This document shows, in pieces, positions 1 to 64,000 of a stretch of DNA of 64,000 nt. The notes under the pieces are model-generated. The model saw only the letters and a program-made list of their open reading frames with translations, was not told where the DNA came from and ran no database searches. The stretch lies in contig NW_027361717.1 of the NCBI RefSeq assembly GCF_039654945.1, forward strand, positions 28,458,001 through 28,522,000. Reading direction: 5' to 3'. Both the position numbers and the translations under genes were made by a program. This DNA comes from Dendrobates tinctorius (Eukaryota). The stretch's first letter is position 1, and each line of letters opens with the position of its first letter.

Positions 1-13503: not shown

Positions 13504-14891
13504 ATGGATCTGCGCTGGAAGAGTTTTCACTTCAACTTGGATTTGGACATCGCGATGGCTCAGGCGTATGCAGTTGCTTGCCATGAACAAAGGAAGAGAG
13601 AGAGGCAGCGAAGACGGCGGCGTATGTGGATACATCCGATTGTTGAACTCCGGGAGAGCCGTGGGGCATACCACACCCTCTACAGCGAGCTACAGGCAAA
13701 CCCGGAGAAATTTACAGATTATATCAGGATGTCCCACGAAAGTTTCATGGATTTGCTTGCTCGTGTCCAACAATCCATCCGGAGACAGGACACACAGCTC
13801 CGTCGTGCGATTCCTCCTGAGGAACGGCTACTGGTGACATTACGGTATGTTTTAAAAACCAAGGGGTGCGGTCTGATGGTTTTTTTTTAAATTTAGTATT
13901 CAAAACCGTGGGTAATTAGTTTTCGTGAATGTACTAATATTTTATTTTATAGTTTTTTAAAATAATATACATAAATATTAATTTTACTTCTTTGTCTGTT
14001 CACAGATTCCTGGCGACTGGAGAAACCCTATCTTCACTACACTTCCAGTACCGTATTGGAATCTCTACCTTGTCTGGAATTGTTGCTGACACCTGCCGGG
14101 CTCTCTGGAATGTTCTTTGCCCAGAATTTATGCCCCTGCCCACCGCTGAAAAGTGGATGGAAATTGCTGACAAATTCTGGACAATATGCAATTTTCCCAA
14201 CTGTTTGGGAGCTGTTGATGGTAAACACATACGGATCATCAAACCCCAAAGAACGGGATCTGAGTACTATAATTACAAAAAGTACTTTTCAATAGTACTC
14301 ATTGCGATTGCGGATGCCGGATGTATGTTTGTAGCAGTGGACATTGGAGCATTTGGCCGTGGTAATGACTCACAGGCTTTTAAAAACTCAGACATGGGCC
14401 GGAGGTTGTATGGCAACCAATTTAATTTCCCTATGCCACGGCCTCTTCCTCACACCGAAGCTCCGCCACTGCCCTTTGTAATGGTTGGCGATGAGGCTTT
14501 TCAAATGTGCGGAAACTTACTGAAACCCTACTCCAGCCGGGACTTGGACCACACCAAAAAAATATTTAATTACAGGCTGACCAGGGCCAGAAGAACTGTC
14601 GAGTGTGCTTTTGGGATTCTTGTCTCCAGATGGCGAATTCTGGGCACGGCCATTAATCTTAAACTTGAAACAGTCGATGAGGTGGTGAAGGCCTGTGTGG
14701 TTCTACATAACTTTGTGATGGCTAAAGAGCACCCGACCTTTGAACTGGACGATGATGCTCCTAACCCATTGCCTGAATTCACTCAGCACACTCTCAGGTC
14801 ATCCGTTGAAGTTGGCCAAATGAGGGACCAATTTGCGGCCTACTTTATTTCTGATGTAGGACGGGTGCACTGGCAAGATGAAATGGTGTAA
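13504..14891 (+). CDS. Harbinger DDE transposase (HARBI1-like), 2 exons: 13504-13844 + 14006-14891, 408 aa
   Basis: A GT-AG intron joins ..LLVTLR/FLATG.. in frame. Catalytic motifs GAVDGKHI, MVGDEAF and RRTVECAFGIL. No internal stops. TATA-like ATATATAG at ~13450, AATAAA at ~14912 and 14971. Confidence 0.95.
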
Positions 14892-15271
14892 TGTTTTTGT
14901 TTGTTTATGGTAATAAAAAACCTTATTTGATACCATTACTGAGTGCACTATATTTTTGAAACTCCAATTTAATAAAAAACTTCCCATGTATAACTGAATT
15001 TTTTGATGTTCACACACCTGGGCAGGTAAATACACATATGAGTTAAAATGCAGCATTGCTAGTCTGCGTGAAATATATTGGAACGAGCAAAGCTGCAGGC
15101 CATGAATCAGGAAACCATTTTTTTTCAAGAGAAAATTGTGCAACTAGTTGAAAACAAAGTATGTGATTTTCTCAAAACACAACCCTCAAAACCCAACCCC
15201 AATGAAAGTTCATGGGGAATACAAGTCAGCATTGAGTGGATGAATGTAATCTGCTCCATTCCAACTTACAA

Positions 15272-16395
15272 GTTATTACACTAGGCCTTTGAATGACTAT
15301 ACTAGGCCGTGGTATTTCAAATGAGTATAGTAGGCCTTGGGCCTACTAGTATAGTCATATGTGAAATACCACGGCCTAGTATAGTCATACCAAGGCCTAC
15401 TGTAATAACTCGATTTTTAACAACTAGCATCTTTTTTCACAAAAAACAAACTGGTGAAACTAGAAAGAAACTTATTTTTAAGACAAGTTTCAACAGTTTG
15501 TTTTTCATGAAACCAGATTCTAGTTGGTAAAACTAGAGTTATTACACTAGGCCTTGGAATGACTATACTAGGCCGTGGTATTTCAAATATGAGTATAGTA
15601 GGCCTTGGGCCTACTAGTATAGTCATATGTGAAATACCACGGCCTAGTATAATCATACCAAGGCCTACTGTAATAACTCGATTTTTAACAACTAGCATCT
15701 TGTTTCACAAAAAACAAACTGGTGAAACTAGAAAGAAACTTATAAGTTTCAACAGTTTGTTTTTCATGAAACCAGATTCTAGTTGGTAAAACTAGAGTTA
15801 TTACACTAGGCCTTGGAATGACTATACTAGGCCGTGGTATTTCAAATATGAGTATAGTAGGCCTTGGGCCTACTAGTATAGTCATATGTGAAATACCACG
15901 GCCTAGTATAGTCATACCAAGGCCTACTGTAATAACTCGATTTTTAACAACTAGCATCTTGTTTCACAAAAAACAAACTGGTGAAACTAGAAAGAAACTT
16001 ATAAGTTTCAACAGTTTGTTTTTCATGAAACCAGATTCTAGTTGGTAAAACTAGAGTTATTACACTAGGCCTTGGAATGACTATACTAGGCCGTGGTATT
16101 TCAAATATGAGTATAGTAGGCCTTGGGCCTACTAGTATAGTCATATGTGAAATACCACGGCCTAGTATAGTCATACCAAGGCCTACTGTAATAACTCGAT
16201 TTTTAACAACTAGCATCTTGTTTCACAAAAAACAAACTGGTGAAACTAGAAAGAAACTTATTTTTAAGACAAGTTTCAACAGTTTGTTTTTCATGAAACC
16301 AGATCCAAGTTGGTAAAACTCGAGTTATTACACTAGGCCTTGGTATGACTATACTAGTCCGTGTTATTTCACATATGACTATACTAGGCCTTGGG
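15272..16395. repeat. ~259-268 bp tandem array of two alternating palindromes inside the Harbinger element
   Basis: Units start at 15272, 15538, 15797, 16056 and 16324 (partial). Each unit is a ~140-nt and a ~120-nt imperfect inverted repeat. Confidence 0.93.
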
Positions 16396-16517
16396 TTGGT
16401 TTTTAACATGTATTTACCCATCAGTGTGTGTGAGCGGCGCAAACAACATTAATGAAACTTAGTAATGGTGAACCACAAATGTAAATTTATTTTTTATCAC
16501 AAAAATAAACCAAAAAA

Positions 16518-19500
16518 TTATTTTTTCCGGCGTTTGGGGGCAGATGGTTTCAATTTGGGGGTGTGCAGGGAATATGCAACACTTGCTGTTGAAGACGGTG
16601 TTTGAGGGGAAGGGGCAACAAAACTTGTGGGGGAAGGTAGTCCAGTTAAGGGAATCAAACTAGGAACACTTGGAGGAGAGGAAATCTGTTCAGGTACATT
16701 AGTTGTAATGGCATGTCGCCGTAGGCTTGTGTGCCTGGACCGACTTTGGCCCAATGCCCGCCTTGATGGATTTCGCCTTGAAGTAGGGGCAAATATTGAG
16801 TGTAGGTCCCCCGTCTGCAGGTGTGGCTGCTGCTGCTGCTGAGGTGGCGGCTGCTGCTGCTGAGGTGGCGGCTACTGCTGCTGAGGTGGCGGCTACTGCT
16901 GAGGTGGCGGCTGCTGCTGAGGTGGCTGCTGCTGCTGAGGTGGTTGCAGCTGCTGCTGAGGTGGTTGCAGCTGCTGCTGAGGTGGTTGCAGCTGCTGCTG
17001 AGGTGGTTGCAGCTGCTGCTGAGGTGGCTGCAGCTGCTGCTGAGGTGGCTGCTGATGAGGTGGCTGGAGCTGCTGCTGAGGTGGCTGCTGCTGCTGCTCT
17101 TCGTTGTCAGTGCTCGTCCTTGCTGGAGGACTGGTGGCGGCAGTGATGGTCCAGGTTTGCAGAGTGGTGGTGGCAGGGCTACTACACGTTGTTGTAGCGG
17201 CAGGGCTGTTCCATGTTTGCCTAGTGGTGGCTGAGCTCCACGCATGCATGGGAGTGGCGGTGGTGCTCCAGACAGGAGCAGCGCTTGCCATGGTGGTGTC
17301 GGTGAAGTGACCAGCTGCACTCAGACTTGTGGTGGTGTAACGGTGGGTGTCCTGGCTTTGAATAGAGGTGTCCGTGCAGTGGTATGCAGCACAAGTCGGT
17401 AGTGAGGTGAAGCGAGTCAATGGTGGCACAGGTGGAAAGGACACCACTGACTGCTGACCGTACCGATTATGCTGCATAGCCTGCAAGAAAGCATTGTTGC
17501 AGGCCTGCAGCACATTCAGCTGTTGATCAGGACTAAGGTGTTCCGCCATGCCCTTTTCAATCTTACTAAAAAAATGGTGTGCTGGTCTGTTGAGGTCGGC
17601 CTCCAGACGGTCAAGGCGCTGTTCTACAGAATTGAAGCGGTGTTCAAAGTGGTTAAAACCACGTTCCATGAGTGCAAAACCGCTTTCAACTCTGTCGGAC
17701 AGTGACTTGAGGCTGGAATTAAATGTCTCGCTCAAATGCATAAACTCGGGCAAGACATTCCTGTCCAAGGCCCTCTGCCGCTGGCGGGTAGTGCACGCAT
17801 AACCAGTGGCAGAGACCTGGGACAGGGGAACACCTGATGGCCCAGCTTCCTGGTCACCAGCTGTGTGTGTGGTTGACCTGCAAGGTGCTTCCTGGCTGTC
17901 GGATGGCTGGGACGGGTCAGAGGACGTCCGAGGAAGGACCGCTCCAGGGCCAGGTTGCAGGGTGCTGCTCCAGGTGCTGTTGAAGAAAGGAAAATCATTA
18001 CTACCATGCCTTTACAAGAAGCATCAGCTGTGGATTAGAAAAACACAGATTAATAAAAATAAAAACCCAAAATTTATAATACTTACGATCTCGTGGCAAG
18101 GACTGGTCTTAGGAACTGCAACGCGTTATAGTGACGGTATCTAGTTCTGGTCCTTGACGCAGATCCACTGCGAACCTGGCCCTCAGCACGAACATCACTG
18201 TTGAAGCGGTCCTTGATCGAACGCCAACGTGTTCGGACTTTGTCCACTGTTGATAAAAAAAAAACAGTGCCGTCAAGGACAACAGTCACTGCGGCACAAT
18301 GTAGCAATACAATACTCAAAGCAGTCACTGTAGACCCCGATGACACTGTTGGGTTTCCTGCTAGAATACACCTAGCATGAAACCCAACAGTGCCGTCAAG
18401 GACAACAGTCACTGCGGCACAATGTAGCAATACAATACTCAAAGCAGTCACTGTAGACCCCGATGACACTGTTGGGTTTCCTGCTAGAATACACCTAGCA
18501 CGAAACCCAACAGTGCCGTCAAGGACAACAGTCACTGCGGCACAATGTAGCAATACAATACTCAAAGCAGTCACTGTAGACCCCGATGACACTGTTGGGT
18601 TTCCTGCTAGAATACACCTAGCACGAAACCCAACAGTGCCGTCAAGGACAACAGTCACTGCGGCACAATGTAGCAATACAATACTCAAAGCAGTCACTGT
18701 AGACCCCGATGACACTGTTGGGTTTCCTGCTAGAATACACCTAGCACGAAACCCAACAGTGCCGTCAAGGACAACAGTCACTGCGGCACAATGTAGCAAT
18801 ACAATACTCAAAGCAGTCACTGTAGACCACGATGACACTGTTGGGTTTCCTGCTAGAATACACCTAGCACGAAACCCAACAGTGCCGTCAAGGACAACAG
18901 TCACTGCGGCACAATGTAGCAATACAATACTCAAAGCAGTCACTGTAGACCCCGATGACACTGTTGGGTTTCCTGCTAGAATACACCTAGCACGAAACCC
19001 AACAGTGCCGTCAAGGACAACAGTCACTGCGGCACAATACAGAGCAGGGAAATACTCACTAAACGCCTTTTTGGAGGATGCTGTGGCGCTGTCCCAGCCA
19101 TCCATCAATGCTGCGGCCACCTCATTCCATAGCCGCCGGGTCACCACAATGTCCTTGTGCAGCCGGTCACGGCTGTCCCACAACGGCGAACGCTCCTGGA
19201 CCAGGCTGATGAGCTGCTCATTATCCAGGTACACGTCTTCATCTCGTTGTGGAACCTAGACAAAACACATTCATTAGAATAATCCAATTTAAATTGAATA
19301 AAAAGTTACAAAAAAAGAAACATAAAAAAGAGTAAAAATAGAAGATAAAAAATAAAGAACATTACAAATCATTTGATACTTACATTCCGTATCACCACCG
19401 GGACTTGGCTTCGCTGCTCCTGCTCTTCGCCCTCACTAGTCCCGTCCACAGAAGAGGATGATGACGATGTCTTAAAAAAGTTGAAAAAAACGTAAGAGAT

Positions 19501-19606
19501 TTGGAGAAGCAGCAGATATACTTACCAGATGCACAAAAATAATCACCTCACGGTCTGCTTGCGCCAATTCCTGCCGCGATGGGGAATACTCTGATTCTGA
19601 AGACAT
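16518..19606 (-). CDS. Harbinger accessory MADF (Myb/SANT-like) protein with BESS-like motif and Q/P repeat; multi-exon, with premature TAGs at 16893 and 16872
   Basis: Proposed exons: 19606-~19526/19547 (donor ambiguous), 19470-19384, 19255-19060, 18246-18087, 17976-16518, all GT-AG and in phase. MADF: LISLVQERSPLWDSRD..LWNEVA..VRTRWRSIKDRF..YNALQFL. BESS-like: FFSKIEKGMAEHLSPDQQLNVLQAC. TATAAA at ~19771-19776 and AATAAA at ~16486-16491 (minus strand). Confidence 0.85.
16824..17098 (-). repeat. Coding 18-21 bp CAG-rich minisatellite (QQQLQPP)n in the MADF gene
   Basis: GCTGCTGCTGAGGTGGTTGCA-type units on the plus strand. Confidence 0.9.
18263..19040 (-). repeat. 123-bp x ~6.3 tandem array of hairpins in the intron (18247-19059) that splits the MADF domain
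   Basis: Near-identical units. Each contains a 95-nt fold-back starting at 18321, 18444, 18567, 18690, 18813 or 18936. Confidence 0.95.
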
Positions 19607-21340
19607 ACTGCATGTAAAAATAATAAAAATCATTAGTACATACATAATTTAAAAGGACAGGCATATAATGTAATATACTCACATTCTTCGCTGATATAAT
19701 GGGTTCTTGGTTGACTGTCTGCTCTTCAATCTGTCAGTGTAGTAGTGGCAGAGTTTTGGCAGGCACCTCCTTTATATAGACTTTTTTTTTTTGACTTTAG
19801 AAGATTATAACTAGGACAACAAGTGGACACCACCAAAAAAACGCAGCGCTAAAAAAACGCATACCTGCGCATGCCAGTGCGCACGTATGCGCATCCATAG
19901 GCTATAATGGCCATTTTTAGCGCAAAACGTGCGCATACGTGCGCATGCGCTTTTTTCAAGGGCCAAAAAATGCAACATGCTGCGTCTGGAAAATACCAAC
20001 GCACACCCCAAAAAAACGCAGCGCATGAAAATCGCATACATGCGCTTACCAGCGCGCAGGTATGCGCACCCATGTTAAATATAGGGGAAAAAACGCATGC
20101 GCAGGTATGCGTTTTTTTCCAGCGCTAAAAAACGCAAATGTGAAACCAGCCTAAGAACATATGTGCCCCTATTTGTGTCTGTGACAAACCCTGCTTGATG
20201 ACATGAAGGCAGAAATGGGCCCCTGTCTGGCAGCACACGTTGCACCAATGATATGTACGCCCCCAATGGGTGGGAGAAGCTTTACAGGTTTTTGTTTTTT
20301 TAGCATATGGGAAAATCACTGGACTCTGATGGATTTTCTTGCCGGTCTTGATGAAGGGGCGTGTTGGAATCAGAAGTTACTGATTCACCAAGAGGCTCCT
20401 CTTAATGATTCCGGCGCATCTGACGATTGACTTGCGCCTGCATGAACCACACCACCCATTTCCGGCAAAGAGAACGGTACAGCTCATCATGAATTAGGAA
20501 ACCTGTGGTATCATGCACCTGAAGCAGAGAGGAACTGGCAAAAAAAACCCGCAAAAAGTTGGAAAAAGTTTGCGCTATTCCAAGTTGCGACTATCAATAG
20601 CAAATTATGCCAGAATGCTGGTGAAATTATTTTTACCAATCAGGGCCACTGACCAAACACTGATGAGACTCGTTTCGTGCATTTATGTAAGAGAAAAATC
20701 CCTGATGTCTGAGGACTTTTCCTGATTTTTACTCCATCTGGACCTCATTACTGATTGCATCATAATTGTAGAAATAAAGACAAATATTCATCCATGTGTA
20801 AATAGGATTTATTTCTCATGTAGACTTCATGTGAAGGTAAAACCACAATATTAGGCTGTCTGCTTTACTGATCCATGAAAATATGCGTCTCAGTAGTGAT
20901 CAATATGGAAGTCACAAAATCAGAGCAGCTCAGTATATAAAGCATGTACCTGGAATGTGTATAACTAATAAGCACGGCACTTCGTCTAATATAATGGTGG
21001 ACTTTGCGCTATTTTCTTGACCCCAAAAAGATTGATCTGGCAAACTTGGGGCTATAAAACAATTTCTAAAATCCATACATTAGATTATTTTAGAATGATA
21101 TGTTTTCCATGCACGGTGATATAGCCGAAAATCATACATTACTTGGGGTTCTTACTAAATCAGATATAAACAATATTAAAGCCCCAGCAAATACAAAGCC
21201 TTTTTAAAAGACCATTTACCAGTTCATCTCAGAAAATTACATGTTATTAAAAAGTCATAAAACAAGAATAATCATCTTGACTGTAATTACCAACAAAGTA
21301 AAAAAAAAAAAAAACTCCAATGAAGATGTCATGTTATTCC

Positions 21341-21471
21341 CTATATCGCCAGTGGGCAGCTGTGACTGTGGACATGAGGGTGTTTATACTGGGCTGAGTC
21401 AAAGTCAATCGCTTTTCCTTGTAGAGTTATCTTCAGACAACCTGAGAAACGCGCCCCAGGCTCAGCTTGTT
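21341..21471 (-). CDS. SHBG-like gene exon 8 (last coding exon)
   Basis: tttgcag| (E)QAEPGARFSGCLKITLQGKAIDFDSAQYKHPHVHSHSCPLAI*, similar to the GAS6/PROS1/SHBG C-terminus. Confidence 0.92.
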
Positions 21472-24400
21472 CTGCAAACACAAGAGAATATGATAATTAG
21501 GATGAAAATTTTCATCAATCTGGGGGTCTGGATGACCAAAAAGGTTTTCACAGTAGGCCTATAGGGGTATGTGCACACGCTGAGTTTTTCAAGAGGAAGA
21601 CGCTTCACGAAACGGTGGTATTTTTTTTTTTCCTGAAGCAACTTTTTTTGTGTTTTTTTGACGTTTTCTGACGTATTAATTTTACAATAAAGATGTCGCT
21701 AGCAGTTTGAGGCAAAGACACTATTACAATTTTAAGCCTTCCCATTATCTTCTATTAGGGCTCGTGCAGATGACCGTATTATTGGTCTGAGTATGATCTG
21801 ACAAAATTTTGGATCGCACTTGGGCCACTGTCATTCTATGGGGCCGTGCACATGTTGATTTTTTCCTCGGACAGTACTGGTCCGAGGAAAAAAAAAAAAT
21901 CGCTGCATGCATTCAATAGTCAGATTGCAAATATACTATACTCGGATTGCCAACAATTCGAAAGTAATGCCACCACTTTATTAGATCAGCAACCTCTTTC
22001 TTCAAGATCCTTAGGACTAAAAAATAAAGTAAAAAATAATTTAAAAAGTATTTTACAAAGTTTAAAAATATAAAAAAAAGTTGGTTGAAATCAATGCCTT
22101 TTCCAAAAAATAAAAATATAAAAAAAGCAAACAAACAACATACAGTATTTGATGCCGCAACATGTGTAAAAGTCTGTATTACTAAAATATAAAAATTAAC
22201 CAAAACCGCAAACCACGTAAAGAAAAAAGAACTTAGAATACTTTCACACAGCTCTATCTACACAAAAGAAAAATTGCTATAAGTTTCTGAACTCGGCGAC
22301 ACAAACCAATTGTTTGTTACAGAGCCATGAGGGTTTTTTTTCCCTAAAATAACTAAATATGTGATACAATTTTTTGTACATTTTTTTTTCCTCTTAATTG
22401 CAAGCAGATGAGTGAGGGTCCAAATGCTAAGCCCAGTGGCGTATCGCCAATGGCAGCAGGCCATGTGGCTGCTATAGGGCACGTGAGTCGGGTAAGACCG
22501 GTATAGCGCCAGCCCCATCTGCCATAGCACGTTCCACTGTATCGGCATCCTGGATGCAAATACAGTTGATAGCAATGATGGAGGAGGAAGCATCAGCTGA
22601 CACTTCCTCCTCCGTCATTCTTCCTCAGCACCTGACGTCACTGCACAGTGCCCACTGCATTGAGATGTCCAGTGCTTCAGAATGCACATTCCCATGCAAG
22701 AACGAACGCACACAGGGGAAAGAGGAGGATAGGTAAGTATTTGTTTTCAATTATAATCAGTGAGTACATTGTGGTGGCCATAATACTGTATGGAGGACTA
22801 TCAGGAGTGCATTATACTATATGTAGAACTAGGAGGAGTGCATCATACTATATGAACTATGGGAAGTGCATTATATTATAGGGAGGACTATGGGGAGTGC
22901 ATTTTACTATATGGAGGACTATTGGGAGCGCATTATATTATATGGAGAACTATGGGGATTGCATTATACTATATAAAGTACTATGGGGAGTGCTTTATAT
23001 TATACAGTATGGAGGGCCATGGGGATTGCATTAAACTGCATGGAGGATTATGGGGAGTGTATTATAATGTATGGAGGACTATGGAGTGCACTATACTATA
23101 TGGAGGACTATGGGGGCGCATTATACTATATTGAAGACTATGGGAGTGCATTATACTATATAGAGGACTATGGGGAGTGCATTATACTATATGGAGGACT
23201 ATGGGGTGTAATATACTATATGGAGGATTATGGGGTGCAGTATACTATATAGAGGACTATGTGGAGGCCACTATAATATTTTAAGGGCTATGTGGGGGCC
23301 ATTATAATATTTGAAGCGCTATGTGGGAGCCTTTATACTTTATGCAGGGCTATGTGGGGGCAATTAAGCTATATGCAAGCAATTATACAGTTTGAAGGCT
23401 TGTGTGGGGTCCATCATACTGTGTGGAGGCTCTTCTACTGTTTGGAGGCTACTGGGGGCCGTTATAGAGTGTGGTATGTTGTGGAGTAATTATACTATTT
23501 GCAGGTCCATTACACTGCATGGAGTGCTTTGTGGGGGTCATAGTTGGGGATCATACTCTGTTGGGTCACCATACTTTGTCAGGGGAGTTGAAGAGGGGTA
23601 TAGTAGGTTTGTCACAGGGTACTGTGGAGGAATTCGCTGTGAGGTATCATACAGTTTTAGTGTGGCACCTTTGTTGACATCATATGTTATAGGTGCAAGG
23701 AAAGGGAAATCTAGGGCTTCAGTCGGAGGAAAATTACTTTGTAACGGCTGCAAAGTTGTGAGATATGCTTTTCTGTGACCCATATGAATATTTTTTTTTT
23801 TGTTGGAGGGGGGCCCAATGATTTCTTTGAAATGTCCATGGCTGAGCCCTTAGTGATAGCTCAAAAAAGGAGATTTTTGTGTACTCACCGTAAAATCTCT
23901 TTCTCTTAGCCTTTTAATTGGGGGACACAGAACCGTGGGTGTTATGCTGCTGTCCACTAGGAGGCGACACTATGCATAATCTGAAAAAGATTAACTTTGG
24001 CTCCTCCTCTGCAGTATACACCCCTGGACGGCATCAGCCTTCTCCAGTTTTGTGCAAAAGCATTAGGAGGAATATACCAAAAACATAACCATGCCTGTAA
24101 AAAAAGGCTACTATAAACAGGCTCAAACAACAATATGAGAACCCAACCGTAACAACGGCCCGCAAGGGCAACAGGGTGGGAGCTGTGTCCCCCAATTAAA
24201 AGGCTAAGAGAAAGAGATTTTACGGTGAGTACACAAAAATCTCCTTTACTCTGTCGCCTTATTGGGGGACACAGAACCGTGGGACGTCCCAAAGCAGTCC
24301 CTGGGTGGGAAGCAGTGGACGAATATTGTGCTGACAGTCCCCTAGACTTGGGGTACTGCCGCCTGCAGGACCCGTCTACCCAGGCTCGCATCCGCTGAGG

Positions 24401-27400
24401 ACTGGGTATGTGTTTTGTAAATGTGTGCAGGCTAGTCCAAGTGGCTGCCTTACACACTTGATGTGCCGAGGCTTGATGCCGAATGGCCCAAGAGGCCCCT
24501 ACCGCCCGCGTAGAGTGTGCCGTGATACCGGCCTGAAGGGGAGAACTGTTGAGGCGGTAAGCCTCTTGAATGGTGGACTTGATCCACCTAGCAAGGGTGG
24601 TTTTGGAAGCCGGTAGGCCCTTGCGAACGCCTTCTGGAAGAAGGAAAAGTGAATCAGACTTCCGGAAGGGAGCAGTCCTAGACACGTAAATACGCAATGC
24701 CCTGACAAGGTCAAGCGTATGCAGAGCCTTCTCTACCCTATGAACGGGAGCCGGGCAAAGAGACGGTAGTGATATTTCCTCATTGAGGTGGAAGCTAGAC
24801 ACGACCTTCGGAAGGAAGGATGGTACTGTACGGAAAACCACCTTGTCCTGATGAAAAACCAGGAAGGGTTGTCTGCAGGACAGAGCTGAAAGTTCAGACA
24901 CCCTGCGTAGCGAGGTGATTGCCACCAGGAAAACCACTTTCTGTGATAGAAAGCGGCGTGAGACCTCCTTAAGGGGTTCAAAAGGAGGTGACTGTAGTGC
25001 TGTCAAGACCAGGTTGAGGTCCCACGTCTCCAACGGACGTTTGTAGGGGGGAACCAATCGGGAAACCCCTTGGAGAAAAGTCTTCACTTGCGGCTTGTTA
25101 GCAATACGCCTCTGAAAGAGCACTGAAAGCGCTGACACCTGGCTCTTCAGCGAGCCCAGGGATAGCCTGGCGTCCAGGCCTGACTGAAGGAAACCGAGGA
25201 CCTTTGGATGAGAATAGGGAAGTGGAATCTGCCCACGAGAGTCGCACCATGTGAAGAAAACCTTCCAGGTACGATAGTAAATCCTGGCTGAAGTTGGCTT
25301 TCGAGCCCTGATCATGGTTTTAACAACGTCTGGTGAAAAACCTGCTTGGGTCAAAACCCAGGTCTCAATTGCCACGCCGTCAAATTGAGAGCCCCTGAGT
25401 TCTAGTGGAAGAATGGGCCTTGTGACAGGAGGTCGGGACGTGTGGGGAGACGCCAGGGAGCGTCTGCTGTGAGTTGCACGACGTCGGCGTACCATGTACG
25501 CCTGGGCCAGTCTGGAGCGATCAGAATGGTGGGAACACCCTCTTGTTTGATCTTCCTCAGGACTCTGGAGATCAGGGGGAGGGGTGGAAAAATGTACAGA
25601 AGCTGGAACTGGGTCCAGTCCTGAACCAGGGCATCTGCTCCGAGCGACCGCGGATCGCGCGGCCTGGCCATGAAATTGGGAACCTTGGCATGGAGATGGG
25701 ATGCCATCAGATCCACGTCCGGGGTCCCCCAACGATGACAGATCTGACAGAAGACTTCGGGATGGAGAGACCATTCCCCTGAGTCCATTCCTTGTCGGCT
25801 GAGATAGTCAGCTTCCCAGTTGTCCACACCCGGAATGTGGACAGCGGAGAGTACCGACCTTGCAGCCTCCGCCCATTGTAGGATACGCGTTACTTCGGTC
25901 ATCGCCTGGATGCTGCGGGTGCCGCCTTGATGGTTCACGTATGCCACTGCCGTGGCATTGTCAGACTGTACTCTGATATGAGAGTCTGCCAGCAAGTGAT
26001 GGAAGGCTTTCAACGCCAGGAAGATGGCCCGAATTTCCAGGATGTTGATGGGCATGGTCGATTCCCTTGGTGACCACCTGCCTTGCGCTCTGTGATGTAG
26101 GTGCACCGCGCCCCAACCCATAAGGCTTGCGTCGGTGGTCAACACCTTCCATTGACCGGAGAGAAAGGATTTTCCCCTTGCAAGCGAGGTTGGCTTGAGC
26201 CACCAGTGCAGGGACCTCCTGGTGTTTGCTGATAACCGGAACTCCCTGTCGAGGGAGAACGGATTCCTGTCCCAGGACTTGAGGATGGCCAGTTGAAGGG
26301 GTCTGAGGTGAAGCTGGGCAAATGGTACCGCCTACATTGCTGCTGCCATCCTGCCAAGTACTCTCATGGCATACCGGAGAGATCTGGGGGGACTTGCGGA
26401 GGAGTGTGTGAACTCCCAGACGGAGAGCCAGTGCCTTGTCCCTGGGGAGGATCACCAGACCCTTGGAGGTGTCGAATAGCATCCCCAGGAAGGTCAGAGA
26501 CTGACTCGGGGTAGTCGAGGACTTCTGTGAATTGACTAACCATCCCAGGCGCGTCAGTGTCGATCGTGATCGAGACGTTGACCTCGCAGTCCTTGAGGGT
26601 GGGGCCCTTGATGAGAAGGTCGTCCAGGTATGGAACGACTACTATGCCTCTGGAGTGCAGAACGTCCATGGTAGCCGCCATGACCTTTGTAAATGTTCTG
26701 GGAGCCGTGGCGAGACCGAACGGGAGGGCCACAAACTGGTAATGGTCTTGGTTGATTGCGAATCTGAGAAACCTCTGATGGGCGGGAGCAATCGGTATAT
26801 GCAGGTATGCGTCCTGTATGTCTATGGAGGCAAGATATTCTCCTTTTTCCATAGACGCAACGATTGACCGGAGGGATTCCATGCGGAAGTGACGAACTCG
26901 AACGTACTTGTTGAGTTGCTTGAGGTCTAGTATGGGTCGGACGCTGCCTCCCTTCTTGGGCACCACAAAGAGGTTGGAATAGAACCCTCGGAAGCGCTCT
27001 TCTGCTGGGACTGGCACTATGACTCCTGCTCGCAGGAGGGAAGAAACCGCTTGACGGAAGGCCTGAGCTTTGAGCGGGGATTTTGGAGGGACAGAGGGAA
27101 AAAACCTGTGCGGTGGGCTGGTAGTAAACTCGATTTTGTATCCTGAAGACACTATTTCCTTGACCCACTTGTCTTCTGTAATAGGCAGCCAGACCTGCTG
27201 AAAGAGTAGCAGTCGTCCGCCTACAAGTGGGGTGTCTTCCAGAGGGGCATGAGTCAGGATGAGGGAAAAGTCTGAGGTTTTCCTCCTTTAGGTTTTGCCT
27301 GGCTTGCCTTTGATTGCCAGTCCTGTCCGGCCTCTGTGCCGCACGTGTGTTGTCCCTGCGGGGGGAACGATTACAGTTTTGTGCTGGGCGTGAGACGGAC

Positions 27401-30400
27401 CAGCCTGAAGATTTCCGAAAGGATCGGAAACGAGATTGATTACGCCTTTTAAACGTGCATTTTGGTCTTAGTTGAGGGAGGGAAGTACTTTTGCCCCCGG
27501 TAGCATTGGATATCATTGTATCCAGCTTTTCACCGAAAAGACGGCCACTGAAGTACGGGAGATTTGTTAGGGACTTTGAGGCCGCATCCGCTTTCCATTC
27601 TCTTATCCAGAGAATACGCCGGATTGTGATGGCGTTTGATGCTATTCCCGCTATTCCTCTTGCAGAGTCCAACGCTGCATGGACCATGTAATCTGCCACC
27701 ACTGCAATTTGCACCGCCTGGTCCGCCAGCTGAGGATTTGAAGCTTGAAGGCCCTTTTGCAATAGATCAGCCCAAGCCATGATGGCCTTGGATGCCCAAA
27801 CTGAAGCAAATGCGGGAGCCAAAGAGGCACCTGCCGCTTCAAAGATTGAACGAGCCATGCGTTCGACTTGTCTGTCTGCTGTGTCCTTGAGGGTTGAACT
27901 GTCCGGCAGCGAGAGGAGCGTTTGTGCCGCCAGCCTAGAGACTGGATGGTCCACTTCAGGCGGATCTGTCCAATCCTTGGTGTCTTTCTGTGGAAAGGGG
28001 TATTTTGCTTCCAAATACTTGCGATTCGCGAATTTTTTCTCAGGCTGCGAAAAATGCTTAGAAAGGATTTTTTGAAATTCCGGGTGATTAGGGAAGACCT
28101 TCAATGGTTTCTGAACACTTTCAAAGGAAATCTTGTGTTCTGGTGCTTCCGGGGTTGGATCTGAAATGTCCAGCACCCGAAGGATGGAAGAGACGATATC
28201 CTCAACTATCGCAGTATTGCTAGGGGGACAAGGGAGCAAAGCGTTCTCTGTTTCGTTATCTGAATTGGAGTCACATATGCCCTCTGAGTCCTGCGCATCG
28301 CTAAGGAGCTCCCTAGCGGGCGAACTAGAGCGGAGGTTTCCCGTGGTCTGGGATCGTTGTGGAGATCCGCATTGTCCTTCTCTATCAGGGGACGGCCTCG
28401 GTGACCTGAGGCCTATTGCTATGTGAGGACGCAGATGAACGCGACCTGTGGGTTCGCTTACGCCTTGAACTGTCGGAAGCGCCCTGATCATGAGACCGGA
28501 CGTCCCTTTGCTGGGTAACGTTCATAGCCGAGACATGACCCTGCAGAGCCTGCAGTAATGTGGAGGTCAGGTTATCTATAGACTGTGTCATAGACTGCGA
28601 CATCTGAGTCGCCCATTGGGGTTCTGATCCTGTTTTTTGGGTACAATCCCGGCAGTGCGGGTACGTGCTGCCGCTGGGGAGAGTGGCCTTGCAGGCTGTG
28701 CAGACTGCATAAAAGCAGTCTTGCCTGGTTCTTTTCCTTGAGCCCGACATAGTACCTAGGCTGATTAGTGGAGGCCCTACAGGAGTATCTACGCAGAGGA
28801 AAGGAGTAGGAGAGCGCTATAGGGTATAGGAATTCACAGCTGAGTACCAAGGACCCAGCTGTGATCTTACCCCACCGGTGCTCCCCCTTAGGTCCAGCGC
28901 TGATAAGTCCCACGTCCTGTGCCCCCCGGAGACTCTGTGCTGCCTTCCTCCAGGTGCAGCAAGATGGCCACCGGATTCTGAGGTGGAGAGGGAAGGGGGC
29001 GGAGAGCTGGAAAAGGGCGCGCTTTTACATGTAAAAGCGCGCCCCTCCTGCCTCGATCCGCCCCTTCTATGACACTGCAGTGTCATTTTAGTCATCCGGG
29101 GGGGCGGGCCGGGGGGTTGGCGGCGACTTTGGCTAGGCCGAAGCCGCGGCCTAAATTTGAGGTCTCCTGCCCAGCAGGGCTCCAGGACGGCGCGGTCGTC
29201 CGCGGGGGGGGGGCGGATTTAAACCAGACCCCCCCAGAATGAAAGGAGGGCTGGCGGTGGGGCCATATATGCGCCATTGCTGCAGAGACCGGGGCGCAGG
29301 GAGCCCAGTCTCTGATAAGTGTTGTGCCTCGCTGCACCTCCCCCGGTCCCAAAAGGAGCCCACAGGTGGACTGGGGTCCCTGGTGCCTGGTACAGGCCCT
29401 ACCTGCGGTGTCTCAACCTAATACCCCCAGAGGGGGATTAGGGAGGGTGCTGCTATCACCGTCAGGGGCTTCATCGTCGCCTCAACCTCGACCCAGAGCC
29501 GGACGGAACTGAGGAAGGAGGGGGGTCTCGACCTCGAACCAGTACCCGAGGGACTGGTGAGGGAGCGACATGGGGAATAGCCACCTTGACCTCAACCGGG
29601 TACCCCTAGTAGGGGACCGAGGAGGGAGCCATGCCGGGAGTCTCGCTGGAGACCCTCTTTTCTTCATCTGTAGTCCTTTGGAAAAAAATCCAGGAAAAAA
29701 GACGGAGTAAAAAAAAAAATCTTAGGTGTGCCTCCTGCGACACTAAGCAAAAACTGGAGAAGGCTGACGCCGTCCAGGGGTGTATACTGCAGAGGAGGAG
29801 CCAAAGTTAATCTTTTTCAGATTATGCATAGTGTCGCCTCCTAGTGGACAGCAGCATAACACCCACGGTTCTGTGTCCCCCAATAAGGCGACAGAGTAAA
29901 CCCAGTGAACTGCACAGCTCAGGATACAGCAGTGCACAGCTCCTGCCTGAGCGAGTGCACAGGGCGGACTACTGATTCAATAGTAATCATAAGCTTTTAC
30001 AGGGTATTTTTGAGCAATCATGGCAGCTAAGGACCTGGATTCCCACCAATTTTCTTGCAATAGGACAATATGAAAAAATTAAATCAAAGGTTTGGTTACT
30101 CCTTATTCACGAACATAGTTTAAAAAGAAAGGATTTAGAAATTTAGTATTGCTGGAATCATGCGAACCTGAAGAATCATGTTGCCAGATCAATTTTATTG
30201 CACAATTAACCACGTAAAAATGAACCCCCCCCCAAAAAAAAAAAAATAGCAGAAATGCTAGAGATTTTTTGCTTTTTTTTTTTTTCGCAATTAATAAATG
30301 GCTGGTCCTGGAGGGGCTAAAATGGTTATCCAGTTCTTAAATGTTGGTGGCATAGTCTTAGAGAGGCCAATTGTGAGGGTCCTCCAGGATGTTTGAAGGT

Positions 30401-33400
30401 GCCATATCACTTCAGACCTAGACTACGAACCCCATTCCAACATTGTCTAGTGTACAAAGAACATATTGTACTGAGCCCTAGATGTGGACAGTTACCTGAA
30501 ATACCTCCAATAGAGAGTTGAGAATCATGATCAAGCCATATGATTTCCAAAGCCTTGAAGTCTGCTGGCAAAATATCCATAGACGATGAGACCTCACTGG
30601 TACTCAGGATAACTTGATTGGACAGGATAACAACAGTCACGGTATGCCAAGCTTTAAGACATACACCAGGGGGGAACTTCAATGAATGTGCCAATTTTCC
30701 CAGTAAAGAAACTTCCAGAACCTGAACACAATTAAATAATATAATATATAGATAACATACAGGCTCTAGAATAAATACTATTATAACATTAATGATTGTT
30801 ACCCGCTTTTCCAGATCCAAAGTTATTGTCAGTGCAGAAACATTGCCTGCTCCGGACAGTCCGAGAAGGACCCCGCCATCTTCTAGTACCCGGAAGGAGA
30901 TCTGGAGGGTCAGTTTCCAGGAGTCTTTGTGCTTTGTTGGAAAAACTAAAATCAATAAAGATATTAAAGGGGTATTCCAACAATAGATATTCATTGCAAG
31001 GCCGGGGTCACACTTGCAAGAAACTCGCACGAGTTTCGAGTCTCAATACCCGACATTCCGCCGGCACTCGGACCGGATCGCTCAGCTGCATAGAAAAACA
31101 TACAGCCGCACATTCCGGTCCTGAGTACCGGCGGCAGTGCCGGGTATTGAGACGTGAGACTCGTGCGAGTTTCTCGCAAGTGTGACACCGGCCTAAAGGA
31201 GAGGAGATAAGTAGGATGGACCTAGTATGGCACTTGTTACTATACTAGCCTCCATAGTTGCAGCTGTGAAAGAGCTCTTTTGGAACCATGTTCTAAAGAG
31301 CAATCTAGCCAAATAGACTTTTATGATATAACCAATGGATACTTAAAAATGTTTGACTTAATATGAAATAAAAATCTCTGCCTGCTAATAATGGTTAAAG
31401 AGATTATCTCATGTAAGCACCCCCTGTCTGTAGGCCCTTATAGGGCAAATGGATGTCAGGGAGATGATCTCTTTCTCAGGATCAGCAACCTGGCTGAACA
31501 AGACTTTCATTGGTAAATAAGCTTTAGGGTAGATGCACATGACCGCTTTCTCTCCATCCATGAAAAACAATGATTGTGCTGGTCAGACTCTAATCAGAGT
31601 TTGATTAGTGGGATCAGTTTTTTCTCAGAGGTGAAGAGAAAAAAAAAACATCTCCAACTTCTCCATTATGTCATCAGAGTGAGGTCCAATGTTTTCCAAG
31701 GACCCACCCATGTTTTGATTTGCAGGATCAAATCAAAATCAGACCTGGCACCGACTGATCCCAGGAAAAAAACTGGACTTGTGCACAGCCCCATATAATA
31801 ACATGGGTACGAGCACTATCTGTGAAAGCCATAGATAGCACTCGTCCAATATAATCGGTCATGTGAACGAGGATAATGGGGAAACTCCAAATGTAAATTC
31901 TTTAAAGGAGTTGTTCACCTTTGGAGACTTTTTTTTTTTTTTTTACTAACTAGTATATTTAGGACTTAATTATTGTTTTTGCAATTGGGTTTAATTACAA
32001 ATTTTGCACTATTTGCTTTTTATACCCTTTGTGTTGCAATGGCTATTACTGCGTGCAGAAAGAGTTAGCCTAAAATTGGGTAGAGAGCTGATTCTGACAC
32101 GAGAGTTAGTAACTCTGTTATTAGTCTTTTTCTGAGCTCCTTTCAGCTGAGTTATGACCACAGAAAACATGAAGGTAGAACGTGCAGGGAAACAAAGCCT
32201 GTAAAAACCGAACAACGTGAAATGACATTTTTAGTGAAATCCAATTACAAAAATTATTTTTATGATCACATAGATGCAAATATGAAAAATGTCCCCAAAA
32301 GGTAGACCACCCCTTTAAATATGTGTATAAGAGGACAACTCACGAGCAGGTTTGAAGGTAACATAGCCATGAGCAGGAAAGAAAGCTCCAGGTTCCTCAT
32401 TTTGAAAGCAGCGCCGGTTCTCGTCCGTCTCCATTGCATTGTCCAGGCTTTCTGTATTTTTTTTCACCCAGGCCCAGTTACGTAAACACCCGTCCAAAGC
32501 AGGAACCAGCTAGATAGAGGGAGCACATGGTGCCTTCAGCAAGGCCACATTCACACATTCAGTATTTTATGTCAGTATTTGTAAGCCAAAACCAGGAGTG
32601 GTGATAAATACTATGTTCATTCTTTTTCTTTATTCCTTTTCTTCATTCTTTTTAGTACATCCCCTCTTGTAAAGCAATATATTAATATATGTCCACACTG
32701 TGACATCCGCCGGCAATACAATTTCATCTCAATATCAAATATTCGTCACTTTTTATGTGCGTTGCATTATTGGGACTGTGCGGCCATTTTCTGGCTTCAG
32801 GGTTTGGTCACATGATTAGCACACACTATATAACTTATCTGGGGGGAACGGTTTTCTCACTAGCATTAGACCACATTCACACATTCAGAATTTTACCTCA
32901 GTATTGGGTCTGTATTTTACCTCAGTATTTGATGAGTTTTTTACCTCAGTATGTGTAAGCCAAAACCAGGAGTGGGTGATAAATACAGAAGTGGTGACGT
33001 GTCTCTATTATACTTTTCCTCTGATTGTACCTCTGATTGGCTTACAAATACTGGTGGAAAGTACTGATTACATACTGAACGTGTGAACGTGGCCTTATAC
33101 CCCTCTAGAGTAATGTATTATTACCAATAAGTAGGTTGTACGTCATTGGTTAATATGGATTTCTGTACATTTTATAGCTTAATCTGTTAGTTATGGAACG
33201 TCATTCTCTGTGCCACATAATGACATAGTACCGGCCTGAGAAGCTGCACATCACTGTTTGCAGGAAGGTCACCCAAGATGATGATAAGTGAGGAGGAGAC
33301 CCGAGGCATCAGCTCATTGTTCACCTGGAACGTCAACATCACCACAACCTCTCCATTCACTTTCACATCAATAGTGTCAATGGTACTGTCCACCGTCACC

Positions 33401-36400
33401 TGCAAGACAACACAAAAAGCAATGGAGGCATTCCTGACAAGCACCCTAACAGGTCCGCTGCTATAGTGTGATATATTATTTTAACACTTAGAGAGGCATT
33501 CTCAAGTTTGGAAGTTATCTCCTATCCAGCAGATAGGGGAAAACTTTCTGATGGTGGGGGTCTGACCGCTGATCCTGAGAACCAGACAGTCATTTGCAAT
33601 TCATACTTATGGAAGCGCCAGAAACCGACCGAGCACAACAATCGTCAATCTCTGGCAGTCCTAATGAATGAGTATGAATGGAGTGGCAGTGCCCATGATC
33701 AAGTTCAGCCCCACTCACGTTGGTCTCTTCAAAACTCTGGTTTTTGCGATGGATGGGTGTCCAGAAGTCATCCCCTACCCAATAGATAGGGGATAACTTC
33801 CAAACTTGAGAATACCTCTTTGAGATCTCAACAATATGGTTCACTTGTTACATACTATTATAACCATATGCTTTATAATACATTATATACACAGGGTCAA
33901 CATAGACACTTATGAGTGCCATCGCAGATCCTAAGCTGCACTTCATCTTACCTTCCTCCATTGTCCATCGCTCATATCTGGCCCCCACTTGGAGAGAACC
34001 ATTTGTCCATTTCCATTACTCATCTGTACTTCCAGACGACGATCTCGGACTCCAAGTACAAACCAATTATCTTGTCCAACATCTCCATAAAAGATGATGC
34101 CTTCTGGATCAAAGGTCCGGAAATCAAAGGAGGAGAGGTTACTGTGGAGGATAGGACAGGTGAGACATTATGGGGACCAGAATTGCATTAACATCTATAT
34201 ACAAAAATACAGCTACCTGTCTATTACCTCATAGTCACGAGTCAAGAAAATTGGAAGGAATACTGCCGAGGTAAGGAAGGCTGAAATCCAACCACCACTG
34301 AACAAAACATAGTTTAACATTTTTGGGTTGAAGAGGGACTCAAAATCAACTCCCAAACGTACTGCCAGTTTTTAGAAGACACTTTCTCCAATCAGTGGTA
34401 CAGGAAATAGTCTGCGTCTTTCAAGAAAACCATGATTATATGCAGAACAATCCTCCATCGCAGCATTGAAGTATCCACTGCTTGGCTGCAAGTAAAGGCC
34501 CTAAAGTGGATTTCCAGGACTTAAAAAAAAAAAAAAAAAAGGCATGTAGTTGCTAACAGAGGCAACTGCCTGTCATTGACCACTCTTGCCAGAGATTCAG
34601 CTACTCCCTGTCAACAGAGCAGCGGTTGCTCTTCATGTTGACAGACCAGCACTACTCGTGTCATGCTGATTGACAGCCGGCTTCCTCCAATTAGGCAGCA
34701 GAGAGATGACTGTCAATCAGCATGACACCAATAGTCCAGGCTTGTCAACAGAAAAAGAAACTGCTGCTCTGTTGACAGGGAGTAGCTGAATATCTTGCAG
34801 GAGCGGTCAATGACCCGTGCTGGGTACAACAGACAGGTAAGTTGCCTTTGTTAGTACCTAAAGGCTTCTTTTTTTTAAGTGCCAGATATCCCCTTTAAAG
34901 ATGACAGACTATTGACATGGCCCCTTCCTCACCAGTCCTAAGCCCTATTAAGAACTTGTAGGAGATTTACACTGGGAGATTTACGGTGAAGAAGAACAGT
35001 CACCTCTCTGATCGGTGTCTGGGAGGCTGTGGTTGGTGCTGCCCAAAGTTGATAGTCAACAGATAAAAAAAAAACAGACTACATGGATGGAGTTTATGAC
35101 TGTTATAGAAAAGAAGGGTGGCTATATTGGCTATTGATATATATATATATTTTTTAAATCTCAGTATTTTTGTACATTTTGAGTTGTTTGCTGATTATTC
35201 TCACTTTGATGAAATTTGAATGAAGATGGAAACATTTACTATTTTCATTTAGCTGCATAAAAATTCTGCAGAGATATTCTCCTAAGATAGACAAATCCTC
35301 ACTTTTACTTTCTTAAAAATTCAGGTTTATTAACTTTTTGGATTGGACAACAGCTTTGTAGTTGCTCAATAATAACATGATTCATAAAAAATACAAATTG
35401 CCTAATAATTCTGCACACAGTGGACATTATAATGCTCTTGGATTAGGTGGCAAAAACCTGGTTACAGATTCCCTTTAATTCATAGAAATCCTCATATGGC
35501 CAGTTCTTATAAGCAATATTCCTGATGGAAGTCTATCTACATAGCAGCCATTGGATCGCAAAAATACATGAGATGGGTAATACCTTGTCAAATCGGAAAG
35601 TTGGAATTCCAGGTGCAGAACACTCTGCGGATTCCCATTACCTATGTACAGACTCTCTGAGGATCTCACCGGCTTCTCAACAGAACAAGACACCTGGAAA
35701 AATACTCAAATATAACTTCAAAACTTTAATCGGTATGTCTCAGTCCAATGGCAACCCCCAGAAAATCAGGTGGGAAAAATATCCTTACAAATGAAGCAGA
35801 ACTGAGAGCATTACAACATTCCCTAAAATGTTACAACATGAAGTCTGATAGATGTGTGTCCCATATCTGGAACATGCACCAATGGTCGAGAACAGGAAAA
35901 ACCTGCAGGAAAAAACCCACATACGTTTGTTGCGGAAACACACTATAAACATACGTAATCTGCACCAGACTGTATCAATAAAGTTTTGTAAAAGCAAGAT
36001 ACCAAAAAGTATCAAAATCAAAGCAACTTTATTTAAAGTAGCGCTCCCGCTAACTTTTTTTTATTCATTAAATGTGAGTGTACAGGTATGCTATGCAGTG
36101 TGAGTGTATTAGTATAGTTACCGCCAAATTCTCCGGTGTCCAGCGACGTTCTCAGAGGTTACTGCAATTCTGACTAGCTGCCTCATTCTATACACTATAC
36201 AGGAGCCAGAAGTCGCTGTAAGGCCGGGGTCATGATAACACAGGCCCCACTCTCATACATAAGAAAAAAGGACACCGAGTTCTAAGTTTGGCATAAAATG
36301 GCTGTGGCGTTTATTTTGAGTTACTCAACAACCAATTTTATTTAATCATAACCCTTAAAAACCATTAAATATCTCCATCACTGAATAAAATTATTACTCT

Positions 36401-38622
36401 CATGACCCAATCCTCCCTAAAACAGGGAGATTATCTCACAAATAAATGACAACAATACAATGAAATACTTTTAACAGGGCGGAAAGGATCTTGAAATCTT
36501 CTTGAGGTAAACTGAGGTAACGGTCTCACACAGCTGATTATATAACAAGTTCTTCCTGCTCATACTCTGTCAGCCAATCAAAACAGGTTCAAAAAAAGAG
36601 CGGGAAGCCAAATCTGCCTGACAACAGGGAACCTGCTCATGAAATATCACAGCTTACTGATACATTAACTCTTTGTAAACCAGAGCTTAACAAACCAACT
36701 GAACACCATCAAATTAATAGGTATGGGAGCTGCGTTATCATGCGACCCCCCCTTGTATTCAATAAGGGGAGGGCGTTCATTCTTGCGAGTGCAATGCGGG
36801 AAACTTGAGCAAATCTCTCACCTCAATACCCAGCACTGCTGCCAGCGTTTTGGACTGGAGCGTTCAGCTGCATAGAAAGACATGCAGCTGCACATTCCGG
36901 TCTCGACGGCAGTGCCAGGTATTGAGGCGCGTGTTTCTCGCATTGCACTCGCAAGTGTGACCCCCGGCCTTACAATGAAAAGCCTACAGGACATTGTTCT
37001 GAAGCTCAATAGGATTTCATTGTAAAAGAGACTTCTGGGTCACGCAGCGTGACACAGCCAGCTGCGGAGCGATGATGTCTCAGAGAAGCTGAGAAGAACG
37101 ATGCTGGGCATCGGAGAGAGCAATGATAGGCGAGTATATTAATACACTCCCACTACATTACATGCACATATACACACATGTAATGAATAAAAAAAAAATT
37201 ACTGGGAGTGCTTCTTTAAGACAAAACATGTCAAAAAGACAAAAAATGCAGCATCAAAAACACAATAAAAACACATGTAAAAAAAAAAAAAATGCAAGTA
37301 ACCTAAGTCCACATACACACGTTGAATATTTAGTGAGTTTTTTTTACCTCAGTATTTGTATGCCAAAACCAGGAGTGGGTGAAAAGTGCAGAAGTGGTGA
37401 CATTTTTCTATTACATTTTTCCCCTGATTCCACTCCTGGTATTGGTTTACACATACTGATGCAAAATACTGAACGTGTGCACATGGCCTTAACTAGCTAA
37501 TATTTGCAGACATGCTGAAGAAAATCTGTAACATTAAAAATGCACCAAATACTCATTGTGGGAACTTAGCTTAAGTATTTGGTGAGTTTTTTACCTCAGT
37601 ATGTGTAAGCCAAAACCAGGAGTGGAACAATTAGAGGAAAAGTAGAATAGAAACACGTCACCACTTCTGTATTTATCACCCACTCCTGGTTTTGGCTTAC
37701 AAATACTGAGGTAAAAAACTCACCAAATACTGAATGTGTGCACGTGTGACCATAGCCTAAGGCTACAAACCAGGAGTGGGTGATAAATACAGAAGTGGTG
37801 ACGTGTTTCTATTCTACTTTTCCTCTAATTGCTCCACTCCTGGTTTTCAAGTTTTGGCTTAAAAATACTGAGGTTAAATACTGACCAAATACTGATAGTG
37901 TGAACATGGCCTAAGGCTAAAGATCAGGAGAGGGTGAATAATGCAAAAGTGGTGACGGGTTTCTATTCTAGTTTTCCTCTATCTTTCCCACTCCTGGTTG
38001 TGGCTTACAAATGCTGAGATAAGACACCAAATACTCAACATGTGCACGTGGCCGTAGGCTGGAAACACACGTGTAGTTTCAGATTCAGTTTTTTTGAGCC
38101 AAAGCTAATAATGGATGCAGCAGGAAGAATTAGAAATCTGTCTTTTTCATTCCCTCTGCATCCTACATTGGCTTTGGCATAAAAAGACTGCACTAAATAT
38201 TGCTTAAAAGAACCTCCATGTGTGATTCCAGCCTCACAATGTATAAATTTTCATTTTCATACTGCACAAACTGAGTGAAGCGCAATAAAGCCCTAAATGT
38301 ATAAATCTAGAAGATCTAAATTAATTCTGTTTATTAAATTTTCTGCCTCCTTATTCGGAGTTACAATAGTGCAGTGAGTATACTGCGTAGCGCTGTATAA
38401 AACCACAGCTATGGCAAACCCAGCTCTGCTACATCTTCTGATTACTAAATGAAGACTGTGCCACTGTTTTTGTTTTTTAGAAATATAACTGATAATTATT
38501 ATTTGTGTTACCTTTGCCGGGTGATCATGGTAAGGCTTTGGTAATATAGTTTCCAAAGTAAGACCTCCATAGGAAAGCAGGACTACATTGACCAGCATGG
38601 ACACGCTGATGAGAAGCTTCAT
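21341..38622 (-). CDS. shbgb: Sex hormone-binding globulin-like protein (probable Shbgb; SHBG/GAS6/PROS1 family, signal peptide + 2 laminin-G domains), 8 exons, 414 aa
   Basis: Exons 38622-38512, 35693-35584, 34141-33952, 33399-33232, 32509-32344, 30945-30803, 30721-30496 and 21471-21341 are all GT-AG with compatible phases and total 1245 nt. Motifs SSFDFRTFDPEGIIFYGD, NWFVLGVRD, SDGQWRKV, LVPALDGC and FSGCL..IDFDSAQYKH..SHSCP. The family is secure; the paralog name is inferred from synteny. Confidence 0.85.
22790..23300 (+). repeat. ~30-bp minisatellite (TATGGAGGACTATGGGGAGTGCATTATACTA)n
   Basis: About 16 degenerate tandem units. The overlapping ORFs are repeat artefacts. Confidence 0.85.
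24185..24283. repeat. DIRS internal complementary region (ICR)
   Basis: TGTGTCCCCCAATTAAAAGG...AAAAATCTCC|TTT|ACTCTGTCGCCTTATTGGGGGACACAGAACCGTGGG is the reverse complement of 23866-23929 joined to the reverse complement of 29862-29900. Confidence 0.9.
24400..25400 (-). pseudogene. DIRS tyrosine recombinase (C-terminal frameshift removes the catalytic Tyr)
   Basis: AITSLRRVSEL, HSTRAVGAS and AATWTSLHTFTKH, then the frame diverges where HY is expected. Confidence 0.85.
25402..27250 (-). pseudogene. DIRS pol: RT + RNase H + N6-adenine methyltransferase-like domain, frameshifted
   Basis: RPILDLK, LPFGLATAP, VPYLDDLLI; TTDASLMGWG, INILEIRA, VQSDNATAV, NWEADYLSR; DVDLMAS, LYIFPP. Confidence 0.9.
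27250..28750 (-). pseudogene. DIRS ORF1 (gag-like, Cys-rich N-terminus, LAP2alpha-like region), frameshifted
   Basis: CTAC..HCRDC N-terminus; WTDPPEVDHPVSRL, IRRILWIREWKAD and LPYFSGRLFGEKLD. Confidence 0.8.
30496..30721 (-). CDS. SHBG-like gene exon 7
   Basis: gttcag|VLEVSLLGKL..CLKAWHTV..SQLSIGGIS|gtaact. Confidence 0.88.
30803..30945 (-). CDS. SHBG-like gene exon 6
   Basis: ttttag|(L)FPTKHKDSWKLTLQISFRVLEDGGVLLGL..DLEKR|gtaaca. Confidence 0.88.
31000..31193. mobile_element. Harbinger-type MITE (GGCCGGGGTCACACTTGC family), complete
   Basis: TIRs GGCCGGGGTCACACTTGC / GCAAGTGTGACACCGGCC followed by TAA. Relatives at 1257, 36221-36969 and 63057-63354. Confidence 0.85.
31903..32318. mobile_element. 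TTAA-site (T2/Kolobok-type) MITE
   Basis: TTAAAGGAGTTGTTCACC ... GGTAGACCACCCCTTTAA. Similar elements at ~33488-33821, 34500-34897, 39936-40224 and 59302-59645. Confidence 0.6.
32344..32509 (-). CDS. SHBG-like gene exon 5
   Basis: atctag|LVPALDGCLRNWAWV..RRCFQNEEPGAFFPAHGYVTF|gtgagt. Confidence 0.93.
33232..33399 (-). CDS. SHBG-like gene exon 4
   Basis: ttgcag|VTVDSTIDTIDVKVNGEVVV..IILGDLP..LLRP|gtacta. Confidence 0.9.
33952..34141 (-). CDS. SHBG-like gene exon 3 (core of LG1)
   Basis: ccacag|(S)NLSSFDFRTFDPEGIIFYGDVGQDNWFVLGVRDRRLEVQMSNGNGQMVLSKWGPDMSDGQWRK|gtaaga. Confidence 0.95.
34230..35420 (+). mobile_element. Decayed Tc1-like element interrupted by a palindromic MITE (~34500-34897)
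   Basis: INSQTYCQFLED and WPPSSPVLSPIKNL-like remnants; ends AATAATTCTGCACACAGTG. Confidence 0.55.
35584..35693 (-). CDS. SHBG-like gene exon 2
   Basis: ttccag|VSCSVEKPVRSSESLYIGNGNPQSVLHLEFQLSDLT|gtatta; its phase links exon 1 to exon 3. Confidence 0.82.
37305..38060. mobile_element. Cluster of short MITE copies (GCCAAAACCAGGAGTGG family) in both orientations
   Basis: Repeated AAGCCAAAACCAGGAGTGG / CCACTCCTGGTTTTGGCTT with GCC-TAA-GGC junctions. The same family occurs at 32543-32610 and 32870-33095. Confidence 0.65.
38512..38622 (-). CDS. SHBG-like gene exon 1 (signal peptide)
   Basis: AAAATG MKLLISVSMLVNVVLLSYGGLTLETILPKPYHDHPAK|gtaaca; hydrophobic leader. Confidence 0.82.
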
Positions 38623-38663
38623 TTTCTCGGTGCTGTGAATGATGGTTGTCGCACGTTCACTGA

Positions 38664-38675
38664 CCTTTATATATC
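38664..38675 (-). promoter_or_regulatory. Probable TATA box of the SHBG-like gene
   Basis: GATATATAAAGG on the minus strand, ~45-50 bp upstream of the ATG. Confidence 0.55.
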
Positions 38676-41636
38676 AATAGGAGGGGACTTGTTCTTCTTG
38701 TGTTGCTTATTCAAACGCCAACTTTGGCTCCAACCACAACACGTTCCAGTATCTGCCTCCTGCAGATGTTTTACAGGAACTCAGGAGACGTGCGTTTAAC
38801 CCTTCACCGATGTGTGACCATCTGCGCTTCTATCCGAATCCTAAAAATCATCCCATGTTCATAGTAATTGGCTGAAAAATATGGTTCCCCGGTGTAGATT
38901 TAATATACCTTTCTAAAGTAGCAACCTATGATTGTTCTCTACCTCTGTGCAGGGGCACTGCCATTAGTATGGTGACAAGCTAACGTTGGAGACCCCAATG
39001 CTACAACCTCGTAAATTCTACCTGCCAGTGTACTCTGGCAGATGAAAACATTAATTGTAAGGATTCAATGACATGGCATCTAATTGGTGATGTTCGATGA
39101 TTACCAGGCATCATGGTTTTATGTAGTTGGGTTTTCACAAGGGGAGTACACAGAAATTATGGGGCACCATAGCAAAAATTGTAAAAAGAAAAAAAAAAGT
39201 AATATTCAGCAGAGGCACAGAAAAGCATATCTCACAACTTAGCACCCTTACAAAAGTACTTTTTCTCCTATTGAAGCCCTTAGATTCCCTTTTCATTGCA
39301 CTCAAAAAGTATGATGCCAACAAAAGTGCTCCCCCAAACACAGTACCTCCACACGTACAGTATGATGACCCTACTGTACACCCCCTGCAAAGTATGATGC
39401 CTAACTGTGACCACAACACACCTCTCCACACAATATAACGGCACTCCATGCAGTTTAATGATCCCCAGAAGCCTCCTCACAGTATGATGGCTCCAACACA
39501 ACCCTCTACACAGTATGATGGCCCCAGGATGACGATACAGTTGGAAGCGCAATGCTGGGTGTGGAGCCCTAGTGCTGGCACCAGGCCCTCTCAACTTACG
39601 AGATACCTAGAGGCCCGTGGTCTGCCACTATTAGTGGTATGCCACTGGATTGTACTCTTTTATGTATCTAGATGCAGGCCCGATGCTATCAGTAATGTCA
39701 CGATGGGGACAGGCTTTGCAGCGTTGAGAATCTCTCCCCCATGTGCTCACCCACCTCTACACTCTCTCTTTCCCCATGTGCTGACTTCTCCCGTCTGTGC
39801 TCTCTTCTTTGACCTGTCTACCCCATGTGCTATCCCCCTTGTCTGCTGTCTCTCTCCTTCTGTGCTGTGTTCTCCCCTCATGTGCTGTCCCGTTTGAGCT
39901 GTCTCCCCCGTGCTCTGTCTCTTTCACCCCTGTATCTGACTGTGTACAGAATATACCACAGCTCCTGGGCAGGGGAGGAAGCAAAAGACAATACTGACAT
40001 TACAGCAGGAGATCACAGAGGATACATTTTGTGAGGTAAATTATTGTTTAAAAACAGTCAATGAAATATTTTACCTCACAAAATGAATCCTCTGTGATTC
40101 CCTGCTGTAATGTCAGTATTATCTTTTGCTTCCTCCCCTGCCCAGGAGATGTGGTATGCTCCGTACACGGTCAGACACAGACAATTTTTAAAATGAACTT
40201 TCGTTCGTGGGAAAACCCCTTTAATGTGACCGGCTTCCTCTGCCTGTAAACACGTCGCACATCTGCAGGACGGGATCAGCCGAATGTGTGAGTGAGTGTG
40301 AGAGTAAAAGTGTGTGTGTCTGTGAGTGTGTGTGAGTGTATGAGAGTGAGTGTGAGTGTGCGAGAGTGAGTGTGTATGAGTGTGTGAGAGTGAATGTGTG
40401 TGTGTGAGGTGTGATGGTGTTCCACTGGTGGTACCGCACAATAGGTTGGTACCAGTAGCAGTTTCCATATTGAGACACCCATCACTTGGGTGTCCCAATA
40501 TGGCGGTCGGTGAACTTACTCCACTTGAAATTCTGGGATACGGTGACATCTGGACAGAACAGGAAATGAAAACATTACAAGGCAATTAATTATATAAATA
40601 GAGGACTTAGATTCATATAGACACGAAATATATCAGAAGATGATTTTTGGAATGATAAGATTTTTTCATCTTTTTAACCCGAATTAAAAGCTTAAGGTTA
40701 AGTTCACACAGGGCGTTTTTGCTGCGTTTTTTTCTCCAGCAAAACCTGATTTCTTGGCAGGAAAGAAGCTGAATCAAAAACGCAGGTTTAGGTGCATTTT
40801 TTGGTGCGGTTTTTTTCATGCTTTTTTGTGTCGCTTTGTACATGGTAATAAAGTTGAGTTTAGTTAATATATCACAAATAAAAATTTTATTTTTTACCTC
40901 CATGATTAGTTGGGAAACATTAATGTTCATCCTCCTATACCAAGACATGGCTAACACCTCACTACTACCAGACACTACCTCACAAGAGTTCACTATCAGG
41001 TCACCTCACAATAGCTCTTAACACCTCACTACTACCTCACAATAGCTCACTGTCACACTATGGACACCTCACTAAGAACACCCCAAAGCTCTTGGCTGTG
41101 AGGCCACTTCCTGCTGGCCATGACTTTCTGCACAAAAAAAGCAGCAAGTAATAATACCTGCGTTTTTGCAGTGTTTTTCCAACACCCATTCAAGCCAATG
41201 GATGAAAAACGCAACAAAAACGCTGAAAGAAGTGACATGCTCGATGTCCAAAAAACGCATCAGAGCACAAAATCATGATCACACAAAAAAACCAATGTGT
41301 GTGCATGAAATTTCTGAAATCTCATAGGCTTTGCTGGTAATGGAAAAAGCAGCTGAAAATTAGCATTAAAAAACTATGAAAAAACTTACCCTAAAAGTCA
41401 TCCCACGCCAACAAGGTTTACCCAATCAGGATAGTCCCTATCTTTAGTAACTCACCACGCCATGTGCCATCTAGGCCTCAAAATAGACAAGAGCAGACCT
41501 AGACCTGGGCCTGACTGTGTTTAACACCTGACGGTAGAAAGTTGAGTAGATAATGTGCAAAGCTCAAGGGGGCGGCAACACCCCCAAATGTCCTAAGTGC
41601 AAAACCAAACAAGGGGCAGCACACTGGTTAGTGTAA

Positions 41637-42077
41637 GGGTACTGTTAAACTAAGCAACGCACCAGCGATCCCGACAACGATACGACCTGGTAAGGATCGC
41701 TGGTGCGTCGCTACATGGTCGCTAGTAAGCTGTCAAACAGGCAGATCTACTCAACGACGCAGCAACAATCCGGCGATCCGTATAACAACCTTGACGGTCG
41801 TTGGGACCTTGTCACACAGCAGCTATTCTGACGAGTCCCGTCCCTGAGTTCTGCGTCGTCCACGAGGTCGCTCGTCAGCGTCAAACACAGCGATGCGTGC
41901 TGGCCAGCGGGACACCAGCGATCAAAAAATGGCCCAGGACATTTGAGCACGATCAGCGATATCCAGTGGGGGGCCGGTCGCCGCTATGTGTCACATGTAG
42001 CGAGATCGCTGTTGCGTCACAAAATCTGTGACGTTTTAGCGATCTCGCTAACGATCTCGCTATTTGAGACAGGGCCT
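41637..42077. mobile_element. Harbinger-type MITE (GGGTACTGT family)
   Basis: TAA|GGGTACTGTT ... GAGACAGGGCC(T)TAA. Shares CAGCGATCCCGAC..GGATCGCTGG with 9733-10085. Confidence 0.7.
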
Positions 42078-42987
42078 TAAGACCCATTGAACAAATATAA
42101 CCTAGTTTCTTGTACTCAATATATGTGGAGCTTTTCCATTGTGGAAACACAAATACTTTTTTTTTCACCTGTTGAATTTCCTCTTCTCATTCAAGTCTAT
42201 GGGAAAAACGCACAAACAAAACGCATATTGACCACAAAGGAAATTGACATGTTGATTTCAGAAATGTATCATAGGTCAATTTACACTGTGTAAAGAAAAC
42301 GGTACAGTGGATGTGAGATCTCCATAAATCCCATCCACTTTGCTGGAACTGTAAGATGCTGCTTTTTTTGTGCAGTGAAAATATGCAGTGTGGACAACTC
42401 ATTGTGAGAATGTAGCCTTATCCTTAATTTCAGTCCCTCTAGGGAACATGTGCAGCCAGGCCAGTGCCAGCTTTCTATACTGATGACTGCTCTAGGGTAG
42501 GTCTGCTAAGTAGGTAAGAATATCAGCTTGTAAAATATGGCACTGTACAGATAAACGTCTATCTGAATTAACAGTAAGTTGGTGGACATAGATTTCTGGT
42601 TAGCTGGTCTTCAAAGAATTATGTTATCTTCACACGTTGGCAATGATTAATTAATGAGTTTTTGCCAATTTTCTGGTGTAAAAAGCTCTCAAAATGTTGC
42701 AAAATTTCTTACTCAACTAAGCTGCACAAAAATGTTGTAACCTTTGGCATTTTTAAAGACAGTCCCAGCCAGTTCTGCCAACATGGGTAGAGCTGGGCTG
42801 GGGTGAAGATCATCACACAAGTGGCATTACTTACTTCAAAAATGTATGCCAGCGCCTCTGGATAACATTACTGGCAAAGGCATACACCAGTTGTAAGATG
42901 CCCCAAATTCAAGATACATGTTCTTCTTAATGAATGTGGTGCATCGTACTCCAGCTTATGTATTAAATGACAGTCTTAATAAGTTTA

Positions 42988-43026
42988 GTCCTGATGAAGA
43001 GGTTTGGAACCTTGAAACGCATTGAC
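42988..43026 (+). ncRNA. Degenerate minimal hammerhead-ribozyme motif (Penelope-type)
   Basis: GTC-CTGATGA-(AG)AGGTT tgg AACCT(T)-GAAA-CGCATT-GAC followed by AATAAA. The stem-III palindrome ACGCGT is changed to ACGCAT. Confidence 0.5.
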
Positions 43027-43965
43027 ATAATAAACCGCATTTATGCTTCACCTTTGCGTGTGATCGCACATTTGAACCTTGGGCAGCACGGACTTTGAAC
43101 CACCGTATTCCACATTTATTGCATGGTATCTCATCGGTGGTCCTGCAGTACCTTCACATGCTTCAATAGGAGTTGTGACTGTCACAACCCAATCAGGCGA
43201 ACGTACCGCTAATATTTTACTGTATATCACTTGGTTTCTAGATGCACAGGGAGGTAACCGGAAATTAAAAGTAAAATTATGATATAACACAACAGTTTTA
43301 TTATTAAGCTTCACTTATCATGACTTCCTCTGTTCCTTAAACGCATGCAGTCCGATGACTGTTGTAATACCGGCAGCGGCCGGCACTGGGTCTTCAGGCG
43401 TAACCTGCCAACGCGATTTAGCTTCTGGCGGTCACCGGTTTTGCCCATTGAGCCCCTAGTCTATTAATCTGTAAAGCCGAGGTGGGAAGCACCGTAGAAG
43501 TCTCTGTCCGGTGCGTGCTCCGCTGCACGCCTGCCAAGGAGTGAGAACACCCCTCACGACCCTGCACCTGGCACTTGCTTCTCAATGTGAGCACCACACA
43601 GTTTGGCAGAGTGCACGACACTCTGCGTGCTCACTGACTCTCGGGGATCCTCACATAACCTCTGCCGGGGAATGGCTTTGCACTTTCTCTTTTGCTGCGG
43701 GAGCGCAGTACACCCCTGCTTCCTCTCCCTGCCGCTGGGAATCTGCTGAGTTTTCCTGCTTTTCCTGTTCTCTCCCTGGTCTCACCACGCCCACTCTCAC
43801 CAGGTCATGGGTCCTGTCCGGTTCTCCATTCTTTCCCCCTAGCAACACTGGACACAGCCTCGACAGTTCCGAACCCGGCATTGAACAGGTACCCGCAGAC
43901 CGGTCTTCCGCCTTACACTATCTTTCCCTTTATTCCATTCTACCCTTGGTGAATTTTTTTATGTA

Positions 43966-44454
43966 CAGTGGGTAATGGAAAGTATTCAGACCCCTTTAAA
44001 TTTTTCACAATTCTGTCTCTGAGCTCCTTGGCGAGTTCCTTTGACCTCATGATTCTCATTTGGTATGACATGCACTGTGAGCTGTGAGCGTTTTATATAG
44101 ACAGGTGTGTGCCTTTACAAATCAAGTCTTATCAGTTTAATTATACACAGCTGGACTCCAATGAAGGAGCAGAACCATCTCAAGGAGGATCACAAGGAAA
44201 TGGACAGCATGTGTCTTAAATATGAGTGTCTGGGCAAAGAGTCTAAATACTTATGACCATGTAATATTTCAGTTTTTCTTTAATAAATTTGCAAAAATGT
44301 CTACATTTCTGTTTTATTTTTCTGTCAAGATGGGAAGCAAAGTGTACAGTACATTAATGAGAAAAAAAATGAACTTTTTTGAATTTACCAAATGGCTGCA
44401 GTGAAACAAAGAGTGAACAATTTAAAATGGTCTGAATACTTTCTGTACCCATTG
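43966..44454. mobile_element. Tc1-type non-autonomous element
   Basis: TA|CAGTGGGTAATGGAAAGTATTCAGACC ... GGTCTGAATACTTTCTGTACCCATTG|TA. Confidence 0.85.
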
Positions 44455-45169
44455 TATATCTCCATCTCAGTGAAAAAATATAAATACATTTTTTTTTTTT
44501 TTATAGAGATCTGGGGGCCCAAATAGAACTTTTGCTATGGGGCCCTGTGATTGCCATGTACGCCCCTGCTTGCAGGAGAGTAATAATGAGGGCAATCTGT
44601 TTTCTCGGAGCCTGAGGCTCTAGGGGTCCCATTGTCAGATTGCCATCATCATAAGCAGCGTACCGGGCAAGGAGGGGGGGCCAGACATTTCTTCCACAGG
44701 GGCCTTAAGCTCTTAGTATCTGCCCCTGCCTCCATCCAGTGGCGTGTTGCCAATAGCGGCACACCATGCAGCTGCCGGGGGTCTTGCCCGATGCCAGCGA
44801 AGCAGCAGCGGGTGACAGGAGGCAGGAGCCGGCTGCTGCAGCTAATGCCTGTGTCCACTGCTAAAGAGAAATATTCACTGCTCCCCACGCCCATAGTCCC
44901 TCCCACCACTATGCACTGAAGGCGGCGCCGAGAGATGGGAGGACTATAGGAGTTAAGAGCAGTGAACATTCATATCAATTTAATAGCGGGCACAGTAGCA
45001 GCAGCTGCAGGCTTCCTGCTGCTGGGCGATCACATGCGCCCGCTACTCAAGGGAATATTTACTGCTCTCCACACCCATGAATACGGTATATATCCATGAG
45101 TGAGTGAGTACGTGGTGGCCATAATACAGTAGGACTGCATTATATTCTATGTGGGGGCTGCATTATACT

Positions 45170-45960
45170 ATATGATGAAAGAAATGTTGAAGGGATATAA
45201 AAAAGGAGCATTTTGTCAGGGACGGCAGATGCCCTATCATGCCATCTATACTAAGGGATTTATGTATGGTATCATATAATTGCTGTTTTGATCATTTTGA
45301 AGCATTATTGTGACAGTCTCCCGCTTCCTGATATCATCTTTGTTCATCTCGGTGGAAATGACATTGGGAAACAGAGTTGCATCGATCTTTTGTTTCAGAT
45401 GAAGAGCAGTTTCCAGGATTTAAAGAAATGGTTCCTGGAAGTGAAGATCTTTTTTGGGGAAATCATACCCAGGTTAATCTGGGACAGGTCTATGGAGATG
45501 AAGTTTTGTGACAAAATTAGGAAAAGATTAAATAGGTCTATCTGTAAGTTTATGCCAACAATCGGGGGATTTTCATTTAGGCACCTTGATTTGGAAGGTG
45601 GTGTGCCGTGGCTGTTTAGAGATGATTTGGTGCATCTGTCAAACATCGGTAACGACATATTTAATTTAAACTTAGGTCGATGGTGGAGTTAGACCTAGGT
45701 GGGCTGGGGCCATGCTTACCTATGATATAGGGAAGATGGCCAGTTGGGGTCAGGGTCAGGAAACTGAAAAGGACATAACCTAAAAACTCTTAACGGGCTT
45801 GAGCATTGGCTAAGCTGCGTGTTGGTTTAGAAAAAAATAAAAAAAGGTTTTTAGGTGTTTGGTGGTCTTTGTACGTATAAGAAAATATTATTAAAGTTTG
45901 TGGCCAAGTTTAATCCACCAAAACAACATGTGATATGTATTGTTCGTTATTTAAGGTTAA
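45170..45960 (+). mobile_element. Fragment of a Ngaro-like YR retrotransposon with an SGNH hydrolase ORF (45288-45692)
   Basis: DIIFVHLGGNDIG (block III) and FRDDLVHLS (DxxH block V). Preceded by EGYKKGAFCQGRQMP, which resembles a YR N-terminal segment. Confidence 0.65.
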
Positions 45961-46689
45961 ATCTAAACAAAAATAATAAATTATTTATGTGCTGTGTAAT
46001 GCCATGTATTATGGTGATGTTCAGTATATAAAGTGTTAGAGCATAGTGTGACTATAGATCAGGATAGGCATAAGATATAGAACAGATTAGCACGAAGATA
46101 GGAAATGCTTAAGGTTAAGATTAGTCCAGTGAGTGGGCACTAGTGCTAATAAGAAGGGGGACACTTCCTGGTTAGAGGGAGTTTAGTGTTAGCCAGTGAA
46201 GTGTAGAGTGGGTTCAATTTCAGGAGGGGAGGTGGGTTGCTAGGGGCAGCACAAAACAAATAGGCTGTAGGCGGCAAAATAGAGATCTCTTATGTATATT
46301 CCAACCACGTCTGGAGCCTAGGGCTCAGGCCAGGTACCATGGAGCGGGCCTTCTCTTCCGACATCACGCGAACGGTGAACATGGAGTTACATAAGAAGCA
46401 GGTGACCAGTCCTGGGTGCGTTGCCGGAGTTTACAACGAATCCCTGGAGCTGATTGAGTCAGCAGGCTTGGGGGTAGTCCATAATGACCGTGAAGGAGTT
46501 GTACTAACCAGAAAGGAGGTCTGAATTGCTGTGCCCTATCCCACTCAATGGACTGGAGGCAGCAAAGGCCTGCTGCCTACAAGTGAGTAATGCATCCCAT
46601 ACCCTACAGCACACTAGGACTGGGACACTCAGTCTGTAAAGTGCCAGAACGCAACTGGACAGCGACTCAAACACAACTACAGCTCTGCA

Positions 46690-47690
46690 GCATTTTATAT
46701 AATCTTCAGATTTCATGATGCATTGCATACAGTCAAGGCACCCACTGCAAGAGGTTGCAAAACAATTCCAAAACATCTTTGAACCTCAACCATATATGAC
46801 TGCAAGTACTGTGTTCTTTTCTTTGTAGGCCTTATTCATATTTCGGTAAACAGTAGAATGATGTGCTTTTCCTAAAGCTCTATCTTGCTCTCAACTGTCC
46901 ACAATACTTTTTCGCAGAATAATTTTGGATTACTCACATTTTGACAATCTGCAGTCTTGCATTTCTATGTCTCTGTGTCAAGTGTGGTCCTCCTGCCATA
47001 GTGTTTCATTGAATTCAAATGTCTATAGATAGTTTGTGCTGAAACTGAATGCACTCTGGGGTCTGCAGGACAGCTTGAATTTCTTTGGATCTTGATTGGG
47101 GCTGCATATCCACCATCAGGACTATGCTGCGTTGCAACCTTTCATCAACTTTTCTCTGCCGTCCACGTCCAGGGAGATGAGCTACAGTGCCATGTGTTTT
47201 AAACTTCTAGATTATGTTGCACACCATCAACAAAGGAACATCTAAATCTCTAGAGATGAACTAGTAACCTTGAGATTGTTGATATTTTTCTACAATTTTG
47301 GTTCTCAAGTCCTCAGAGTTCTATTCTCCTCTGTCTGTCTGTTCTCCATGCTTAGTGTGACACACACAGACGCAGAATGCAAAGACTGAATCAAATTCTT
47401 CCCTTTTTATCTAGTTTCAGGTGTGATTTTCATATTTCCCACACCTGTTACTTGCCACAGGTGTGTTTGAACGAGCATCACGTTTGAAACAAAGTTATTG
47501 ACTCACATTTTTGGAAAGGTGGCAACAATTTTTTTGGCTCATTTTGGGAGTTTTGTGTGAAATTCTGTCCAGTTTGTCTTTTTTTCTGTGTTGTTACAAT
47601 GCATACAAAGGAAATGAACATGTTTATAACTGCAATAATTTTCTGGGAGAAAAACAATTTTCTGGAACAATTTCAAGGGTGCTGATACTT
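46690..47690 (-). mobile_element. Decayed Tc1-like transposon fragment
   Basis: MFWNCFATSCSGCLDCMQCIMKSEDY resembles Tc1 MxWGCF..G.L..V.GIM.S..Y; terminal ...GGGTGCTGATACTTT. Confidence 0.65.
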
Positions 47691-48299
47691 TACTCACCCT
47701 CTCCTCCACTCCCCCGCTGCGTGGCATCCTCTTCTGCAGTCAAATTCAGTGTGCAAGTGATGGTAGCGCATGACATTACTGCCATGCTCCCCCAGTCACA
47801 TGCACACGGTCAGTTTCTGGCCTCTGACTAATTGTCAGTGTATTGCAGTGCACGGACCTTCTGGTCTCTGTGCCACAGCACACTTCAGCTGTCCAAGGAC
47901 GCACATCCAGTTGAAGTTTGCAATGGAACTGGTGGGCCTCCCCACCCGCAGTCCTGGTGGCGACCTCTGCGTCGGCACTTGTTATTCCCCCTGCATTTCA
48001 GGTATGGTTTGAGGCACAAATTCTCCAGATACTCATCCGATTCAGCATCTGTAGCATTTGCTGGGGAAACAAGTCTGACTCAACATCAGGAGACCTTTGG
48101 GTTCCTTGAGCAGTCCATGCTTTCATGGGTCAAATCTGTTTTGGTTGCCCAAGTGGCATATTAGGCAGATAGTGGGGGATCTGTCACTAATTTTCACAAT
48201 ACACACTGCATACATTAGTAAATAGATGTTTTAGTCCTGTTGTGACTCATACTGACTTGGAAAATCTGCGCTAGAATGGCTTTAAAAATTATTTTTAAA

Positions 48300-49763
48300 T
48301 GATTACCCTTTGCTATTGGATGAGCCTGGGCACAAAAAAATGCTTATTTAAATATGTTATACAGCCAGTCTGACATGGACTTTCAAAGTAAGTACACCAG
48401 CTTGTTAGGTTTTTGATTTATTTAATGTTTGCAAAAAATGGCAACACATGCTCATTGATATTGTTTGATTGGTGTATATATGAGAAGAGAATTTTTGTTC
48501 AGCAAGATGGGCTAAAGGTTGAAGTTGATGGACTGATATCTGCCTTCAATCTCACAAATTATGACACTGCATTGCACTTAAAACTCTGCTTCTGAGAGCA
48601 GTTCGTACACTCTAACTTTCTACAAAGTATATAGAAATTTTCCCTGTTTATGTTGATCATTGTGTCCCAAGCATGAAGAACCCTTTATGTTTTGGAAGAC
48701 AGTTTCATGTCACAGGTCATACACCATTGCAAGACTGAGCAGAACAATAAGGCACAAGATAGTTATACTGCATCAGCAAGGTCTTTCTCCAGAAAACATT
48801 TAAAAGAAGATGTGCTGTTCCCATTCTTTTCAAGAAGCACAAAGAAACGGGCAACCATGAGGACTGTAAATACAGTGGTCAGCCAAGAAAACTTAGTGCA
48901 GAAAATGAAAGCCACATCATACTTACTTCCCTTCAAAATCGAAAGATGCCCACCAGTGCCATAAGCTCAGTATTGGCAGCAACCAGTAGGACACGTTTAT
49001 TGTTCAGAGAAGCCTTGCAAAAACTTGTCCTCATGGAAGAATTGCGGTCAAAAAGGATTAACTTCATCATGGAAACAAGGCCGAGTGACTCAACTATAAA
49101 AGAAAACATAAGAACTTGAGTGCAGAAAAATGGCAACAGGTTCTTTAGAGCAGAAAGCAGTTTATTTGTTAAGGACTGGAGAGCGGTGCAATAACGAGTG
49201 TCTGCAGTCAACAGTAAAACATGGTGGAGGTTCCTGTGAGTTTGGGGATGCATTTTAGCAAATAGAGTTGGGGTTTTGGTCAGGATAAAAGGTGTCCTAA
49301 GTTCAGAGAAAGACATGGCGATACTAATCCATCATGCAAATCAGGGAGGCATCTGACTGCCACCAAATTTATTCTCCAGCAGGAAAACATTATCAAACAT
49401 ACAACCAATGTCATTATGAACTATCTTCAGAGTAAAGAACGAGTAGTCATGGAAGCGATGATATGGCCACCACAGACCCTGGAATCACATGATGGGACAG
49501 AAGGATTTGTGTAAGCGACATCCATAGAATATCTCTGGTTAGTTCTCTCTCTGCCAAGTTCCTTCAAAAACTGTGTGCAAGTGTACGTAGCAGAACTGAT
49601 GCTTTGATACAGTTTTGAAGGCAAAGGTTGGTCCAACCAAAAAATAGATTTTAAGTTTTTTGTTCATTCCCTTTGCATTTTAAAAATAAAAATAAACTTA
49701 AAACTTCTATTTTTGGAAAGCAGTCTTACTTTCCACGCCTGCTTAAACTGTTGCACAGTACTG
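48300..49763 (+). mobile_element. Highly decayed Tc1-like transposon
   Basis: [13 protein letters not shown] remnant at ~49212-49255 and WPPQT at ~49463; ends AAACTGTTGCACAGTACTG|TA. Confidence 0.6.
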
Positions 49764-50981
49764 TATATCGGTAGATGTTTTACTGAAGATAGCAGGCGCA
49801 GTAAATAAGACACAGTTGATATCTCATTTCCGAAATTTTATTCAGTAGAGGTTCTTTTCCAACCAGTAGTTTACAAAAAGAAACATAAAAAAATGAGCAA
49901 AACATGAAATACGTCTGATGAGAAAATAAAACAGTTTTTAATTCAAATAAACATTTCCACGACTTCTCAAGGTTAAGACAGAGCTAGACTTCACAGCGAG
50001 ATGAGAAGAAGCTTTACAAAAAGAGCCATGTGGGAAAATTAATAGCTCTCAGTCCCAGGAACTGGCAGTGCCCACACGTGATACCCTTGCAGAAGAAAAC
50101 AGCATCCGTGCCTCTGGGCATGCCTATTTATCAGGCATGAAGAGCTTTCTGCTAACCCTTTAAGTGATGGAGAGCTAAAATGGAGAGAAACACTACAAAA
50201 CAAATGGTAGGAATCATAGTGTGTAATGCCAATAAAAAATACCCTGTTTGCGCGCATATAAGAAAGTGATTGTTCTTATGCTTAGGTTTGCTTTATATTC
50301 TATAAATAAAAAACGGGATGTGGACTGTGCACACGCATGGGGTTTATGGTCTGAACCTGCCCTGTAGGCAGAACGGCTTCTCCATCAGTTTTGGAACGAT
50401 GTCCTACCATACGCCGTTCTCCACAAGCTGGATTTCAGCAGCTGGACAAATAGTCCTATGAAGCATGTGTAGGTCACCTACAAATCGGTGCCCGATTATA
50501 ATTACCAGTCTGTCATACGTAAAGGGAAAAAGCTGAAGAGATTTGGTACACGTAAATCAAACTCAAACTTTACAGTTAATTGTAAGCTAATGTCACATTT
50601 TGTAAGGGAAGTTTGGAACAATAGTTTCAAATTCTACAAACTCACAGAAAGAACTCAGAATGCATATTTAAAATGATCGCTAAAGCTAAAAATACAGCTG
50701 TAGCCCACATTGCAAGTGCCCGCTGACCTAAAATCTCACCTACGTGCTCCTCCCGAGTTGTCGGATGCGCGTGTATATTTTGGCAGGCCTGCAGTCTGCC
50801 TATGTTCAGTCCCGAGGAGTGATCATCATGACTTGCTTGGCAATCAATAAAAAGTCCCCCTTACACATTAGATAGCTGTCTAATGACTGGTCGACAGATA
50901 TCGTTCCCCAATTCGAGTCAGGAAGCTCTTATACACATTAGATGGTCAGACAATCCCAAAATCTCTAGTTCGTCCGACTTG

Positions 50982-52227
50982 CAGTGGCTTGCGAAAGTAT
51001 TCCCCCCATTGGCTTTTTATCCATTTTGTTACATCACAATCTGTGTTTAAATATTTTTGTAATCTTATTTGTGTGTAATGTATCAGACCTAAATAGTTAC
51101 CATAAGCTGGTGAAGTGAGAAAAATTATAGGCATTAATTAAATTTATGGGATTAACTAGCTAAAAATTAGCATGTGCATATGTATTCACCCCATTTGCTA
51201 TGAAGCCCCGAAAATTTTTTGGTGCAAGCAATTACCTTCATTAGTCACATGCTTAGCTCCAGAGTTCCCAAGCAGAGACTGAAGTATCTGTCCATATGAA
51301 CACAATACGCCTTACACTCCATAGAGGTGGCCTTTATGGAAAAAGGCAGAAAAAAGCCTTTACTTACACACAAAAATTGTGAGGCTCGTTTTGAGTTTGC
51401 CAAAATACATTTGGGAGACTCCCCCAATGTATGGAAGAAGGTGCTGTGATCAGATGAGACCAAAATTGAACTTTTTGGCCACCAAGGTAAACACCATCTC
51501 TGGCGCGAAACAACATAGCTCATCACCCCAAGAACACCATCCCCACACTGAAACATAGTGGTGACAGCATCATCCTGTGGGGATTTTTTTTTGCAACATG
51601 GACAGGGAAAATAGTTTGATGGCAAGATAGATGGTGTGAAATACAGGGATATTTTTCAGCAAAACCTGTTTCAGTCTGTCTGATTTGAGACTGGGATGGA
51701 GTTTCACCTGGCAACAAGACAATGACCCAAAGCTTACTGTTAAAGCAACACTCGAGTGGTTTAAGGAGAAATATGTAAATGTTTTGGAGTGGCCTAGTCA
51801 AAGCCCAGACCTTAATCCATTTGAGGATCCGTGGTCAGACTTGAAGATTGCTGTTCACAAGAGGAAACCATCTAACTTGAAGGAGCTGGAGCAGTTTTGC
51901 CTTAAAGAATGGGCAAAAATCCCAGTGGCAAGATGTGGAAAAACTCAGTTATCCAAAGCAACTTGAAGTTGTAATTTACTCAAAAGGAGGCTCTACAAAG
52001 TACTGATTTGGGGTGGGGGTGAATAATTATGCACACTGAAGTTTTTAGTTATTTTGGTTATTTTGTCCCATTTGTTTGCTTCAGAATAAAAATAAAACAA
52101 AATATTCACAGTTGCAGGCATGTTCTTTACATGAACGGATGCAAACCCTCAAAAAATCTCAGTGAAATTCCAGGTTGTGAGGTAGCAAAACACAGAAAAT
52201 GCCAAGGAATGCTTTCGCAAGCCACCG
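50982..52227 (+). mobile_element. Decayed Tc1-like transposon with TIRs
   Basis: CAGTGGCTTGCGAAAGTATT / ATGCTTTCGCAAGCCACCG; WSDETKIELFG-like, QQDNDPK, WPSQSPDLNPFEDPW. Confidence 0.85.
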
Positions 52228-55200
52228 CATCTAAATTGCATGGGGGCTTTAAAGTAGCACTCCAATTTTGTTTTTGTAATTGCACCTCACCTGATTGTTA
52301 CATTCTGCACTTGTATACAGTGCACTTACTTGCATGTAATTCAGACTCCTGTTTTCTTTTTGCCAGCCTTCATCTCGAGTTCTAGTCTTTATCCTGCATT
52401 TTAATTTTCTACGCTATAAATCACATGTTGGAACAGTAAAGCATCACCAGAGCAGCTGGAGGCAACACCATCTCTGCTAGCTGGGATGACATGGATTAGC
52501 CCGCTCTCTATATGGATTATAAGTATACAGTCAGGGAGGCTGAACAGTGAGCTCCTGCATTATAATTGTGTGACTGGCACTGTGCAGTCATCATCATTAT
52601 ATTTGATATGAGCTTGAGTTCCCCCTGTGGAGAACCTTAGGGGTACAGTCCATGCAATTGCATCATACAGGAACCTCTATTGACTGACTTGGTGAAACCC
52701 CATCATAGAACATGTGTCATGTGATTCTGAGCAGGTCGTCATGCTATCACATAACTGAGGATTTCCAGACAGAAAAAACACTAAATAAGGCAACATCTGC
52801 TGAAATTTATATAATATATATATATCTATATATTTATTTATTTATTAGTGGGAGACTAGTGAAAAGACACATTTACAAATAAAAATAAAACAAAACCTTA
52901 AGTGCTACTTTAAAGCCTGTAAAGTCTGTGACCACAATGGGTAATTTCCTATTCATGGTTTCTGGGTGGATAACTCAACCAATGTGACTGAGACCTAAAT
53001 TGAATTGCTGAATTGGCCTGCCCAAATCATCCGGTGGATTCACCCATCAGCAGGGACTGTGTAGGTTGGATGTTAGTATCATGGTAACAAGTGAGAGCAT
53101 TTATGTGACATTCTGTGTGAGCCAACAAACGGGATTACAGAAGGGATGTAGTATACATGAGTCATTGAAAGGTCCTACTGTATTTGAAATATAAATTTTT
53201 TTCACCGATTCATGCACTATAGCTGCACAGTTTGGAAATTTTACCCAGCACAATCAAGTATAATGAGAATAATTAGAGCATAATTAGAACGGCCTCATAA
53301 ATAGCTTTGTAGACCTAAAATATAAATGGACTACACTGGAAACGACAACCTGTAGTTACCTGTAGACCAAGGTCATCAATAAAGGGATATAACCATCTCA
53401 GGCCCTGTGCAGGGGAACGGCGAGGCCTGCTGCCGTGCCCTGCACAACTGGGTGGTCGGGAGTGCAGTCAAACCGGCCTTTAATTCTCAGGATCAGTAGG
53501 GGCCTTAAAGCTCAGACCCTTACCCATCATAAGGTCATGGTATATACTAGTAATGTGCCATCACTTTATGACATGGGAGTAACCCTTTGAACGTAAACCA
53601 GCAATGTAAATAACCATGTCTAGATTAATTACCTTTTTTTGCTAAAATTAAACTAAAAATAAATATTGCCGTTTTGTGTCCACAGCTCCTATGCACACCT
53701 ATGTGTCTTCATAGAAACAGGCTACAAACAAATCCCATTTATACTCCGAGTATGCAGCTATATCTCTCTTCCGCCTGCCACCTAATCTACAGACAGTTGG
53801 GAGTGGGAGGTAAATGCACGGGAGTAATGTCCTCCACAAGCTTTACATGAAAGTCATCCAAACCTACCGATCTTGGGAAACCATCTGATGCAAAGGGGGC
53901 CCCCAGACTCTCCCCAAACAGATTATGTCAGGGACAGAAGGATCAGGCAGATGGAATTTCAACACCCAATCCTTTTGGTTTTCTAGGCGGGGTAAGCTGC
54001 TGGCAGAGGAGTCTGGCGAAAGCTTTCTCGTCCACTCGGCTGAACCAGGTGTATGGGGGTGTGAAGAGACATAGTGCTCTGCAGAACCAAAATTTGTCCA
54101 ACAGCGATCTCACCAGCATGGGTGCAGGAGGAAATATCGGGTTTGTCTATAGTCTACAACCACGGATACACAAGTTTGCAAGCTGTAGACAGGAACAAAA
54201 ATGTAACTTTTTTTTTTTTTTGTAAAGTGGTTTCATTTTGCATGGACCAAAATTTTGTAAATTTTATGCTTGCCTACAGACTGAGCACAATAATTAAAAT
54301 TAATTTTTATCATTTATCACCGTTAGGACAAACCCATAGGAAGGATTTAATAACTGACTATGGAAATATTTTTTTGAGGACCAGTTAAAAGTAAAAAAAC
54401 AATCCCCCACCAAAAACAGTGCAACACTTGGTGGTTCCAGAAAGTCTGTACAAACACCTGTAGTCCAGGGTGAAAAAAAAAAAAAGAAAAGCGCAACTCC
54501 TCAATACCGAGTTAAGGCAGAGAAAAGCGGTACCTGTATTGTAATACTGACAAAAGAAAACCTCATATTTTCCACAATGAAAGCAACACTTAAAAATAAA
54601 TATATACAGAAAGATTATAAATCATCTTTGGTCTTCTAAATATTACATAAACTTTTTTTTTCCTCCAACTTATTTTTTTTTTCTTTTTATCATTAAAGAA
54701 ATTACAGCATTGATCATGGAACTGATCTTAAAGAAGAAAACAACTTGATACATTATGCATCTTATATTAAAAAAACAAAACAAAACGACACACGTAATCC
54801 AGCCACAGCGGATTAATAAAGTGCTCAGAGTGGTAAGGAAAGTGGCTGCCTCAAGTAGGCCGTGCCTATTGTGAAAGCAATGGGTGCGGGATCAGATTGT
54901 TCTGCAATCTCCAAAAAGATTTGAAGGTTTAAAATAATAATAATAAAAAAAAAATTAAAGAAAAAAAAGGGAGGGTAGAATACTTCATGCCAACCAAGCC
55001 AAGCATGGATGCTTCGTGCTATGATAATGTGCAAAGCTGACATTTCTTACACCACTGCTGTACGTAAAGCATCACATATGCTGCCAGGATATAAAATGCA
55101 ACCTGCCCTTTCTGACCGGCTCACATGAGATCCCTGTACTTCATGGTGTTGCTTCTTCTGGCTACGGCACCTAGTGACAATCATAAAAGTGACACTTGGT

Positions 55201-55340
55201 TTCTGGACACCTTCCAATGCGATACGTTATTGAATGCGGAGAAACTGAGCCTCACACAAGGATCACCAACCATTTAGCCACCAGGTACATACTCCGTGTA
55301 CTGGCCCTTGGCCATCTCATGAAATACACGGCATACACAA

Positions 55341-55777
55341 AGCTTACTTTCACATTAGCGTTTTTTTAGCGCTGCGCTTCGTGCGCAGTAGCAACGCATG
55401 CAAAAACTGCATCATGCGTTTTGCATGCATTTGCGTTTTTTAGGCGCATGCGTTTTAACCAGTTTCTAGCCATGTTAACTCTTAAAACGCATGCGATTTC
55501 AAATGCAGGCGTGCGCATGTCCATGCGCACACCTGCGTTCCCATAGACTGTAATGTGTTTTTTTGTCGCATTCTGTGCGCAAGCGATTTTTTTACGCCGT
55601 TGGACGGACCCAAAAATGCAACAGGTTGCGTCTCACTACAAAAGACGCATGCGCACGAAAACGCATACGAACGCTTGCAAATGCTAGATCATGCGCCCGC
55701 CATGTTAAACGTAGGGGCGCGAGGCGCATGGACGCGCACGATGCGCTGCGCTAAAAAACGCTAATGTGAAACCAGCC
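55341..55777. mobile_element. Harbinger MITE sharing the right TIR of the 13178-20151 element
   Basis: CTTTCACATTAGCGTTTTTTAGCG ... CGCTAAAAAACGCTAATGTGAAACCAGCC|TAA; rich in TGCGCATGCG motifs. Confidence 0.75.
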
Positions 55778-56702
55778 TAAGCACCACTAAAAAACCTGGA
55801 CAATCTGGAGCCACAAACACCAGAAACTGAAAGAACTTGAGAATTCAACAATGCTTTCAGGTATGTCCACAGGGTAAGAAAATTTAACAGAATTTACATT
55901 TTCTGAAAACTACAGATTTGCCATGAAATTTGCTAAAAATCCAAGTTACAAATAGATTTGTAGCAGATTTCACCTCCCTGGCAAAGCGTTAAACATAAAT
56001 TGACATTCCATAGCTTTAACAGCTTCCACAAGTCAACTTCCATGGAGATTATTTTACAATTTTGCAGAGATTTGGTCAAAAATATCAGTCACTTTGCAGT
56101 AATCAGCACTTCGAAAATCTAGATGAAGAATCTTCAGCGCATCCACCCCTGTGAACATATCCTTTAGTAATGGTAATCATTCTAAAATTGCATAAAGAGA
56201 TGATAAAAAGCGCCCGGACAGGACCATAAACATCTAAACAAAAGAGGAACCGAACAGAAAGCGCATGAAGGTGCAATAAACAAGACGGGCGCAGAGTCAG
56301 ACACAGGATAGGATCAGTGGACATGACCGTGTACATAGTACTAACTCAACAATCAAGTGTAGCCCTGGGGTGAACGGACCGGTCAGCAATCTGGCGAAGT
56401 AATGAGAGCGTTGTTCGTTACAGTCCTTCATATCCCTGTTCTTTTACCCACATCAAGTGCTCTTACTACTTACAGACCGCTAACATGCCCGTTCACCACA
56501 GCCAAGCTAAGTTCAGACAATANNNNNNNNNNNNNNNNNNNNNNNNNNNNNNNNNNNNNNNNNNNNNNNNNNNNNNNNNNNNNNNNNNNNNNNNNNNNNN
56601 NNNNNNNNNNNNNNNNNNNNNNNNNNNNNNNNNNNNNNNNNNNNNNNNNNNNNNNNNNNNNNNNNNNNNNNNNNNNNNNNNNNNNNNNNNNNNNNNNNNN
56701 NN

Positions 56703-58234
<1,532 letters not shown>

Positions 58235-61059
58235 TGTGTGTATGTATATATACACATATATACACACTATAGTGTACAAAATTTTATAAAATCGCCTGAT
58301 TTTCATCTAGAAAAAAAATGAACAATTTTCAGCTCAGTTGTCATCTGTATGCATTCCACATGGCATCAGATTTTATACATCCGCAGTTATTAAAATGTAC
58401 AAGTCCAAATACAGCTTCTTATGTTAAAGAATTGCAATGTATCAGATTTCCTTTTTTGGGGGGCATGCATAGGCTTGAATAGGTCAGTCTCAACCAGCAG
58501 ACCAGTGGTGCACGCTGCAATTATTTTCATGCACAGATTCGGTCCGTGAAAAAAAACAAAACCTGCTCATCTATACACCCTAGTTGAGTAGCATTGGTCC
58601 CAGCACTGTCCACGTGATCTCAGATTTATCATGGCCATGTGAACTTGGCCTCACAGTACTACCCTTTGCTCAGGCAGTATTAACCTGAGACACGGTTACA
58701 TTCGCTGCTCATTTTTTGTGTCTGACTGAGCCATCCTGTTTAGCTTACCATCATGCTTTATCTGGACAGTTTCACCATTTGGGGAGGTCTATGGTGCTGG
58801 ATAGCAGATATGTCCTGTTGGTGGCACAAACGTTCACTCCCAAGCATGTGGCGTCTACTGTACTAGGCAAATCATGAAGAGTACGACCGGTGCTGAACGC
58901 CATGTAAAACTAGACATAAAAAATGAACTTTTACATTTCAGATGTCCTAGGAGCAGGGCATGGCCTTCAAATAGGACGGTGTATGTATTAAGTGCTTAAA
59001 TCTCTTGCTAAGCAGATCAGCCCTTTGCACAACCCGCCTGTTACATCATATATTGGATAAACATCTCCACCACACATGGACAATGGGGAGTTCTTCAGAA
59101 GAACAGGTACATCATGGACCCTCGGTGAACATTAGAGTGGCCCCTCATATTCCCAAGTCTGAAAACACACACAGTTTTTGATTAAACTTTTGACCTGAAG
59201 CCAGAAGTGGATCCAGTGGGATTGTAACTATAAGTCCTTCATTTAGATTTCCAATTCCTTTGGAATCCACTTTTTGTTTTTGCTCAAAATGTGTTTCCAG
59301 CCTTAAAGGAGTTGACCACCAAGATGACATTGATGACCTATCCTTAAGATTGGGGCGGAGTGTCGATCCCCAATCAATCAGCTGTTACCAGGATGTCAAC
59401 GGTGCCTGGAGCAGGACATCCTGGGAATGGCAGACCAGCTTCTGTGCAAGTGAATAGTATCAGATCTTTACTAACCAGCAGTGGTCTCTGCACAGTGTAC
59501 AGAGCGGTCCTGTTCAGCTCCTTACACTGTTTACATCTGGCCGCTGGATTGGTAAGAGTGCCGAGTGTCTGACCCCCACTGATCTGACATTGATGATCTA
59601 GGCTACAGAAAGGCCATCAGTACCATAGTAGTGGATCACACCTTTAGATGGGTTGTCACACAAGCATTTGTCTCCTATCCATGGGATATGTGATAAATGC
59701 ATGATCGCTGAGGGTCCCATTGTTAGGTATTCCAACAATCACAAGACCAGGAGAAACGTCACCTGATTAAATGGCGTGGAGGTCAGACATGTTCAGTATT
59801 GCTATGGCACTGACAGACAGTACAGAGCTTGGCAGGACCCCACATGTGCATGCTACTCAACCTGGTGACACAGGACCCCTGTTCTTGGGATTGAGGGAGG
59901 CCTTACCAAACATGTATACCCAAAAACTAGCATTGGTCAACAACTTCTACATATCAATACCAATAGTAAATTAGGCCTTATTCACATCTTTTATCCATGT
60001 GTTTGTATTTTGGAAGGAGGCATATTTTTGTCCCAATTAACTAAAAAAGCCCACAGGAAAATCCCCTGACCACAGACGCCATTTTGTTTTTTGTTATTGC
60101 TTTTAGTGAAGAGAGCTAAGTTTGTCTGATCTTTCCCAAGTGTCTCCTCAGATCCGGTCCGTGTGCTATCTGATGTTTTCACAAACTCATTGATGGGCAA
60201 GTTCAGGCTGCAAATCGGTACAGAGAAGCGTAGATCTCAGATTTTTTTTTTTTCCCCGAGACGTGAGAATTGCCTGACTGCTCATAACATGTCCCAAAGG
60301 ACAGCACATGGACGACAAACACTGGCGTCTGAATAAGGCCTTAATCTGTAAGGTCACATGTGGTGGTGAGGAGTAAACTTGGTGACACTGTCTGGTACTG
60401 TTCTATTGGGACTTTTCCAAATTTTTTCAGTAAACCCAAAAAATAATAAAAATAATATAAAAGTAAAAACAAAATCAAATAAAAATACAAAAAATAAAAG
60501 AAAAAAACTATTTGTACCATCTAAAAAGGAAACCAGGCCCTGACCTGATTAATTCTGGGATAGGTGGTAAAGTCTAGTGTGGTTTCTTCAAGGGTTCCTC
60601 ATTTTTTTTTTTTTTTTACTCTGCCAAGTTCCTTCTTAAACTGGCCCCGAGGTTTCACCTGAACCCTGTAGGACTGCACAGTGCTGAGCACACTTCATAG
60701 ACATCCCCTTGCCCTCCGGGTGGTGTGTCCTTACACCTCCAGGTCACCACAGCCAGGCCTATTAGATGGACCCCCAGGGTATGTGATATTGTGAGCAGTA
60801 TCTGTACTCTGCAAAGTACCGCCTGCATTGGTCAGGGCATGACAAAGCGACACGTCCCATCATCATCCCCGGCAGCTGTAAAATACTGGCACCTTGCGCC
60901 TCTTCCCTGCATCCAAACAAGACATTCAAATGTCATTGAAAGTTTTCCTATAATGAAAATGTATGAGGGTCCTGCCAAGGTGTCACACAACTCCAGCCAT
61001 CTTTAGGACAGTGAGTAGTCGTCTTTCCCAGTTCTTAGATGCCCACAATCTTGCGGGTG

Positions 61060-61090
61060 CTATGAACCTTTTCCCACAATTGGATTCTCT
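61060..61090 (-). CDS. RASA2: RASA2 last coding exon
   Basis: tttcag|(Q)ENPIVGKGS*; phase matches the preceding exon. Human RASA2 ends ..KYGSKENPIVGKAS (from memory). Confidence 0.88.
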
Positions 61091-61632
61091 CTGAAAGGCA
61101 AAAACAGAAAAAAACGAGTTATACCCATACACCGCTCTGTTGGAAGACAACATCAGGCACCTGTTAGAAACTAAAATCTTATTCCTGAGGTAAAAAGATA
61201 CAGAGAAGTCTCAATTATTATGAGTATTATTATCAGCCATCAGGTGATGTCTGCGGAGTGTCGTACTGACCTAGACCATGTGAACCGGCTGCCATGTCTG
61301 CTAGGAGAACAACACTGCTGATAAGACGCTCTCATTTCCCATAACACCTGCTGTGTACAAGAGGGGCGCACCATGGGCTTCAGCATTTTTGGAATATTTT
61401 AGGCTGTGTTTGGGTTATCACGTCGTTCTTTGCTATACTGCTTTGTCTTAAGCAATGCTAGCTGAAGATACTCTACACTGAGACCACACCAAGGCCTTCA
61501 AAACCACACCAGGAAATTGAGGACAGCAACAAGCTTTTCCCAAAACAGTGGTCATAAAATATATACATATGGAGCTTTTTTTTTTTTTTTTGCTTAGTTT
61601 GTGCTTTATCCCAACATTAATAGAATACTCAC

Positions 61633-61813
61633 TGGCTGCCATATTTTGCACTGGTGGAACCTTTCTTGTGTTTCTCGTGGGGTTCATTCAATTTCTCGAC
61701 AATGGCTTTAATTTGCTGGAGAGTCTTAAAGGTTTCCACAGAATCATCTATAGTGAAGTGGTAATCGCTGTGTTCCTGTGGGCCCTGATACACCGCCATG
61801 CTCGCACAAGCCT
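61633..61813 (-). CDS. RASA2: RASA2 (GAP1m, Ras GTPase-activating protein 2) penultimate coding exon
   Basis: tttcag|(E)ACASMAVYQGPQEHSDYHFTIDDSVETFKTLQQIKAIVEKLNEPHEKHKKGSTSAKYGS|gtgagt. Matches the RASA2 C-terminus better than RASA3. Confidence 0.9.
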
Positions 61814-62089
61814 CTGAAAAGAAAGGCAACGTTTATTTACCAAAAGTGGCCATAGAAAGGGGTCATTCGCATTCTGACGAAATTTCGTAAATGCAATATA
61901 CTAATATATAATGTAATAAGGCATGTGACATGCCATACATGCCATACCCCTGGTGTCCTAGAGTATGAAATGTGCATAGATTGCTGTGTCCATAGCTCCC
62001 ATGATGATGGCATTTACTCAAGTGACCACGTTTACGACTATGTCCTGTCTGTGCAGGTGCAGATATGTATGATTATTGATCTTATACAG

Positions 62090-62290
62090 CGCCATGAATT
62101 CCACAGAAATTTACAGACATCATTACTGTCCCCATCGGGGGTCACAATCTATATTTTCTATCCATGTCTTTGGAGTATGGGAGGAAACCCGGGGAGAACA
62201 TACTAACTCATTGCAGGTGTTGTCCTTAGTGGGATGTGAACCTGGGACCAAGGAGTTGCAAAGCTGCAGTGCTAACCACTGAGCCACCTT
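62090..62290 (-). mobile_element. tRNA-derived SINE (V-SINE-like), decayed
   Basis: Minus strand begins GGTGGCTCAGTGGTTAGCACTGCAGC..GGTCCCAGGTTCACATCC (A/B boxes), then TCTCCCCGGGTTTCCTCCCATACTCC. Confidence 0.7.
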
Positions 62291-62552
62291 TCAGCGTCGC
62301 ACAGGAGGGAAGTGCGGTGGTAATGAATAAAAAGATAAACTGCATCAGCAATCACAGTGGGACCCCTGAGTGCCCATGGGTACAGTATGTTAGCAGACCA
62401 CCATTTCCTATAGGTCCCACACGAATTACCCTAATGACAGAGTCCTATAATTCAATCAACAGGTATAAATTATATTCTCCCATGGACTAGTATATGTAGA
62501 TGCATCTGCAGGAAGACTATACTTGTCAACGGGAGAATATCCTCCAACATGC

Positions 62553-62590
62553 CCTCCTGACGGCACCACTAGAGACGAAACGCGTAGAGG
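62553..62590 (+). ncRNA. Degenerate minimal hammerhead-ribozyme motif (Penelope-type)
   Basis: CCTC-CTGACGG-..-GAC-GAAACGCGTA-GAGG. Stem I (CCTC/GAGG) and the ACGCGT palindrome are intact; the core A and stem II are mutated. Confidence 0.5.
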
Positions 62591-63056
62591 TGCAGCATGT
62601 GTACAGATAAGTGGATACTTTATGCACGTTGGCTGAATTATATGAAGGATTGCTTATTTAAGCCTACACAGGTAGATTTCTTGATATCTATCGAGCACTG
62701 GTTTGGTATTTAGTGCCCTATTTATGTTGTTACTGTTTTGAAGCAAATATTCACATAAGATCCCTATACCACATGAAGGAGCGAGATATCTAATGAACGG
62801 CCTAATATATGTGACCGTTATTTCTAACAATCACTTTGGAATTTGTATTTTTTCTCAACTTTGTTATTAGACATGGTAGAGGATTACCAGGGAAAGTCGA
62901 CAAGGGACTGGGGAGCCATTATTGTGACCCTAGGGTGCCAACCTCCGATGGTAAGAAGGTGTTAACCATTGGGGTAACACCCATATCATTAATCTGTTAT
63001 ATATATCATGACCATTTTGTGAGAAGCACAGCATATGGACACTTAATACCAGAAAT

Positions 63057-63354
63057 GGCCGGGGTCACACTGCGTTTAAGGCAGTCCGCTGACGGAGTGC
63101 GTTACATCGCGGTATAACGCAGTCCGTTAACGCAGCCATAGACCCCCATAACGTAGCGCATCACGACGTATGCCGTAAAGCGGCACGCGTTCGCGACGTG
63201 CCGTTATTCACTGACGGAGCCTCGGATGTGGGCTGCAGCGTCTGAGGCTCCGTCACCGCTAGCGCTGATGAAGCTTTGCGTTATGCTATAGCGTTAACAC
63301 AGCCCGTCAACGCTATGCGTTGAAGGGGCTGTGTTAACGCTATGTGAACCTGGC
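63057..63354. mobile_element. Harbinger-type MITE
   Basis: GGCCGGGGTCACAC ... TGTGAACCTGGCC termini with internal palindromes. Confidence 0.6.
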
Positions 63355-64000
63355 CATGGTGTGAAAAGTGGTCTATTTGATGACAACTTATGACACTGTG
63401 AATATCTATAGAGGAGTTTAATTGGTATTTAGCTAGGATCTCAATTATCTAATTCTATCTTGTCAGATTTGCAGCAGATCGGTTTTGGGGTCTTTTATTT
63501 TTTTTCTTTATTACCGTATTGTTATGCGTTCCTATATTTGAAATTCCTGTTTCCCATTAGCGGACAGGTGCTAGGGTGAGCCGTCGACGAGCGGGGGCGC
63601 CACTGTCGTGACCCTGGGGTGCCGACCTCTGCAGCTCAGGCAGGGATCGACACTAGAGTAAGATCCTACATACTTAGAGTCAGCCTTACCATCCCTCTGG
63701 ATCCCTAGATAGGTGAAATCATGTGTATTGTGTTTTAAGCTTTCTGTGATTATGGGTATTTTTAAGATTTAATATTAAAAATAGATTTTTTAGGGGAATT
63801 TATGGTACTCGATTTTGATGTTCTCTTTCTAAATATATAGTGTTAGTCACAATGTGAAAGCACCCTAAGATGTCAAAGAGAGTAGTCCAAGTTTGGTATG
63901 AAATGCTGCAGACACTACGTGACTATAGACTTCTGAATACTCACAGCGAATGGTGAACATCGCACGCTGTCAGGATTATTGCTGAAGAGAACGCGATAAG

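What the first reader, a model, noticed from the sequence alone, without database searches (positions are those of the whole stretch)
18247..19059. A DNA transposon carrying a six-copy pri-miRNA-like hairpin cluster in the intron that splits its MADF domain
Seen: each 123-bp unit contains a 95-nt fold-back, with 28-nt spacers between them. On the transcribed (minus) strand it reads GCAGUGACUGUUGU-CCUU-GACGG-CACUGUUGGGUUUC-G-UGCUAG[GUGUAUU]CUAGCA-G-GAAACCCAACAGUG-UCAUC-GGGG-UCUACAGUGACUGC. That is a ~44-position stem with only single-base mismatches and a 7-nt loop starting GUGU. Three positions are G:U on this strand (A:C on the other), against one in the opposite direction. Known: Microprocessor favours ~35-bp imperfect stems with an apical UGU/GUG, intronic polycistronic miRNA clusters are common, and TE-derived intronic small RNAs have been reported in Xenopus. 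Inference: an autonomous Harbinger may co-express its own small-RNA cassette with its DNA-binding protein, for self-regulation or to act on the host. Candidate arms are ~GGCACUGUUGGGUUUCGUGCUAG and ~UAGCAGGAAACCCAACAGUGUC. I do not recognise them as a known miRNA. The strand asymmetry is modest, and the basal pairing partly comes from a self-palindromic CAGTCACTG motif.
Basis: partly seen in the sequence, partly recalled or inferred. Interest (0 to 1): 0.82.

Follow-up and report, generated by a model that had tools for sequence, protein, structure and literature searches.

The report
Amplified conserved hairpin in transposon intron
A poison-frog Harbinger jumping gene has one intron filled by six tandem copies of a 123-base hairpin unit; related transposons keep the pairing of this hairpin while its letters drift, but nothing shows that it makes microRNAs.

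Summary
The element at 13178-20151 is a Harbinger with TAA target duplications. The 813-nt stretch 18247-19059 is a real, spliced intron that splits the MADF domain. It is filled by a 123-bp x 6.3 array with six 95-nt hairpins. The genome is Dendrobates tinctorius, not Xenopus.

The array is not private. A second copy (L001) has the same 776-bp array. Sister subfamilies in D. tinctorius and Ranitomeya imitator carry 1, 2-3 or 4 homologous units in the same intron. Outgroup elements (Anomaloglossus, Bufo) have a plain ~87-nt intron.

Across subfamilies 18 of 27 stem pairs changed on both sides and 94% of cells stay paired. Arm sequence is only 45-66% identical. So the pairing is kept, not any would-be mature microRNA.

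No Rfam family matches. There is no complementarity to the rest of the element. G:U strand bias is weak. RNA depth over the array resembles other introns. Small RNAs could not be tested.

My best reading is a self-maintaining palindromic minisatellite inside the transposon. An RNA hairpin kept by selection is the main rival.

This scan met the same kind of array on three other copies of this genome (s1-386048, s1-376857, s1-389123).

The parts
13178..20151 (.). Harbinger element, 6974 bp. TIRs are GGCTAGTTTCACA... and ...TGTGAAACCAGCC. TAA target-site duplications lie at 13175-13177 and 20152-20154.
   Evidence: A second full copy, L001, is 95-96% identical over the whole span.
13486..14891 (+). 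Transposase gene. Exon 1 is about 13486-13850 and exon 2 is 13992-14891. The DDE_Tnp_4 domain is complete.
   Evidence: Pfam E = 5.6e-27, profile 1-158/158. It is 96-99% identical to an annotated D. tinctorius protein, P0001.
19060..19253 (-). MADF gene exon that encodes the first half of the MADF domain.
   Evidence: Pfam PF10545 profile 1-37. Splice joints 19253|19382 and 18246|19060.
18247..19059 (-). Intron of 813 nt (GT..AG) that splits the MADF domain. It is open in frame with the exons, which gives a 383-aa read-through ORF.
   Evidence: Joint 'skips 813, CT..AC' in X5. Matching loose ends in X15. Absent from DNA run X1. ORF.
18263..19038 (-). Tandem array of 123 bp x 6.3. Each unit is a 95-nt hairpin plus a 28-nt spacer. 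The spacer is a decayed copy of the intron's 5' leader, including a dead 5' splice site (TTGAGT).
18936..19030 (-). Hairpin 1, first in the sense direction.
18813..18907 (-). Hairpin 2, a variant with CGTGG that loses one G:U pair.
18690..18784 (-). Hairpin 3.
18567..18661 (-). Hairpin 4.
18444..18538 (-). Hairpin 5.
18321..18415 (-). Hairpin 6, a variant with A at the G.G mismatch position.
18263..18292 (-). Partial seventh unit: 30 nt of a 5' arm, directly before the polypyrimidine tract and the 3' splice site.
18087..18246 (-). MADF gene exon that encodes the second half of the MADF domain.
   Evidence: Pfam PF10545 profile 44-84. Joint 17976|18087.
16893..17976 (-). Downstream part of the MADF gene. 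It includes a 21-bp x 13.9 coding repeat at 16823-17098. The exon structure here was not fully resolved.

Best explanation
The array is a palindromic minisatellite inside the transposon, derived from an older single hairpin. A palindromic unit of about 70-95 nt entered this MADF-gene intron in the ancestor of one dendrobatid Harbinger clade. The segment 'intron leader + hairpin' was then duplicated head to tail. Slippage or unequal exchange changed the copy number: 1, 2-3, 4 and 6.3 units in the copies I read, and 8 and 12 reported by other notes. The array is transcribed only as part of the MADF pre-mRNA and is removed by splicing, so it does no harm to the protein. The two arms stay complementary while their sequence drifts at about the neutral rate. 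I infer that this comes mainly from arm-to-arm copying in DNA, that is template switching or intrastrand conversion at a palindrome, and not from selection for a sequence-specific small RNA. Shown here: the anatomy, the splicing, the spread within the family, the single origin and the compensated stem changes. Inferred: the DNA-level mechanism of maintenance and the lack of a small-RNA function.
For: Array and hairpins. The intron is spliced out in RNA contigs. The same 776-bp array is in L001. Homologous units occur in L019 (2 plus 1 degenerate), L018 (4), L003 (1), L004/L020 (1) and L022 (1). Anomaloglossus and Bufo have no hairpin. The hairpin-bearing elements form a clade with 100/100 support. 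The spacer is a decayed leader in both W and L018. Arm identity is 45-66% against 64-83% for the exons, yet 94% of cells are paired and 18 of 27 pairs changed on both sides. Several of these changes are adjacent (pairs 34-36), as multi-base template switches would give (mechanism in PMC8794818). Units within arrays decay without visible constraint: L018 u2 folds at -54 against -70.5 kcal/mol, and L019 u3 at -24.7. The same element carries a second palindromic array at 15271-16395. A distant subfamily has an unrelated 125-nt palindrome in the same intron, so palindromes arise readily in these elements. Contig depth over the array in RNA-type runs, divided by six units, is about that of the neighbouring introns. 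No Rfam match. No complementarity to the rest of the element. Tandem repeats inside DNA transposons and MITEs are known (PMC4079207, PMC3879986).
Against: Covariation this strong is the usual signature of a selected RNA stem: 0 of 500 shuffles reach it, and slid controls give 4-7 pairs and 32-48% paired. The sense strand folds better in four or five lineages against two. G:U pairs outnumber A.C by about 12-15 to 6 on the sense strand. That is a weak trend in the direction RNA selection predicts. Frequent arm-to-arm conversion of 40-bp palindromes in vertebrates is assumed here, not demonstrated. The hairpin has persisted in every sampled member of the clade since before the Dendrobates-Ranitomeya element split.
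Confidence: 0.5

Rival explanations
1. The hairpin is an RNA structure kept by selection acting on the transposon, for its shape and not its sequence. It might loop out most of the intron so that the splice sites stay close and the decayed internal 5' splice sites are hidden. It might instead serve as a Dicer or Drosha substrate whose products act on the family's own transcripts. Tandem amplification would then multiply that unit.
For: 18 of 27 pairs have changes on both sides and 94% of cells are paired across subfamilies whose arms are only 45-66% identical. The hairpin is present in every sampled member of a 100/100 clade in two frog genera. The sense strand is the more stable one in most lineages, and G:U exceeds A.C on the sense strand. 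The unit was amplified in more than one subfamily. Each spacer holds a decayed 5' splice site that the fold would leave between compact hairpins.
Against: Every piece of this evidence fits a DNA palindrome equally well. The G:U bias is not significant, at about 12:6 independent events. It is also expected from transcription-linked mutation asymmetry (my own knowledge). Two lineages, L003 and L004, fold better on the antisense strand. Outgroup elements splice a plain ~87-nt intron without any hairpin. Units inside arrays decay. RNA contig depth shows no excess over the array. A transposon that feeds Dicer with its own hairpin would invite silencing.
Confidence: 0.3
2. This is a true polycistronic microRNA cluster. 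Microprocessor would crop each hairpin from the intron and Dicer would release about 22-nt RNAs with defined seeds. These would regulate the transposon or host genes.
For: There are six regular imperfect hairpins on the transcribed strand in a spliced intron. The loop contains GUGU. Tandem hairpin arrays are an architecture used by real microRNA clusters, and palindromic MITEs have given rise to microRNAs such as mir-548 from Made1 (PMC1784062).
Against: The candidate mature arms are not conserved. Type I units (L018, L003, L004, L022) and type II units (window, L019) differ at most positions of the upper stem. The stem has 40 pairs over 44 positions with a 5-7-nt loop and can re-pair across the spacer. 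No Rfam microRNA family comes near threshold: the best is 43 bits against a gathering score of 200. No complementarity to the element beyond a 10-nt chance match. No small-RNA data.
Confidence: 0.06
3. The unit is a nested foreign element, a short foldback or MITE that inserted into the intron and was later amplified. Its arms would be terminal inverted repeats kept for its own mobility.
For: The unit is a near-perfect palindrome flanked by short direct CAGTG motifs. A distant subfamily (L021) has an unrelated 125-nt palindrome beginning with CAGTG at the same place. Small palindromic MITEs are common in frog genomes (my own knowledge).
Against: In DNA run X1 the summed depth over the array is no more than expected from the exons times the array length (a crude measure). 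No clear target-site duplication was found. A nested dead MITE would not keep its arms paired through 18 double changes.
Confidence: 0.1

Closest known systems
Tandem-repeat arrays inside DNA transposons and MITEs (Tetris foldback element of Drosophila virilis, PMC4079207; DTC84 MITE of the clam Donax trunculus, PMC3879986)
   Same: Short head-to-tail arrays lie inside a mobile element. Copy number varies between copies. Units are homogenised within an array. The array travels with the element.
   Different: Here the array sits inside a spliced intron of the element's own DNA-binding-protein gene. Each unit is itself a long hairpin. The hairpin is older than the array and keeps its pairing across subfamilies.
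MicroRNAs born from palindromic MITEs (hsa-mir-548 from Made1, PMC1784062; plant MITE-derived microRNAs, PMC9641971)
   Same: A near-perfect TE palindrome, transcribed within a host transcript, gives a hairpin of pre-microRNA size.
   Different: Those cases rest on sequenced mature small RNAs. Here none has been seen, the arm sequence is not conserved, and the hairpin lies inside an autonomous-looking element and is not a dispersed MITE.
Stems created and kept by replication template switching (Monttinen and Loytynoja 2022, PMC8794818)
   Same: Reverse-complement copying can make a perfect stem in one event and can repair pairing with multi-base 'compensatory' changes. This matches the adjacent double changes seen here.
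   Different: That work dealt with functional RNA genes. Applying it to a transposon intron is my inference and was not tested by ancestral reconstruction.
Xenopus siteRNAs (PMC3875865)
   Same: Small RNAs linked to transposon sequence in frog introns.
   Different: siteRNAs are 23-29 nt and 85% of their clusters are antisense to TE remnants in host-gene introns. They are not hairpin-derived and they come from a different frog.

Membership tests
PIF/Harbinger DNA transposon | DDE_Tnp_4 transposase | tested here: met
   Pfam PF13359, E = 5.6e-27, full profile. 4036 homologues, the closest being annotated D. tinctorius proteins.
PIF/Harbinger DNA transposon | Second gene for a Myb/SANT/MADF-type DNA-binding protein | tested here: met
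   The two exons match PF10545 positions 1-37 and 44-84. The gene is spliced in RNA contigs.
PIF/Harbinger DNA transposon | Terminal inverted repeats with a 3-bp TAA/TTA target-site duplication | tested here: met
   TIRs at 13178 and 20151, with TAA on both sides. A deletion derivative at about 1461-2796 shares both ends.
Canonical animal microRNA cluster | Hairpin with a stem of about 35 bp, single-stranded flanks and an apical loop of about 10 nt or more | tested here: inconclusive
   The stem has 40 pairs over 44 positions and the loop is 5-7 nt. The 28-nt spacers are unpaired in the centroid structure but can pair across units. The reference values are from my own knowledge.
Canonical animal microRNA cluster | Discrete ~22-nt reads with fixed 5' ends and a 2-nt 3' overhang duplex | not testable with these tools
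   All available runs are Logan contigs built from 31-letter words. No raw small-RNA run was offered.
Canonical animal microRNA cluster | Mature or seed sequence conserved among homologous hairpins | tested here: not met
   Arm identity is 59-66% (window vs L018) and 45% (window vs L004), while the MADF exons are 77% and 70% identical.
Canonical animal microRNA cluster | Match to a described microRNA family | tested here: not met
   Rfam 15 gives nothing at gathering score in the window or in L018, L004 and L022. The best sub-threshold hit is 43 bits against 200.
Mirtron | Hairpin ends coincide with the splice sites | tested here: not met
   A 29-nt leader lies before the first hairpin. Six hairpins and a partial unit lie before the 3' splice site.
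TE-internal tandem repeat (minisatellite) | Head-to-tail units of high identity inside the element, with copy number varying among copies | tested here: met
   6.3 units at 99% identity. 6.3 units in L001, 2-3 in L019, 4 in L018, and 1 in L003, L004 and L022.
Structured RNA under selection | Covariation that keeps pairs through changes on both sides | tested here: met
   18 of 27 pairs, 93.8% of cells paired, 0 of 500 shuffles, slid controls 4-7 pairs. This does not separate RNA selection from DNA palindrome maintenance.
Structured RNA under selection | Strand-specific signal: G:U tolerated on the transcribed strand only | tested here: inconclusive
   Sense G:U against A.C is 4:1, 2:1, 2:0, 4:0, 1:2, 1:2 and 1:0 in seven hairpins. 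The sense fold is better in 4-5 lineages and the antisense fold in 2.
Nested MITE | Dispersed stand-alone copies with target-site duplications | tested here: inconclusive
   None found in about 0.5 Mb of fetched frog sequence. No excess DNA depth over the array. No whole-genome search was possible.

The most novel reading that the evidence does not exclude
A clade of vertebrate Harbinger transposons carries, within the intron of its own DNA-binding-protein gene, an RNA hairpin kept by selection and repeatedly multiplied in tandem. Drosha or Dicer processes it into small RNAs that tune the element's own activity or blunt host silencing. That would make it a transposon-encoded small-RNA cassette.
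Probability: 0.15. Interest if true: 0.8.

Novelty: new variant of a known kind. Interest (0 to 1): 0.42.

Why it matters
Tandem repeats inside transposons are common and usually meaningless. Here the repeated unit is a hairpin that has sat in the same intron of the same transposon gene since before the Dendrobates and Ranitomeya elements diverged, and its stem has been rewritten on both arms without losing pairing.

If RNA-level selection keeps the pairing, this would be a rare structured non-coding RNA encoded by a vertebrate DNA transposon, and a possible route from transposon to microRNA cluster caught midway.

If DNA-level arm copying keeps it, this is a clean natural example of how strong 'covariation' can arise without RNA function. 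That is a caution for structure-prediction screens of repeat-rich genomes.

The in-frame, stop-free intron also explains why ORF-based gene callers will report a false 383-aa protein here.

Tried and rejected
- **Rfam:** permissive and gathering thresholds gave only sub-threshold chance hits.
- **Complementarity to the rest of the element:** the longest exact match with the unit is 10 nt, which is the chance level in 100 shuffles. A self-targeting small RNA with extended pairing is therefore not supported.
- **Coding reading of the array:** the intron is open in frame. However, 2 of 6 frames are open, which is near the chance expectation, and the L018 unit is about 125 nt, not a multiple of three. 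Rejected.
- **Mirtron:** rejected because the hairpins do not abut the splice sites.
- **Alternative 5' splice sites in the spacers:** rejected because the internal copies read TTGAGT or CTAATT.
- **A misreading I corrected:** I first read the loose ends at 18262 and 19039 as evidence that other copies have an unrelated intron filling. Compared with L019, they are diverged units of the sister subfamily that fell below the 90% likeness cut.
- **The search of earlier findings by sequence:** blank.
- **L002:** an 88% transposase relative with no MADF gene, so it gave no information.
- **P0002:** no DNA was returned because the annotated gene range was too long.

Full report
**What is there**

Tandem Repeats Finder reports a 123-bp unit repeated 6.3 times at 18263-19038 with 99% matches. 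Each unit holds two 44-nt arms that are 82% complementary and separated by 7 nt.

Folding the whole 813-nt stretch gives six 95-nt hairpins in both the minimum-energy and the centroid structures, on either strand. The energy is -448.5 kcal/mol on the minus strand and -365.3 on the plus strand. Both lie far beyond shuffled controls.

Each stem has 40 pairs over 44 positions with single-base mismatches and a 5-7-nt loop. A 123-nt piece cut in another register folds across the spacer instead. The L019 and L001 arrays use that register in part.

**Context**

- On the minus strand, GTGAGT starts at 19059 and CAG ends at 18247.
- The exon before it matches Pfam MADF positions 1-37 and the exon after it matches positions 44-84.
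- In Logan contigs of public runs, the joint 18246|19060 (skips 813, GT..AG on the minus strand) is present in run X5. It also appears as matching loose ends in X15, and it is absent from DNA run X1.
- Two neighbouring introns of the same gene are spliced too.

The gene lies in a 6974-bp Harbinger at 13178-20151, with TIRs and TAA duplications. The element also has a two-exon DDE_Tnp_4 transposase on the other strand.

The transposase is 99% identical to annotated proteins of Dendrobates tinctorius. The genome is therefore a poison frog, not Xenopus.

**Is the array private to this copy?**

No.
- L001, on another scaffold of the same assembly, is 95-96% identical over the whole element and carries the same 776-bp array.
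- Array words are deep in the DNA run, roughly in proportion to the exons times the array length (a crude measure).
- A second organism (run X17) has a contig that spans the array edge, the donor site and the exon.
- Notes from this scan report 6, 8 and 12 units in three other copies. I did not see those sequences.

**Older history**

I fetched relatives through transposase homologues and found the same intron, at the same position, in all of them.

| Locus | Species | Content of the homologous intron |
|---|---|---|
| L005-L014 | Anomaloglossus baeobatrachus | about 87 nt, no hairpin |
| L015-L017 | Bufo gargarizans | about 87 nt, no hairpin |
| L003 | D. tinctorius | one hairpin unit |
| L018 | D. 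tinctorius | four tandem units of about 125 nt |
| L019 | D. tinctorius | two units, an ~830-bp insertion, and a third decayed unit |
| L004/L020, L022 | Ranitomeya imitator | one hairpin each |
| L021 | D. tinctorius | an unrelated 125-nt palindrome at the same place |

- On a transposase tree, the hairpin-bearing elements form a clade with 100/100 support. L021 groups with the hairpin-less Anomaloglossus element.
- The units align over their whole length at 66-70% mean column identity. They share a base GCAGTGAC and an apex GCTAG...CTAGC.
- In both the window array and the L018 array, the spacer is a decayed copy of the intron's 5' leader with a dead splice donor. The duplicated segment was therefore 'leader plus hairpin'.

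**Covariation**

RNAalifold predicts a 27-pair consensus stem.
- In the 14-row alignment that includes L022, 18 pairs have changes on both sides and 93.8% of cells are paired.
- None of 500 column shuffles reaches these values.
- Sliding the partner by 1-3 columns gives 4-7 pairs and 32-48% paired.
- A first alignment gave 15 of 27 pairs.
- Arm sequences are only 59-66% identical (window vs L018) and 45% identical (window vs L004). The MADF exons of the same pairs are 77% and 70% identical.

Pairing is kept and sequence is not.

**What this does and does not show**

Covariation cannot tell an RNA stem from a DNA palindrome, because both strands of a palindrome pair equally. The only strand-specific signal available is G:U against A.C.
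- The seven hairpins give 4:1, 2:1, 2:0, 4:0, 1:2, 1:2 and 1:0. This is about 12 independent sense events against 6.
- The sense strand folds better in four or five lineages and the antisense strand in two.

That is a trend, not a result. Transcription-linked mutation asymmetry would push it the same way (my own knowledge).

Replication template switching can create perfect stems and repair them with multi-base changes (PMC8794818). Three adjacent pairs (34-36) changed together here.

Other observations point towards a neutral palindrome:
- Units inside arrays decay without visible constraint (L018 u2, L019 u3).
- The same element holds a second palindromic array at 15271-16395.

**The microRNA claim**

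Against it:
- The would-be mature arms differ between subfamilies.
- The stem is longer and the loop smaller than typical Microprocessor substrates (my own knowledge).
- Rfam gives nothing at the gathering score in the window or in three related loci. The best hit at a permissive threshold is 43 bits against a cut-off of 200.
- The unit shares no more than a chance 10-nt match with the rest of the element.
- In RNA-type runs, contig depth over the array divided by six units is about that of the neighbouring introns.

For it, there is only the architecture, and the precedent of MITE palindromes that became microRNAs (PMC1784062).

Small RNAs could not be examined. All runs offered were contigs built from 31-letter words.

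**Verdict**

The transposon and intron context is confirmed, apart from the species.

The best-supported reading is an old palindromic unit in a transposon intron that has been amplified in tandem, whose arms are kept complementary mainly by DNA-level copying (confidence 0.5). An RNA hairpin kept by selection for its shape is a serious rival (0.3). A true microRNA cluster is unlikely (0.06).

The scan had already met this kind of array on three other copies of this genome. Two follow-ups called it an ordinary minisatellite. One called it a conserved hairpin with compensating mutations. My tests reproduce the compensating changes and show why they do not settle the function.

Noticed in passing
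window 15271-16395: A second palindromic tandem array (259 bp x 4.3, 96% matches, nested inverted repeats 81-92% complementary) lies between the convergent transposase and MADF genes. It is also present in L001.
   Followed up: partly
window 1461-2796: A deletion derivative of about 1.3 kb shares both ends of this Harbinger (93-95% identical to 13167-13347 and 19835-20156). It is flanked by TAA and TTA. Another first-reader note says it encloses a telomere-like array.
   Followed up: partly
window 16823-17098: A 21-bp x 13.9 repeat lies inside the downstream coding part of the MADF gene and gives a Q/P-rich peptide repeat. L001 has a shorter, diverged version.
   Followed up: no
window 18083-19234 (minus strand): The 813-nt intron is a multiple of three and has no stop in frame. 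The unspliced reading is a 383-aa ORF with 271 residues of translated repeat inside the MADF domain. ORF-based gene callers would report it as a protein.
   Followed up: yes
L021:17354-17478: A D. tinctorius Harbinger of a distant subfamily (transposase 69% identical) has an unrelated, near-perfect 125-nt palindrome (53 Watson-Crick + 3 G:U pairs) in the homologous MADF intron. This is a second, independent palindrome at the same spot.
   Followed up: partly
L019:19140-19980: An insertion of about 830 bp of unrelated sequence splits the hairpin array of this older copy between its second and third units.
   Followed up: no
L001:14742-15451 versus window 18321-19030: The units are homogenised within each array. 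Most L001 units share GGCG in the loop and CGTGG in the stem, while most window units share GGTG and CGGGG. One unit of each array carries the other array's variant. This is concerted evolution within arrays.
   Followed up: partly
window 23957-25774 (minus strand): A 605-aa ORF lies downstream of the Harbinger. It was not examined.
   Followed up: no

What the first reader, a model, noticed from the sequence alone, without database searches (positions are those of the whole stretch)
21341..38622. Intact SHBG-like gene directly downstream of RASA2: the missing ohnolog slot of the GAS6-RASA3 pair
Seen: a complete, stop-free 414-aa secreted protein with two LG domains, in 8 exons with SHBG-like organisation and no Gla or EGF exons, tandem with RASA2. 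The six-frame track shows it only as fragments and misses exons 3 and 8. Known: in human, GAS6 lies downstream of RASA3 (13q34, with GRK1, ATP4B, TFDP1). RASA2 (3q23, with RNF7, GRK7, ATP1B3, TFDP2) has no such neighbour, and canonical SHBG is beside ATP1B2. A second paralog, shbgb, has been described in salmonids and some other non-mammalian vertebrates. Inference: this is that whole-genome-duplication paralog, retained in amphibians and lost in mammals. Its C-terminus (IDFDSAQYKH..HSCP) looks more like GAS6/PROS1 than SHBG, so it could be a Gla-less TAM-receptor ligand or decoy as well as, or instead of, a steroid carrier.
Basis: partly seen in the sequence, partly recalled or inferred. Interest (0 to 1): 0.75.

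Follow-up and report, generated by a model that had tools for sequence, protein, structure and literature searches.

The report
Poison-frog shbgb gene beside RASA2
This is an intact, transcribed copy of shbgb, the second sex-hormone-binding-globulin gene that amphibians and some fishes kept and mammals lost; the gene is real and correctly read, but it was already described in 2020 and is annotated in related frogs.

Summary
On the minus strand, 38622..21341, eight GT-AG exons encode a 414-aa protein with a signal peptide and two laminin-G domains, and no Gla or EGF exons. A spliced transcript contig from a public run matches exons 2-7 base for base, and a second run gives the exon 7-8 junction.

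The protein is 93.7% identical, without gaps, to the 414-aa RefSeq "sex hormone-binding globulin" of Ranitomeya variabilis. dN/dS between the two is 0.28.

In a maximum-likelihood tree it sits inside an amphibian clade (100/99). That clade includes the Xenopus tropicalis protein that Guiguen et al. 2020 used as their Shbgb bait. It is sister to fish Shbgb, including the characterised rainbow-trout Shbgb (100/98). Canonical SHBG and GAS6/PROS1 fall outside.

The last two coding exons of RASA2 lie 22.4 kb upstream on the same strand, so the RASA2 tandem is real. It recurs in Ascaphus and Polypterus.

The main inference, a genome-duplication paralog kept in amphibians, is therefore right but already published. 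The suggestion of a TAM-receptor ligand is not supported. The C-terminal motif is ancestral to the whole family, and the basic Axl-binding strand of GAS6 is acidic here. The most likely function is steroid binding. Tissue of expression could not be determined.

The parts
38665..38673 (-). TATA-like box (TATATAAAG) about 50 nt upstream of the ATG; putative core promoter
   Evidence: Read directly from the sequence. The X2 transcript contig has 112 nt upstream of exon 2, which fits a start about 1 nt before the ATG and so a short 5' UTR. Inferred, not tested.
38512..38622 (-). shbgb exon 1: ATG, signal peptide (hydrophobic core, residues 3-17) and the start of the mature chain; 111 nt, phase 0 donor AAG|GTAACA
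   Evidence: mean Kyte-Doolittle 2.42 over residues 3-17. The orthologous R. variabilis exon has the same length and a GT donor.
35584..35693 (-). shbgb exon 2 (110 nt): Cys40 and the first strand of LG1
   Evidence: X2 contig piece 35584-35695 and the joint 34141/35584.
33952..34141 (-). shbgb exon 3 (190 nt): core of LG1, with the equivalents of human SHBG Ser42, Asp65 (Asn here), Phe67 and Asn82
   Evidence: Pfam Laminin_G_1 42.5 bits. Human SHBG 60.5 bits against GAS6 43 bits. X2 contig piece 33950-34141.
33232..33399 (-). shbgb exon 4 (168 nt): second half of LG1
   Evidence: X2 contig piece 33232-33397 and its joints.
32344..32509 (-). shbgb exon 5 (166 nt): LG1-LG2 linker with Cys201 and Cys227
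   Evidence: Contig pieces 32344-32509 in X1, X2 and X7.
30803..30945 (-). shbgb exon 6 (143 nt): start of LG2, with N-glycosylation motif NVS
   Evidence: Contig pieces 30801-30945 in X2 and X7.
30496..30721 (-). shbgb exon 7 (226 nt): LG2 core with Cys317
   Evidence: X2 contig piece 30496-30719. The X1 loose end at 30496 equals the start of exon 8.
21341..21471 (-). shbgb exon 8 (131 nt including the stop TAG): end of LG2 with Cys383, Cys410 and the family-wide HSCP motif
   Evidence: The junction is supported by the X1 loose end. The orthologous exon in R. variabilis has the same length.
61633..61813 (-). RASA2 penultimate coding exon
   Evidence: tblastn with Bufo (75% identity over an 81-residue alignment that extends 20 residues upstream of the exon; about 90% over the exon's own residues by my count), Xenopus and gibbon RASA2, E 3e-30 to 1e-19, and with the Polypterus fused model. 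AG acceptor and GTGAGT donor.
61060..61090 (-). RASA2 last coding exon (ends ENPIVGKGS, stop at 61062-61060), 22.4 kb upstream of the shbgb ATG on the same strand
   Evidence: The C-terminus is identical to those of Bufo and Xenopus RASA2.

Best explanation
The locus is the poison-frog ortholog of shbgb, the second sex-hormone-binding-globulin paralog. Shbgb arose with canonical shbg (shbga) in the early vertebrate genome duplications. It survives in amphibians, non-teleost ray-finned fishes, a few teleosts and reportedly lamprey, and was lost in amniotes.

Shown here: the gene is intact, spliced as predicted, transcribed in at least two related species and under purifying selection. It lies 22.4 kb downstream of RASA2 on the same strand.

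Inferred: the product is a secreted glycoprotein made of a signal peptide and two laminin-G domains held by three disulfides. It binds sex steroids in a pocket of the first LG domain, as trout Shbgb is reported to do and as human SHBG does. The Ser42 and Asn82 equivalents are kept. Asp65 is Asn, which is the state typical of the Shbgb clade and is shared with trout Shbgb.

By analogy with fish it would buffer steroids locally, for example in the gonad, rather than act as the hepatic plasma carrier. Its tissue of expression in frogs could not be tested here.
For: - Gene model: 8 GT-AG exons, 414 aa.
- Transcripts: the contig and joints fall exactly at the exon 2-7 boundaries, and the exon 7-8 junction is seen as a loose end.
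- Orthologs: 93.7% gapless identity to the 414-aa R. variabilis protein and 54% to X. tropicalis KAE8604776 (P0028), the Shbgb bait of Guiguen et al..
- Careful ML tree: Shbgb clade 100/98 and amphibian subclade 100/99, including trout Shbgb NP_001118145. Shbga clade 100/99. GAS6/PROS1 outside.
- Two paralogs in one species: Mixophyes P0012 and P0052 lie on contigs of different length; Rhinophrynus P0020 and P0098; Lissotriton P0401 and P0391.
- RASA2 linkage: the exons in the window; consecutive locus tags FKM82_003918 and FKM82_003919 in Ascaphus; the fused RASA2+Shbgb model KAG2462269.1 in Polypterus.
- Constraint: dN/dS 0.28, with exon lengths identical to R. variabilis.
- Pocket: the Ser42 equivalent is invariant in 30 Shbga and Shbgb sequences, and GAS6/PROS1 have Ala there.
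- Fold: LG1 superposes on human SHBG LG1 with 38-40% identity and TMt 0.78-0.79.
Against: - Steroid binding was not measured, and several hydrophobic pocket residues differ from human SHBG: Met107 is Ser and Met139 is Leu.
- Tissue is unknown because run metadata are coded. Exon depth near 1e5 in run X19 hints at very high expression in some tissue, which is not obviously the low, gonad-local pattern reported for fish. Contig depth is a poor measure of expression.
- The deeper node (Shbgb sister to Shbga) is favoured at 98/89, but the alternative (Shbgb with GAS6/PROS1) is not rejected (AU p = 0.074).
- A canonical shbga in this same genome could not be looked for.
Confidence: 0.88

Rival explanations
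1. It is the canonical SHBG (shbga) of this frog, as NCBI names the orthologs in Ranitomeya, Bufo, Rana, Hyla and others.
For: Source names. Exon 3 scores higher against human SHBG than against GAS6.
Against: In the tree it lies in the clade with trout Shbgb and the Xenopus Shbgb bait. It is separated, with 100/99 support, from the clade that holds mammalian, squamate, turtle, lungfish, salamander and the second frog SHBG. Identity to Mixophyes canonical SHBG is only about 29%. It lies beside RASA2. By my recollection of the human map, which was not tested here, canonical SHBG lies beside ATP1B2.
Confidence: 0.02
2. It is a Gla-less ligand or decoy for the TAM receptors (Axl, Tyro3, Mer), working like the LG pair of GAS6 or PROS1.
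For: The overall two-LG fold is closest to GAS6 LG1-LG2 (TM 0.78/0.84). However, that is the only solved LG pair of this family. The C-terminal motif resembles GAS6. The grouping (Shbgb with GAS6/PROS1) is not rejected (p = 0.074).
Against: The strand that forms the electropositive major Axl contact in GAS6 (PMC9065593) has net charge +6/+7 in primate and frog GAS6 and -2 here, with Arg positions replaced by His, Glu and Gln. The specific residue numbers R308, R310 and K312 are from my memory of Sasaki et al. 2006. The C-terminal motif is also present in fish canonical Shbg. The Ser42 equivalent typical of SHBG is kept, whereas GAS6/PROS1 have Ala.
Confidence: 0.04
3. In neobatrachian frogs Shbgb has become the main, perhaps the only, SHBG. 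It would be made in large amounts and act as the circulating carrier, possibly with a widened ligand range.
For: NCBI names only this gene SHBG in more than a dozen hyloid and ranoid frogs. Canonical frog Shbga turned up only for Mixophyes and Rhinophrynus in my searches. Exon depth in X19 is 1e4-1e5 against 1e1-1e2 in introns.
Against: My searches were not designed to show absence: clusters are at 50% identity, word sharing limits sensitivity, and no genome search was possible. Guiguen et al. report both genes in Xenopus. Contig depth does not measure expression.
Confidence: 0.1
4. It is a chance open reading frame or a decaying pseudogene.
For: None found.
Against: Spliced transcripts, dN/dS 0.28 and conserved exon structure, and orthologs across all three amphibian orders.
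Confidence: 0.01

Closest known systems
Shbgb (sex hormone-binding globulin beta), first described in rainbow trout (NP_001118145; Bobe et al. 2008) and extended to amphibians, holosteans, bichirs, eel, arowana and lamprey by Guiguen et al. 2020 (bioRxiv 10.1101/2020.07.02.184432)
   Same: Same clade in the ML tree (100/98). Same architecture: signal peptide plus two LG domains, about 412-414 aa. Same clade-typical Asn at the human Asp65 position. Same paralogon.
   Different: About 33% identical to trout Shbgb. This is a frog ortholog whose ligand and tissue are untested. The immediate RASA2 tandem is not mentioned in the text of that preprint (its figures are not held).
Canonical SHBG / Shbga (human SHBG, PDB 1D2S, 1LHU and others)
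   Same: LG1 has 38-40% identity and TMt 0.78-0.79 to the human steroid-binding domain. The Ser42, Phe67 and Asn82 equivalents are kept.
   Different: Separate clade (100/99). Asp65 is Asn and Met107 is Ser. It keeps the third, interdomain cysteine pair (Cys40 and Cys317) that mammalian SHBG lacks. Its genomic neighbourhood differs: RASA2 rather than ATP1B2.
GAS6 / PROS1 C-terminal LG pair (PDB 1H30, 2C5D)
   Same: Best whole-chain structural match (TM 0.78/0.84). Six cysteines aligned with the three GAS6 LG disulfides. A GAP1-family gene lies directly upstream, RASA3 for GAS6 and RASA2 here. The RASA3-GAS6 arrangement is from my knowledge of human 13q34 and was not tested here.
   Different: No Gla or EGF modules. 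About 25% identity. The basic receptor-binding strand is not conserved. It lies outside the GAS6/PROS1 clade.

Membership tests
Shbgb | Groups with characterised Shbgb (trout NP_001118145, X. tropicalis KAE8604776) to the exclusion of Shbga and GAS6/PROS1 | tested here: met
   Careful IQ-TREE run, 65 rows: Shbgb clade 100/98, amphibian subclade 100/99.
Shbgb | Signal peptide followed by two laminin-G domains, with no Gla or EGF modules | tested here: met
Shbgb | Lies in the Shbgb paralogon (Atp1b3 / Zbtb38 / Lamp3 region of Guiguen et al.; human 3q23 equivalent) | tested here: inconclusive
   RASA2, a 3q23 gene in human by my knowledge, is the upstream neighbour. ATP1B3, RNF7 and GRK7 lie outside the 64-kb window and could not be checked.
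Shbgb | A separate shbga gene coexists in the lineage | tested here: inconclusive
   Both paralogs were found in Mixophyes, Rhinophrynus and Lissotriton and are reported for Xenopus. This species' own genome could not be searched.
Shbgb | Binds sex steroids | not testable with these tools
   Indirect only: the Ser42 equivalent is invariant, Asn82 is kept, and Asp65 is Asn as in trout Shbgb.
Shbgb | Gonad-predominant, non-hepatic expression | not testable with these tools
   Transcripts exist, but run tissues are coded.
Canonical SHBG (Shbga) | Falls in the Shbga clade with mammalian, sauropsid and teleost SHBG | tested here: not met
   The Shbga clade (100/99) excludes it.
GAS6/PROS1 TAM ligands | N-terminal Gla domain and four EGF repeats | tested here: not met
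   No tblastn hit to residues 1-300 of frog GAS6 or rodent PROS1. The X2 contig has only 112 nt upstream of exon 2, which fits exon 1 (111 nt of CDS) and leaves no room for further coding exons.
GAS6/PROS1 TAM ligands | Electropositive LG1 face and strand that contacts Axl Ig1 | tested here: not met
   Net charge is -2 here against +6/+7 in GAS6 over the aligned strand. The role of that face is taken from PMC9065593.

The most novel reading that the evidence does not exclude
In hyloid frogs such as poison frogs, Shbgb rather than Shbga may be the dominant or sole SHBG. It would be produced at very high levels and act as the circulating carrier, possibly with a ligand range that goes beyond sex steroids. 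This would reverse the division of labour described in fish.
Probability: 0.1. Interest if true: 0.6.

Novelty: already known. Interest (0 to 1): 0.25.

Why it matters
The result corrects a naming problem more than it reveals a new gene. In many frog genomes this gene is labelled simply "sex hormone-binding globulin", "GAS6-like" or "protein S-like", although it is the beta paralog. Anyone studying steroid transport in amphibians should know which of the two genes they are looking at.

The small addition here is the tight RASA2-shbgb tandem. It is seen in this window, as consecutive genes in Ascaphus, and as a fused gene model in Polypterus. It mirrors RASA3-GAS6 and supports the idea that a GAP1-type gene and an LG-pair gene were already neighbours before the vertebrate genome duplications. 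No function of amphibian Shbgb has been tested, so ligand and tissue remain open and are easy to test.

Tried and rejected
- Canonical SHBG: rejected by the tree.
- TAM ligand or decoy: no positive evidence.
- The whole spliced protein could not be handed to the search and folding tools without typing it. I therefore used exon references and the 93.7%-identical ortholog P0008 as a proxy for the Pfam scan, the representative search and the fold.
- The look-up of encoding contigs found no record for X. tropicalis P0028. In X. laevis no gene is called within 10 kb upstream of shbgb, so RASA2 ends further away there. tblastx of the X. laevis flanks against the window found nothing conserved.
- Earlier notes of this scan hold nothing on RASA2 or SHBG.
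- Paper searches for RASA2/RASA3/GAS6/SHBG synteny and for SHBG in poison frogs found nothing relevant.
- The AU test could not reject Shbgb grouping with GAS6/PROS1 (p = 0.074), so the deep branching order stays open.
- No canonical AATAAA was seen in the 190 nt after the stop, so the 3' end is not defined.
- N runs in the window were left untouched.
Full report
**Gene model.** I translated the minus strand between 21 and 39 kb and found eight stop-free pieces that resemble SHBG. Joining them at canonical sites gives these exons: 38622-38512, 35693-35584, 34141-33952, 33399-33232, 32509-32344, 30945-30803, 30721-30496 and 21471-21341. Every intron is GT..AG and the phases agree.

The N-terminus is a typical signal peptide, with a mean Kyte-Doolittle value of 2.42 over residues 3-17. 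There are two N-x-S/T motifs and six cysteines, at positions 40, 201, 227, 317, 383 and 410. A TATA-like box lies about 50 nt upstream of the ATG.

**Transcript evidence.** Runs that held about 0.15-0.18 of the sampled words of window:30300-35900 were found. That share equals the exon fraction of the stretch, 1003 of 5601 nt.

I laid four runs on the stretch. A single 1294-nt contig of run X2 lies on 35584-35695, 33950-34141, 33232-33397, 32344-32509, 30801-30945 and 30496-30719, with 0-1 mismatches. Allowing for the stated 2-nt ambiguity, these are my exons 2-7. All five joints skip stretches that read CT..AC on the plus strand, which is GT..AG on the minus strand.

In X2 the non-repeat intron bins have zero depth, so the run behaves like RNA. 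A 15-nt loose end at 30496 in X1 is the reverse complement of the first 15 nt of exon 8. Runs of a second, slightly diverged organism (X1, X7) show the same joints. Tissue is unknown because the metadata are coded. In X19, exon bins reach 1e4-1e5 while introns reach 1e1-1e2, but contig depth is not a measure of expression.

**Family and fold.** The exon 3 piece hits Pfam Laminin_G_1 at 42.5 bits. It matches human SHBG better than GAS6, 60.5 against 43 bits.

A word search with the stop-free stretch that spans exons 6-7, and then with a hit from that search, returned a series of amphibian proteins of 411-415 aa. They are variously named SHBG, SHBG-like, GAS6-like or protein S-like. My model is 93.7% identical, 1-414 to 1-414 without gaps, to the Ranitomeya variabilis protein P0008, and 86.7% identical to Anomaloglossus. 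The window therefore comes from a dendrobatid-group frog.

P0008 carries Laminin_G_1 at residues 81-211 (81.8 bits) and two Laminin_G_2 stretches. Its AlphaFold model (pLDDT 82.8, pTM 0.79) matches GAS6 LG1-LG2 best, with TM 0.78/0.84 at 25% identity. Its first domain matches the human SHBG steroid-binding domain with TMt 0.78-0.79 at 38-40% identity.

Residues 1-300 of frog GAS6 and rodent PROS1, which hold the Gla and EGF modules, find nothing significant in the window.

**Which paralog.** Guiguen et al. 2020 (bioRxiv 10.1101/2020.07.02.184432) showed that vertebrates have two SHBG genes. Shbga is the canonical, liver-expressed gene. Shbgb is expressed mainly in the gonad. Among tetrapods they found Shbgb only in amphibians, and they attributed the pair to an early vertebrate genome duplication, with Atp1b2, Atp1b3 and Atp4b marking the paralogous regions.

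Their Xenopus Shbgb bait, KAE8604776, is P0028 in my hit list and is 54% identical to the model. An exhaustive HMMER search of cluster representatives and cluster look-ups supplied the comparison set:
- trout Shbgb (NP_001118145);
- Shbgb-type proteins of gar, bowfin, sturgeon, bichir and arowana;
- canonical SHBG of mammal, squamates, turtle, lungfish, coelacanth, salamanders, two frogs and teleosts;
- GAS6 and PROS1, including lamprey forms;
- distant LG-pair proteins as outgroup.

The careful ML tree has 65 rows and uses LG+C20+F+G4. Its support values (ultrafast bootstrap / SH-aLRT) are:

| Clade | Support |
|---|---|
| Shbgb | 100/98 |
| Amphibian Shbgb subclade (holds the window protein next to Ranitomeya) | 100/99 |
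| Shbga | 100/99 |
| Shbga + Shbgb | 98/89 |

GAS6/PROS1 falls outside these clades. Forcing Shbgb together with GAS6/PROS1 costs 4.4 log-likelihood units, with AU p = 0.074. The deep order is therefore favoured but not settled. Membership in Shbgb is firm.

Mixophyes, Rhinophrynus and Lissotriton each have one gene in each SHBG clade.

**RASA2.** A cluster look-up showed that the Polypterus record KAG2462269.1, named "RASA2 protein, partial", is a fused gene model of RASA2 and the bichir Shbgb. Its RASA2 part, and then the RASA2 proteins of Bufo, Xenopus and gibbon, match window 61813-61633 on the minus strand with E values from 3e-30 to 1e-19. The Bufo alignment is 75% identical over 81 residues, 20 of which lie upstream of the exon; over the exon's own residues I count about 90%. 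All 120 best relatives of the Polypterus RASA part are named RASA2.

The final short exon, which ends ENPIVGKGS and then the stop, lies at 61090-61060. The RASA2 stop is thus 22.4 kb upstream of the shbgb ATG, on the same strand.

The linkage recurs elsewhere. Ascaphus has consecutive locus tags for RASA2 and Shbgb (FKM82_003918 and FKM82_003919). The two genes share a chromosome-sized contig in Polypterus, Amia, Rhinatrema, Lissotriton, Bombina, Discoglossus, Xenopus laevis and Bufo. That GAS6 lies directly downstream of RASA3 in human is from my own knowledge and was not tested here. The text of the 2020 preprint does not mention RASA genes, and its figures are not held.

**Constraint.** The R. 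variabilis locus is colinear with the window. All eight exons there have identical lengths and AG/GT flanks, and their joined CDS translates exactly to P0008. Nucleotide identity is 95.4%, dN is 0.030, dS is 0.107 and dN/dS is 0.28.

**Likely function.** In the alignment, the equivalent of human SHBG Ser42 is invariant in 30 Shbga and Shbgb sequences, while GAS6/PROS1 have Ala there. Phe67 and Asn82 are kept. Asp65 is Asn in the window protein and in nearly all Shbgb, including trout Shbgb. Met107 is Ser and Met139 is Leu. The human residue numbering and the roles of these residues are from my knowledge of the 1D2S literature.

I infer a secreted steroid-binding globulin. This is an inference only.

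The first LG1 strand in GAS6 forms the electropositive face that meets Axl Ig1 (PMC9065593). Over the aligned strand the net charge is +6/+7 in primate and frog GAS6, 0 in PROS1, and -2 in the window protein. I found nothing that speaks for TAM binding. It was not tested by modelling.

**Verdict.** The main interpretation is right but already published, and the orthologs are already annotated, often under misleading names. The modest additions are the tight RASA2 tandem and the transcript-verified model in a poison frog.

Noticed in passing
window 23868-29898 (intron 7 of shbgb, same orientation as the gene): A roughly 6-kb GC-rich (54-56%) DIRS-like retroelement. It has 135-nt inverted terminal repeats that are 99% complementary (23917-24051 and 29750-29884). 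It carries open frames for RT (RVT_1, 62.8 bits), RNase H, a LAP2alpha-like gag and a 616-aa ORF with no Pfam hit, which may be the tyrosine recombinase. It is absent from the orthologous site in Ranitomeya variabilis (L002 joins 29898 to 23868), so it is a young and possibly still active insertion.
   Followed up: partly
window 56946-57961 (minus strand, between RASA2 and shbgb): A Tc1/mariner-type transposase remnant: DDE_3 at 50 bits in a 184-aa open stretch, with further open pieces upstream. It lies next to the assembly gap at 56523-56702.
   Followed up: partly
window about 22860-23500 (intron 7): A tandemly repeated stretch that reads as many overlapping ORFs with a recurring YGGLWG-like motif on the plus strand. 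It looks like a satellite or minisatellite.
   Followed up: no
P0205 (Polypterus senegalus KAG2462269.1) and names: Public annotation of this gene family is inconsistent. Shbgb orthologs are named SHBG, SHBG-like, GAS6-like, protein S-like or hypothetical. One bichir record fuses RASA2 with Shbgb. Lamprey clusters mix GAS6-like with TMEM255B-like models.
   Followed up: partly
P0076 (Umbra pygmaea, 423 aa, hypothetical) in the tree: This short protein groups with rodent PROS1 (99/97) rather than with any SHBG. It is probably a truncated PROS1 gene model.
   Followed up: no
run X19 on window:30300-35900: Summed contig depth is 1e4-1e5 over shbgb exons and 1e1-1e2 over introns, in a run of unknown kind that also holds the introns. 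This suggests an RNA library from a tissue where the gene is very abundant. The tissue is not known.
   Followed up: no
window 32900-33100, 37350-37500, 37600-37800 (introns 1 and 4): Several copies of a short interspersed repeat that all translate to the same PGVGDKYRSGDV-like peptide. The same places attract many unrelated contigs and 'opposite strands' joints in the read lay-out.
   Followed up: no
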